64,000 nucleotides of DNA from Eledone cirrhosa. Its lineage: Eukaryota. Shown here piece by piece: positions 1 through 64,000 of this stretch. Both the position numbers and the translations under genes were made by a program. The notes beneath the pieces are model-generated. The model saw only the letters and a list, made by a program, of their open reading frames with translations, ran no database searches and was not told where the DNA came from. The stretch lies in NCBI GenBank assembly GCA_964016885.1, contig OZ024740.1:308760001-308824000 (forward strand). The letters are read 5' to 3'. The first letter of the stretch is position 1, and each line of letters opens with the position of its first letter.

Positions 1-770
1 GGTATAGAGGTGTGTAGAGAAAATGGAAGGAAGAGGAGAAAGACAGGCTGAACAGAAAATGCTGGTTTAGAGGACTAGACCAATATATGGTTATGGAATG
101 GGTGAAACAAGGAATTATTGCAAACTGTGTAAAAATCCAACAATATATACAAAGAATATTTCAGTTCTAACAGAACAGATTATTTGAAAGTAGTCAAAAG
201 TAAATTTTTAAAGCCTAACAGGTGATAGTGCTTAAGATTTACCACCTGACCAACATGAAACTATGACTTTCTGGAGCAACCTATGGGGAACACCTGTGAA
301 CCACAATGTAAACATTGAGTGGATTAATGATATCTAAAGACAGCTTGAAGAAGTACACAACCAAGATCTAGTTACTATAAGTAGGGATGACATCAATACA
401 CAGAGTAAAAGATTGCTTAACTGGAACTCCAGAAGATGGCATCCATGGTTACTATTATTTTAACACACTGTATAAAATGAATATGTTGGCACAGAATGAG
501 GTGCCAACATGGACAGTTGGCTGAAAGGCTGACCACTCATATTATGAAAGACTATGAAAGTCCTGTAACTGGAAATTACAGACCTATTACCTGCTTTAAA
601 AACTGGAATACTGTCTGAGAAAACATACCATTGCCTATTAACCAACAATTTCCTTCATATAGATTAAAAAAGCAGCAAAGAAAAAAAATCAGTGGGAACA
701 AAGGATCCTTTTATAATGGATAACTCATTGATAGGAAATTGTAAATCACAGAAGACAAACCTGGCCTAGC
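1..770 (+). mobile_element. Decayed non-LTR retrotransposon fragment, R4/Dong-like pre-RT region
   Basis: Broken frames read QNRLF, FWSNLWGTPVNHNVNIEWI, NW..DGIHGY and GNYRPITC, resembling the region just before and at the start of the RT in R4/Dong elements. Many stops. Confidence 0.55.
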
Positions 771-855
771 ATTTCTCACAAAAGGATAACTCGTCTAGTC
801 TAACCTATGCTAGCATGGAAAAATGGACATTAAATGGTGATGATGATGATGACAT

Positions 856-946
<91 letters not shown>

Positions 947-954
947 TGTGTGTG

Positions 955-1350
955 TCATCATCATTGTTTAGCATCTATTTTTCCATGCTTGCATTGGTTA
1001 GACAGGTTGTCATATTATGAGACAACTCAAGTCCAGAGACCACGTCTTGTTCATATGGATCTGTATTTTGGTTTCTAGGCTGGATGCCCTTCCTAACACC
1101 AACCATATTATAATGTTGACTGGATGCAGTGTACTGCAACATTGAAACGACCACCTCACAGGATGAAGTGGATGCTTTTTGTCATATCACTAACACGACC
1201 AACTTACAGGTTGGACTGAGGGGTTTTTGTCATGTCACCAGAACAACCACCTTACAGTGTGGACTGGGTGCTTTTTGTCATGTCACCAGCATGACCACCT
1301 TACAGGATGGACTGGGTGCTTTTGTTATTGTCACACCAGATAAGCATACC
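955..1350 (-). repeat. RTE-LINE 3'-tail / SINE-like repeat with internal ~44-bp tandem units
   Basis: (CAT)n tail, then TTCCATGC and GGATGCCCTTCCTAACACCAACC, plus repeated GACTGGGTGCTTTTTGTCATGTCACC units. Related copies at about 12168-12350, 13020-13180, 45960-46220, 50352-50520, 53740-53965 and 62005-62240. Confidence 0.65.
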
Positions 1351-1708
1351 AGATAGACATTATGATTTTTGTAATGGCAACAGCATTGTGGGAGATGTTG
1401 AATATGTCCAGCTTTCATGGGATGGGCAGGTGAATTGTATCAGGGTGGGTGATAGGCCAGGTAAGCAAGTTCAACATCGATTAGGTGCATGGGATATTTA
1501 ACAGGGGAGAGCGGGTTTTAACGCAGTGGAGAGAGGATTGCTGCAGGCTAGTGTGTCCTCTACATGGTTGTTTATTTCATTTTGTGTACATGAGAGGGTG
1601 GGTGTATATATATGTGTGTGTGTATGTGCGTGAATGTGTGTGTGTGTATGTGCATGTATATATGTGTGTGTGTGTATATTTATATATATATATGTATGTG
1701 TATATATA

Positions 1709-1742
<34 letters not shown>

Positions 1743-1969
1743 CACAAAATATAAAACAATCAAATTTTTGCTTAATGCATTTAAAGCAATTAAATGCATT
1801 AAGCAAAAATTTGATTGTTTTATATTTTGTATTTCTGCTCTGTAATACATCTGATAATTTACATTGAGCTATTTTTCTTACTGGTAATTGGGTAGTACAA
1901 CATACTACCCTTTCGTATTTATAATTGTATATAGTTTATATAAATACTATTATTATCATATATATATAT

Positions 1970-2155
1970 GTGGATTGGCAGTATCAGTGGAGGGTCGGAC
2001 GCCATGCTTTGATGCATAGAGTTACGGCCCTTGCCATTCTGAGTTCAAATCCCGCCTTGGTTAACTTTGCCTTTCATCCTTACGGGGTCGATAGAATAAA
2101 GTACCAGTAATGCACTGGGAAATTGCTGGCCTTGTGCCAAAAGTAGAAACAATTA
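1970..2155 (+). mobile_element. tRNA-derived SINE family A (short variant)
   Basis: A-box-like TGGCAGTATCAG, B-box GAGTTCAAATCCC, body TTTGCCTTTCATCCTTACGGGGTCGAT, tail GTAGAAACAATTAT. More than 10 similar copies in the window. Confidence 0.85.
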
Positions 2156-2287
2156 TCATATATATATATATATATAGTATTTACGTATCGAGAAATAGAA
2201 AAAAAGGGGGGATAGGTGATACATATAGTTATTTGGCAAGTAGCGTATGCCAAAGGTGCTCGATACTAGTGCCGGCATACTTCCCAC

Positions 2288-2343
<56 letters not shown>

Positions 2344-2460
2344 CTGTGTGTGTATATATGTGTGTGTGTATGTGTGTATATATATATGTATGTGTATATA
2401 TATATGTGTGTATATACATATATGTACATGTATATATATATATATGCATGTGTATATATG

Positions 2461-2502
<42 letters not shown>

Positions 2503-3010
2503 TTAATTTTATTAAATTTATGATGTATATCATACAATTTAACTTGTAAGATCTAGAGGGCATGCTAACATAAGTGCATAAATACATACACAAACACGTC
2601 CTACTCACTCTCACAAATAGATACACACATACACTTAAATGCCTTAGTTATATTTATTACCCATGTACACACACATATTTTAACCACATCAGTACATCAC
2701 ATTTAGTGGAAGACTTAAAGCAATTTGCATCAATAATGCCATGAAGCACCGGTTTGACATCAGCAAACAATAGGGCAATATTATTTGAAAATTTGCATAG
2801 ATTTGCATGTGTGATTTGTTTATGGTCTTAATGTTCTGTGTAGCATGTAATTATTTGTCAAATTCCACCCTCACCAACCGCATCTACATTACAGCCACAT
2901 TGCTATAACTTGCAGATGTGTATATGCAAATTTTACAGGCCTACAATGTTTGTAAGGTACATTATTACTACAGTATCCAAGTATAATTTATAAATATGCA
3001 CTCTTTGCAG

Positions 3011-3031
3011 GTGTCCCACTGATGTATACAG
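3011..3031 (+). CDS. ASAP: Candidate 21-nt microexon of the ASAP gene (phase 1-1, (G)VPLMYT)
   Basis: tgcactctttgcag|GTGTCCCACTGATGTATACAG|gtatca. Length is a multiple of 3 and it is open in the phase needed to join exon 9737. No transcript evidence. Confidence 0.4.
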
Positions 3032-3079
3032 GTATCATCATCATCAACATATCATGCTGGTTTTTCCATGCTTGTATGC

Positions 3080-3084
3080 ATATA

Positions 3085-3115
<31 letters not shown>

Positions 3116-3168
3116 TTATATATATATATTCATACACACACATATATGTATCTATATATATATATATA

Positions 3169-3259
<91 letters not shown>

Positions 3260-3308
3260 GTATGTATATATATTTATATATGTATGTATATATATATATA
3301 TATGTATG

Positions 3309-3346
<38 letters not shown>

Positions 3347-3358
3347 TGTATATATCTA

Positions 3359-3407
<49 letters not shown>

Positions 3408-3522
3408 TTATATATGTATGTATATATATATGTATATATCTATATATATATATATATATATATATTTATTTATATATGTATGTATGTATGTATATATATA
3501 TATATGTATATATCTATATATA

Positions 3523-3563
<41 letters not shown>

Positions 3564-3640
3564 TTATATATCTATATATATATATTTATTTATATATGTA
3601 TATATATTTATTTATATATGTATATATATATATATAATAC
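3080..3640. repeat. Long degenerate (TA)n microsatellite
   Basis: About 560 bp of TA repeats with TG/TC/TT interruptions, the source of the YIYI ORFs. Similar tracts at 1600-1745, 2290-2500 and 49980-50260. Confidence 0.95.
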
Positions 3641-3653
3641 ATATCATAATACA

Positions 3654-3865
3654 GGATTGGCAGTATCGGTAGAGGGTCAAACGCCGTGCTTTGCAGCATA
3701 GAGTTATGACCCTTTATGATCTGATTTCAAATCCCGCCGATGTTAACTTTGCCTTTCATCCTTACGGGGTCGATAAAATAAAGTACCAGTCTCGCACTGG
3801 GGTCGATTTAATCGACTTTCCGATCCCTCAAAATTGCTGGCCTTGTCCCTATATAAGAAACCATT
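3654..3865 (+). mobile_element. tRNA-derived SINE family A (long variant)
   Basis: Same head and body as 1970-2155 plus the internal GGGGTCGATTTAATCGACTTTCC segment. Confidence 0.85.
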
Positions 3866-4077
3866 ATATTATATATGTATATTCATATACATACATTTAT
3901 ACATTATATATGTGTGTATATATATATGTGTATGTATATATTGTATATTTAACAATATACGGTATGTTTATTTAATATATATATATACATATATGTATTC
4001 AAATATATTCATACACATACAGGTATATATATATATATATATACACATACACACACGCATACACACACACACACATA

Positions 4078-4949
4078 CAAGGTCTGTTGAAAAGGTATCT
4101 AACTTTAATTTTAGCATAATGACACTAGGAAAACAGAGGTATGCAGAATGGGGTCACATACATTCATGCACCTACATGGCTTTTGGTGAAGTTGCTGGAT
4201 GCATCAGTTGCTGTCAGGTATCCAGTGTGTGAGAGTCAGTATTATCTACTCCTCACATTTTCATTTCACCCTATACTGCCAACATACATCCAGAGTTTCT
4301 AAACTGGAGATAAGACATAGGTGTATGGGTATGACCTGGAAACCAAAGTTCAGTCATCACAGTAGATTCATCCAATGTTGCCAAGACACCAAAAAAGTAC
4401 ATCAGGTGTGAGGCAAAATTAAGGTAATGTTGACTGTTTTCTTTGACTACCAAGACATTGTGCATGCCTCACAAGTATGCACCAGAAGGACAAATAGTCA
4501 CAAAGGAGTACTACCAGAAAGACCTCTGATGTCTTCAGGATGCAGTTTGGTGCAAGAGATTGGATCTGTGGGCCTAAAAAGATTGGTAGCTGCATCATGA
4601 TAACTTATTGTCTCATTTGTCATAGCTAATCTAATGTCAAAGATAGGCATTACATTAATTTGCCAGTCTGCTTACTCTCTGGGCATCTGATTTCTAGTTG
4701 TTCCTAAAAATGAAGACAACACTTAACAGCTCCCATTTTGAGAACTGAGAAAACATCATGCAGAATGAGATGGCAGAGCTGAGAGTCATTCTGGAAGAAG
4801 CATTCCAGATGTGGTGCAAATGGTAGAAAGATTACTGGGTTAAGTGTATGGAGACACATGAGGCCTACTTTAAAGGGGATTAGCTACTGAATCCTACCAA
4901 GTATATATTTTTTCTCAACCTAAGGTTGGATAATTTTTGACAGACCTTA
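4078..4949 (+). mobile_element. Internally deleted mariner transposon with transposase relic
   Basis: TA-flanked imperfect TIRs CAAGGTCTGTTGAAAAGGTATC / GATAATTTTTGACAGACCTTA. Remnant motifs GDKT*VYGYDLETKVQS (GDETW), KVMLTVFFD, HHDN, YS and LFLKMK. Confidence 0.85.
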
Positions 4950-5198
4950 TATGCTAGCATGGAAGATGGACGTTAAACGAAGATGATGATGATGATAATA
5001 TATATAATTATTTTATATGGAAATGGCTTCTACAGAATAGAACTATTTCATTTGTATGAAATCATCAGGATGGTTTCATATGAATGAAACAGTTCTAGTC
5101 CTGTAGAAGCCGTTTCTATATTAAATAATGATGTTTACGCTCTACTAATGTATTGAGTACCTTATTTATTGTGGTTACCCCCAACTTAACTTAGGATC

Positions 5199-5247
<49 letters not shown>

Positions 5248-6639
5248 AATATGTGTGTGTATGTATATGTGTTGGTATGTTGGTATATGTATGTATGTAT
5301 ATGCTTCAGTGTCATTTTATAAGTTCATATTTTCATTTTTTACAGGAATACAAGATTTCATAGATGTATCTATGCAGTTTTTATATGTACATTGCCATAG
5401 ATTTCAGATGCATTCTTGTAGATGTTGTAGTCAATCATGCATTGTTCATGTTTTTACAAATGAATTTCTGTGCTATCCACAGCCTCTGTGTTATTTCTAC
5501 TTGCATCATTGCATTATTTACAGGTGAATTTCTGCACTGTTTACCAGAACAACATCATTAGTGTAACAATGCATTTATTGTAGTGGACACAGAAAAAAAA
5601 AACTTAGATATTTTTTTCTTTAAATTAACACTTATTTTTCAGTTTTTCTGTCTCTGTTCCTCCTCCCACAGATCCCTTGCAACATTGTTGGTATATATCT
5701 CTTTAATGGTATTGTTATATGGCATAGAACCATACTTAATTGTGTTAATATATGATACCCAAATTTGTTTAATGGGGTATAGCACAGAGAGCCATGTTTA
5801 TTGTATTAGTATATGGTACAGTCTCATTCAGTATTATAGACTTCACTATAAAGGAATGATGTATCAAATGATATTAAAATGATATTAAAATGTATGACAT
5901 GCAACCATGTCTAATGTGGTTCTTTTAGATATACTAACAGCTTTAATAATATAATTTATTGCCACATGGCAATAGTTAATGTTATCACAGTATGATAAAA
6001 CAGTGAATATACTGGTATTACATCCTATCATTATTCATGACATCACAATATGACATCTATGTTTAATGGTACCACAGTAATATCTGATCATTTTTAATAA
6101 CCTCCCAATGACATCCCATCATAGTTCATAATATCTCAATGACATCCAACTATATTTTATGGTATTAGAGTATAACATTGGTCAATATATGGTTTTCATA
6201 GTGTAATACTATTGGTATCATGGTATGCTATTCAATGACATTACATAATAGTATCAATGGTATTGTAGGAGGATAATAATAGTATCGCAGTAGAGGACTA
6301 TAATAATTTAAAAAATTAAATAATATGATAGAATGTTGTAGTTTGATTGAAACATTGTGTATAGTGTATAATATAAGAAGGCTAAGATAATGCGAAAAGG
6401 ACAGTAAAATGAAGGTAACAAAAAAGTTCCTTATCTGGTATTTATTGTTATCTTTTTTTCTTTCATCCTAATATTTCGGGACAAAATTCCCTTCATTAGA
6501 GTATGGGGAACTCTCAGAGCAAAACGTTCGTCTATTTGCTTTGAAATTAGATTTAAATTAAAATTAAGAAACTGCTTTCAAGTGTAGTTTTTTATGTTGG
6601 CTGTTGTATCCACGTGAAGCAGGTGGATGACATCAATTG

Positions 6640-7150
6640 ACCTATGTATTATCATGTTGCTTAACACAGATGTTATATTAATGTCAAACAGCTCATCTGC
6701 CTCTTCCTCGACTACAGGCATGTAACTTAAACCATGTGTTACAGGTGTGTCACTCAAGGCACATATTACTGCTATATGTCTCATATCTAACAGACATGTC
6801 ACTCATATCATTTTACAGGCATGTTGCCCAAATTTTCTGTTGCTAAAACTATCCTATTACAAACAAAACCCTTGTTATACAAACCTACTATTTGACTTCT
6901 GTGTTATAGCTATGTTACTCAACTCATATATTACAAACAGGTAACTCAGTTTATGTGTTACATATATATCAATTAACTCCCGCATTACAGATATGTTGCT
7001 CAAATCATGTGTTACAAACAGGTAACTCAGCTTTGTTACAGATATGCCACTCAACTCATGTGTTACAAAAAGTTACTTGCCTTATGTGTGTCACAGATAT
7101 ATCACTCAAATACTGTATTATAGTTAAGTCACTCACCTGTGAATATCTTA
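6640..7150. repeat. Degenerate tandem repeat (TGTTACAGATATGTCACTCA-like units)
   Basis: Recurring GTGTTACA..ATATG..ACTCAA motifs roughly every 20-25 bp. Confidence 0.55.
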
Positions 7151-8394
7151 ATACTCATCATGATCTCAACTTTCCAGCTTCTGGTTACCCTGTTCGACAT
7201 GCCTCTTCTTTCACTCGCTTCTTTTACAATTTCTTTATTTCAATATCCTTCTCACTTTCTGACCTCATCTTTCTCATCTTTATATCTTCTTTCGCATATT
7301 TTCCAAAATTTCCCATCACTCTGAACAGTTTCTTCTCTTTCTCTTTGTGTTTCAGTATGTATGTGTGTAACATGGTTTTTTTTTTATGACTTGGTCAGTG
7401 CCCATTATCATTTTTCAGTGCTTCTGAGACTGGTGAGAGGCATCTATTCCTAATCTTACCCAAAGTGCCATGTAGTGAGAATGAAACTGGGATTCTGTGA
7501 TTGTCTTCTTAATTGCAGGATCATGTTTGCATCCATAACAAACTTCTTGTTAAAGTTACGTTCATGGCTTCATCCATGGTTGCAGTCATGCTATTCCTAT
7601 CATGCCATTCCAGCTGTATCAGCTGAAATGGCATGATATCATGAAACTGATGTGAGTGATATATGCTAGTAAAATCCAAACACTGTCAGTGCTAAACACG
7701 TGTGTATATCACATACAAAAACAATAACAGTTTTAAGGCCATTTTTATCTGCTAAAACAGGGATTAGTCTTGCGAGCCCTATAACAAGCTTCTCCATTTT
7801 GGATTTTCATCTACATCCTCCCTCACCAACCCTCTCGCTTTCATTTCCTTTTCAATCATCTTTAGCCATATCTTTCTAGGTCTTCCTCTTTTGCATTTCA
7901 CATTAATTTCCATTACTCCTCTCCCCCAGTTATTTTATTATATAAACATATATACACGTATATTATATCATCATCATTTAACCTCCACATTCCCTGATAC
8001 CATGGGTTGGATAGGTATTCACAGACTGTCAATACTCAAGCGGGGTTACTGACCCTTCAAATGAGTTAGAGGCCTGCATCTAGTTTACATAGGATCCTAC
8101 ATTCTACCAAGTGCATTTTCTCCACTAGGGAGGTTGTTATGTCTTTGATACAACTGAAGGGTCCTTCCAACCCTTTCTTTGACAAGCTTTCTATGACTGG
8201 GTGTCATTAACCATTTTACAGCATGTACATGTATTTATCATGTAGATTGCTCACATTAGAGAGGTTGTCAGACCATTGACACAACTGAACTTTACAATGG
8301 AGATGACAAAGAACTACAAGAATTAACATGCTGTACCGGTGAAGACTGATCAACCAGAATAAAATGGGACTTGACCTATCTCTGAGCCCCCATT

Positions 8395-8540
8395 AGCACT
8401 TCTTAGTAACTATCCTCACCACTAGCACTCACTAGTAGCTATCCTCACCACTAGCACTCACTAGTAGCTATCCTCACCACTAGCACTCACTAGTAGCTAT
8501 CCTCACCATTACCACTCACTAGTAGCTATCCTCACCATCA
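8395..8540. repeat. 29-bp minisatellite, about 5 units
   Basis: CTATCCTCACCACTAGCACTCACTAGTAG repeated nearly perfectly. Confidence 0.9.
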
Positions 8541-8684
8541 AAGTACACCCCAACCACGTGCCCTCTCCTCTAACACTCCTAGGCCATTCCCAATATGTCT
8601 GGAATATTTCTTCCAGAATGGTTCTTAGCTTCACCATCAAAGACTGCATGACGTCCTCTTGACTCTCAAAAAAGTCAAAAGGAG

Positions 8685-9292
8685 CCATGTCTGAAGATTA
8701 CGGAGCTTGGTGAATAAGCAAAATGCCTTTCTTTGCCAAGAAACTTTAGGTCGGTTGTAAAAAATTAACCAGGGCATTGTCATGATGCAGTTGCCAGTTT
8801 TGCAAGGCACACAGATCTCGTCTCTTCCACAGAACTGTGTACTGATAGTACTCTTTTGTAGCTGTTTGTCCTTCTAGTGTATATTTGGGAAGCACAATAC
8901 CTCAGTAGTTGAATAAAACTGTAAGCATCACCTTGATTTTGCCTCACACCTGATGTGCTTTTTAGGGTCTTGGTGATGTTTGATGCTTCTACTGTGATGA
9001 TAGAGCTTTGGTTTCTGGGCATACCCATACACCCATGTCTCATCTCCAGTTATCATGGTATTCAGGAGCTCAGGAACCTTGTTGGCAGTATCAGTCAAAC
9101 TGAAAATGCAATGAGTAAGTAATACAGCACTTAACATGATGGTTGCCTAACAATGACTGACACATCCAGCAAGCTTGTCAAAAAAAACCACACATGCACA
9201 TGATTGTATGCAGTTCCACACTGCACACATCTCTCACTAATCTCATCACTTTTCACATGAAAAACTAATGTAGGATACTTTTTCAACAGACA
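8685..9292 (-). mobile_element. Mariner transposase fragment, same family as 4078-4949
   Basis: Minus-strand ORF 8928-9137 contains ITGDETWVYGY. TIR remnant GGATACTTTTTCAACAGAC at about 9272-9291. Confidence 0.85.
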
Positions 9293-9736
9293 TTGTGTGT
9301 AAATATATGTGTATGTGTGTGTATATATATATGTGTGTGTGTGTGTATATATATGTGTATGTGTTTATATGTGTGTGTGTGTGTTCATGTAGCTTTCTCT
9401 TTCTTTCATTATATCATTTCTTTTTGTCATTACCTCTTTCTCTATTATTTCATTCTTCCCCTCTCTCTCGCCCTCTTTCCCTAGCCCCCTCTCTCTCCCT
9501 TAACCCTCTCCCCCTTTCCCTTGCCCCCTCTCTCTCCCTTAACCCTCTCCCCCTTTCCCTTGCCCTCCTCTCTCTTCCTCACATCTCTCCCTTTTTCCCT
9601 TGCCCCCTCTCCCTCTCTCCCTTACCCCCTCCCTCCCTCACCCCCTCTCTCTCTTTCCCTTGCCCCCCCCCCTCTCTTCAAGTTCCTCTCACAGCTAGTT
9701 TCTTTTATTGACATGTTGTTTATTTTGCCTCATCAG

Positions 9737-10045
9737 CGTTACTTGCATCAGGTTTGAACCACTCTAGCGTTGGTGGAACGGCCCCTGCACAGACCAACGG
9801 AAGCTTGCTGCACAACGCTGCCTACAGCTATAATCACAGCAGTGCAGGTGGACCAAGTCTACCTCCGCTGCCACCCAAAAAGAAGCCACCAGCCCCTGTT
9901 CCACTGCCATCAACTGGCCATACAAGGAACTGGTCAGAGCCCAATGCCTCTTTCTTGGGTCATCATCGTACACCATCAGACCCGCAACCTCCACGGTTCA
10001 AACCACCCAGTCCTGAGAATCGCAATACCATGCATGTACCTGTAG
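9737..10045 (+). CDS. ASAP: ASAP-family ArfGAP, Pro-rich exon (309 nt, phase 1-1)
   Basis: Acceptor tattttgcctcatcag and donor G|gtaagg. Encodes LLASGLNHSS...PSLPPLPPKKKPPAPVPLPSTGHTRNWSEP...GHHRTPSDPQPP, similar to the ASAP Pro-rich region (HKRTLSDPP-like). An in-phase alternative acceptor would start the exon at 9752. Confidence 0.85.
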
Positions 10046-10397
10046 GTAAGGATTGCAGTCCGTCTAGACAACCATCGCTCTGGCAACTTGCATTTTGTTT
10101 TTGTGCTTTTTTTTTTGTTTGCGTTGATTTTTTTTTTGATATTTTGATTTTTGATTTTTTTTCTGCTCTTTTTTTGTTCTTCTTCATCTCTTCTTCTTCA
10201 AGTTGTTCTTCTTTTAGATCTTTTCTTTGTTGTCTTCATCATTTGTTTTCACATTACACCCTTCTCTATCAACATTGCTTTCTCATTTGCTGTGTTGTCG
10301 ATGTGTGTCTCACTCATAGAGAAACCCTCTTCAATGATCATCTCACTACCACTACTACTACTTCCACCAACACCGAACATCTATGTAGCATATCATG

Positions 10398-10427
<30 letters not shown>

Positions 10428-10431
<4 letters not shown>

Positions 10432-10620
10432 AAAGGTAAACAGAAATAACAACACAATCGGTACAGTATATGGAAGGTATATATTAGGTTAACGTTTGAT
10501 ATAGCAGGAAGAAGGTCTTAACGTTTCGGACGCTAGTCATTCATCAGAAGAAAGAATGAGAAATAAAATAAATTAAGGGGACGGGCGGGGTGGAATTGGA
10601 AAAAAATGTCTTTAGATAAA
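10428..10620 (-). mobile_element. Penelope-like element 3' terminal fragment (pseudo-LTR)
   Basis: Closely similar to 50832-51020, which is joined to a GIY-YIG C-terminus. Carries the CTGATGA...CGAAACGTT motif on the minus strand. Confidence 0.75.
10516..10551 (-). ncRNA. Minimal type I hammerhead ribozyme motif (Penelope type)
   Basis: Minus strand UCUU-CUGAUGA-AU-GAC-UAGC-GUC-C-GAAA-CGUU-AAGA. Stem I is UCUU/AAGA and stem III is the palindrome ACGU. Confidence 0.55.
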
Positions 10621-11253
10621 TATATATATCATATATGCATACATGCATATATGATATATATTTATATCTATCATCATCTGCTTTCAATGCTTGCCTGGGT
10701 TTATGTATATATACATGTGTGTGTATATATATATATATATATGGACAAACATATAGATGGATAGATAGAGTTTACAGGTGTTAACACCATTTTGTTATGA
10801 TGCTATACTGCAATTTATTAATTGAGTTAGCCACTAAGAATAATTGATTTTGTGATTTACTGAAGCACTAATTAATAGCGGTTATATAAGCAGTGCCTCC
10901 ATGGACAATGAAAAGAAGGTACCTAGCTTCTGATGTGATGCCAATGTAATAATTAAAACTGACTGGCTCATCTCTCCTTTTCATCCATGAAGGTATTATA
11001 TAAAATGTAAAACCTGTTTATATTTGTCTACACACAGTTTTAGCTAAAAATCTATAGATTTATTCTATTGTATATTGTATATAATATGTATGTTAAATGT
11101 AAATAAAAGAAAATACATGTAATGGGCTAAGATGTAAAAGGAAAATATAACTACTCTCTCATTTTCTAAAAATATGCATAAATATATTTAAAATATATAA
11201 AAACAATTTAAGTGATGCACAGACCAATATACAAAATGCCTATGGATTAAATA

Positions 11254-11502
11254 CTCTCGGGTCCAAAATAATAGGGGGGAGGGCATAGGTTATTTCCATT
11301 GATTTTCTTAAAAACCAGTATTAGTTGTTTAGTTTACATATTGAGCCCCTAACCCATCCTATTTATTTTATAAAGTATGAGAAAATTGTCGCAAGAATAA
11401 ATTTCACTGGAGATAGATTAGTAAAATTTAATGAGCCGTGGGATTGGAATAAGAGTGGATGGGGGGATAAGCAGCTGGCGACGATTATTCAAGACCTGAG
11501 AG
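11254..11502. mobile_element. Tc1/pogo-like MITE
   Basis: TA|CTCTCGGGTC..AAATAAT ... ATTATTCAAGACCTGAGAG|TA. A longer copy is at 23103-23464 and a partial copy at about 63083-63256. Confidence 0.75.
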
Positions 11503-11684
11503 TATGTAGATATAAGCATAAATAAAGTAACCTGAGACAGGATGAAGTGATTACTCCAATAATTGAATGTTTAGTTTATTTTAGTCACAGAAATAGAAGC
11601 ATAGAGGGCCCACAGTTGTAGGAGTAGTTGAGTATATGTGTATATATGTAACATCCACCTCTTGGTCCTGACCCCTATGTATCT

Positions 11685-11974
11685 AACTAGTCTAAAGTAT
11701 GTCTCAAGCCACAAGGTTCATCAGGCTGGTGATTGTCCTGGTTTCGAGATGTGAAGCAACTGAGAGTACAAGACTCCCCCTTGGACAGGACACTAGTTCG
11801 TCGCAGGGTTAAACCTCCAGCTATTGCTAGGTATACTGGGTATAGAGCAGAGTATACTGGAGCAACATGAAATGAAGTGTTTTGCTCAAGAACACAACAC
11901 ACAACCCAGGAATTGAACCCATGACATTATGATTGTAAGTCTAACACCCTTACCACTAGGCCACATGCCTCCAC
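11685..11974 (-). mobile_element. tRNA-derived SINE family B
   Basis: Minus-strand head GGAGGCATGTGGCCTAGTGGTAAGGG...GGGTTCAATTCCTG, then TGTGTTCTTGAGCAAAACACTT. Another full copy at 25225-25504 (-). Related heads at 12833, 14525, 26725 and 56445 (+). Confidence 0.8.
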
Positions 11975-12400
11975 TATGTATGCATGCACATATATAGATA
12001 TATATGCAGCATGCATATATATATATAAACAAGAGGTAGTTATTAGATAATATAAGTATTTTAAGAAGTTCTATTTTTATAAAATTATTAGAATTTAAAA
12101 GTTTTGTGAGGTTATGAAATAAATTAATGTTATACTGAATTCTTCATCATTTACTATATATATATATATCATCATCATCATCATCATTTAACATCCAATT
12201 TTCCATGCTAGCGGGGGTTAGACGCGTTGTCTGGATGGTAGCCAAGCCTGAGCAGATGACTGTGTCCTGCTCACATTGGCTTGGTTTCTACAGCTGGATG
12301 CCCTTCCTAATGCAAACTATATTTACAGTGTAGACTGGGTGCTTTTTGTTATGACATCTATGCTATATATGCACACACACACATGTATATATATACATAT

Positions 12401-12431
<31 letters not shown>

Positions 12432-13902
12432 TGAGAGAGAGATTCATAGGTACAGGTATGGCTGTGTAGTTAAGAACATCACTTCACATCTACATGGAGT
12501 TCCACCCCATTGCATGACTATTTGAGTGAAAGTGGTCAGCAGAAACTGTATGAAGCTCATCTCATCTGCGTGGATATTTGTTTGTGCCTTCATTTCACAT
12601 TTGTCACTGCTAGTGCTAGTGGTGATGTTTTTTTATGTTTTTCAAAAATAGAAGTCCCACAGCTCAGCAATTAAATGTGTGATGATAAGTACCTTACTTT
12701 AAGAAAATTGGGAAAGGAATCCACTGTAGAATTCTGCCTAAACATCTTGTCCAATCCATGCTAGCATGATGATCACACACACATACATATATATACTAGT
12801 GTGTGTATATATATATATATATATTTATAGATGGAGGCACATGGCTTAGTGGTTAGAGCATTGGCTTTGTGAAAGGTTGTGAGTTCAATTCTCAGACCGG
12901 GTGATGTGTTGTTTCCTTGAGCAAGACACTTTATTTCACATTGCTCCAGTTTTACTCAGCTGTAGAAATGAGATGATAGGGACTGAGGTCCCACTCCCTA
13001 TCATTCCACTGCAAAGTGGTCGTGGAGGTTCCACGGAAAAAAAGCACCCAACACTCACTGTAAATGAGGTTGGTGTTAGGAAGGGCATCCAGCTGTAGAA
13101 ACCAAGCCAGAATCAGTTCCCGTCCCACCCTTGCAAGCAGGGAAAAGTGGACATAAAATAATGATGATAATGATGATGATACAGTCAATTGATTTCTAAA
13201 GAGAACACATTATTACTACCACTTCTACTATTACTACTTCTATAACTGTTGCATCTACAACTGTTTCAAAAGACTCTCTTTTCTTCAACTTCATATAGCA
13301 TGTATAATCTGAATGTACTTCATACCAATAATGCTATATTAATCTACTACTAAAAACTGTTGTGGTCACTTGTGGAACTATTGTAGACTACAACATTACC
13401 TTTGTTTATTAGGTTTATATCTAGGGCTGCATTGATTAAGAAAGGTCCTGAAAACAGGTATATAACACTGTAATAACTATCATGATACAATCTAAAGCTG
13501 GAGTCCAGTATAAAATCAGAGTGTTGAAATACCACTGAGGTACTCTATTTGAGTATAACTATGCAATATTGAACAACTAGATGAGTATTTTAACAACAAA
13601 TTACAGCTAGTGCAGTGAAGCTAGGGTGTACCAGCTTCATTTGGAACAACTAGGGAAGTATGTGCCAATTAGGTAACATTTCTGAACCTGATAGTAATAG
13701 CAGTAAAATATTATTTATATCCCAACAGTTTGTCTGAATAAAAGATGGGATGGTCATGGATTTGACCAAAGGTCTTCTCAGCCACAAAGATCTTTTCAAT
13801 TCTCATTAACTTCATTATGAACATCTAAGTTAGTAATAAGCCAGCAAGAGAGTTTCCAAGTGATCAGTTGACCTGCTGGAAATGTGATCAAATCTACCTT
13901 AA

Positions 13903-14109
13903 CCCTTTAGCATCTACATTACTCTATATTTACTATTATATTTTCATGATAAAGGCTTTACCTCACATAATATTGAAATTACAAGATATTGATATTATTT
14001 ATTTTGAGAACAATACCTTAACACTAGTAGGAGCGGCCAGTTACAGCCACGTTGAACAGAAAGAGGTGGGAAAATTCTGGCTGGATACGGCTGGTTTAAA
14101 TGCTAACGG
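13903..14109. mobile_element. piggyBac-like MITE with TTAA TSD
   Basis: TTAA|CCCTTTAGCAT ... ATGCTAACGG|TTAA. Opposite-orientation copies at 41379-41599 and about 60790-60995. Confidence 0.8.
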
Positions 14110-14210
14110 TTAAATTCCACCCTACCATCTTAAAAACTGGAAAGATACACCCACCAGTTTAATCTTGGATAACCATAAAAAAATAAAATTGTCACAGCTG
14201 GAATACTTTT

Positions 14211-14411
14211 GATTACATAGCTACTCAACCAGGATTAACCTGGGGGCGAACAACCAATAGATTACATATCTACTCAACCAGGATTAACCTGGGGGCGAAC
14301 AACCAATAGATTACATATCTACTCAACCAGGATTAACCTGGGGGCGAACAACCAATAGATTACATATCTACTCAACCAGGATTAACCTGGGGGCGAACAA
14401 CCAATAGATTA
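14211..14411. repeat. 49-bp tandem repeat x4
   Basis: GATTACATATCTACTCAACCAGGATTAACCTGGGGGCGAACAACCAATA at 14211, 14260, 14309 and 14358, almost identical. Confidence 0.95.
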
Positions 14412-14689
14412 ATATTTTAGTAGCAAGAAGTCCTGAAGTCATGTAATAGCTAACTGTTGGTAGACAGAGCAGTATCATTTATCTTTCAAGAGATGCTGGC
14501 CAAAACTGTCTACTCTAACAATTGTGGAGATGTGTGTCCTAGTGGTAAAGGTGTTGGACTTACTATTGTCATGGGTTCAATTCCTGGGCTAGGTTGTGTT
14601 GTGTTCTTGAGCAAAACACTTCATTTCACGTTGCTCCAATATACTGAAAATGAGTACCATATGATAATTTGTAGAATAGTAAGTAAAAT

Positions 14690-15240
14690 ATAACAAAGTG
14701 TTACAAGTTATTTTTTTAAATTTTGTATTACAATTATTCAGAGTTGTATAAACATTATAGGATGAAAATATAAACACAAATATAAACACATAATAAATAC
14801 AATTAATTATTGCTTGTAACCTTACAAATACAACACACCAAAATATACAATCAAAGCAAGAAAAAGAAAAAAAAAGGAAAACAAAAATGACCATCAATTC
14901 ACCACCAAGTGCGATAATCGGCTGCACATCACAAGAGCAGAGGTGTAACTAGGGTATGTCAAGCATGGCACGTGCCATGGGTGCCACTTGGACAAGGAGC
15001 AAGTTCTATTAAAGTCAAATAAACCTTGTTGGAGAGTGAAAAAAGAAACTCCTTCAGATATATGATCTGTCTCTATCATGGGTGAGAACACTATGGTGGC
15101 TGGATCATTAAACCATTTATATAAATTATTAGACCCATAGGTAAAAATACAGTGCTGGGCAGGAGTGCAATTCCACTGCATGCCATAAGCACTATTTTCC
15201 TTGGTTATGTCTCTGCACAAGGGTCAGAGGAAATTAAAAT
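14690..15240 (-). mobile_element. Probable LINE 3' end (L1/Tx1-like), duplicated at about 58800-59480
   Basis: Shares ACCATCAATTCACC..CAAGTG..CAAT.GGCTGCA and an A-rich 3' UTR-like block with 58800-59020. The clade assignment is tentative. Confidence 0.45.
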
Positions 15241-16178
15241 GTTTTTAATCTTGAGATTCAGGTTCTCTTTACACACTATACTTCTGTTTTGTAATCATAG
15301 AAGTGTTAAAGGCTAATTAGTTAAGAACAACTGCATTAATCAACAGTTACAATTTAATCTGTCTTCTTGGTTAGTGTAAATTATCACTAGTAATTAATTG
15401 TACCAACACCACTTGGTATTAGGTAGCATATAATATAACTTTTATATCTTTATTTCTATTTAACTATAGAAACAATACTGATAAGTTTAAACAATGACTG
15501 TCCTAATTTATATTCAGAAAGAAGGTGCTATAGCTATGATGTCTATCTGCTGCCCTCATTTATCAAGTGTTGAAATCTTACTACAGTCACATTTCACCCA
15601 GCCCTTCCTCCCCAACTCTTTCAAATTTTTCCCTCTGCTTGCCCATACTTTTGTTCCCAACATTTATATTCAAGCTGAACATCAGCTGTATCAATTTTGA
15701 CAGTCTCAGAAGACCAGCAAAGATCATGGCACACTTTTTCCTTCCATGACTAACATATATAACATTTTTGTTGGACCTTCGGTCAAGATACATGACTTCA
15801 CTTTTACTGATAAAACATTCTGTTAACATTTCATAGTTGAATGGTTAGCATGAAGAAACACATTCAGTTGTGAAAACTGCTGTTCCAATAATATTTAAAC
15901 TTCCACATTTGTCATGTATATTGTCATTTTATATGTTGATAAAATACAATGTCTGTAAAAGTTTTTTTAAATAGGTATCTTCTAAAGTGTGGTTTTGTTT
16001 AATAATTAGAAAAAATAAGTTAAGTTGATATTCTTAGATATTTTCTCAAAATCAATTAAATTTTTAATTTCTTTCTACTCAAGGAAACTCTATAACTAGT
16101 ATAAATTTCTGTTATAGCTGTATTCTGATTTTCAGTAAATTTAATCCCTTCTTAATCAAAACTGTCTTTCTTATTTGG

Positions 16179-16602
16179 TGGATTGGCAGTATCGGTAGAG
16201 AGTTGGACACCATGCTTTGATGCATAGAATTACGGCCCTTGCCATTCTGAGTTCAAATCCCACTGAGGTTAACTTTGCCTTTCATCCTTAGGGGTTCGAT
16301 AAAATAAAGTACCAGTAATGCACTGGGATAATTGCTGGCCTTGTGCCAAAAGTAGAAACAATTATTTATTGTGGCTTCAAAGGGTTTGGCAGTGTTGGTA
16401 GAACGCCAAACAACTTGCTTTGCAGTTTATAGTTATGTCACTTTATGTTCTGGATTCAATTCTCACCGAGATTAGTTTTACCTTTCATCCTTACAAGATC
16501 GATAAAATAAAGTACCAGTAATGCACTGGGTTCGATTTAATCGACTTTCCCTTTCTCTTCCCTTCAAATTGCTGGCCTTGTGCCAAAAGTAGAAACAATT
16601 AT
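16179..16602 (+). mobile_element. Two head-to-tail SINE family A copies
   Basis: Short variant 16179-16365 followed by long variant 16383-16602. Both are followed by AATTATTTATTGTGGCTT. Confidence 0.85.
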
Positions 16603-18592
16603 TTATTGTGGCTTTTGATATTTTGTTGTCTCCCTTCATCAAAATTATTTATCTTTGTAAGCTCTTTTATATATATATTCTCCATTAAAACTATCATTGT
16701 CTTATGAAGTTAATGAAATCCTCCTTAATCAAAGATGGTCTTTTGTAAGTTGGCTCCCAATGAAATAGACTATCCTTCCATCAGAGCATGCTTTTGTATT
16801 TTGTAGCTTAGTGTTAGCTAAAACTACTTCCTTCTCACTAAATGTTCTGCTTTGAGTATCAAATTGTTTGATATAAACAGTATAACAATATTATTTTTTA
16901 TACATCCCCACCACCACTACCATCATGAAAACTATTTATTAGGTGATGGCAAATGATTTAACTAGCCAATTCACCTTTTCATTTTTGATGTTGTAACATT
17001 TATAGCTTCTTTTATTTTATGTCTGCTTTTTTTGCGTAGTTTTACTACAGTTCAATGGTTAAACATATTTCTTGGTTGACAATAACATTAATAACTACAA
17101 TTTTTTGTATCTTATCATATCATTTGCTCATTGTATGAACAGCAAGGAAAAAACTTGAATACTCTCCTTACAGTTATGATTAATTGTTGTGTTCAGAGAA
17201 ATACAAACCTTGTGTATTACTCTTGACTGCCAGGTGAGACAATATTGTAACTCTTCTGTTCCAGAAAGTATAAAATAGATTGTAATACTGGTAGGCCATG
17301 CTGTGTGAAATGCATATTGTAGATACACATTTTGTTATAACTCTTGCATATATGGAGATATATACAAAATTGTTTGAATAGAAAAGCCTTATACTATGTC
17401 AATTTTATATTTTAATTTCTGCTTTAATATTTTTTATGCTATTCAATTTAACTTGTTACTTGTACTGTTCCTTTCCAATTGACTGTATGTTATTCATATA
17501 TTTCTCTTGTGTTGCTTGCTATGTTGCTTGCATGCTGCCTGTGTCTTTCTCATGTATTTCCTGAAATTTACTAATGCGAGTTTCTCTGTAGATAATTTTG
17601 ACATATAAACTTTGTCCTAAAATATTTAACTAAATCTTACAGGTTATATATTCAGAATATTTTTACTCCATTTCAATTATGGTCATCACAACATTACATA
17701 ATCTTTAATATATTTCTGTCTATTGAATGTCCTGGAAATTTTGGATATTTAAAAAAAATATATTACTATAATGTTTTTGTTGTTTAACATTTCCTTTTAT
17801 TCCATGCCAACGTGTATGGAATAGTTTCTGGATATTGGTTAAAAGAGCTGTTTTTCCTGGATGGACACACATTTTACTTGTCACTGAATTGTGAAGTAGG
17901 AATTTAACTTATGCTAAAAGTCAGGTGGAGAAAGTATGAACAGGGAGGTAACTCATACAGTTCAGGGGAGGTAAGATTACGTTTACAGCTAGGTTGCAAA
18001 TGGTGAAACATAGTCCCTAATACTGACTAGTCAATTGTGGCTTAGTACTTATATCATAGATATTTTGAAAATACTAACATTTAATTGCCTTGCCTCAGTA
18101 TTTTGAGACACTCTAAATATTTCAAACAATTTCAATACTGTCCTGAAGACACACTACTTTTTATATTGGTAGGTGTGTAGTTACATTTATTAAAGTGGAC
18201 TGCCTATTTTCAAGTAACTCTTGGTTTGTCATAAAACAGTTGCAACTTTTGCTAAAATAGATATCTGAGTTAACTCATATTTCATTACTTAATTGAAAGG
18301 TTAGTCTTTATGATTGAATGTACTTCTGCTCTACTGCTCTACACATTCTGTACTCTTGTTAACTCAGTGACAAAAGTTTTAAGCCAACAACACGGGAACA
18401 AATATTCTAAAAGTCAATATTAAACATTAATACTCACCAAGGATTTTCATAAGAAAATTTGTTGTGTTTAAATCTATTTTAATCAACATTCTTAACCATC
18501 ATGAAATACACAATTATCTTCTTTAGGTATATATTTTGAAGTTATAAGTTATAGCTGCTTTGCAAAGAACACATGACTTTAGATTACCTTAA

Positions 18593-18699
18593 TCTTTAGC
18601 ATGCTAGTAATTTTTATGAGTTGTTTCCCTTCAGAGAGCATTATCTGTTAAGGGGAGATTACTCTATGGTGCCCTGTGTCGCTGATAGTGCATTAAAGG
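18593..18699. mobile_element. Short piggyBac-like MITE (second family)
   Basis: TTAA|TCTTTAGCATGC...GCATTAAAGG|TTAA. A homologous copy lies at about 31690-31795 (GGAGATTACTCTATGGTGCCCTGTGTC shared). Confidence 0.6.
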
Positions 18700-19389
18700 T
18701 TAAATCAATTTAAACGAATTTATAAAAAAGAAAAAGAAAGACACTCTTGCTTTTAGAATATATATTTTCATTGCACTGCAGAATAGTTATGTCTTTAACT
18801 ACCACTGTCACCCCATAATTACAACCTTGATAATTCTAAATCCCAAACCCTCAAATTTACTTGCACAACATTCAGGCGCCCCGCCCCCAGAAAACAACAG
18901 TAAAACATTATCTGCAACTAGAGACTGCATTGAAAAGACGCATTCCAGATCTGACTTAAGGCATCCCATTTATCTTTCTCATGCACAATTGTATCTGTTT
19001 ATGCTGCATGCTTAATTTGCCCACTTGCAACTCTCCTGATCTGTACATCTTCCTTGCATGCTGTCAAATCTTTTACAGCTGCATGCATCTCATTTTACAG
19101 GAACCCTGCTCCTTCTCTTCACTTGGACTTTTCTGCTTTTTTCTCTTCACAGACACTTACAGACATTCCTTGGAGTATAGTTCAATCACTGTCAGTCATT
19201 GAGCCAAGACATTCAGCACCTCTCTCTTTCTTTCTCACTTGCTCTCTCTCTCTCTCTCTTAACTCCCTTAAATGCCAATTTCTGCGAGCCTAACATGCAA
19301 AACTTTCTTTTTGTTTTCTTCTTTTCTTTGTCCTTCATCTGCTGTTAGTGTTATTGTTAATATAATTGTTGCTATTATTATTATTATAT

Positions 19390-20250
19390 TTTGCTTTTCA
19401 TCCTTGAGGTCGATAAAATAAAGCACCAGTTATGCACTGGGGGTCAATTAGGTCAACTTTCCCCTCAACCAAATTGCTGGCCTTGTAGAAACAATTATTA
19501 TTATTATCAGGGTAGTGGATTGGCAGAATTGTTAGAGCATTTGACAAAATACTTTGCAGTATTTAGTTACGACCCTTTGCGTTCTGAATTCAAATCCCGC
19601 CGAGGTTAGTTTTGCCTTTCATCCTTACGGGATCGATAAAAATAAAGCACCAGTAATGCACTGGGGTCAATTTAATGGACTTTCCCCTCCCCTTCACATT
19701 GCTGGCTTGGTGCCTAATGTAGAAACAATTATTATTATTATGAGGGCGGTGAATTGGCAGTATCGGTAGAGGGTTGACGCTATGCTTTGCAGCATAGAGT
19801 TATGGCCCTTTATGATCTGAGTTCAAATCCCGCCGAGGGTAACTTTGCCTTTCATCCTTACGGGGTCGATAAAATAAAGTACCAGTGATGAACTGGGGTC
19901 GATTTAATCGACTTCCCCCCCCCCCCGAAATTGCTGGCCTTGTACCTATATAAGAAACCATTATTATTGGGGTCGATAAAATGAAGTACCAGTAATGCAC
20001 TGGGTAATTGCTGGCCTTGTGCCAAAAGTAGAAACAATTATTATTATTATTATTATTTGGTAGATTGGCAGAATTGGTAAAGCATCAGACAGAATGCCTT
20101 GTATTTAATCACATCCCTTGTAGTATCTGGTTTGCATCCCTTAGTATTTTGAGTTCAAACTCCAGGGTTGATAAAACAAAGTACCAGCCAAGTACTGAGG
20201 GTTAATATAAGTGACTGTTCCCCTCCTTTAAAATTTGTAACCTTGCATCA
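19390..20250 (+). mobile_element. Head-to-tail cluster of about 5 SINE family A copies and fragments
   Basis: Repeated GGGGTCGATAAAATAAAG(T/C)ACCAG and ATTGCTGGCCTTGT units separated by (ATT)n tails. Confidence 0.85.
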
Positions 20251-20679
20251 AAATGAGAAATCCCTACCTACTATCATATGCAAGTAGTTGAGCTTTTGAT
20301 GGACATTTGTACCCTTAACACAGTTCTCAGGGAGATCCAGTATGACACAGTATGTAATAAGTCTGGTCTTTGAATTATAGATACGATTCATTTTTGCCAG
20401 CTGAATGGACTGGAGCAATGAGAAATAAAGTGTCTTATTCAAAGACACGTTGTGCCACCAAGAATGGAGCTCACAACCTTACAGCCATTAACCTTTTGGT
20501 AAAGAAACAAATAAGTGTAGGAATATCAGCAGAGTGGGAGTGGAGAAGTTCAGGGAAGAGTGTTGGAAGTGGTAAGGTGGGGGAGGGGTGGGAACATTGA
20601 CCATTTTCTTTATATTTACATAACAGTGGCAATTAGACAAATACTGAAGTCTTTTTTTACCATTCTTGTCCCCCCACAG

Positions 20680-20719
20680 GTTCCAAGGTGGTATTACAAA
20701 AGCCTGCTGAATCGGAGAG
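20680..20719 (+). CDS. ASAP: ASAP small exon (40 nt, phase 1-2), GSKVVLQKPAESE
   Basis: ttttttaccattcttgtccccccacag|...|gtaaga. It supplies exactly the phase 1 to 2 change needed between exon 9737-10045 and exon 59710. Confidence 0.8.
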
Positions 20720-21299
20720 GTAAGAGTTTCCTCCTTTCCTTCCTTCTTTCTTTACTCTCCTTTTCTGTTTTAATCTTTGGCACACTGAATTTTTTTATGA
20801 ATTGCTTCCTTTGACTCTGTCTTATATATTAAGGGGAGCTTATTCTATTGGCAGCATAAGGCGCCTAGAGCGTGCTGAAGATCAAACAAAGTGATTTTGA
20901 TTTCTGGTGTCCATGTCATTAATTAGTTGAGAATGAAAAGTGTACAAATATCTAAACCGTGTGCCACTACATAGTAGTAAGTAAAAACTAGGTTATGGCA
21001 GTATCTTGGCTTTTTAAAGACTGAAGTTATTTCCTCCTTCTATAGCATAAGAGTTGTGCAGGGAGAAAATATTGACACTTAAAAACAGCACTTGGTCCTT
21101 CTACTGTATGCAATCCTAGATGAACCTACATCACAGTAGGATACTCAGATAAAGGCAAGCAATATCAAACTCCCACACTCACTATAAACAGCAAGCACAA
21201 AGGTGCAATAAACATGGTTGTAACCAGTTGATGATGATACATGTATGTGTGTGTGTATTCATTCAGAGTTGGTGATTCACCCTGTCACTACTCCAGGTT

Positions 21300-21995
21300 G
21301 CCTTCATTGAATGTTAAGAATTTTTAGCAGAATGTTTCCTCATATCAATATTCTTCTTCTATACATCCATTACTGGTGCCATGATGAAGTTCCTACTCCA
21401 GCTCACTCTGTCTAGCATTGCCATCTGAATTTCCCCTGCCTCCAACTCAGTGCCATCTTCAAGAACATCCTTCAGCATTTTAGTTGGTCTTCCAACTCAT
21501 CTGCATGCATTGGCTTTCCAGAAAAGACCTCTGTCAGCAGGTTCATTGTGACATTTCACATGTCCAGCTAATGTGAGCTTCCTGTGCCTTATGTCAAAAA
21601 GGTGAAGGTGTGAACCATAAAGTAATTTATTTGCTGTGTGTGTTCTCCAGGATATGTTCTGGACTTTTCTTAGCATCCAGGTGAACGTGCTATTAATCCT
21701 CTTTGTGAGTGTTTTTGTTAGTGACTATGACTCGCATCCATAAAGGAGAATAGACTCAACCGTTGCTTTGAATAGCCTTATTTTCGTTGTTTTGTCGATT
21801 GAAGATACCCACACCTTTGGTACCCAACCCCCATGCTTGCCTATCCTGGTATCCACATCGTGCTCTGTATTCATAAAATTGCCAAGATACAAGAAATCAT
21901 CGACCTCCTCAATCTCCAAACCATCTAGCACATGCATTTGTTTATTTGATGTTGTATTGAGGTGCTTGAATTTTGTTTTGCCAGCATTCAAGAAG
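21300..21995 (-). mobile_element. RTE-like LINE 3' fragment
   Basis: NAGKTK..EEVDDFLYLG..KIRLFKATVESILLYGCES, continuing with RMLRKVQNISW and LAGHV. Confidence 0.8.
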
Positions 21996-23102
21996 AGTCT
22001 AATGGACTGTGCTACATTCCTCCACTCTGTAGCACTTCCACGGCTTATTTGCTGGTATTTTCCAAGAGAGCTATATCATCTGCTTAAGCCATTTCAGGTA
22101 GAGCTTCCTCCGGATGCTGGGTGCTTTGTTGACTTTTCATTATCAATATCAATAGTTAGCATTTAATTGAAGTAAGGAAAGTGATTCTTCTAAAGAATTA
22201 CTATCAAGTGAGTAAGGACCAAGAAGGAAATGAAAACTGCATTTGAAATATTTATTGATTGTCATGGAATACTATGAAACCCTGTGATGAACAATAACAC
22301 ATCAAAAATATAGAACATTTCAAAATAACAATAAGCATAAGGGTTTTGTTAACATTAAATTAAAACATAGAGGTCACAGTACTTATGTTCATTTGGAATG
22401 TATGTGTAGGTGTAGTTGAAGAAGTGAAATAGAGGTTTATATCATGCTTATTAGTGGCAGAGAGAAACAGGTTAAATATGTGAGAGTAAGAGATAGCTGT
22501 GTTCACTGTCATAGTCATTGACTTGTTGGCCAGTTGCTGCTATCAAAGTCTAAAACCTTTCAAAGAGAGAATGCTGTCAACATGGTCTTCCATACCACAA
22601 GTTGAGTTCTCTGCTGTGCCTGGTTATTTTGTGCTGAAAATGATGAATATTAATACATCATTGCATATGTTACAAAAAGAAGCTGTAGTTCTGTAACAAC
22701 TGGCTATGTATGACTTTGCTACAATAATTGACAGCCTATGATGCTGAGAAAACAAGTAATTGATACAAGAAAGGGTAATGAAAGAGAGATCTTAGTGCTG
22801 CTAGCATATGGCTTGTATTACTAGGATTGAGATCTGGGTTGACTGAAAATATAATTTGATGCAGTTTGTAGTTATGTCTTCAGGTGGGTCTGAACAATGT
22901 GTGTCCAGTTAATTTAATTTGTGTTTCTGTGTGAAGCTAGATGCAGCCCATGAAGTGCATCTGCATTATCAAATGTGTCTGAAGTGCAAGCTTGCATTTC
23001 CAAGTTATTCTGGGAAAATGTGTGAGGGTGCAATATCAGCTAAGCTGATTGTTGAGAGAAAAGTAAAACAGAATATCTTGCAAATCTCATCTAAAACAGC
23101 TA

Positions 23103-23464
23103 CTCTCGGGTCCCTAATAACAGGTAGGGGGATCGATAATTTTTCTAGGTTGTCCCCCTTTATTTAAAAAAAAAACAGAATTAGACATTTAGTTTACATA
23201 TTGAGATCTCAACTCATCTTATTTATTTTATAAGGTGTGGGCTTTCTTTTATTGTTCTTTTTTTGTCATGTATAATAATTTTTGATGTATAAAGAAAATT
23301 TATTGTTGCAGGAATGCTACAACTTAAAATAATATTTCACCGGAGATATATTAGCAAAATTTAATAAGCAGGGTGGGGGAGGGTTGGAATAAGAGTGGGG
23401 TGTAGTTGGAAAAAATTTGAAAAATTAATAAGTGGGGGAGGGGGCATTATTTGAGACTTGAGAG
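23103..23464. mobile_element. Tc1/pogo-like MITE, same family as 11254-11502
   Basis: TA|CTCTCGGGTCCCTAATAA ... TTATTTGAGACTTGAGAG|TA with shared internal blocks. Confidence 0.75.
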
Positions 23465-24569
23465 TACATACAAAAGCTAATTAATTTGTATTTTTTGTGA
23501 AAATGTGTGCAACATATTGAAAGGTATGCAGGTGTGTGTAAACAAAGCAAAATCAATGTACAAAAACATAGAGGATGAAAATTAATCAAAATGAATGTCT
23601 ATCTTGTTAAAACTAAGTGAATATGAAATGAAATGAACATGTAAAAGAGAAGCAAGATATTAAAAAATAATTAATTGTTCAAATAGGAGTTCATAGTTAA
23701 TATTTTATTTGATTTTTCCTTGTGTATTTTTTTATTTTATGCCTCCTTTATGTTTATGCTATAGATTGATACAATCTGTATTGTTGCAGGGGTGTCAATA
23801 ATTCCTAAAAGGGCTGTTTTAGTTGTTTTTGTTGTTGTAGCAGGAATAGTCGTTTTGTTTTGTTTTTTTGTTTTTTTGTTAGATTTAAAGTGATTTCAGT
23901 TTAGAATTTCCCTGTTTCCAGTAGCAAAAAAGCTGTTGAGCAGATTCGAGAATATGTGTTGTTTGTTTATTTTTTTCATTTTTAGAAGGTCATCACTAAA
24001 ACTAGTGAATATAAAATGTAATGAGGGAAGATGTAAGAAATGTATTGGATCAAATATATGAAAGATTCAATGAGTTGCAATTAGTTGTTATTTGATTGGA
24101 TTTTTGGTAAATTGGGTTATACCCAAGATGTGATTTGCATGTTGGAAAGTCCTCTGCAAAATTTTATTTCCACTAAAGCACTAAAGCAGAAATATATTGG
24201 TGTATGAATGTTACCAATAAAGTGAGTTGGGGAATGAAAGAATGATGCAGTGAGAAAAACTACATGCTGTTTGTTGTAGGATCACCAACTTAACTTAAAC
24301 GCTTTGAAAAGAAGATTGTAGTTCAAACATTGGGTTGCCACCACTTTAGCAAAATATTACCTCACATCACCTGGATGTTTGAGAAGTAATTTATTTAAGA
24401 ATTAATGTGAGTAAGGATCAAGAAGGAAATGAAACTGCATTTGAAATATTTATTGGTTACCATGGAATACTATGAAACCCTATAATGGTTGGGGTAAGGA
24501 GGGGAATACAAAGATTAGATATTTTTAGTATTTGTTGTTTCTTTTTAATCATTAATTATTTCATGAATG

Positions 24570-24980
24570 CATACTAGTGGAATCTGTACTTGTTTATGGC
24601 TCTATCACTTGGACGCTAACGTCGAAACTGGAGAAAAAGCTAGACAGGGCATACACACGTATGCTGCGTGCTGCTTTAAACGTGTCTTGGGGGTAACACC
24701 CAACAAATAAGGATCTCTATGGTAATATACCATCTATCAGCAGGTCAATACGTGGACAGAGACTCAGATTTTCTGGCCAGTGTTGGCGCAGCAAGGAAGA
24801 AATAGCAGGTGTTGTGTTGTTATGGAGTCCATCTCATGGAGCAAGAAATGCTGGTCGTCCCAAGAACTTGAGGACGATACTGGATGCACTGTGGAAGAAC
24901 TGGCAAACGCTATGAGAGACAGAGATGGATGGAGGAAACGTGTCGTAGAAAGCCGAGCAAGCTCGACCTGATGATGATAA
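24570..24980 (+). mobile_element. RTE-like LINE 3' fragment
   Basis: VESVLVYGSITWTLTSKLEKKLDRAYTRMLRAALNVSW..RLRFSGQCWR..GRP..AMRDRDGWRKRV, ending in a (TGA)n tail. Confidence 0.8.
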
Positions 24981-25544
24981 TACTAGTTTAATTAACTGTT
25001 TGCTAAACTGAACCTTTTGCAAAGAACTAGGTCTTCAATTAGATTTAGATTATTCAATAACAATTTATAAAGCACAGGATGAAACATTTAATAAGATAGG
25101 GATTTACTTACCATGACCAGTATTTAACCATGGACAGTTGCATTCTCTAGAGCCAGGAAAATAATCAAGGGAAATGAAAAAAAAAAATCTCTCACTAAAA
25201 CCATTGCATATAAAAGTCTAAAAAAGTCTGCCTCAACCTAGAAGGCTTGTCAGGCAGGTACTTATCCCTGTTTCATGGCGTGAAGTGACTGAGAGTACAA
25301 GACTTTACCCTGGACAGGACGCCAGTCCATCGCAGGGTTAAACCCCCAGCTATTGCTGGTACTCATTTTCAGCTGAGTATACTGGAGAAATGTGAAATGA
25401 AGTGTTTTGCTCAAGAATACAACACACAACCGAGCCCAGGAATTGTGACTATGACCTTATGATTGTAAATCCAACACCCTTACCACTAGACCACGTGCCT
25501 CCACAAATTGTATATAAGGATGTATTAAATTAATGGTATAAATA

Positions 25545-25735
25545 ATTGTTTCTACTTTTGGCACAAGGCCAGCAATTACCCAGTTCATTACTGGTACTTT
25601 ATTTTATCGACCCCGTAAGGATGAAAGGCAAAGTTAACCTCGACGGGATTTGAACTCAGACCATAAAGGGCCGTAACTCTAAGCTGCAAACCATGGCGTC
25701 CGACCCTCTACCGATACTGCCAATTCACTGCCCTT
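25545..25735 (-). mobile_element. SINE family A, full length, with flanking 19-bp direct repeat
   Basis: AATTAATGGTATAAATAAT at 25528-25546 and 25759-25777, consistent with a TSD. Confidence 0.85.
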
Positions 25736-26015
25736 AGACACACATACATACTGCACACAATTAATGGTATAAATAATGATAATTAATGGTCTTCCACAGA
25801 GACAGTTGTATATAATTCTGCCTCCTCTAGTGTGTATGACTGACATAAAACAGTTTCCCATTCCCTACTTCACCTCTCCATCTTTTTTCTCTATATACTT
25901 CTTTATTCCGAACCATATGGAATCATCTTTTAAAACATATCAAATAAAATTCTCTAGAGTAGTCACTCTGTAAAAGCAGAATATTTGTTGTATAATATAA
26001 TGCCCCACATGTTGT

Positions 26016-26139
26016 CTGGTCCGTACTGCGCATGCGCGAAGGCTGGTCCATACTGCGCATGCGCGATGGCTGGTCCATACTGCGCGTGGGCTGGTCCATA
26101 CTGCGCATGCACGTGGGCTGGTCCGTACTGCGCATGCAC
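26016..26139. repeat. CpG-rich 27/21-bp tandem repeat containing TGCGCATGCGC
   Basis: Five units of CTGGTCC(A/G)TACTGCGCATGC(G/A)CG... Confidence 0.9.
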
Positions 26140-26296
26140 AAATATATATATATAGACACACATACATACCACACAAATCGTCTTCCGAGGTTAGTGAAGC
26201 TATTATTAATCCTCCCCGGATGAAGTAACTTGCAAATTCTCCGTAATTCTTGAAATGTAATTATACATCTCACAGACACACTCTCTAGAATAGATA

Positions 26297-26328
<32 letters not shown>

Positions 26329-27189
26329 GTAAATAGACAGGTAGGTTGGCAGGTAGATAGATAGGTCGATAGATCGATACATAGATATATATAGGTAGGT
26401 AGATAGAAAGATAGACGATAGTGTGGTTATCTGTATATGTGGCTGTGTGTATGTATGTGAAGATGTGGAAATAAGGAAAGGATTATTTACTACAGTACCA
26501 ATGATTCAATCCACAGGTGTATATTCTCTTTACCATTGCATAAGTACATAGACTCACTCACACACATATATATGTATGTGTGGTGTGTTTATGTGTGTGT
26601 GCATAAGTGTTTATGTATATATATATATATGTGTGTGTGTGTATCTGTTTGCTTATGTGTGTGTGTGTGTATATGTGTGTTACTGTATCTGTGTATGTGT
26701 GCGTTTATGTCTCGTGATTGTAATGTTGAGAGTTCGAATCCCATCAGTGCATTGTGTTCTTGAGCAAGACACTTTATTTCGTCTTTCTTCTCTCCACTGA
26801 AGTAAAAAAAGTGTACTCTGCCAGTAAGTCGAAGAACCAATGTAGTCCCACCCTGAAACCCTCTATGATACGTGTCTATGGAATGCTCAGACACTCTCAC
26901 CTTAATTTCAGGCAGTTCCATTTGAGAAACCTAGCTGGAAGAATCCTCGTCGCAAGCGATAGGCTACCATCATACATATGAACACATAGACACACACACA
27001 CATTTCAAAGAGAATAGAAGAGATCAATAAAATAAGTACTAGATTTTAAAATATATGTACTGGAATTGAGGTCAAGAAAATCCTTTAATCGTGGTACCCC
27101 AGCATGGGCACAGTCTAACGTCTGAAACAAGTGCAGGCCGGAGAATTGTTCTTCCTCCTTCAATCTATGGTTCCCCTCGCTTCTACAGT

Positions 27190-30100
27190 GAGTGCTTTCA
27201 GAATTTGATGACACATGGGAAAGCCATCTTATTTCATCACAGTAACAACTAACCCTAACAGGGATGAAATAAAAAATAGTTTGCACCCTGGTGAAGAACC
27301 TAGAGACTGTCCTGATATTTGTGCAAGAGTCTTCAAGATCAAGTATGACAGCCTCAAGGATGACATACTGAAAAAAAATGTCCTAGGAAAAGCTGTAGCT
27401 CATTCTGCTACAATAGAGTGGCAGAAAACGAGGCCTCACTCATGCTCATATTCTGCTGATAATGGCTGAAGATAGCAAGCCCAAAACTGCTGATGCCATT
27501 GATCAGGTAGTGTACTGTGAGATTTCTGATAAAGAGACCAATCCAATTCTGCATAAGATCATCACATCCTGCAACATTCATGGCCCATGTGGACAAGCTA
27601 ATATGATGTGCTCATGTATGGAAGTGCTAGGACAACAACACCATTGCTCAAAAAGTTATCCCAAGGCATTCAGACAAACCACATTTGTTGCCGAAAATTC
27701 CTTTCCGGAGAATAGAAGGCATAGACAGCATGGTGGTCACACCCATACAATCCAACTTAAAGGTAAAGAATTTACTGTTGATAATCGTTCGATTGTTCCA
27801 TACAACCCTTTCCTCTCATTGAGATATCAGTGCCACATCAATGGTGAGGTTGACCACAGTGTCAAGGCTGTTAAGTACTTATATAAGTACATCTCAAAAG
27901 GATCAAACAAGATCACTTTCACTATTAAGGATGATGAAGGAAATTGTGTCCATGCCCAAAATAACATTGAGACCTATATCAACGCACGGTACATCTCAGC
28001 CAGTGAAGCATTCTGGAGAATCTATAAATTTTTATTACATCATCGAAAACTGCCAGTTGAAAAGTTGCCTTGCCATTTACCTGGGGAACAAATGGTCGTA
28101 TATGAGCGAGGGCAGGAAGAAAGTATTGTTTCTAGGGGACAGCCAATGACTAAGTTGACGGAATATTTTCAACTGAATATTAGAGACCCAATGGCACAAA
28201 ACATATTGTATATTCATATTCCTAAATATTTCACTTGGACAAACAAAAAGTGGCAAAGAAGAAAAAAGGGACATCTGGATGGTGATCAACAATTTATGAG
28301 TGAATCTCTTGGACGCATTCCAACAGTATCTCTCAACAGACATCAATCTGAATTATATTACCTCAGGATGATACTACATCACAAGGCTAGGTCAACTTCA
28401 TACAAAGATTTGAGGACAATTAAAGGAGTTGAATTTCCAACATTCCAAGAAGCATGCAGGAAACTTGGTCTGTTAGATGAAGATGGAGAAAATGACAAAG
28501 CTATAGAAGAGGCTTCGTCCATTACGCTTGGCCCTCAATTGCGAGAGATCTTCTGCACCATTTTATTGTACAGCATGCCAAATGACCCTCTGCAGTTCTG
28601 GGAGAAATGGAAGAATTGTCTTGCAGAGGATATCATGCATGAACGTCATGAGCAAGTCATGTCCATGCAAACCGTGCAGATTGTTCTACAGAAGATCCAA
28701 CAAAGACTTCAACATGATGGCTTGGACATTCATGCCAACTATGGACTTCCTTGGCCAGACCCAACTATTGTTGCCATACCAGAAATCAACATAAATGAAC
28801 TTCTGCCAATATTGAATCCTGAACAACTGGTTATTTTTCACAAAGTAATCACCTCTGTAAATGAAAATGAAGGCAGAATTTTCTGCTTGAATTCAAGTGC
28901 AGGTACAGGAAAGACCTATGTCATAAACATCCTATTGGATTACCTCCGATTTAAAAAAGAAAATTGCACTTACCACTGCCATATCTGGAATAGCAGCCAC
29001 TTTGCTTCACAAAGGTAGAACTCTTCATTCCAAGTGCAAGATTCCTCTCAATGTGACTGCTGAATCAACTTGCTTCTTCACAAAGAGGGATGACACAGGT
29101 AAACTTATGCAGCAAGCTGACCTGCTAATCATTGATGAGATAGGTATGGGACATAAGCATATCTTTGAATGCCTTGACAGGAGCTTCAAAGATGTTTGAG
29201 ATTGCAAAAAGCCATTTGGTGGTCTAACAGTATTACTATCTGGTGACTGGAAGCAAATTCTTCCAGTTGTGCTAGACCACAAATAGTTGAGGCAACGATC
29301 AAGAGATCCTATCTCTGGGACTATGTTGAAACCATGACAACCAATCAACAGTTAATTAATGCAGAGGATTCTGATGAAAGATAGTTTGCAAACTACCTTC
29401 TTGATGTGGGAGATGGTAACATTCCAACTGTTCCAACTGTAGGTGCATTCACATTCTTCTGCCAAATGAACTTTGTCTGGAATATGGCAATGTATCTGGA
29501 CTGTGGGATTGTGTGTATTCAAATCTTCCAGGAAACTACACAAGCCCACTATGGCTTGCAAATAGAGCCATTATCACTCCAACAAATGATGCAGCAAGAT
29601 TGGTGAATGAGTTCATGGTCAACAAGTTCCCTGGTCATGAAATAATCTACAGAAGCTCTGATATAGTAGATAATTGTTTCTACTTTTGGCACAAGGCCAG
29701 CAATTACCCAGTGTATTACTGGTACTTTATTTTATCGACCTCGTAAGGATGAAAGGCGAAGTTAACCTCGGCGGGAATGAACTGCAATATCCAATTGAAT
29801 TCATCAACAAACTTACCCCATCAGGCTTCCCAACACACATACTTAAACTGAAGAAAGGCAGTTGCATCATGCTTCTGAGAAATCTGGATCCTCTAAACAG
29901 GCATTGCAATGGTACACGCTACATCATCATCAGTTTACATAATTATGTAATTGAAGCTGAGGTGGCATTGGGTCCCAATGCTGGAACAAAGTTGCTAATC
30001 CCAAGGATACCACATGTATCTCAAGAGCTTGAGTTCCCTTTCACCTTTACTCGCAAGCAATTTCCTGTCAAACCAGCCTTTGCCCTTACAAGGCACAAGG

Positions 30101-30262
30101 GCAGACATTTGAAAAGATAGGTGTATATCTACCAACACAATTCTTCTCACATGGTCAGATGTATGTAGCATTATCACGAGTTACAAAAAAGAAAATATAA
30201 AAATATCAAATGAAAGGGGTCTGTTTGCTGACGACTGTGTCTACAAAGAAATTCTACAGTGA
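27190..30262 (+). pseudogene. Helitron RepHel (HUH Rep + Pif1-like helicase) pseudogene
   Basis: Rep motifs YFITVTTNP, EWQK/RGLTHAHILL and VKYLYKYISKG. Helicase motifs SAGTGKT, SGIAATLL..GRTLHS, IIDEIGM, PFGG..LSGDWKQILPV, RKQFPVKPAFA and FSHGQMYVALSRV. Frameshifts, stops and a SINE insertion. Confidence 0.93.
29675..29775 (-). mobile_element. 5'-truncated SINE family A inserted in the Helitron helicase ORF
   Basis: Splits SSDIVDN/ELQYPIEFIN, with AAT on both sides. Confidence 0.9.
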
Positions 30263-30749
30263 TGTGAAACAGCTATCACTCTCTTTTAGTTGAAATGTAT
30301 TTCAGTTACTTTTCAACTGCTAGAAAAGAGACACGACAAAAACTTAAGAAGTCTATATGTGAATACAGTAAAACAATAATATAGTGAAGGTCAACTCTAC
30401 ATATTGGTAAATGTAATTCATTCATTCATACCAGCAGCATCTATTTTCAAATTCCCTGCTTGAAGCTTCCCATCGATTTTCTCAAGTGAAGATTCATGAA
30501 CATTTTCCCGCAACAGTTTCATCGCTTTTCCATCTCCATTATCGCCTTTTTTTTAAATGTATCATGGATTACTTTACTGATTACAGAAGTAAGTGTAACA
30601 CAGTCTTTGTTCAGTTTATATGCATATTGTCAATTTACGTATTATATCTATGTGCATATATATTTGCGTATATCAATATATACACTATATATGGTAGCAG
30701 AAAACTGCCTGAAGGGCGGTTCTTCTGCTAGTGTTATAAAATAATAATT

Positions 30750-30883
30750 TCCAGCATAGTTACGTCCCTTTACAATCTGAGTTCAAATCCCGCCGAGATT
30801 GACTTTACCTTTCATCCTTACGGGGTCGATAAAATAAAGTACCAGTAATACACTGGGTAATTGCTGGCCTTGTGCCTAAAGTA
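30750..30883 (+). mobile_element. SINE family A fragment
   Basis: B-box GAGTTCAAATCCCGCC and the family body. Confidence 0.8.
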
Positions 30884-31177
30884 TTGTTTTAATTGTATGA
30901 AAAAGAATATCCCACATGTTTGATGTTGTGCTACATTATATCCTGTTATAGAGTATTGCATGACAATACACTATATAGTGTCACAATGTATAATAGAATG
31001 GTCCATATATTATGCTGGTGTCTAATAGACACATGATGTAAGGCTGTCTAACAGAATATTCCACATGTTGTAGAGCTGTATAATATAATATTTTACATGT
31101 ATAGATGTAGAACATAATATCTCACCTATGTATCTAATTCCATAATATTTCACATGTTTGTGTTATATATATATATG

Positions 31178-31210
<33 letters not shown>

Positions 31211-31333
31211 ACCCCGTAAGAGCATCAAGGGCTTCGAGCTGCGTCGCCGCTAGTAACTACAAGCTGCTCACATAATAACATATATATATATATATATAAC
31301 ACGGACGTTAAACGTTGATGATGATGATGATGA

Positions 31334-31374
<41 letters not shown>

Positions 31375-31378
31375 CACA

Positions 31379-31477
31379 CAGCTGTCCCAAAACGATGTAT
31401 ACACACTTTGATTACCTGTTCAGGCAATATTTATTAGAATGGTGTTGAAGTGTGTATACATTTTTGGGGACACCCTG
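31379..31477. mobile_element. ~100-bp Tc1/mariner-like MITE
   Basis: TIRs CAGCTGTCCCAAAA..TGTATACACACTT / AAGTGTGTATACATTTTTGGGGACACCCTG|TA. Confidence 0.7.
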
Positions 31478-32462
31478 TATATATATATAATGTAGTATGC
31501 TAGTATTGAACTACATATCCCATATGTTATGGTGCTGTATTAAAGAATATGTTCATTAATCTTGTGTCATAAAATATTCTACATGTATCATCAGAATGTT
31601 TCACAGAATGTTTCACAATGTTTCACATCAGAATGTTTCACACTGTCTACACGGTGGTATCTTTCATTGGTCTGTCAGCCATTGCTGCAACCTTTAGCAT
31701 GCTAGTATTTTTAGGAGTTGTTTCCCTTGATGTTACATTATCTATTAAGAGGAGATTACTCTATGGTGCCCTGTGTCACCAACAGTGCATTAAAGAATAA
31801 TGCATCATTCCACACATTTTGTGATTTCTACAAAATATTTTTCTATCACCTCCATCTATTTACATGTTTTATATACCCATGTATTTTTTTACAGACACTT
31901 ACAGTATTTTTCAGATGGTTAGTTTTGAAATTCTTCCTCAACAAACAAAGAATGGTGCTCCATGAGGACATATGGCTATTTTTAGTTCTTTAAACTTGTC
32001 AATATATTTTTAGTTTTTTTTCTTTTGTTTTGTTTTTGTTTTAACAGCAATTATGTTAGCAGAAGGAGAAAATATTTGGTTTCCATTTATGTTGTGTATT
32101 CCAAATGAAGAATGTGTAATGTTTGTGTGATTTTGATCAAATCTGTGATAGGTTTTGTTTTATAGCGAGTCACTGACCCCCTAGGACTCCTAACAGTTGT
32201 AAAAGACCACCTATAGCTACTTTGTCCAATTGCATTGGCTCTTTCTCTCTTTGTTGAGCGTGTATTACATTAATGTCAGAAATATTGCACTGCATTTAGT
32301 TGGATCATACTGCCTAGGTAGAGAATGGAGTTCTGGTACTTGTTTAACTCAAATGTCTGATTAGCTTTTGTTGACAGGTGAGTTATTGAGGCACACTCTT
32401 TTGTAACCAGACAATTGGAACTATGTTTGCATGTATGATTGTATATTTTTGTCTGTGTGAGC

Positions 32463-32531
<69 letters not shown>

Positions 32532-32539
32532 GAGAGAGA

Positions 32540-32670
32540 GAGGTATGTAAAATCCTGGCTGCTTGGCACTGCAATCGGGATTTTACATACCTCCATACTC
32601 ACTCTACATCTCCCCATGTATCAAGTACTCAGATGATTAGTGGTCTCCTCGGTCTCAGCACCACAGGCTC
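32540..32670. repeat. Unclassified ~130-bp hairpin-headed element embedded in microsatellite
   Basis: Perfect 16-bp stem GAGGTATGTAAAATCC / GGATTTTACATACCTC. Homologue at 42126-42250 and a truncated copy at about 33090-33122. Confidence 0.75.
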
Positions 32671-33189
32671 TCTCTCTTTCTATATATATATATATATATA
32701 GTATGAAAAATGGGTTTTATGTCAATTTATTCAGAAATTTTCCATTACAAATGTTTCAACAGGTTTGATGACTATACTGTGTGTTAGTTCCATAGCATCA
32801 ATCTGGATTCTTCAGATGGTTTCTCTGAACATTACTTTATCCACCCCTGGTTCTATGGAGCACCAGGAATGGAGAGATAGGGGACCTGATAAAATTGAAT
32901 CTCCTCTCTCTTCAATATCAGCTCCTCTGTATATACTCTACCTGGACCACCAGATAAAATCAGGGATGCTTCAGGCAGTTGAGTGTTTATCTCAGGATAC
33001 TCCGAGATCTACCAGTTGGAGTGTTGGATACAATGCCCTAATTGGTCATCTACCTGCCTATACTATATACATAGAAAGAGAGAGAGAGAGATATGTGAAA
33101 TTCTAACCATAGCACCAAGCAGTTTCAGCTTGTGTGTTCAGTATTATATTGTATATAAACACCTGAAAACACAATTGACAAACAGTAAA

Positions 33190-33800
33190 TGCAATCATGC
33201 AATCTTTTCAGACCATGAAACCAAATGTTGCATGTTCATTTTTGTGTGTATAAATGATAATAAATTAGCTCTGTTTATATATAAATTCTTTTGGTATCCT
33301 CCTGTCCAGCGTACGATATATGTGACTGAGCCAATGCAGACAGCACTGTTTGAGCAGGGTGTATATGCTGGGTGTCTTTGTGCAGTTAAGGACTTCAGTG
33401 TTGGGGACCTGGTCGGTCTATTTGATATCAAGACCTCTGTATGGGGAACTGACCACCAGACCTGGAGCATGAGGACAGCCCCATATCTGTTTCAAAAATA
33501 TCTGCAGGGGGGGATATGAAGTCAATAGATCTGGAAATCTAAAGATGAGAGGAGGTTGCTAATGATTGCAAGGGGAGGAGAAATTGAAACTTGCCTCTGA
33601 GGAACAGTGTGCTTGAAAAAAGAACTCAGTAGCACCAGAGGCGAGCAGCTTCAAATGCAGTCACTGTATACAAGACTGCTACTCCCATATGGGCTTGTAC
33701 AGCCTCAGCAGATGCTGTACTGCCATCAGCAGCTGACACAAAATTCTCCAGGTGCCTGTCTATGGTCTTTCAAGACCGACAGATGCCAATAATATATATA
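33190..33800 (-). mobile_element. Decayed RTE-like LINE fragment
   Basis: Minus strand reads CLHWLSHIYRTLDRRIPKEFIY, an RLRWxGH..R.PK-type C-terminal motif. Confidence 0.6.
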
Positions 33801-36769
33801 AAGTACTTTTTCTTCTTGTTGACACTCTTACAATTATATACTTCTCCAGCATATCATGTCTTTTGATGCCTAGTTCAGTTGCTTTCTTACCTGTGCTCAA
33901 ACTTTGTTGTAAGTTAACATAGCATACCTCAAGGATCTTTTCTTTAGTCCATGAATAGATTCTAATATGCAAACCATGTCATCAAATCCTGAGCCCCTTT
34001 ATCTGTGATTAGATGGTTGGATTTTACAGGTGACCACCACTACCACCATCATAATCCTCATCATAACATTCATATTTTCAATGTCATAGAGACATCTATT
34101 ACCTGACATATGTGTTTTCTGACAGCTCTGCCTTATCTTTCTCAGGCCTATACAAATGTTCAACTGCTTATCTCTGTACTTTTTAATCATCAAATCCATC
34201 AGAGATTAGTTTTGCTCTGCTGAACCATAGTCATCATGTATATTCCTTCTTTAGATCCAAAACATTGTAGTTGTCATTGTTATCATCCCCAACATCCTCA
34301 TCTGTAGATATTAAGATAGGTTCACCTACTGGTTAGGTATGTTGTTATTTCACATAAAACTTCTTTAACAATCTTATATTTGTCATATTTGTTTAGGTTT
34401 CCCCTTTTATTAATAAGTCATCTGTTGTTTAGTTCAAGGTCAACTCTCTGACCAAGAAGATTTTTGGACAAACATATTTCAGCCATGGCTATCCTGTTTT
34501 GTTTTTTTTTTGCTTTTTTTTCGGACATAGTATATCTAAGGCTACATTATACAAAGTGTCCTTTATTTTTTAAGTCAGTAGGCTGTGATTTGAAGGAAAT
34601 TTGCCTGCTATTTCTAACAGATCGTGTAGTCACATAAAGGCTTTCTTGTTGGTTCATTACTCCCTTTTGAGCCATCTTTTTGTGTTTGATGTCTGTATAT
34701 CTGTGTGTATATATTTATGTTGATTTCTCTGGCCAGAAATGAGGATAAATAAACAAACACTTCTAAAAGAATAGTGTCTTCTATATTTTATCTATTGGGG
34801 GGGGGGGGGGGGGTTCTTGCTGGGGTATGGTTTTGACTTCATATTCAGATATATGAAAATCGTACTTCACTGGTTTATTAAAAGAGAGAGTTAACATAGT
34901 AAGGACTTATGAATTCCTGCTGCTGATACCATAAAAAAGTGTACTTTGTCCAGAAAAATATTACGGCCCAATTGTTATGAGGTTAAGTGGTCTACTGAGT
35001 ATATTATCCTGAGTTAAAATCTTACTACTAGAGCTATGGTGTCGTGTCTCTTGAACAAAGCATCTAATTCTGATTATATCCAGTTAAACTATCCGGCATG
35101 AAAAATGTACATGTTCGGCTCTCTACTTCACAGTTAGTTATAAAAAGGAACATTCATCAGCAAAAACCATCAAAGATATTCTCAGAAAATTAGCATTGGG
35201 TACCACTACCATACTTATCTTTGAAAAAACTGGATAGTATACCAACTATACAATGCTTTTTGCATTGTTATTTGGCAGATGAAAACTTGTAATTAACCTG
35301 GCAAGTTTTCATTGTTGACTGTGTATAAGATGTTATACTTTCCATTACATAAATCTTTTTGTGCACCTCCTCCTTATCAGTACTTATTCCATGCTTTTTG
35401 TTCATTCCTCAAAAACTCACACTCAAATCCTTTTTTTGTTAATCTCATTTTGAAATTACTATGCATGTATGTATATATGTTGTACATTTCTTGTTTATGA
35501 GATGTGATTTCAAAATCACTGCAAATATTTCATTGTGTGCCTGTAGGTAGAGAGATGTTTTATGACATTGCATCAATTTGGCTATTAGTGGGAATAAAAA
35601 AACAGATTACCTAGGGATGTCTCCTGCACTAGACTAGCCTAATATACAAGAAGGAACTTGTATCTCTTAATTTAAATATGTTTTTGTTCCAGCTATGTGT
35701 ATAGATGTGTTTGAATGGAAGTGTATGTAGTAGAATTAGTTTGTCTGTGAGGATATATATATATAATAGATTTAAATGTTTATTATTATTCCAATCCTTT
35801 TTATATATCTATGTGCATATAGTAGACATGTATGTATGGTCCTCTAACTCCAGCTGTGTGTATTTCTGTTTATGTCTCTGTCAGTGTTAGTGTATGTTAA
35901 TTTATGCTGTAGTAGATCACTGTAGAGCACAGTTGTAGATCACACTTCTGTATATATGACACACCTATTGGTGTGCTATTTAGTTCTCTGCACCACACAC
36001 CTAAATTATAGGCTATGATTTATAGGTCATAAACATGCACAATATCACTATATGCAGTTTTTGTAGGCAGTCAAGATTCTTAAAAGGTCAGTTATAAAGA
36101 TTTAAGTCAAATCTCATTGTATGGTCAGTTATTGTTGATTAGTTCTCAAATCAGCCTTGATCAAGCAAATTTATAATCAATGATGTTCAACACATAATCA
36201 TCTTAATTTATATTCAAGCATAGTATATCTAGGATTGAATTTTTCAATGCGCCATTTCCTTGTTTTAAGATAACAGAATGTGATTTTAGAGAAATTTAGC
36301 TGCTGTTTCTATTTGGTTGAGCAACTGTGTAGTTGCTTATGTGTTATCAGTTTTCTAGACGTGTTATCTTACCTGTACTACAGAGCATATTGTCTTTAGA
36401 TTTATCACTTAGAAAATATGTGTTCTTTAAACTAATGACACTAACATATTTGCTGTAGGAATATTTGGTCACTACATTGATTAAATGCAACCATATAAAA
36501 TCTCTATTGCTACCCCTATGAGGTCCCTATTTTTAAGAGGGGTAAGGCCTTTGTTGTGGAAAATTCGAGTGACCCTTTGCTGGTTCAAGTGTATGCAGTG
36601 GCTTGTTGTTTTGTATGATTTAGTCTTTGTCACGTTGTGAAGATGTTATTCTTGTTGTAATTTGCCAGTTCAAACACTTGATATTTCCCAAGCAACTCAG
36701 CTCACAATCATTTTAAGAGTTTTTCCTTCATTTGCTTGTTTTTGTTTTGATTTTTTTTCTTGCCCTCAG

Positions 36770-36790
36770 AGAACGGCATTCATGTGAAAG
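36770..36790 (+). CDS. ASAP: ASAP 21-nt microexon A (phase 2-2), (R)ERHSCE
   Basis: Long U-rich tract, then ttcttgccctcag|AGAACGGCATTCATGTGAAAG|gtaagt. Consensus donor and frame-preserving. Confidence 0.75.
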
Positions 36791-39234
36791 GTAAGTTTAT
36801 GTCACCATCACTATTCTTGTTACCAACACTTTCATTATCACTAGCATTGTCATTGACACCTGCACAACCAGCATCACCATCAGCTCATCATCATCCCCCT
36901 ACCATCACTGCTACCATTACCAACATCATTACAATTATCATCATCATCATCATCACTTGCACTATTAATTTCCTAATCAGCATCAGCACCACTGCCACCA
37001 CATCACCATCATTATCTTCAATACCTTTATCTCAATTATTCCATTATCATTGCCAGAAATGTCTTGACCTCTCTATATAGTGAAAATGGTGATCTTATGT
37101 GTTCCTCTTGAATCCTCATCAGACTTCATCAGCTGAAATCTATAACATACTGGTCTAATGATATATCAGAAAGTCCATGAAGAACTGTCTTGGACGTCAA
37201 TGAGTTTTGGGAACATTTTCTAGATTGCTTATATAGGGATATTGAGGTGTGGGTGCCTCTACATGAGGGCTGTATGTAGAAGTTATTGCTATTGCTTAGT
37301 TCTAGATCTGCAGTCATCTATGGTCAAAGGTGTTTCAGCTTTGGCTATCATCTAGTTTTGTATATTTTTTTTACTACATTCACCAACATGCCCTTTCTTT
37401 TTTTAGGGTGAGGAAGATTTGACAGCTATTTTTAGCATGTCAAGCAACTGTGTAAAGACTTGTATGTTAAAGTATGTTATTACTGTTGTTCCTTAATACC
37501 TTGCATACTTGATGATATGGAACTACTCATTGCATGTCTCACATTAAATGACAGCCACATTGATTGAGACACATTAAAAAAAAACAAAGAGAATCAACTC
37601 AGGATTTTTTGCTATGACTCAAAGCACATGCCTCTTTAAGTAGATTCTCTGCAATCAAAGATGACACAGATGCAGACTTAATAAAATTGTTTTTTATTAA
37701 CGACCTTAATTGTGTTCTGATTCTCTCGGACCTGATTTGCCTTTTTGCAGTTAGAATGAGCATTTCCTCTTAGATCAGAAGTATTTTATGCTACTAGCAA
37801 GGACGTTCATCATTGGCACAACAAAATTTGCAAAATTTGTATGGTACATCCACTTCAACTACACATGGTCAGGTGGTTAAGGAATTCACTTTGCAACCAC
37901 TTGGTTCTGGATTCAGTCTCATTGCATGCCACCTTGGGCAAGTGATTTCTATAACAGCCTCAGGTTGACCAATGACATGTGAGTAAAATTTGGTGGACAG
38001 AAATTGTACAGAAGTCCATCATTTGTATATGTGTGTATTTGTGTGCCCATTCAAGTCTTTATTTATTTCATAAATTAGTAGTTAAAAAATGAGAGATTGA
38101 TAAAATAATTATGAAGCTTGAAAATATAAGTACTGGAGTTGATATGATTGACTAAATCTGGATGAATAAGCAACTCATGACCAACAGCGGTAAACTACTG
38201 TGGGAGATGGAGCAATGAGTAACACCTGATCACCCAAGAAAACTTTCACAACCCATTAGTGTAGCTATGACAAGGCGAGTAATGGTTGCCTCTAAAAAAT
38301 GCCTAGTCATCGCAGGTTTGAGAAAGTACCAGATTGGTGGGAGGTAAGAAAGAGATATTCTGTACTTAGTCTATAAATTTTGGATCAGTCTCAAAAGCAT
38401 CAGCTCCATTATTCAGATAAAGCTGACTCACAGACCATTAAAAGTAAATGTAAACCCTTTTCACAGAGTTGGACATATGGTTCATTGTAAGAAGAATATA
38501 ATGAAATGTCTTGCAGGTGCACCCTGGATTAACGTGGAGTTGTAAAAGAGACATAATCTGGATTAACGTGCAGTTGTAAAAGCTCAATTAATATCAATTG
38601 AACAAATACCCCCTAAATATCTTTCCTGGAGTACATCTGCTAAATATGATCATGTTTTCTATACAATGGCATTACCAACTTCTCCATCTCCTGTAGAGCC
38701 ACTATTGCTAATATTCAACCTCCAAAAACGTCCCATGCCATCAATACTATTAAATCATGTTAATCTTCACAGCAACCTAATGAGTAGTGCAACTCAAACA
38801 TGTAGGAGCTGCTGAATGACAAAGAGAATTTGGAAGCTACAAAGATATAACTAACATGATTTATCTTTCATGTTTGGAGTCATGCTGTATTTTTAATATT
38901 CTATTATTGATATGTAAAGATATCCAGTCAACATCTGTACACTGCATCTATTTAGCCAGTCTGTAATATCTTTGTTATGCTAATGTTGTTGTAATGTTGC
39001 ATGCATTTGGCATGATTGTACATAGTCATAACTAGATAAAGTTACTACTAGTTTGATGTTAAGAGACAGTTTTATAGTGGTCTGCCAGGGTGACATTGGT
39101 AAATTATGATGCTTAGTCATAACAGATGTCTGAGGTTTTGAATTTACTTTGTACATAGATATTTGATTGAACATTTTGGCACAAATGTTTAGAGGAATAA
39201 TATCTGCCCCTACTTTAGGATGTTGTTATTTATC

Positions 39235-39412
39235 TCAGTATTGGTAGAGGGTCGGACGCCATGCTTTGACGCATAGAGTTACGGCCTTTGCCATTCTGAG
39301 TTCAAATCCCGCTGAGGTTAACTTTGCCTTTCATCCTTACGGGGTCGATAAAATAAAGTACCAGTAATACACTGGGTAATTGCTGGCCTTGTGCCTAACG
39401 TAGAAACAGTTA
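39235..39412 (+). mobile_element. SINE family A (short variant)
   Basis: Closely similar to 1970-2155. TTATTTATCTC flanks both sides. Confidence 0.85.
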
Positions 39413-41378
39413 TTTATCTCCAGCTCATCTTAACTGACTAGACCTATTCTAAAAAATGCTACAGTTCTGATCATCCCATCTTTTTGATAAATCAAGGACT
39501 ACATTGTTCAATGTATCCTTCTTTATTTAATACTGTAGGATTTGATTCAATGGCTAGTTGGCTGTTGTTTCTAGTTACCATATAAAGGTTTCTTCATTTA
39601 TTTTTTGTATTGGATGACATGAACAAGAATTGCTGTTTCCATGGGCAGTCACTATAGAATTGCATGTATGTTGCTATTGTATGTATGTAGATAGGTATAT
39701 ATGTATGTGTGTATATAGGTAGGTATATATGTATGTGTGTATGTAGGTAGGTATATTTGTGCGTATGTATGTATACACATATTTTCCTTTTTGTGTAAAT
39801 CTTCTACTGTAGTAAACTTTGCTTTCTGTGTTCCCTTTGTGGGTACAACAACCTGCCTAATCTTCTAGGAAATTCCCAAATATTTCAGTATAGTCCATCA
39901 TTGATTACTGTTGTTGAACAAATCTTATTTCTGCTACAATGACAAAATAAAATTCTAATCTATTGTAGGTGTATCTATTGTAGTGTCTCTCAAACCAAAC
40001 ATTTTAGTTTACATGTCCTCTGTTTCCCAAGCTCTCAGGTGAAAATATGCATTAGTTCACCTGGGAATTTTACCTATTTGTTAATGGAGATTTCGCAGCA
40101 AGCTATATTGAGCAGGTTAAAGGTCTATGTAGAAGTCTCTTTTTGTTGATTTTCTGTTATAGTTGTACTATTTTGCTGTTGTAACATTTAACCCTTTCTT
40201 GACTATATTTCTAATGTGCTTCAATTATTGTTTTTTTTTTTTAGATAATCAAGAATTTGGAGGGGTTTAGTAAAATAACTAACTTGTCATTATCAACATA
40301 GTATTCAAAATGGCATCCAACCAGTTCGTTGTTGGTCAATTTGTCAATTTATTATTAGCATCCAAATCAGAATATCAGAGTTATTTCATTGTTATTTTGG
40401 TTTCAGTTTGTATTGTATAATCTTTTAAGCTTACAGTAAGCAAAGCCTTTCCTTTATAATGGACACATTAAGATTTACTTAAAATGACACCTACTGGATG
40501 ACACCTACATTTAACACCTACTAGACTCCATGAGTTTAGAAATAATTTCCTTTATCATGAGCTTAATATGAATTGAAACCAGAATAACAGAATGAAATAA
40601 TTTAATAACATTCTGACTTAGATGCTAACAATGAATTGACCAATGATGAATTAATTGGCAACAAATTGTCCTGGCATTATTTGGAACATAATAAAAAAGT
40701 TTCTTATATAAAATTATGATGAGAGGCTTTAAATTGGTTTTAAAACAAGAGGTTTTATATCATAGATCCAAAGACATTATTGAATGTGTGTGTGTTGAAA
40801 GGGTTAATATGCTTGGATCAGATAGCCATAGATGTTATATAGATATGTTTTCTTTTCGTTTTTTGTTTCGTTTTTTTCTGTCTCATGTAAACTACAAAGT
40901 GGTGCAAGAAATTCCAAGACTTTTGTACTACCTTTATTTTCTTTGTGAATTACTTGATGGTAAATAATTCAAACCATTCAAAGAATTTTCTTTCTTTTTC
41001 TTTTAGTTGTTAGGTACTTTTGAATGTGTCTTCTTTTTCTGTGAATATATGTTTACAAATATTTTTGTGCTTTTAACCGCCCTTTCATTCTGATATTGCT
41101 TCTCATGCCTGTCAAAGAAACAGATCTCATAGCATACTTGAAAATTAATGTTTGTGGGATCCAACAGCTGAAGTTGATTGAAATCAAACTGTGGAAGAAA
41201 AATTGTTCAATTCCACTCATTTCTAAGCTCATTACATGTAATAGTATATAGATATGTTAGATATATGCTAGTGAATCCATGCTACATATAACTATTAAGT
41301 TCCTGGTGCAGCCAGTTGTTGGAGTGTTACTCTAAACAGTTAACTGGATGCCCATCATGGCATGTCAGTTAGCCTTAA

Positions 41379-41599
41379 CCCTTTAGGATTTAAAGCAGCC
41401 ATGTCTGGCCAGAATTCTCTCACCTCTTTCTGTTCAAACTGGCTATAACTGGCCACTCATAATGATGTTAAGGTACTGTTCTCAAAATAAATAATATCAA
41501 AATCTCATAGATTCAATATTATGTGAGATAATTAAGTGAGATAAAGCCTTTACTATGAAAATACAATAGTAAATATAGAGTAATGTAAATGCTAATGGG
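41379..41599. mobile_element. piggyBac-like MITE (family of 13903-14109)
   Basis: TTAA|CCCTTTAGGATTT ... AAATGCTAATGGG|TTGA. Confidence 0.75.
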
Positions 41600-42125
41600 T
41601 TGAAAATACATAGCAACACCCATCTCATCTCCTAGCATGTAGACCCTCACTAAGTTTAGCAGAAGTAGTTATTGAAGTGTAGCTGAAAAAATGTATGAAA
41701 AATATCCATCATTTCTAAATAATTTATTTCATGTATCATATTATCATCATCATAATCATGACTTCTTCAAGTCTGACTGGCATTACTTGAACTATGTAGA
41801 CACAAATTGACAAATATTTCACTTTTTTTTTTGTTTCGCTTTTTTTTTTATTTATTTCGTAGAATCAGTACAGTATCAGACAAAATATCTTGTAGCATTT
41901 AGTTGCATTTGTTTGTTCTGAGTTTGAGTCTAGTTGATGTTGACTTTCACAGTCAACATCCTGATATTGATGAGACACAGTAGCGGTTAAGTACCTGAGT
42001 CAGTCTCTTTCCCAAAAATACTTTGACCTTGTGTCTAGATTTGAAAACAAGTATTTTCATATAATCTTCATCAAAAGAAAAACATTATTTGTCATTATAT
42101 ATATAGATAGATAGATAGATAGATA

Positions 42126-42248
42126 ATGTAAAATCCCGACAGCAGCACCAAGCACTTGGGATTTTACATATTTCTATACCCACTCTGCATTTCCCCATAC
42201 ATTGAATACTCCCATAATTAGTGGTCTCCCCAGTCTCAGCACCACAGA

Positions 42249-42250
<2 letters not shown>
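42126..42250. repeat. Second copy of the hairpin-headed element, loop inverted relative to the 32540 copy
   Basis: ATGTAAAATCCC-loop-GGGATTTTACAT followed by the same body ending GTCTCAGCACCACAG. Confidence 0.75.
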
Positions 42251-42281
<31 letters not shown>

Positions 42282-43636
42282 GATAGATAGATATAATCAT
42301 CATCGTTTAATGTCCACTTTCCCTGTTAGCAAGGGTTGGATGTGTCTACATTGACCAAGTCAGTACTGGAGCAGGGCTACTGATCTCCCAGACAGGCTGC
42401 GGGGGGTATCCTGCTTATGTACTAAAGGTACTTCCTAACCCTTTGTTTGGCAAGCCTTCTATGGCTAGATGCTCTTCCTAAAACCAACCACTTTACAGCA
42501 TGTTCTGGGTGATTTTATTGTGTAGATCATCTGCACTAGAGAGCATGTGTATTATTTTTTTCCTTCCTATTACAAGAGTAACAGAGAACTGTTTGAAATG
42601 ACAACTCAATACAGAATAGTGGAGAATATATATTTTTTATCAGGATAAATTGTCAAATGCATACACACACATACACACGTATATATTATATAACATGCAT
42701 ACAATGAATTTATTTTATTTACCTAAATTATCAAAAGATTTACAATTTACAGAAAGAAAGTAATCAGGGAAAGGAAACAAAAAGCAAAAGAAAAAAGAGC
42801 AGCAGAAGGCACTCACACTGAATTACAAGCCACAATAGAGGAAACTGGGGTTTCCTTCTAATAATTTTTTAGGAAAGCCAACACATGGTATTTCACATAA
42901 GTAATAGCAAGGATAAGGTGCTGGAGTAACCAAAAAAATAGTTTCCCAATAATTCCTAATATTTTAGAATTTTATTCTGTCCGACTATGAATACTGTGAC
43001 CCTCACCTTTGCTGCAGCATCCAGGATATGAGACTCCTTTCCAACATGGACTAGATCCAACAGGGAGGTGACGGAGCCTTACTACAATGAAAGGAACTGG
43101 GTTTGTCAGTTCCTGATGTAAAGCAGGATAGATTGAAGCAGAGAGTTTTAGAGACATTTTCAAATCTTTCATTGATCAATTTGATCAATACTGATATTGC
43201 CGCTTACTTTTTGTGAGTGCCAAATTTTTGAAGCTTTAAATGCTATTGTATCAGGCCTCTTGACTTTATGGGCCTTCATAGATAGTCTTGCCACCTGAAT
43301 ATAGATCGCTTTGCTCATCATATCAAGCTAAACCTAGAAACCAATTTCTTGCAGTCTTGTACAATTTATGTGTTACCTCCTATAGTAAAATCAGTCTAAT
43401 TTTGTCAACATGTACTCTCAAATACGTGCTCTATTATTGTGATTAATTATGAAATATTATAATACATTACTTACAATTAATTATAAGTCTTTTCATATCA
43501 AAATACATAATTACATTATAGATAATTGGTGGCTGATTAATTGCTAATTTGCATCCCTAATATACATACATACATGTGTGTGTGTGTATATATATATATG
43601 TTCATACATAGAAAAAAAGTGCTACCTAAAGATATT

Positions 43637-43670
<34 letters not shown>

Positions 43671-44313
43671 ACACACACAAGTAATTTTGTCAGAATATAT
43701 AACATCTCAATGAAAAGAGATCACTAGAATAATCTCATTCAGAGAAGCAAATACATATAGAACATCCCGAGGGAAAGATGCATCAACAATAATCTACCTA
43801 ACAATGATTTTGTATAAGATGTTCTATATATATATACACACACACATAAATATTCAAAATAATTTAAAATATGTTGGGGGTTTGAGTGGATAGCATATGT
43901 AATTCTGTTTGGGCTACATCTCCACACAGCTTCTGATAACAATATATAGATTCTAAAGACATTAGCAAAGATTTTTCTGCATTATGGTTTTTTTCTTACT
44001 TTATGTCTTGTGTGTTCAAAATGGCAGTTCTTCCATTGTTCAGGCCTGACTTCCATGTATAAAATTCGTTCAATTCCATTGCTAAATTATGTCTGTCTCT
44101 TCTGACTTATGCATTCTGTTATTTCATCTCATGTCCTTTGATAAATCCTCATCCATTTTTACAGGTTGATTTATTATTATTATTATTATTATTTGTTTTT
44201 GTTTTGTTTTTTTTAATTTCTTTGCCTTTTTCTTCTTCTTCTTCTTCTTGTAGCCTTTCTTTGATAACTTACTTTGTATCTTACCCTGTACTCTTTTCAT
44301 TTTCTGCCCTCAG

Positions 44314-44334
44314 ACAAAGATATTCATATGGGAG
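44314..44334 (+). CDS. ASAP: ASAP 21-nt microexon B (phase 2-2), (R)QRYSYG
   Basis: tttcattttctgccctcag|ACAAAGATATTCATATGGGAG|gtaagt. 14/21 nt identical to microexon A. Confidence 0.75.
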
Positions 44335-45192
44335 GTAAGTTTTTGCCCCTGCTCCATCTCACCAACACTGTATGTTCCACCAACCAAACTCTCACCCTAA
44401 CAACAACAACAATAATAATCAGTGCATTATTGTTATCACCACCACCACCATTAACAACAACAACAAACAACTGCTTTTTACCCTCTTTTTTTATGCATAT
44501 TTTGTTGTTGAATTTTTTTTTGTTTTTCTTTGTTTTTGCATTGTTTTTCTTTTTGATTTGTTACATTTTTGTTTGGTTTTGTTATTTTTCCTTGTTTTTA
44601 CTTGTTTTTATTATTTGTATTATTGTTTATTTGTTCCCCCCCCCCCCCCACCTTGGCATCTAAAATTACTTTGTTCATGATTGACCCTCAAGTTCACTTG
44701 ATGACACCATGAAACTAGGTGCACAAACACTACTGAACTTTACAGAGTGAACCCGGTGTATTTTATCATGGCACCAACATTATAGCAATAATTGTGTCCT
44801 TGGCCAGGTTAAGGAAGTTGATAGCAGGGGGAGAATGAGGGCATAGCAGAAGTGGCACTGTGGATGGGAAGCAAGCTACTTATTACTTGCCAAGAGACTC
44901 AAACCTCAGAGGGGGAAGGGGAGAGTAAGAGAGAGCAAGAATAAGTATTAGGTCCTGCATGTGGCTTTACAGGGAGGGAGTGATGTTTGGAGGGTGGGGG
45001 GTAGATTCAAAAGATTGGGGGATATATATACAGAATTAAGATACCGTTTTTTTATGTGTAGGTAACATCTTTCAGTGAGTATGGGGTGGGTAAATGGGCA
45101 TCAGAGAGTGGTGGAGTACTGACAGAATCCAAGCTGTCTCCCAGTTATGTAGGCAGTGAGTATGAGAGAGGATGGGTGGGAATGATTTAGAT

Positions 45193-45482
45193 CAGTCATG
45201 TGCAACCTGCGGCTCGTGAAGCTTTCTGAATCGCTCACCTAAGTCACCTAAGTGAAATCTATCTGATTTTTTTACCCAACTTTTCAGTCATAATTTATCT
45301 TTCTATCATTTTTACGATCGAGGAAAACAACGTGTACGAATTCTGAAGAAACAAATCAAAACAACCTGAGTTACCGCCCTTTTTTTAAATGTGGGCACGA
45401 ATGTAAGTTAGCGCTTGCGGCCCGCCTGATGATGAGCCTTATCTCATGCGGCCCACTTCTCGAAAAAGGTTGCTGATGCCTG
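45193..45482. mobile_element. Non-autonomous hAT element (Buster/Charlie-like) with 8-bp TSD
   Basis: TSD ATTTAGAT at 45185-45192 and 45483-45490. Termini CAGTCATGTGCAACCT / AGGTTGCTGATGCCTG, with subterminal GCGGCCC repeats. Confidence 0.85.
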
Positions 45483-46839
45483 ATTTAGATAGGAAGAAAA
45501 TCAAGGATGTGAGCAGAGAAGACAGACAGGTTCCGTTGACTGAGTGCCCTGTACTTCTCTATGCAGTTGTTATCCTTCATACACAACTCAGTTTTCTTTC
45601 TTATACACTACATCCAATCCATGGATATATATATAGAGAGAGAGAGAGAGAGAAATTTTGTATTTCGAAAGAAATATGATTTTAGGAAGCCGTAGCTATG
45701 TAAACACCGAGGGGGTGGGGGTTGGGCTAACGCCCTCTGGTGTTGTCCAGCAGAAGCAAGGGGGTCAACCGTCTATGCATTTCAGGCTTGACTGGCCATC
45801 GTCAGGACGATCTCTCCCACTGCTCTGCGACTGCTGGACTTGAAAACAGCCGAGAACATATAGTTTTCTCGTCTGTGTAAATGAGGTGATTAATCTCATT
45901 TGCATATGAAGCTGCATAAGTTGGCTAAATATATATATATATATGTATATATATTTAATCATCATCATCACTGTTTAATATCCATGCCAGCATGGGTTAG
46001 ATGAGTTGTCCCATTGTGAAACAAGCCAGATCAGATGATTGTCTCTTGCTCATACAAAACTTGGTTTCTATGGATGGATGCCCTTCCTAATGCCAACCAC
46101 ATTTACAGTGTCAATAGGGTGCTTTTTGTTTGACACCTACACAACCACTTTACAGTGTGGACTGGGTGCTTTTTGTCTTGGCACCACAACAACCACTTTG
46201 CAGTGTGGACTGGGGGCTGGGGACTTATCTGAGGAAGGGTTAGGTCATGGTTAGAGTCTTAGGATGTGGGTGGTGGAGGGAAGGGGAGGTAAGGAAGGTG
46301 GTGCATACTAGATGTATGCTTCAACCCTTCTTCATAGGAATTTAGGTTATATATAAATAGATAAATACATACATATATATAACCAGTCTGTGACTGAGTT
46401 TGTGGACCATGTCTTGCATATACATTCCATTTTTGGCATGATTTTTACAACTGGATGCCCTTCCTAAAGCAAACCACTTTACAGAATGTATTTGGTGTAT
46501 TTTATCATGGCACCAGCACTACCACTTTATAAAATGTTCTGGGTGCATTTTATTGTGGCATCAACACTAGAAACATTAGTGTGACCTTAATAATGAAGCA
46601 GTAATGGGAGTTGTGTAAGATTTTGGCAAGAAGGAGCTGTGGAAAGGGCAGTGGTAGCTACATATATTTTACTGGAAGATAAGAAGAGTGCAGAAACAAG
46701 TGTTCGGTGGTGGAAATGGCTTTGTGTCTGGCTGCTCTTGTGGGGTTTCAGTGAGAGGGATAAAGTCATATGATTGTTTGCTGAGAGAGGAATTGATATA
46801 TATCCTTCTTTTTGTGGGGAGTATTCAACAATCTATATA

Positions 46840-47755
46840 GAAGCGAGTGAGTGAGCATTGAAGGACAGTGGAAATCAGTTGTAGTATACAGGAGAGAAGG
46901 CTGTCCTGCTTTGGACATATGGCACACATAGAGGATTTTGTAGTGGATGGAATCCATGGAAGATGTAGACCTAAGAAGGCATAGGATGAAGTGGTGAAAA
47001 CTGATCTCAAGAAGCTGAACCTCTTGACAGAAATGACATAAGATTGAGATGACTGACATCTTGCAGTGCTGGAAAGGATCCATCCACTTCTGCTAGAAAG
47101 ACACCCTATACCCTCCTATTAAGATCATAAACTGAGAGATGGTATGTGGGAGCATTTTGGATGGATAAGTTAAGTGAAAGTGTAAGAGGGTGTATTCTAC
47201 ATTCAAGTCCAAAATCTCACTACCATGCAGTATTGTCATTTGTATGCATTATATATTCTGCTTTTCACTCAGAGACAAAAACATTTTGTTGCCAGCAGAT
47301 GTAACAGATCCATGAACTCTTCCCAACCCATTTTTATTCTTGCTACTATGCTTTCAGTTCACCCACCTCCACTATTGTTGATATCACCTAGATAGTATGA
47401 TGCCCTCTGAACAGTGTACATTTTTACTGCTAATAACTTTAGCACATATACCACAAACAAAGTCTACTCCTTCTGTCAGTCTGCATGTACAACTGCTGAA
47501 ACACTTGTGTGTCCATAAGATACACTATGTACAGTGTACAATGTATGGAATTTCTGTCTGGTCTTTTCTGCATATCAAGCAAGGTCATTTTGCTGATGGT
47601 ATGTGATTCCTATCCTCCTTCCTACTTATTAAGACTTTAGTTTTCCCTGAGTTTATTCTGAGGCCTTTTGATTCCAAGCCTTGTTTCCAATTTTGCAATT
47701 TCCTCTCTAACTCCTCTAGAGATTCACATATAAGTGCTACATCATCTGCATATAG
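46840..47755. mobile_element. Decayed RTE LINE fragments (+ at about 46850-47090, - at about 47270-47755)
   Basis: Similar to 52240-53700 (RPKK.WDEVVK.DL on +, YADDVAL on -). Confidence 0.6.
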
Positions 47756-47858
47756 ATAAATACATAATATATATCTTCTACTTTAGTGTTGAGCATTTTC
47801 CCTCATATTTGTAAACCCAGATGTACAGATATATATATATATATATCTGTACATCTGG

Positions 47859-47909
47859 GGTTTCCTGATGATTTCTCCCAAATGAAACAGTTCTAGTCCT
47901 GTAGAAGCC
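47859..47909 (+). ncRNA. Type I hammerhead ribozyme-like fold, sense to the ASAP pre-mRNA
   Basis: GGUUUC-CUGAUGA-UUUCUCCCAAAU-GAAA-CAG-UUCUAGUC-CUG-UA-GAAGCC. Stem I has 6 bp, stem III has 4 bp and stem II is weak. Confidence 0.5.
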
Positions 47910-47914
47910 ATTTC

Positions 47915-47985
<71 letters not shown>

Positions 47986-48111
47986 ATCTGAGTTTTTTTA
48001 ATATTAATAATAACATTCGATTCGTTTGCAATTATGCAAACAAGCCTCATTTTTAAAGCCATGTCAGTAGAATGAACCCTTCATTCTTGCTCTTGTGTTG
48101 GCATGTAAACA

Positions 48112-48161
48112 GAACTGCAGACACTAATGTTTCTGGGTATCACCCTTCATCAGTACAGCTC
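48112..48161 (-). ncRNA. Type I hammerhead ribozyme fold
   Basis: Minus strand GAGCUGUA-CUGAUGA-A-GGGU-GAU-ACCC-A-GAAA-CAUUAGUG-UC-UGCAGUUC. Stem I has 8 bp, stem II has 4 bp and the cleavage triplet is GUC. Confidence 0.65.
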
Positions 48162-48471
48162 ACTGTTCACCTGCCAACTGTCAGAGCTAGTGAAAATATA
48201 TGCTATTTTCTAAAATATACAGTGACTTTTATATATATATATATATATATTTGAAAAAAAGGAAAACAATTTGATTTAACCATATAATATTATAATATTA
48301 ATATTATATTATAATATTAATATTATATTATAATATTAATATTATATTATAAAATTAAATCAAATTATTTACAACTACAAGTGAAGTCATTCTTTTCCTT
48401 TTTTCAAATATACCTAACTGTACCAAGGATCTCACACATTTTCCAATATATATATATATATATATATATTA

Positions 48472-48592
<121 letters not shown>

Positions 48593-48678
48593 TTAGTTTT
48601 CCTTGCTAGCAAAGTTTAGATGGATCATCACAGTCCAAGTCAGTACTTAAGTAGGGCTACTGATCTTTCAGAAGGGCT

Positions 48679-48709
<31 letters not shown>

Positions 48710-48979
48710 CTGAATCTTGCTTATATATGATCCTGCATTCTACTGAGTACATTTTATCATGATACCACTGCTAAGGAGATAGTTGTGTCTGTAATACAGC
48801 TGAAGGGTTCTCCTGACTTTTTGTTTGGCAAGCTTTTTTATGGCTGAATGCTCTTTCTCTCATCAACCACTTTACATTGTTTAGTGGGTGCATTTATCAT
48901 GTAGATCACCAACATTAGGGTGGTATATATATATATTGTGATTCATTTTACATCTGTCTGTCTTTCTATGTTTACATTG

Positions 48980-49890
48980 ATTGGATGAGTCTTCTCCAGC
49001 ACAGTTTCCCTCCTTCTTCATCTCCTCTGTGAGGTTCAGCAATTTCAGATGACTTTTCATAACTTCAATTCTCTGCAATCATCTCTTCTGTACACACCAT
49101 CTGATTCGTCATGCCTATTTTTTTTATCCATTCATTCGCGCTTCATCTTTCATGCTTACTAACATTACACATCCATCAGAACATGCTTAATTCATTTTTG
49201 TCTGTTCCTTGCATATCCTCTGCACTCATTGACCATGTCTCATTACCATGCAGTATTGCACTTTGCATGCAAGCATTATACAACTTGTTTTTTTGCTTGG
49301 AGAAAATTTCTTATTTATCAACAGCGGCAGTAGCTCCCTGAATTTTTTACACCCTGTTTTTATTCCAGCTACTATGCTTTCAGACTAATATCCTTCATAT
49401 ATCTAGGTAACAAAAGATATTACCTACCTCTATGGAACCTTCCCAAGATTGGAAAATGTTTATTTCACTGGTGCTTTTCTAATGAACTATCCCTGTGCAT
49501 CTTTCATATACAAAAACTACTTTTACTGTTAGCCTGCCTGCTATCCCACTACACTTCTTGTGAATCCATATTTTACATTGTGTACATTGTATAGAGATCT
49601 TACTTACTCCTTTGTGCACAGCCACTTCCCTGGTGATATCAGAGTCTTGTTCCCATTCCTATTTACTAAAATTTTGGTCTTTGTTAAATTTATTCTGAAG
49701 ATGTTTGTTTCTAAAGTTTTGTTTCCACAACAGGAATTTCTTCTCTAGCTCTTGCAGAGCTTCAGCTATAATAACGAGGTTTTCAATGTACAGAAGTTCT
49801 CATGAACAGCTAATCTTAAATTCTTCTGTTATAGCCTGGAGATCTATAATAAACAGGAGCAGGAGTACCTGCTCATTGAACCCCTCGCTA
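48980..49890 (-). mobile_element. Decayed RTE LINE fragment
   Basis: Reverse complement of the RT C-terminal half seen at 52680-53650 (QVLLLFI, CS*ELLY, GWKKFRELLPLL-like blocks). Confidence 0.65.
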
Positions 49891-49965
49891 AACTAAACTT
49901 ACTACCTACTCTCATTTCTACTGACTGCACCTCTAAACATGGTTTAGAGACAGTTTTTGTTGCTA

Positions 49966-49996
<31 letters not shown>

Positions 49997-50007
49997 CATG
50001 TATATAC

Positions 50008-50063
<56 letters not shown>

Positions 50064-50067
50064 ATAC

Positions 50068-50239
<172 letters not shown>

Positions 50240-50724
50240 ATACGTATATATATATATGTATCATGTATGTATATTAGGGATGCATCATTAAACAAATTAA
50301 TAAATTACCGATTAATCAGCCACTGATTATCTGAACATAATTATGTATTTATCATCATCATTCCATTTAACATCTATTTTCCATGTTTGCATGGTTTAGA
50401 GAGGTTGTCACATTATGAGGCTAGACAGGACAGTTGACCGCATCTTGCTCATATAACCTGTTCATGGCTTGGTTTTCTATGGCTGGATGCCCTTCCTAAT
50501 GCCACCTACCTAACAACATGAACTTGGAATGTGGTCATATGCCTTTTTGAGATTTACAAAATAAGCATACACCTCTTGGTAATACTCCCATGATTTCTCA
50601 ATGACCTGTTACAGTGTGAATACTTAGTTGACTGTGTAGCCTACGTGGTGAAAACCACACTGTTTGTCAGTCAGCTTGAGAGAGAGGGAGAGAGAGAGAG
50701 ATTCCTATATATCTATATCCGTCA

Positions 50725-51562
<838 letters not shown>

Positions 51563-52040
51563 CTCCCCCAAATAAAAAACGGATCCTCCCCCCCCAAAAA
51601 AATAAAAATCGGATCCCCCAAATAAAAAATGGACACCCCCAATAAAAAACGTATCCCACCAATAAAAAAGCCGACCCCCCCCCCAATAAAAAATGGATCC
51701 CCCAAATAAAAAGCAGACCTGCCCCCAAAAAATGTTAAATGGACCCCATCCCCCCCAAAAAAAAATTTTTTTTTGAAACGGACCCCCAATAAAAACGACC
51801 CCCCTCCCAATAAAAAAACCAACGCTCCCCCAAATAAAAAACGGACCACCACAATAAAAAACGGACACCCCCCCCCAAATAAAAACGGAACTCCCAAATA
51901 AAAATCAAACCCCCCAATAAAAAATGATCCCCCAAATAAAAACAGACTCCCCAATTAAAAAGGGACCCCCCCTCCTCCCCACACCAAAAAAAAAACGGAT
52001 CAGCCAAAGAAAATGGACCCTCCCCCCAAAAAATTAAAAA
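51563..52040. repeat. Degenerate ~19-21-bp C-run/A-run minisatellite
   Basis: Units like CCCCCAAATAAAAAACGGA with variable homopolymer lengths. Confidence 0.8.
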
Positions 52041-52239
52041 ACGTTTTGTACGAGCGAGACACAGTTTCCCAACCAATCTTGCCTCAAGTGGGACAAAACC
52101 GTCCAACCCATGCTAGTTTGGAAGATGGACGTTAAATGATGATGATGACACATACATTAAAACAACAACAGAAGGCTGGACTGGAAAATTTACTTTAGAA
52201 TTTTAATTCTGCGAAATCACTATACATATTTCGATGGCC

Positions 52240-53965
52240 CAGCTCTATCTTCTGATTATGATGCAAGACAAGGCGATTTCATCAGGTGTTATTTGCAGAA
52301 TGTTGTAGATAGAGGAAACTATAGAGGTATAAAGCTGATGGACCAGGTCATGAAAGTAACGGAGAGTTATAGTACAGCTGATTAGGGACCGGGTAAAACT
52401 AGATAAGATGCAGTTTGAGTTTGTGCCAGGAAAAAGCACCACTGATGCTCTCTTCCTTGTGAGACAGTTACAGAAAAATTACCAAGTTAAAAATAAGCCA
52501 CTCTACCTGGCATTTGTCGATCTGAAAAAAGCCTTCGGCAGAGTACTCCGTGCTATAATCTGGTGGGCTCTTAGAAAACTAGGAGTAGATGAATGGCTTG
52601 TGAAAGCTGTACAAGCCATGTATAGAGGAGCAGTCAGCAAAGTTAGGGTTAACAATGACTGTAGCGGGGAATTTAACATACAGGTCAGTGTCCACCAGGG
52701 CTCTGTGCTTAGCCTTCTCCTGTTTATTATAGTGTTGCAGACTATGACAGAGGAGTTTAAGACCAGATGCCCATGGGAACTTCTGTATGCAGATTATCTT
52801 ACACTTATAGCTGAATCTATGGCGGAACTAGAGAAGAAATTCCAAACATGGAAGCAGGGACTAGAAAGAAGGGGTCTCAATGTCAACCTGACAAAGACTA
52901 AGGTCCTCGTAAGTAGACAAGAAAACAGAACCCAGATCCCCTCAGGGAAATGGCCTTTGCTCAGTATGTAGGAAAGGTGTAGGCAGGAATTCCATCCTCT
53001 GCCCCAAAAGCAAACTATGGGTACACAAGAGATGTAGTGAGATCTCAGGAAGCTTAGTTAAGAATGTAGGCTTTACATGTAGCAGCTGCACTGGGACAGT
53101 AAGCAGCAAACGGCCACAGGAAGCAAACACTATCAAACTCTGGGAGGGCTCTGTAGAAACAGTAGCAGTGGAGGTGGGTGTTCTGAAAGTACAGTAACCA
53201 GGGTAAGAACAGGATGGAAGAAGTTCAGGGAGCTACTACCACTGCTAGCTGCAAAAAACTTTTCCCTCAAAATGAAAGGCAAACTGTATGATGCGTGTAT
53301 GCGAACAGCAATGTTACATGGTAGTGAGACCTGGGTGCTGTGTGTAGAAGACTTGCGTAGATTAGAAAGAAACGAAGCCTGCATGCACCGATGGATGTGA
53401 AATAGTAATATACGCGAATGGCAAAGCATAAACGAATTGAGAGAGAGACTGAGCATAAGAAGAATCAAATGCTGTGTGCAGGAGAGGAGATTGCGTTGGT
53501 ATGGACATGTGATGCATATGAAGGATGCCAGATGCATAAAAAGGTGCAGAGCACTAAAAGTTGATGAAAGCCTTGGAGTGGGGAGACCCAAGAAGACCTG
53601 GGATGAGGTGATAAAAGCTGACCCTGCCAAATTGCACCTCTCAAAGGCGATGACCTCTGGCGTTATGCAGTAATACAGAAGACCCAACTTTCCATGGGTA
53701 CAAGCCAAAGCTGTAGCATATAGACAATATGCCCCCATCCCCTCCCCCTGTAAAGTGGTTGTGTAGGCGCCACAGTAAAAAAGCATCCAGTACTCACTGT
53801 AAATGAGGTTGGTGTTAGAAAGGACATCCAACTGTAGAAATCAAGCCAAAGTCAGTTCCCATATGAGCAAGACAAGGTCACCCAACTCGGCATTGCCCAC
53901 AACAGGACAACCCATCTAACCCACGCTAGCATGGAAGAATGGACGTAAAACGGTGATGATGATGA
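52240..53965 (+). mobile_element. 5'-truncated RTE-clade LINE with RT pseudogene and 3' UTR
   Basis: NYRGIKL, QF.FVPGKSTTDA, LAFVDLKKAF, HQGSVLS, WELLYAD, a Cys-rich CSVCRKGVG..WVHKRC block and RRLRWYGHV..GRPKKTW. Ends in (GAT)n. Confidence 0.92.
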
Positions 53966-54914
53966 TATATATATAATGTGTGTGTGTGTGTACACCTGCT
54001 TTCTATTTCTATCACTCTATCACTATATACTTCTGTGTGACAAAACAAATACTCTATATTTCTCAAGAAATGTGTGGTTTGAATCTTCATTTGCACACAC
54101 ACACACACACACAATCATCTATTCTCATATGGGCCACTGTTTATTGGTTGAAGGCTAAGTGTTCTGTTTGTCGTGAGGGGAAAGAGAAAGTGACTGGTAT
54201 GGGTTAACATTTGGAAAATCAACAGGCATATTAATTGGATATATATTTCACATATAATATATGCATGTATCGTACACACACCTACACAATATATATATAT
54301 AGTTGTTTTAATACTGACTTTGCACTATCAATAACTTGTCCTATGGTCTACATATCACCATCTTTATGAAATCCTGTCTGAAAATGGCATGATGGACTTC
54401 CGTTACCCTTACATACCTATTTTCTGATACCTCTGAAATGTACATAAGTCATTATTTAATAAATTGACGTATGGAAAAGTAGAACCATACATTCATATCT
54501 ATTAACCCAGACACACACACACACACACACACATACATATGTGCCAGACCATTTGGCTACTTCTTAACGTTTTCCAAAATCCGATGTAACTACCTGCTCT
54601 CTCCAAACTCTCCATTTCCTGACAAAGGACTTTCATCCAATATGCCAAACCCTCCTCTACTTCCTCCTAAGCATGATATGTGTGGTGTTGATGAAGTAAT
54701 ATTCTTCTTTACACACAATCATATGATAGATATCCTTGGAAGAAGAGATTAAAATCTCCAAAGGCAAAACAATAATCTATTATGTTTTGCTGTATATAGA
54801 GAAATAATTGAAAGTGTTTATATTTCTCATCTCATTCTTTTCACAGTGAAGGCTTCTAATAAATTTGAAAAAAAATGTCAGTTATATCTACATTAAATGT
54901 ACCTTAATATATAT

Positions 54915-55312
54915 ATCATCAGTCATCATTTAACATTCGCCTTCCCTGCTAGTAAGATTTGGATGGGTCTTCATAGACCAAATCAGGACTGATGTAGGAC
55001 TACTAACCTCCCAGACAAATGATGGGGGTGGACAGGTCTGCATCTCACTTCTGTATGTCCTACATTCTACCAAGTGCATTTTATTGTAGCTGCACCACAA
55101 GAGAGGTTGTCATATCTTTGACACAATTAAAAGTCCTCCCAACCTTTTGTTTGGAAAGCTTTCTGTGGCTGGATGCCCTTCCTATCACCTACCGCTTTAG
55201 AGCAAGTACTGAGTATGTTTATCATGTAGATCACCAACACTAGGGAAGCTGTCATGTTCTTGGCACAACTGAAAGGTCCTCCCGACTCTTTGTTTGGCAA
55301 GCTTTCTGCAGC
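54915..55312. repeat. Interspersed repeat with an inverted partner at about 58120-58535
   Basis: TTCCCTGCTAG..GGAAAGCTTTCTGTGGCTGGATGCCCTTCC family. Also at about 7970-8290, 42298-42545 and 48590-48920. Confidence 0.65.
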
Positions 55313-55337
55313 TGTATGTATATGTATTTATGTATGC

Positions 55338-55385
<48 letters not shown>

Positions 55386-57644
55386 GTATGTGCAGTGAAA
55401 AGATCCATACAAAGGAAAAGAGTGCTCTATTTAATGAAAAAGAGCTAATTTATTATGATTTGTACACATACCATTTATTATGTTACCAATGGTGACAAGT
55501 TGTAACAGCTTTTCCTTTCTCTTGGACAACATCTATGCCATTGAGAGGGAAATTGCCATGCATGGGCAACTGTTGTTTCTCCACAAAACACCTTGCCCAG
55601 GTTTGCTCCTTGGAGAGGAACTTTCCAAGTCCAAATCCATGTTCAGTTCCATGCATGCACGCACACACACAATAGGTGGTCCATTAGTTTTGACAATGAA
55701 CATTGTTTTACTCATCTCCTGGTCTTCTATACTGTTTCTGTCTATCCAATTTCAGTTACATGACTTTTGTTGATTGAAGACTATAGTAAAGAGACTTGTC
55801 CAAGTTGTCAACCTGTGGGATTGCACCCAGGACCTTATGATTACGATGCAAACTTCTTAGCTACTCAGCCATGCCTACGTCCATACACACACACACATTT
55901 GTTGCAGCTTGTCCTAGCATGTGCTGCAGCTTTTCAAAACCTCTACTTTTTCTTGTCCTAATGTGTATATATTGTTATACACCTCAAAAGTACTGCAGCA
56001 TGTACTATGGTATGATATATATCTGCCTGGATACTATATCATTTGTTGAAGGCGCATGGACCAAGTGATGTGTTGTATCCTTGAGCAAGACACTTTATTT
56101 CATGTTGCTCTTTGTGTTAGAAGTTGCAACCGGCAGATAGTATCAGCAATGGAAAGACCAATGGAAACATAATTTCCTTGGTCTGATTTGATGAGGTCCA
56201 TGCCACTCGGCAAGCAAGCGAGTGAGGTCTGGGATCTTGTCGATCAATTAAATATATGTAATAAATACCACAACAGTTATATTAGTTATAGAAGATTACA
56301 TTATGAGTTATATACTGTAGTGTAGATGACAACATTTAGTATTTTGTCTTTGCATTTGAACTCAAATTTTGTTGTAGAATTTACCTGTCATCCTTCTGGT
56401 ATCAATAAAAGAAGTACTGAGTATGGAGAGTTGATTTAATTGAATGGCTTAGTAGTTAGAGCATTTGGCTTGCAATTGGGAGGTTATGAGTTCAATTCTT
56501 AGACCGGGTTGATGCATTGTGTCCTTCAGCAAAATACTTTTTGTGATTCTCCAGTTTATTCAGCAGTAGAATTGAGTTGCAACATCATTGGTGCTAAGCT
56601 GTATTGGCCATTGCCTTTCTTTTGGACAACATCAGTGGCATGGAAAGGGGGGGGTATGCATGAGCGACTGCTGGTCTTCCACAAACAATTTTACCCAGAC
56701 TTGTGACTCGAAGGGGAACTTTCTAGATGAAAATCCCTTAATATTTCTGGCCTAGTATCTATATTAGAAATCAATATATTATGTGCTTACACAATCTTTT
56801 CAAGTTATTTCCTGGTACTTATTTTTAAACCATGGTTCAGTTTTGTTGTTTATTTCTACTATAGTTATTTCCAGATTCTTATCAGCAAAAGTAACTTATT
56901 TTCTCTATAACATTGTCACTTTGAATATAACATAGTTATTTGTGATTACATTCAACATTCTTATATTTCCTTGTATTATTTTATTGTTGGAATCTCCTTT
57001 TTTTAAGATTATCAACATCATCATCATCATCATTTGACTTTCCTTTGCTAAAGATAGTATATATGCGATGACTTCGATATGAGAATGTGCCTTGATACTT
57101 GTATCACTGTAAGAATGTATGGTCTGCATAATAAGATTGGTAGCCTGCAATAACAGCATTTTTAAAAATGCATGTTAACTTCTTATGTTTGACTTTCTTG
57201 CAATGACTATAATCTTAGTATCATTGGTCTGGAGTTCAATGTTTCATCCTTTTGGGCTATTTTGCCTTTCAGTATCAAGAACAGAAAATGATAATTATTT
57301 GTTTTTCCTACTGTTTTTTTTTTTTGTTTTTTTTTAAACCCAGAAAACCTGGAGGTGGTAAAGGTTGCAATCCATTATATATTTTTAAGTTGGGGTGGGG
57401 TGGGGTGGACTTTTGAAGATTCCCAGTCTTCAAGTTATAATTCTGCTAAACTTTGGGCTCACTTTTCCAAGTTAACTTCACATCTTGCAAATAAATATAC
57501 ATTGCTCCTTACCAACTTTACCAACACACAACAACTATATACATCCTAATGCAAGAGATCTGTGCTTTCAGAAACATATAACTCAATCAATGAGATACAA
57601 ACTGACCTTTCAGTCAATATAGCCAGAAGAGGCTTTGTGTATGT

Positions 57645-57681
<37 letters not shown>

Positions 57682-59709
57682 GTGAGAGAGAGAGAAGAGA
57701 GAATAACTATTGTTTCCACTGTTCACAGAAATGTGTGTAAGTACATCCACACATGAAAACAACACACAATAGTAAAGTTTATAATACTGAAAATGATAAG
57801 AGTTGTCATATTCTTAATCTAATCTTAGTTATTCATCTTAATCCACAATACTCAGTTAGCATGGAAAAAATATAAGAATTATCTAAGGTTTCTATTAAAG
57901 TAGATTTGTGCCTGAATCATGCAAAATACATTTTGGCATGTGACAACAGTGTTTAGATATGCTAAAACATTGATCAGTTAACTGCAGATCATTTTATAGG
58001 TAGAAAAGAATCATCTTCCTCTCTATGAGAATGATGATTTATATTATGGTTCCATAGAATTGACTGTACTGATATCAGTGTATAATAAAGATGACAATTA
58101 TTATTTATATGTGTTGGTGATTTACAGAATAAATGTACCCAGCACACACTGTAAATTGGTGATAGGAAGAGCATCCAGCCATAGAAAGCTTGCCAAACAA
58201 AGGATCACGAGGACCCTTCAGTCATGTCAAGGACATGACAGTCTCCCTAGTTTTTTGGTGACCTACACAATAAACACACACTGTAAAGTGGTTGGTGATT
58301 GGAAGGGCATCCAACCATAGAAATCTTACCAAACAAAAAGTTGGAAGGAATCTTAGTTGTGTCAAAGACATGACAACCTCTCTTGTGCACTCAATAGAGC
58401 ATTGACCGTACATAAAGAAAGACACAGATCCTTCACCTGCCTGGGAGACCAGTGGCTCCGCTTCAGTACTGACTTGGACCTGTCCAACGCTTGCTACCAG
58501 GGAAAGCGGACATTGAAACAACAATGATGATAATTCTGATAATGTTATGTGTAACTATAGATTTTTTAAGTATAAAAACACTAATCAGTATCTGAGATGC
58601 TAGCTATATATTATCAGAAATTTCTTCTTTACTGTTTCTATCCAAATATGTTCATTTGCAATTTGGTCAATGTTTCTGGGACTTATTTCTAAAGTGTTTT
58701 TAATTTTTTTGTAATTTTTATTATCATATAACAAATATATAAAATTAAATAAAAGTACATACATGTAATCAATTAATTAGCAATTTACAGAATTCACAGT
58801 TGCATAGATAACATTACAAATTGTTTATAATTCTTACAGAATGAAAATGTAAACAGAAATATAAACACACATAATAAATACAATTAATTATTGCTAGAAA
58901 CCTTACAAATATAATACACAAAAATATATTATCAAAGTGATATAAAAAAACAAACAAATAAACAAAAACAACCATCAATTCACCTTCAAGTGGGGCAATT
59001 GGCTGCATACCACAAGGGTCAACAGACAATTTTGAGGCAAACCAACACACTCGCAACATTGCTGTGGGTGATGGCAAGGCGAAGGTGCTGAAGCAACCAA
59101 ATACCCTCACGGGCATCATCTGACACCTCTCTGTTATTGTAAATAGGAGACTTAAATAATATGTTTAGTATTCAATGTGGAAGATATATCTAAAAGTTTG
59201 ATAATTCAAAGTGAGATGTTCTCCAAACTTTCTGTGAGAATGACTGAAACTGTGGAATTACCATCAAACTTAAAATGAAAATTGTCTGGGAAAACTAATT
59301 GATTTTTTCATAACAGCTAAGCTATTTCAGCAATCACAAGGCTTGATATATAACTCTGTATATATCACTAGGTAACCAAATAAGTTCTTTCACAATTTTC
59401 CACATTTACCGTCTGTTGACAGAAACATGTAACTTCTGAGTCTCTATAGAATGATAACTCACATTAACAGTTTTAAACACAGCTTTGTGGACTCTCTTCT
59501 TTATATACAATGGTAATTCATTTCAACAAATTATTCTAAACACACAGTATGGGACTAAACAAGGCTCAATAAAATGGCAACTATACCAGGCTCTACGGAA
59601 TAAATTATCTATTCCATGAAAGACATTATAGCTATATGCTAGATTCTCAACCAAATAATGTTTGATATCTCTAGATTGTTATAATAATGATGTCTTTTTT
59701 TCTCTGCAG

Positions 59710-59771
59710 TGTCCTCCCTCCACCTCTCCCACACCCTCGCAGTACAAGAGCTTCCTCTTTGAATAGTGCTG
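59710..59771 (+). CDS. ASAP: ASAP exon (62 nt, phase 2-1), SVLPPPLPHPRSTRASSLNSA
   Basis: tcttttttctctgcag|...|gtaagt. Pro-rich, and the phases match the neighbouring exons. Confidence 0.85.
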
Positions 59772-60433
59772 GTAAGTTAATTTGTTTCTGACACTTCTAT
59801 AACTAAATGATCTTACCATTAATAAGTCCCCAAATAAAAGGGAACATTTAAAATACATATCACTGCCCCATTGTCAATATCTAGCTCTATAACTGCATGT
59901 ATGTATTGCTCGGTGTATCCATCATCATCAACAGCAGCATTGATTTTATGTAATGTCCATACTTCATGTTGACATGAATTGAACATTTCCTCTAGATGCT
60001 TATATGCAGTGTCACCTCATTAGTCTGGTCAAAATAAACTGTTAAACTATCTATTTTACACAAAAATATCCATCAGTGAGATATTGACTTTATTGACTAT
60101 AGAAAGTAACTGTAATTAGTTAAACATGACAGGCAATCAAAACTGTATCATTGATCCAATTCTCCAAGAGATGGCCTTTACTTTACAATGCTTAGTATCA
60201 TGCTAAGCTACTGCTTCCTAAGTCTTCCTTGGTTTATCTTTACTATGGATCATACAACTGCATTGATCAGATATTCACATGTAATCATTGTGTGTGTGTG
60301 TGTGTGTTAGTATGTATGAATGTATGTGTCATCATCGTTTACCATCTATTTTCCATGCTAGCATGGATTAGACAGGTTGTACCATTTGAGGCAAGTTTGG
60401 TTAGGTGACCATGTCTTGTTCATACAGAACTGT

Positions 60434-60468
<35 letters not shown>

Positions 60469-60789
60469 ACAAAGATTTATAAATGGAGATATCCACTTAA
60501 TTTTGACTTGACAAGATAATTGAAATCTTACTGTGTTGTTAACATCAGTAATCATGCAGACCAAATGAATTCAAGGTAAAAATTTAAGAAATAAGATTCT
60601 AAAGATTGAAAATAAGTAGTATTACACGGCTTAAATATGTATTGAAAGAATAACCAAACAATTTGCAGGGATGAAAACAATACATTTCATTAGCAAAAAA
60701 TATTATCAATAATGCAAACCCAATGTTTACATATCGATTAATTTTCCCGAAGCTCATCAGGAATAAACAAATGAGTGAAAATGTCGCTT

Positions 60790-60995
60790 AAATGTCATTT
60801 AAACCAACCATATCTGGCCAGAATTCTCTCACCCCTTTCTGTTCAAACAGGCCACTCATACTGATGTTAAGGTATTATTCTCAAAATAAAAGTCAAAATC
60901 TCAGAGATTCGATATAATGTGAGATAATTGTGTAAGATAAAACATTTACCACAAAAATACAATAGTATATATAGAGTAATGTAAATGCTAAAGGG
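60790..60995. mobile_element. piggyBac-like MITE (family of 13903-14109)
   Basis: Ends AAATGCTAAAGGG|TTAA and the body matches 41379-41599. Confidence 0.7.
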
Positions 60996-61138
60996 TTAAA
61001 GGGGCAAATAAAAGAGTATTATGAGAATCAACAGAAGTAATCATTTTTATATTTAAGTAATCCAGATGATATAAGATATGCAAATTCTTTGGTTATTCTT
61101 CAATATATATATATATATATGTTGGATTTCTGTTTCAG

Positions 61139-61257
61139 ATTTGACCCAACGTAATGACCGAAGTCGTTCTCGTGACAGAATTGATCCTGGGGGGAGAGTT
61201 GAAGAGACTCAGGGTAAAGACTTTGTAGCACCACCTGTTCCTGTTCCACGAATTAAG
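61139..61257 (+). CDS. ASAP: ASAP exon (119 nt, phase 1-0), DLTQRNDRSRSRDR...APPVPVPRIK
   Basis: ttctgtttcag|...AAG|gtatgt. The PVPVPR motif matches the PVPLPR segment preceding the ASAP SH3. Confidence 0.88.
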
Positions 61258-61485
61258 GTATGTTCTTACTGCTGTTTGTTTTGTTTGAGATGGTTGCCAC
61301 CTGTTACTTGCAATGTTGTTGTTTTTATTTTTGATGGGGAGGATATTTTAGTAGGATAGACATCGAATTGGCTGATTCATTCTGGCTCTCTGCACTCTTA
61401 GTCAACACTGCCTTTCATCCTTTTGAGGTTGATAAAAAAAGTACCAGTCAAATACTGAGGCCAATTATTTCTCTATATTTCTCTC

Positions 61486-61600
<115 letters not shown>

Positions 61601-62490
61601 TCCTCACTTCCTCTCACTTCCTCACTTCCTCACCCCCCCCCTCTCTCTCTCTGTAGAAGAAATCGGCTGTGTTCAGACTTGGAGAGGAGATGAACTCTAC
61701 CATATTTTTGAATGCCATAATGTCACAACAGCAGCCATACAACTCCACAAGGAGTTACGGATACATACATTTTGACAGGGAAAAAATGAAAGGAAAACAA
61801 GCTCTGTTTCAAATCCCTTAAAGACCTAATATCACTTATTGAAGTTATTTGAAGCTGTATAACAATGAGGTGTGGGCATTAAATGAAGCCAGCAATTATA
61901 TGTTGGATGTGTGATAGCATGAGAGAATGTATTTGTGTGTGTTTGGGAAGTGAAACATTTGTAATGGCTACCCATAAAAGTAGTGAAAACGTTTTACTAT
62001 TGATTTCATCATCATCATCATCATCGTTTAACATCTATCTTCCACACTAGCATGGGTTAGATGGGAGTTGTCTCAATTTGGGCAAGATTGGTCGGGTGAC
62101 CGTGTCTCGCTCGTATAGGACTATCTACGGTTGGATGCCCTTCCTAACACCAACCACATTTACAATGTGGACTGGGAACTTTTTATCATGTTACCTACAC
62201 AGCCACATTACAGCGTGGACTGTGTGTTTTTTTGTGATTTATATAATAAAAAATATAATCTTTCTTACAACAGTTATAGTTCATTAGAATTTGGTGAAAA
62301 TTATTTTATGACAGAGTGTATGTATGCGTATGTATTTATGAGTATATAAACCAAAACATTTTTAGTGTAGAATGGCCTGTTTGAGCTACAAATAAGCTAC
62401 AAAGAAACATTCAAACACAGCTTTAGTATTATAGAGATTGTATGCAGAATTTGTGTGTGGAATGATTTTGTTTTGTATGTTTATTTCCAG

Positions 62491-62616
62491 AAAAAATCTA
62501 ATGGTAGAAGACGCTGTCGAGCTAAATATGATTGTGATGCTGATAATGAGGATGAGTTGACATTTAAAGGAGGAGAAATAATTATTGTCCTCCATGAAGA
62601 GGAGGAAGAGTGGTGG
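62491..62616 (+). CDS. ASAP: ASAP SH3 domain, first exon
   Basis: RRCRAKYDCDADNEDELTFKGGEIIIVLHEEEEEWW. The YDCxADNxDELTF signature is characteristic of ASAP SH3 domains. Splice sites ttccag / gtgagt. Confidence 0.95.
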
Positions 62617-63393
62617 GTGAGTATACTGATAGACATTTGATCAGAATGTTTTGAGATGGTATTGTTGAGAGAAATAATATCCTCTACATCCCTAACACAC
62701 TGAATTGGTTTGACTGACTGCCACCAGAGGTCCTTGGAGAGCTCCTGAATCCTTCATTAAAATGACATTGGAACTAATACTAATCATATACCCACCATCT
62801 GCTGGTTAAAGATGTAGCACAGTCATATACTAGGTACATAATTTACAAATATGCAGTGAATTGGCACAGACTTTAGACAAAAATGCCTTGTGGTGTTTCT
62901 TCTGGCTCTCTGCACTTTGAATTCAAATCCTGCCAAGGTCAACTTTGCCTTCCTTTTGAGGCTGATAAAATAGAATAGCAGTCAAGAGCAGGGGACTGAC
63001 AGAATTGTTGGAGTCTCAGGTGAGATATGTCATGATATTTGTTCTAACCTGTTGTGTTCTGAGTTCAAATCCTGGTAGATTTAACTCTTAATATCTGGTT
63101 TTCAAAAATTCTAGTTTTTAAAAATATCAATGGAGACAACCTAGAAAAATTAGCGATGTTCTACCCACCGACCCTCACTTATTCTACACAAGCACACACA
63201 CACCCTCCCTCTCAATTTTATTCCAACCCTTTCCCCTATTGTTTGGGACCTGAGAGTAAGTAGAAGTTCCCTCCATGGCTACTAGTAAATGAGTAGGGGT
63301 GGTATAAGTAGTTGGAATCCTGTCATTTTGGTTGTTGCACTGCTAAATTGTCATACTTCATTTCTCATTTTACATCGCTTCTTCTCTTTTCAG

Positions 63394-63468
63394 GAAGGTG
63401 AAATTGATGGACAACCTGAAAGACGAGGCTTGTTCCCAGTCAGTTTTGTAACTATGCTACCTAACTGA
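63394..63468 (+). CDS. ASAP: ASAP SH3 domain, terminal coding exon
   Basis: cttctcttttcag|EGEIDGQPERRGLFPVSFVTMLPN*, resembling vertebrate ASAP GHIEGQPERKGVFPVSFV. Confidence 0.95.
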   Translation, partial: EGEIDGQPERRGLFPVSFVTMLPN

Positions 63469-64000
63469 CCCACTCATCCCCAGACAGATGCTCTGTAAGC
63501 TGGCTTCCACTGCTGTGAAAGAACAAGCCCAGAACTGGCCGGATAAGTCACATCTACACCGGCCTTTTCTTAGTTACAGCCATCTATTTTTGGATTAGAA
63601 AAACTCAGCAGATTACTCTAATCAACTCAGTAGCTGGCGCTATATCTTAGGGCAGATACACCATCAGGCAGTTTTGGTTTTTTTTTTATTTTTTTTTTTT
63701 TAATGTTAAATGCTCTGTGACAAGATTTGGCAACGTTTCATGATCTCTTTATGTACATATTTCAGTTGGTACTGAGATACGATTTCTTCACTGACAGCAA
63801 AACAAAAGTTAGTTTCTTGGGGTATGAAAAATATTCTAACAAAAATAGTAATACACACACCTCACACATAAGATCAGACACACATCTAAAAAGAGAAAAA
63901 TAATTTTTTTTAAAGAATCTTCTGAAATTCGCTGAACTCTTTTTAAACTTCAACCATATCAAGCAAGAATTTTGATATTATCAATTATTTGTTTATCAAC
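63469..64000 (+). other. Probable start of the ASAP 3' UTR
   Basis: Follows the TGA, with no recognisable repeats and U-rich stretches. The end is not within the window. Confidence 0.6.

Follow-up and report, generated by a model that had tools for sequence, protein, structure and literature searches.

Do two 21-nt segments, 7.5 kb apart in a single 39-kb intron of Eledone cirrhosa, form a duplicated pair of microexons and, if so, how might such a pair be used? The window in which they lie, the whole stretch of 64,000 nt that was analysed, was assigned by the sequence-only reading to ASAP (BAR-PH-ArfGAP-ANK-SH3), with both segments, referred to here as exons A and B, in the linker of the protein. 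This assignment holds: the O. sinensis orthologue P0001 has the BAR-PH-ArfGAP-ankyrin-Pro-rich-SH3 architecture by Pfam, its exons map onto the genome with their order kept across the window and upstream of it, and an ArfGap match is found 19 kb upstream of the window.

All features discussed here lie on the plus strand. A 309-nt Pro-rich exon (9737..10045), which is itself alternative and absent from O. sinensis isoforms X5-X8, is followed by a 40-nt exon (20680..20719; GSKVVLQKPAESE) that ends in phase 2 and whose G-x-K-x-V-L motif is seen again in the ASAPs of gastropods, nemerteans and insects. Exon A (36770..36790), a duplicate without annotation and with the predicted peptide RERHSCE, is preceded by an acceptor with a U-rich tract (36730..36769; TGC at -37 and -9, AG-exclusion zone of 48 nt) and followed by the donor GTAAGTTT and a CAT/CAC-rich tract (36791..37040). 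Exon B (44314..44334; RQRYSYG), an alternative cassette exon annotated in Octopus, has its acceptor and pyrimidine tract at 44256..44313 (TGC at -9, AG-exclusion zone of 58 nt). The 62-nt downstream exon (59710..59771; VLPPPLPHPRSTRASSLNSA) encodes a peptide that is identical in octopod and decapod proteins and contains PLPHPR, a PxxxPR motif; beyond it are a linker exon with the C-terminal end PVPVPRIK (61139..61257), the first SH3 exon (62491..62616) and the last coding exon, which holds the end of SH3 and the stop (63394..63468). The linker is likely to be disordered, given its composition (17% Pro, 13% Ser) and the absence of Pfam domains.

The elements of the pair are present as originally described: the coordinates, the common acceptor TGCCCTCAG, the common donor GTAAGTTT after an exonic AG, the 14/21 exon identity, the 2-2 phase and both peptides were all confirmed, and the joins with 20680-20719 and 59710-59771 that include neither exon, A, B or A+B are all open frames. 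The acceptor and donor motifs (9-10 nt) each occur exactly twice in the window, where 0.31 and 0.16 occurrences are expected, and two occurrences were reached in 4 and 1 of 100 shuffles, respectively. The pair is considered real because A and B are the top two in splice score among 1,587 in-frame AG..GT segments of 3-60 nt in the intron, and rank first and second in similarity to the cuttlefish-type peptide among 105 same-length segments (scores of 34 and 29, next 11), with A in second place; together these rankings are decisive. Across 144 kb of sense strand there are only four strong short-exon candidates, namely the 40-nt exon, A, B and part of the 62-nt exon, and the antisense control yielded one. 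Sequencing-run contigs from four non-RNA sets, which are possibly the source of the assembly itself, contain both exons; no RNA set was listed for the last exons and the 3' UTR, which speaks neither for nor against splicing.

A BLASTN comparison of the 3-kb surroundings of A and of B, with dust on, returned one significant match, a 47-nt core at 81% identity (E 4e-6), confirming that the exons are paralogous; homology stops at this core and the flanks have none. Seven nucleotides differ between the exons, three of them synonymously when read by codon. A degenerate A/B pattern matched the 3.0-Gb genome at the A and B places only, so the pair does not belong to a repeat family. A metagenome scan with a degenerate microexon pattern gave no matches, and a scan with P0034 gave five loci that match the SH3 part only (residues 72-157), with no cephalopod copy.

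Exon B is a real, optional cassette exon of coleoid ASAP. The eight O. sinensis RefSeq isoforms (X1-X8; XP_029635612-16, -19; XP_036357669-70) represent the same gene, junction and RQRYSYG insert, and five include B (X1, X3, X4, X5 and X7) while three skip it (X2, X6 and X8), B being the sole difference between X1 and X2 at the junction; B thus stands as a genuine alternative microexon. These isoforms differ from the present locus in coming from a separate octopod-type species, with 83% identity over the Pro-rich exon, and in that none carries exon A. Among the octopod database proteins listed that span the junction, RQRYSYG is present in 9/12 and skipped in 3/12. The suggestion that gene predictors miss such exons fails for B, which is annotated in Octopus, and stands for A in the records seen.

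In decapods, the spliced Logan fragment P0033 carries RQRYSCG and matches cuttlefish-type ASAP at 100% identity along 127 residues of the C-terminus, and a second cuttlefish-type insert, RYMQNE, occurs at the same junction. B is included in one of the 18 decapod junction-spanning records listed (15 of the 21 members of the decapod cluster are listed), and both inserts are skipped in 14/16 of the Logan decapod-type records among those listed, which weakly fits restricted inclusion. Most octopod models contain B, among them every spanning model of the other Octopus annotations, which fits broad rather than neural-only inclusion. No 18-nt RYMQNE-like exon was found in the E. cirrhosa intron, where the top-ranking of 88 candidates reached a score of 11, with poor splice sites. 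Nor was an isoform indel found directly after the GxKxVL-type exon in nine non-cephalopod isoform sets, in several of which the motif is unrecognisable (15 members listed of 52, 23 and 19; the fragments and near-duplicates P0329, P0330, P0337, P0342, P0350, P0219 and P0376-P0380 excluded).

The explanation favoured here, with somewhat more confidence than doubt, is that B is an optional 21-nt cassette, that A is an old tandem duplicate which is likely spliced, and that the pair supplies two linker inserts. B would insert a basic Ser/Tyr peptide into the probably disordered linker, six residues before the PxxxPR motif, and A would place a tyrosine-free, more acidic version at the same position. 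Both may behave as ordinary cassettes picked by splicing factors with no forced exclusion, eMIC acting at the UGC and the YCAY tract 3' of A possibly serving a Nova-type factor. Inclusion would be neural-biased, and the insert may add or remove phosphorylation or binding sites beside the SH3-ligand region. The lack of A in the O. sinensis records, even though RefSeq resolves eight isoforms, counts against this explanation.

Exon A is the new element, B being already in RefSeq, and as far as its sequence can indicate it is likely to be spliced in some cells. Its donor has the best score among the short candidates in the intron, its acceptor equals that of B at -9..-1, and it retains strong splice sites, frame and the Cys of cuttlefish-type B amid decayed flanks. 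Since the match to B persists in the exon and its splice sites and is gone from the flanks, A is probably an old duplicate under purifying selection. On parsimony, the duplication would be older than the split of E. cirrhosa from Octopus, because A keeps a Cys that it shares with cuttlefish-type B and that is absent from every octopod B record. The tract 3' of the A donor is rich in YCAY, with 27 such words in 242 nt (within the top 0.23% among 3,076 windows), and could represent Nova-type sites or a simple repeat.

The alternative that survives best, although it is judged unlikely, is that B is the sole working microexon and A an unused or barely used remnant of a short duplication, or an untranslated decoy that tunes B inclusion. 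Exon A is found in 0/30 junction-spanning records listed (0/12 octopod and 0/18 decapod), but all are from other species and the clusters list part of their members. Four of the seven residues differ between A and B, while B is constant in all octopod records, and a very short duplication without flanks would give the same homology limited to 47 nt. A neutral copy predating the Cys-to-Tyr change in B would, however, be expected to lose the very features that A has kept: the best donor score, a tract and reading frame that are intact, and the Cys of ancestral type.

Strict mutual exclusion of A and B (none, A or B, never both) by a dedicated mechanism is improbable. The exons do resemble classic tandem duplicated exon substitutions and mutually exclusive exons (PMC9741552; PMC5740500) in being consecutive and homologous, with equal length and phase and homologous peptides, and at seven residues each they equal the minimum length in the curated set of PMC9741552. 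None of the 30 records listed has two inserts, although so few include any insert that the lack of double inclusion has low power, and in cuttlefish-type transcripts RQRYSCG and RYMQNE each occur as a lone insert, the records concerned being of two sequence types that differ slightly. A built-in exclusive switch, one of the modes suggested from the sequence, is nonetheless not supported: unlike in the classic systems, a skipping isoform exists and A+B is in frame, the 7,544-nt spacing rules out steric interference, and both donors are U2-type (GTAAGT). No docker/selector stem shared by A and B rose above controls among Watson-Crick stems in this single species, the best shared complementary site (20.2 bits) being reached by 47/60 control pairs. 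None of the exclusion mechanisms tested applies, and exclusion by trans factors is possible.

That A is a chance look-alike or repeat-element fragment with no kinship to B is very improbable and largely refuted: 14/21 identity is by itself not rare (22 of 22,915 random AG-N21-GT segment pairs attain it, many being repeats of simple or dispersed kind) and TGCCCTCAG-N21-GTAAG occurs at 21 genome places, 17 of which seem to belong to a single repeat family, but derivation from that family was rejected on the lack of a pyrimidine tract in its copies (8-10/20 versus 17-18) and their alignment to A over 13 nt at the motif only, and A stands out in both peptide similarity and the short-exon candidates of the 144 kb.

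An Srrm234 SRRM_C region, which corresponds to the eMIC domain, is encoded in the E. cirrhosa genome: a profile search found PF15230 SRRM_C at 29.3 bits (cut-off 27; C22:28167743-28167880, minus strand), the coding exon ends GSPSHLDKRRIT, and the downstream exon continues in frame and reads SARKRPVPYHRP. With this regulator domain in the genome, A and B resemble the neural microexons of eMIC/SRRM3/4/Srrm234 in being frame-preserving, no longer than 27 nt, equipped with UGC near the AG and located in an ArfGAP trafficking gene, which makes them candidate members of this class, though their acceptors are strong. These have 17-18/20 pyrimidines and CAG, among the strongest of the gene by a simple count rather than a trained score. 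In fly, by contrast, the 3' splice sites of eMIC exons are very weak (PMC8797185), a weakness that neither A nor B shows by pyrimidine count. The TGC at -9 is common to A and B by descent, TGC is present at -20..-6 in 5/24 other acceptors of the gene, and both AG-exclusion zones fall inside the 15-103 range of those acceptors; UGC is a weak marker of eMIC exons here. A genome-wide UGC-microexon pattern was uninformative, with four matches versus three for the control. ASAP genes are themselves eMIC targets, through fly Asap DmeEX0000248 (48 nt) and zebrafish asap1b DreEX0015073 / human HsaEX0006155 (9 nt), but the vertebrate microexon (primer translations EKKQLT and QGGYSM) is part of the BAR-PH linker, and A and B instead follow the Pro-rich block.

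A further likeness concerns vertebrate ASAP1, in which Tyr782 is a Src phosphorylation site (PMC4413660). Octopod B in its context, ERQRYSYGS, aligns with DRQRLSYGA (P0110) and DKQRLSYGA (P0050) of vertebrate-type ASAP1 fragments (scores of 34 and 31), whose Tyr is 782 when counted from the GAP-dead R497 position. The match was reached in 0/5,000 target shuffles and, across 344 proteins, by 5/400 permuted queries, three queries having been tried; the corresponding permuted-query values are 54/400 for A and 288/400 for cuttlefish-type B. The sites are not positional homologues, since the vertebrate motif precedes PPLPPR of the Pro-rich block (385 versus 412, P0110) and B follows it (903 versus 827, P0001), and a Cys in place of the second Tyr in cuttlefish-type B weakens the argument from Tyr; A has no Tyr. 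A text search of the literature returned nothing for RLSYGAF or for ASAP1 with Y767. It is a doubtful conjecture that octopods independently rebuilt a Tyr782-type Src site, elsewhere in the linker, as a splice-switchable B through the Cys-to-Tyr change, with tyrosine-free A as its off version, in which case neural splicing might set kinase control of the ArfGAP cell by cell and RQRYSCG / RYMQNE might form a parallel switch in cuttlefish.

Cephalopod microexon programs are barely described, and in the cephalopod and octopus microexon literature searched, Asap was unnamed or appeared for fly and mouse only. The locus provides a compact case, open to testing, of the duplication and divergence of a lineage-specific microexon, in a gene that is also eMIC-regulated in flies and vertebrates, at other positions. 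If the likeness to Tyr782 is functional, it would represent a phosphosite regained by convergence and placed under splicing control.

The feature is real: one half of it, exon B (44314..44334, RQRYSYG), is annotated and the other, exon A (36770..36790, RERHSCE), is new. The coordinates, splice sites, 14/21 identity and shared 2-2 phase proposed by the sequence-only reading were all confirmed, and the four possible joins to the flanking exons (none, A, B and A+B) proved to be open. Homology between A and B is confined to a 47-nt core (81%, E 4e-6) that takes in the exon, its donor and the last part of the pyrimidine tract; no significant match was detected between 1.5 kb of flank on either side of each (dust on). 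Among 22,915 random segment pairs, 22 also reached 14/21 identity. When the 1,587 short in-frame AG..GT segments of the intron are ranked by splice score, however, A and B take the first two places, and they are among the only four strong short-exon candidates on the sense strand of 144 kb (antisense, one). A degenerate A/B pattern matched the genome twice, at A and B themselves, and as it was built from them this shows uniqueness only; a dispersed repeat family with TGCCCTCAG-N21-GTAAG (pattern-match loci L017, L018, L022-L027 and L029-L037) is unrelated to the microexons. Each segment is spanned by contigs of three runs with few or no differences, and these runs may be the source of the assembly. 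Between A and B lie very high-copy repeats, SINE-like by size (window ~39236-39414 and 41404-41595), where contig depth is hundreds of thousands to millions.

The Pro-rich exon matches ASAP of Octopus sinensis at 83%, and a search with it also retrieved two decapod-type proteins. The O. sinensis protein contains BAR, PH, ArfGAP, ankyrin and SH3 domains, and its exons are collinear here, mapping from ~57 kb before the window starts as far as 63468, with the microexon junction (20680-20719 to 59710-59771) in a Pro/Ser-rich linker downstream of a block of Pro-rich motifs. Six residues downstream of the junction is PLPHPR, a PxxxPR motif, and such motifs are bound by CIN85-type SH3 domains. CIN85 has been reported among the ASAP1 partners (PMC6724607).

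Exon B is genuine and optional. Among the matches listed, 36 cephalopod-type proteins were compared and 30 spanned the junction (12 octopod, 18 decapod-type). RQRYSYG is present in 9/12 octopod spanning records listed and no insert in 3/12, while 16 of the 18 decapod-type records listed have no insert and two Logan fragments carry RQRYSCG (P0033) or the six-residue RYMQNE (P0034); each fragment reads across several exon junctions and matches full-length proteins of cuttlefish type at 98-100% identity. The RQRYSYG and RQRYSCG records make B common to octopods and cuttlefish, and in O. sinensis RefSeq it is included in five isoforms and absent from three. No isoform indel was found at the junction among the members listed of nine non-cephalopod sets (the motif of the preceding exon is unrecognisable in several), so optional insertion here looks coleoid-specific. 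An in-frame AAG six bases into B would permit a 15-nt form (44320-44334, RYSYG), which no record has.

Exon A is probable as a real exon, though not proven. RERHSCE is absent from all 30 spanning cephalopod-type records listed, and all eight O. sinensis isoforms lack A, which counts against function. In its favour are strong, intact splice sites, an open frame, homology limited to the core, three synonymous changes among the seven differences from B, and retention of the Cys of cuttlefish-type B; on balance, translation-relevant use of A is somewhat favoured. The retained Cys suggests that duplication predates the Cys-to-Tyr change of all octopod B records, although a single transition could recur. 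As a possible diverged copy of A, RYMQNE shares with it only the forced Arg and final Glu, and no RYMQNE-like exon was found in this genome's intron. None of the titles and abstracts listed on microexons (cephalopod, octopus or ASAP1) or on cephalopod ASAP/ArfGAP splicing dealt with the A/B pair, and the main text of 10.64898/2026.09.05.749416 does not mention Asap.

Mutual exclusion of exons is known to be enforced by splice-type incompatibility, a steric distance of <50 nt, frameshift or competing RNA structures (PMC5740500). As no known exclusion mechanism fits, the simplest model would have trans factors select A and B independently, each as a cassette; a class of tandem duplicated exons seven residues long is already known (PMC9741552). 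The mutually exclusive switch also envisaged for the pair is not supported as a built-in one: A and B lie 7,544 nt apart, each has a GTAAGT donor, A+B keeps the frame, and the best docker-type stem common to the A and B regions was equalled in 47 of 60 control pairs.

Neural inclusion of these cassettes driven by eMIC, the regulator domain of SRRM3/4, is plausible, the chances lying about evenly either way. This genome has a Srrm234-like SRRM_C match above the Pfam cut-off (contig G000:C22:28167743-28167880, minus strand), which we take to be the eMIC; the region is split over two exons, with an in-frame continuation ~21 kb downstream (~28146458, minus). Both acceptors are strong with TGC at -9, but of the 24 other acceptors of the gene 5 also have a TGC between -20 and -6. 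UGC near the AG is enriched in eMIC exons (PMC8797185) and found in 74-79% of human microexons, but is not strictly required (10.1101/2024.09.17.613571). Fly Asap has a 48-nt eMIC-target exon (PMC8797185) and zebrafish asap1b a 9-nt neural one (PMC12626424), although the latter sits in the BAR-PH linker whereas A and B sit in the Pro/Ser-rich linker. YCAY words number 27 after A and 9 after B, with a dense tract following A only. Nova binds YCAY, though this genome has many repeats of that type.

Among 344 non-cephalopod ArfGAP-family proteins, octopod B (ERQRYSYGS) best matched DRQRLSYGA (34) and DKQRLSYGA (31) of vertebrate-type ASAP1 fragments; 0 of 5,000 target shuffles and 5 of 400 permuted queries reached its score, three queries having been tried. 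Mouse ASAP1 R497 is a GAP-dead mutant position (PMC11799837), and counting from it puts the motif Tyr at 497+253+32 = 782; the spacings are from ASAP fragments P0043 and P0050, which are of different species, so we infer this assignment. Tyr782 is a Src substrate required for matrix degradation (PMC4413660). The vertebrate motif and octopod B are alike in sequence but non-homologous in position, which weighs against the likeness, as do the permutation result, a chance score of 31 for the A query against an unrelated ankyrin helix, and the Cys at the position of that Tyr in cuttlefish-type B, which scored at background. Convergence on Tyr782 is an improbable reading, kept as a lead.

Other exons of the gene are also alternative. 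A 36-nt exon, HAHHRLSGGSWI, lies ~44 kb upstream (G000:C1, window -44052 to -44017) and belongs to the BAR-PH linker, within the interval that holds the 9-nt neural microexon of vertebrate ASAP1. Comparable optional inserts are present in Haliotis, Patella, oysters, Mytilus, Liolophura and Lineus, and this position may be an ancient alternatively spliced site. A 45-nt exon (KFKLRSYLSRSKLKS in O. sinensis) follows RPPPLPPPLNKPT on the same contig (window -6436 to -6392), where other molluscs show optional basic, Ser/Tyr-rich inserts, approximately at the location of the vertebrate Tyr782 motif. Furthermore, four O. sinensis isoforms skip the whole of the 309-nt Pro-rich exon 9737-10045, as do isoforms from Liolophura and Lineus, and its loss means that most SH3-binding motifs of the protein go together.
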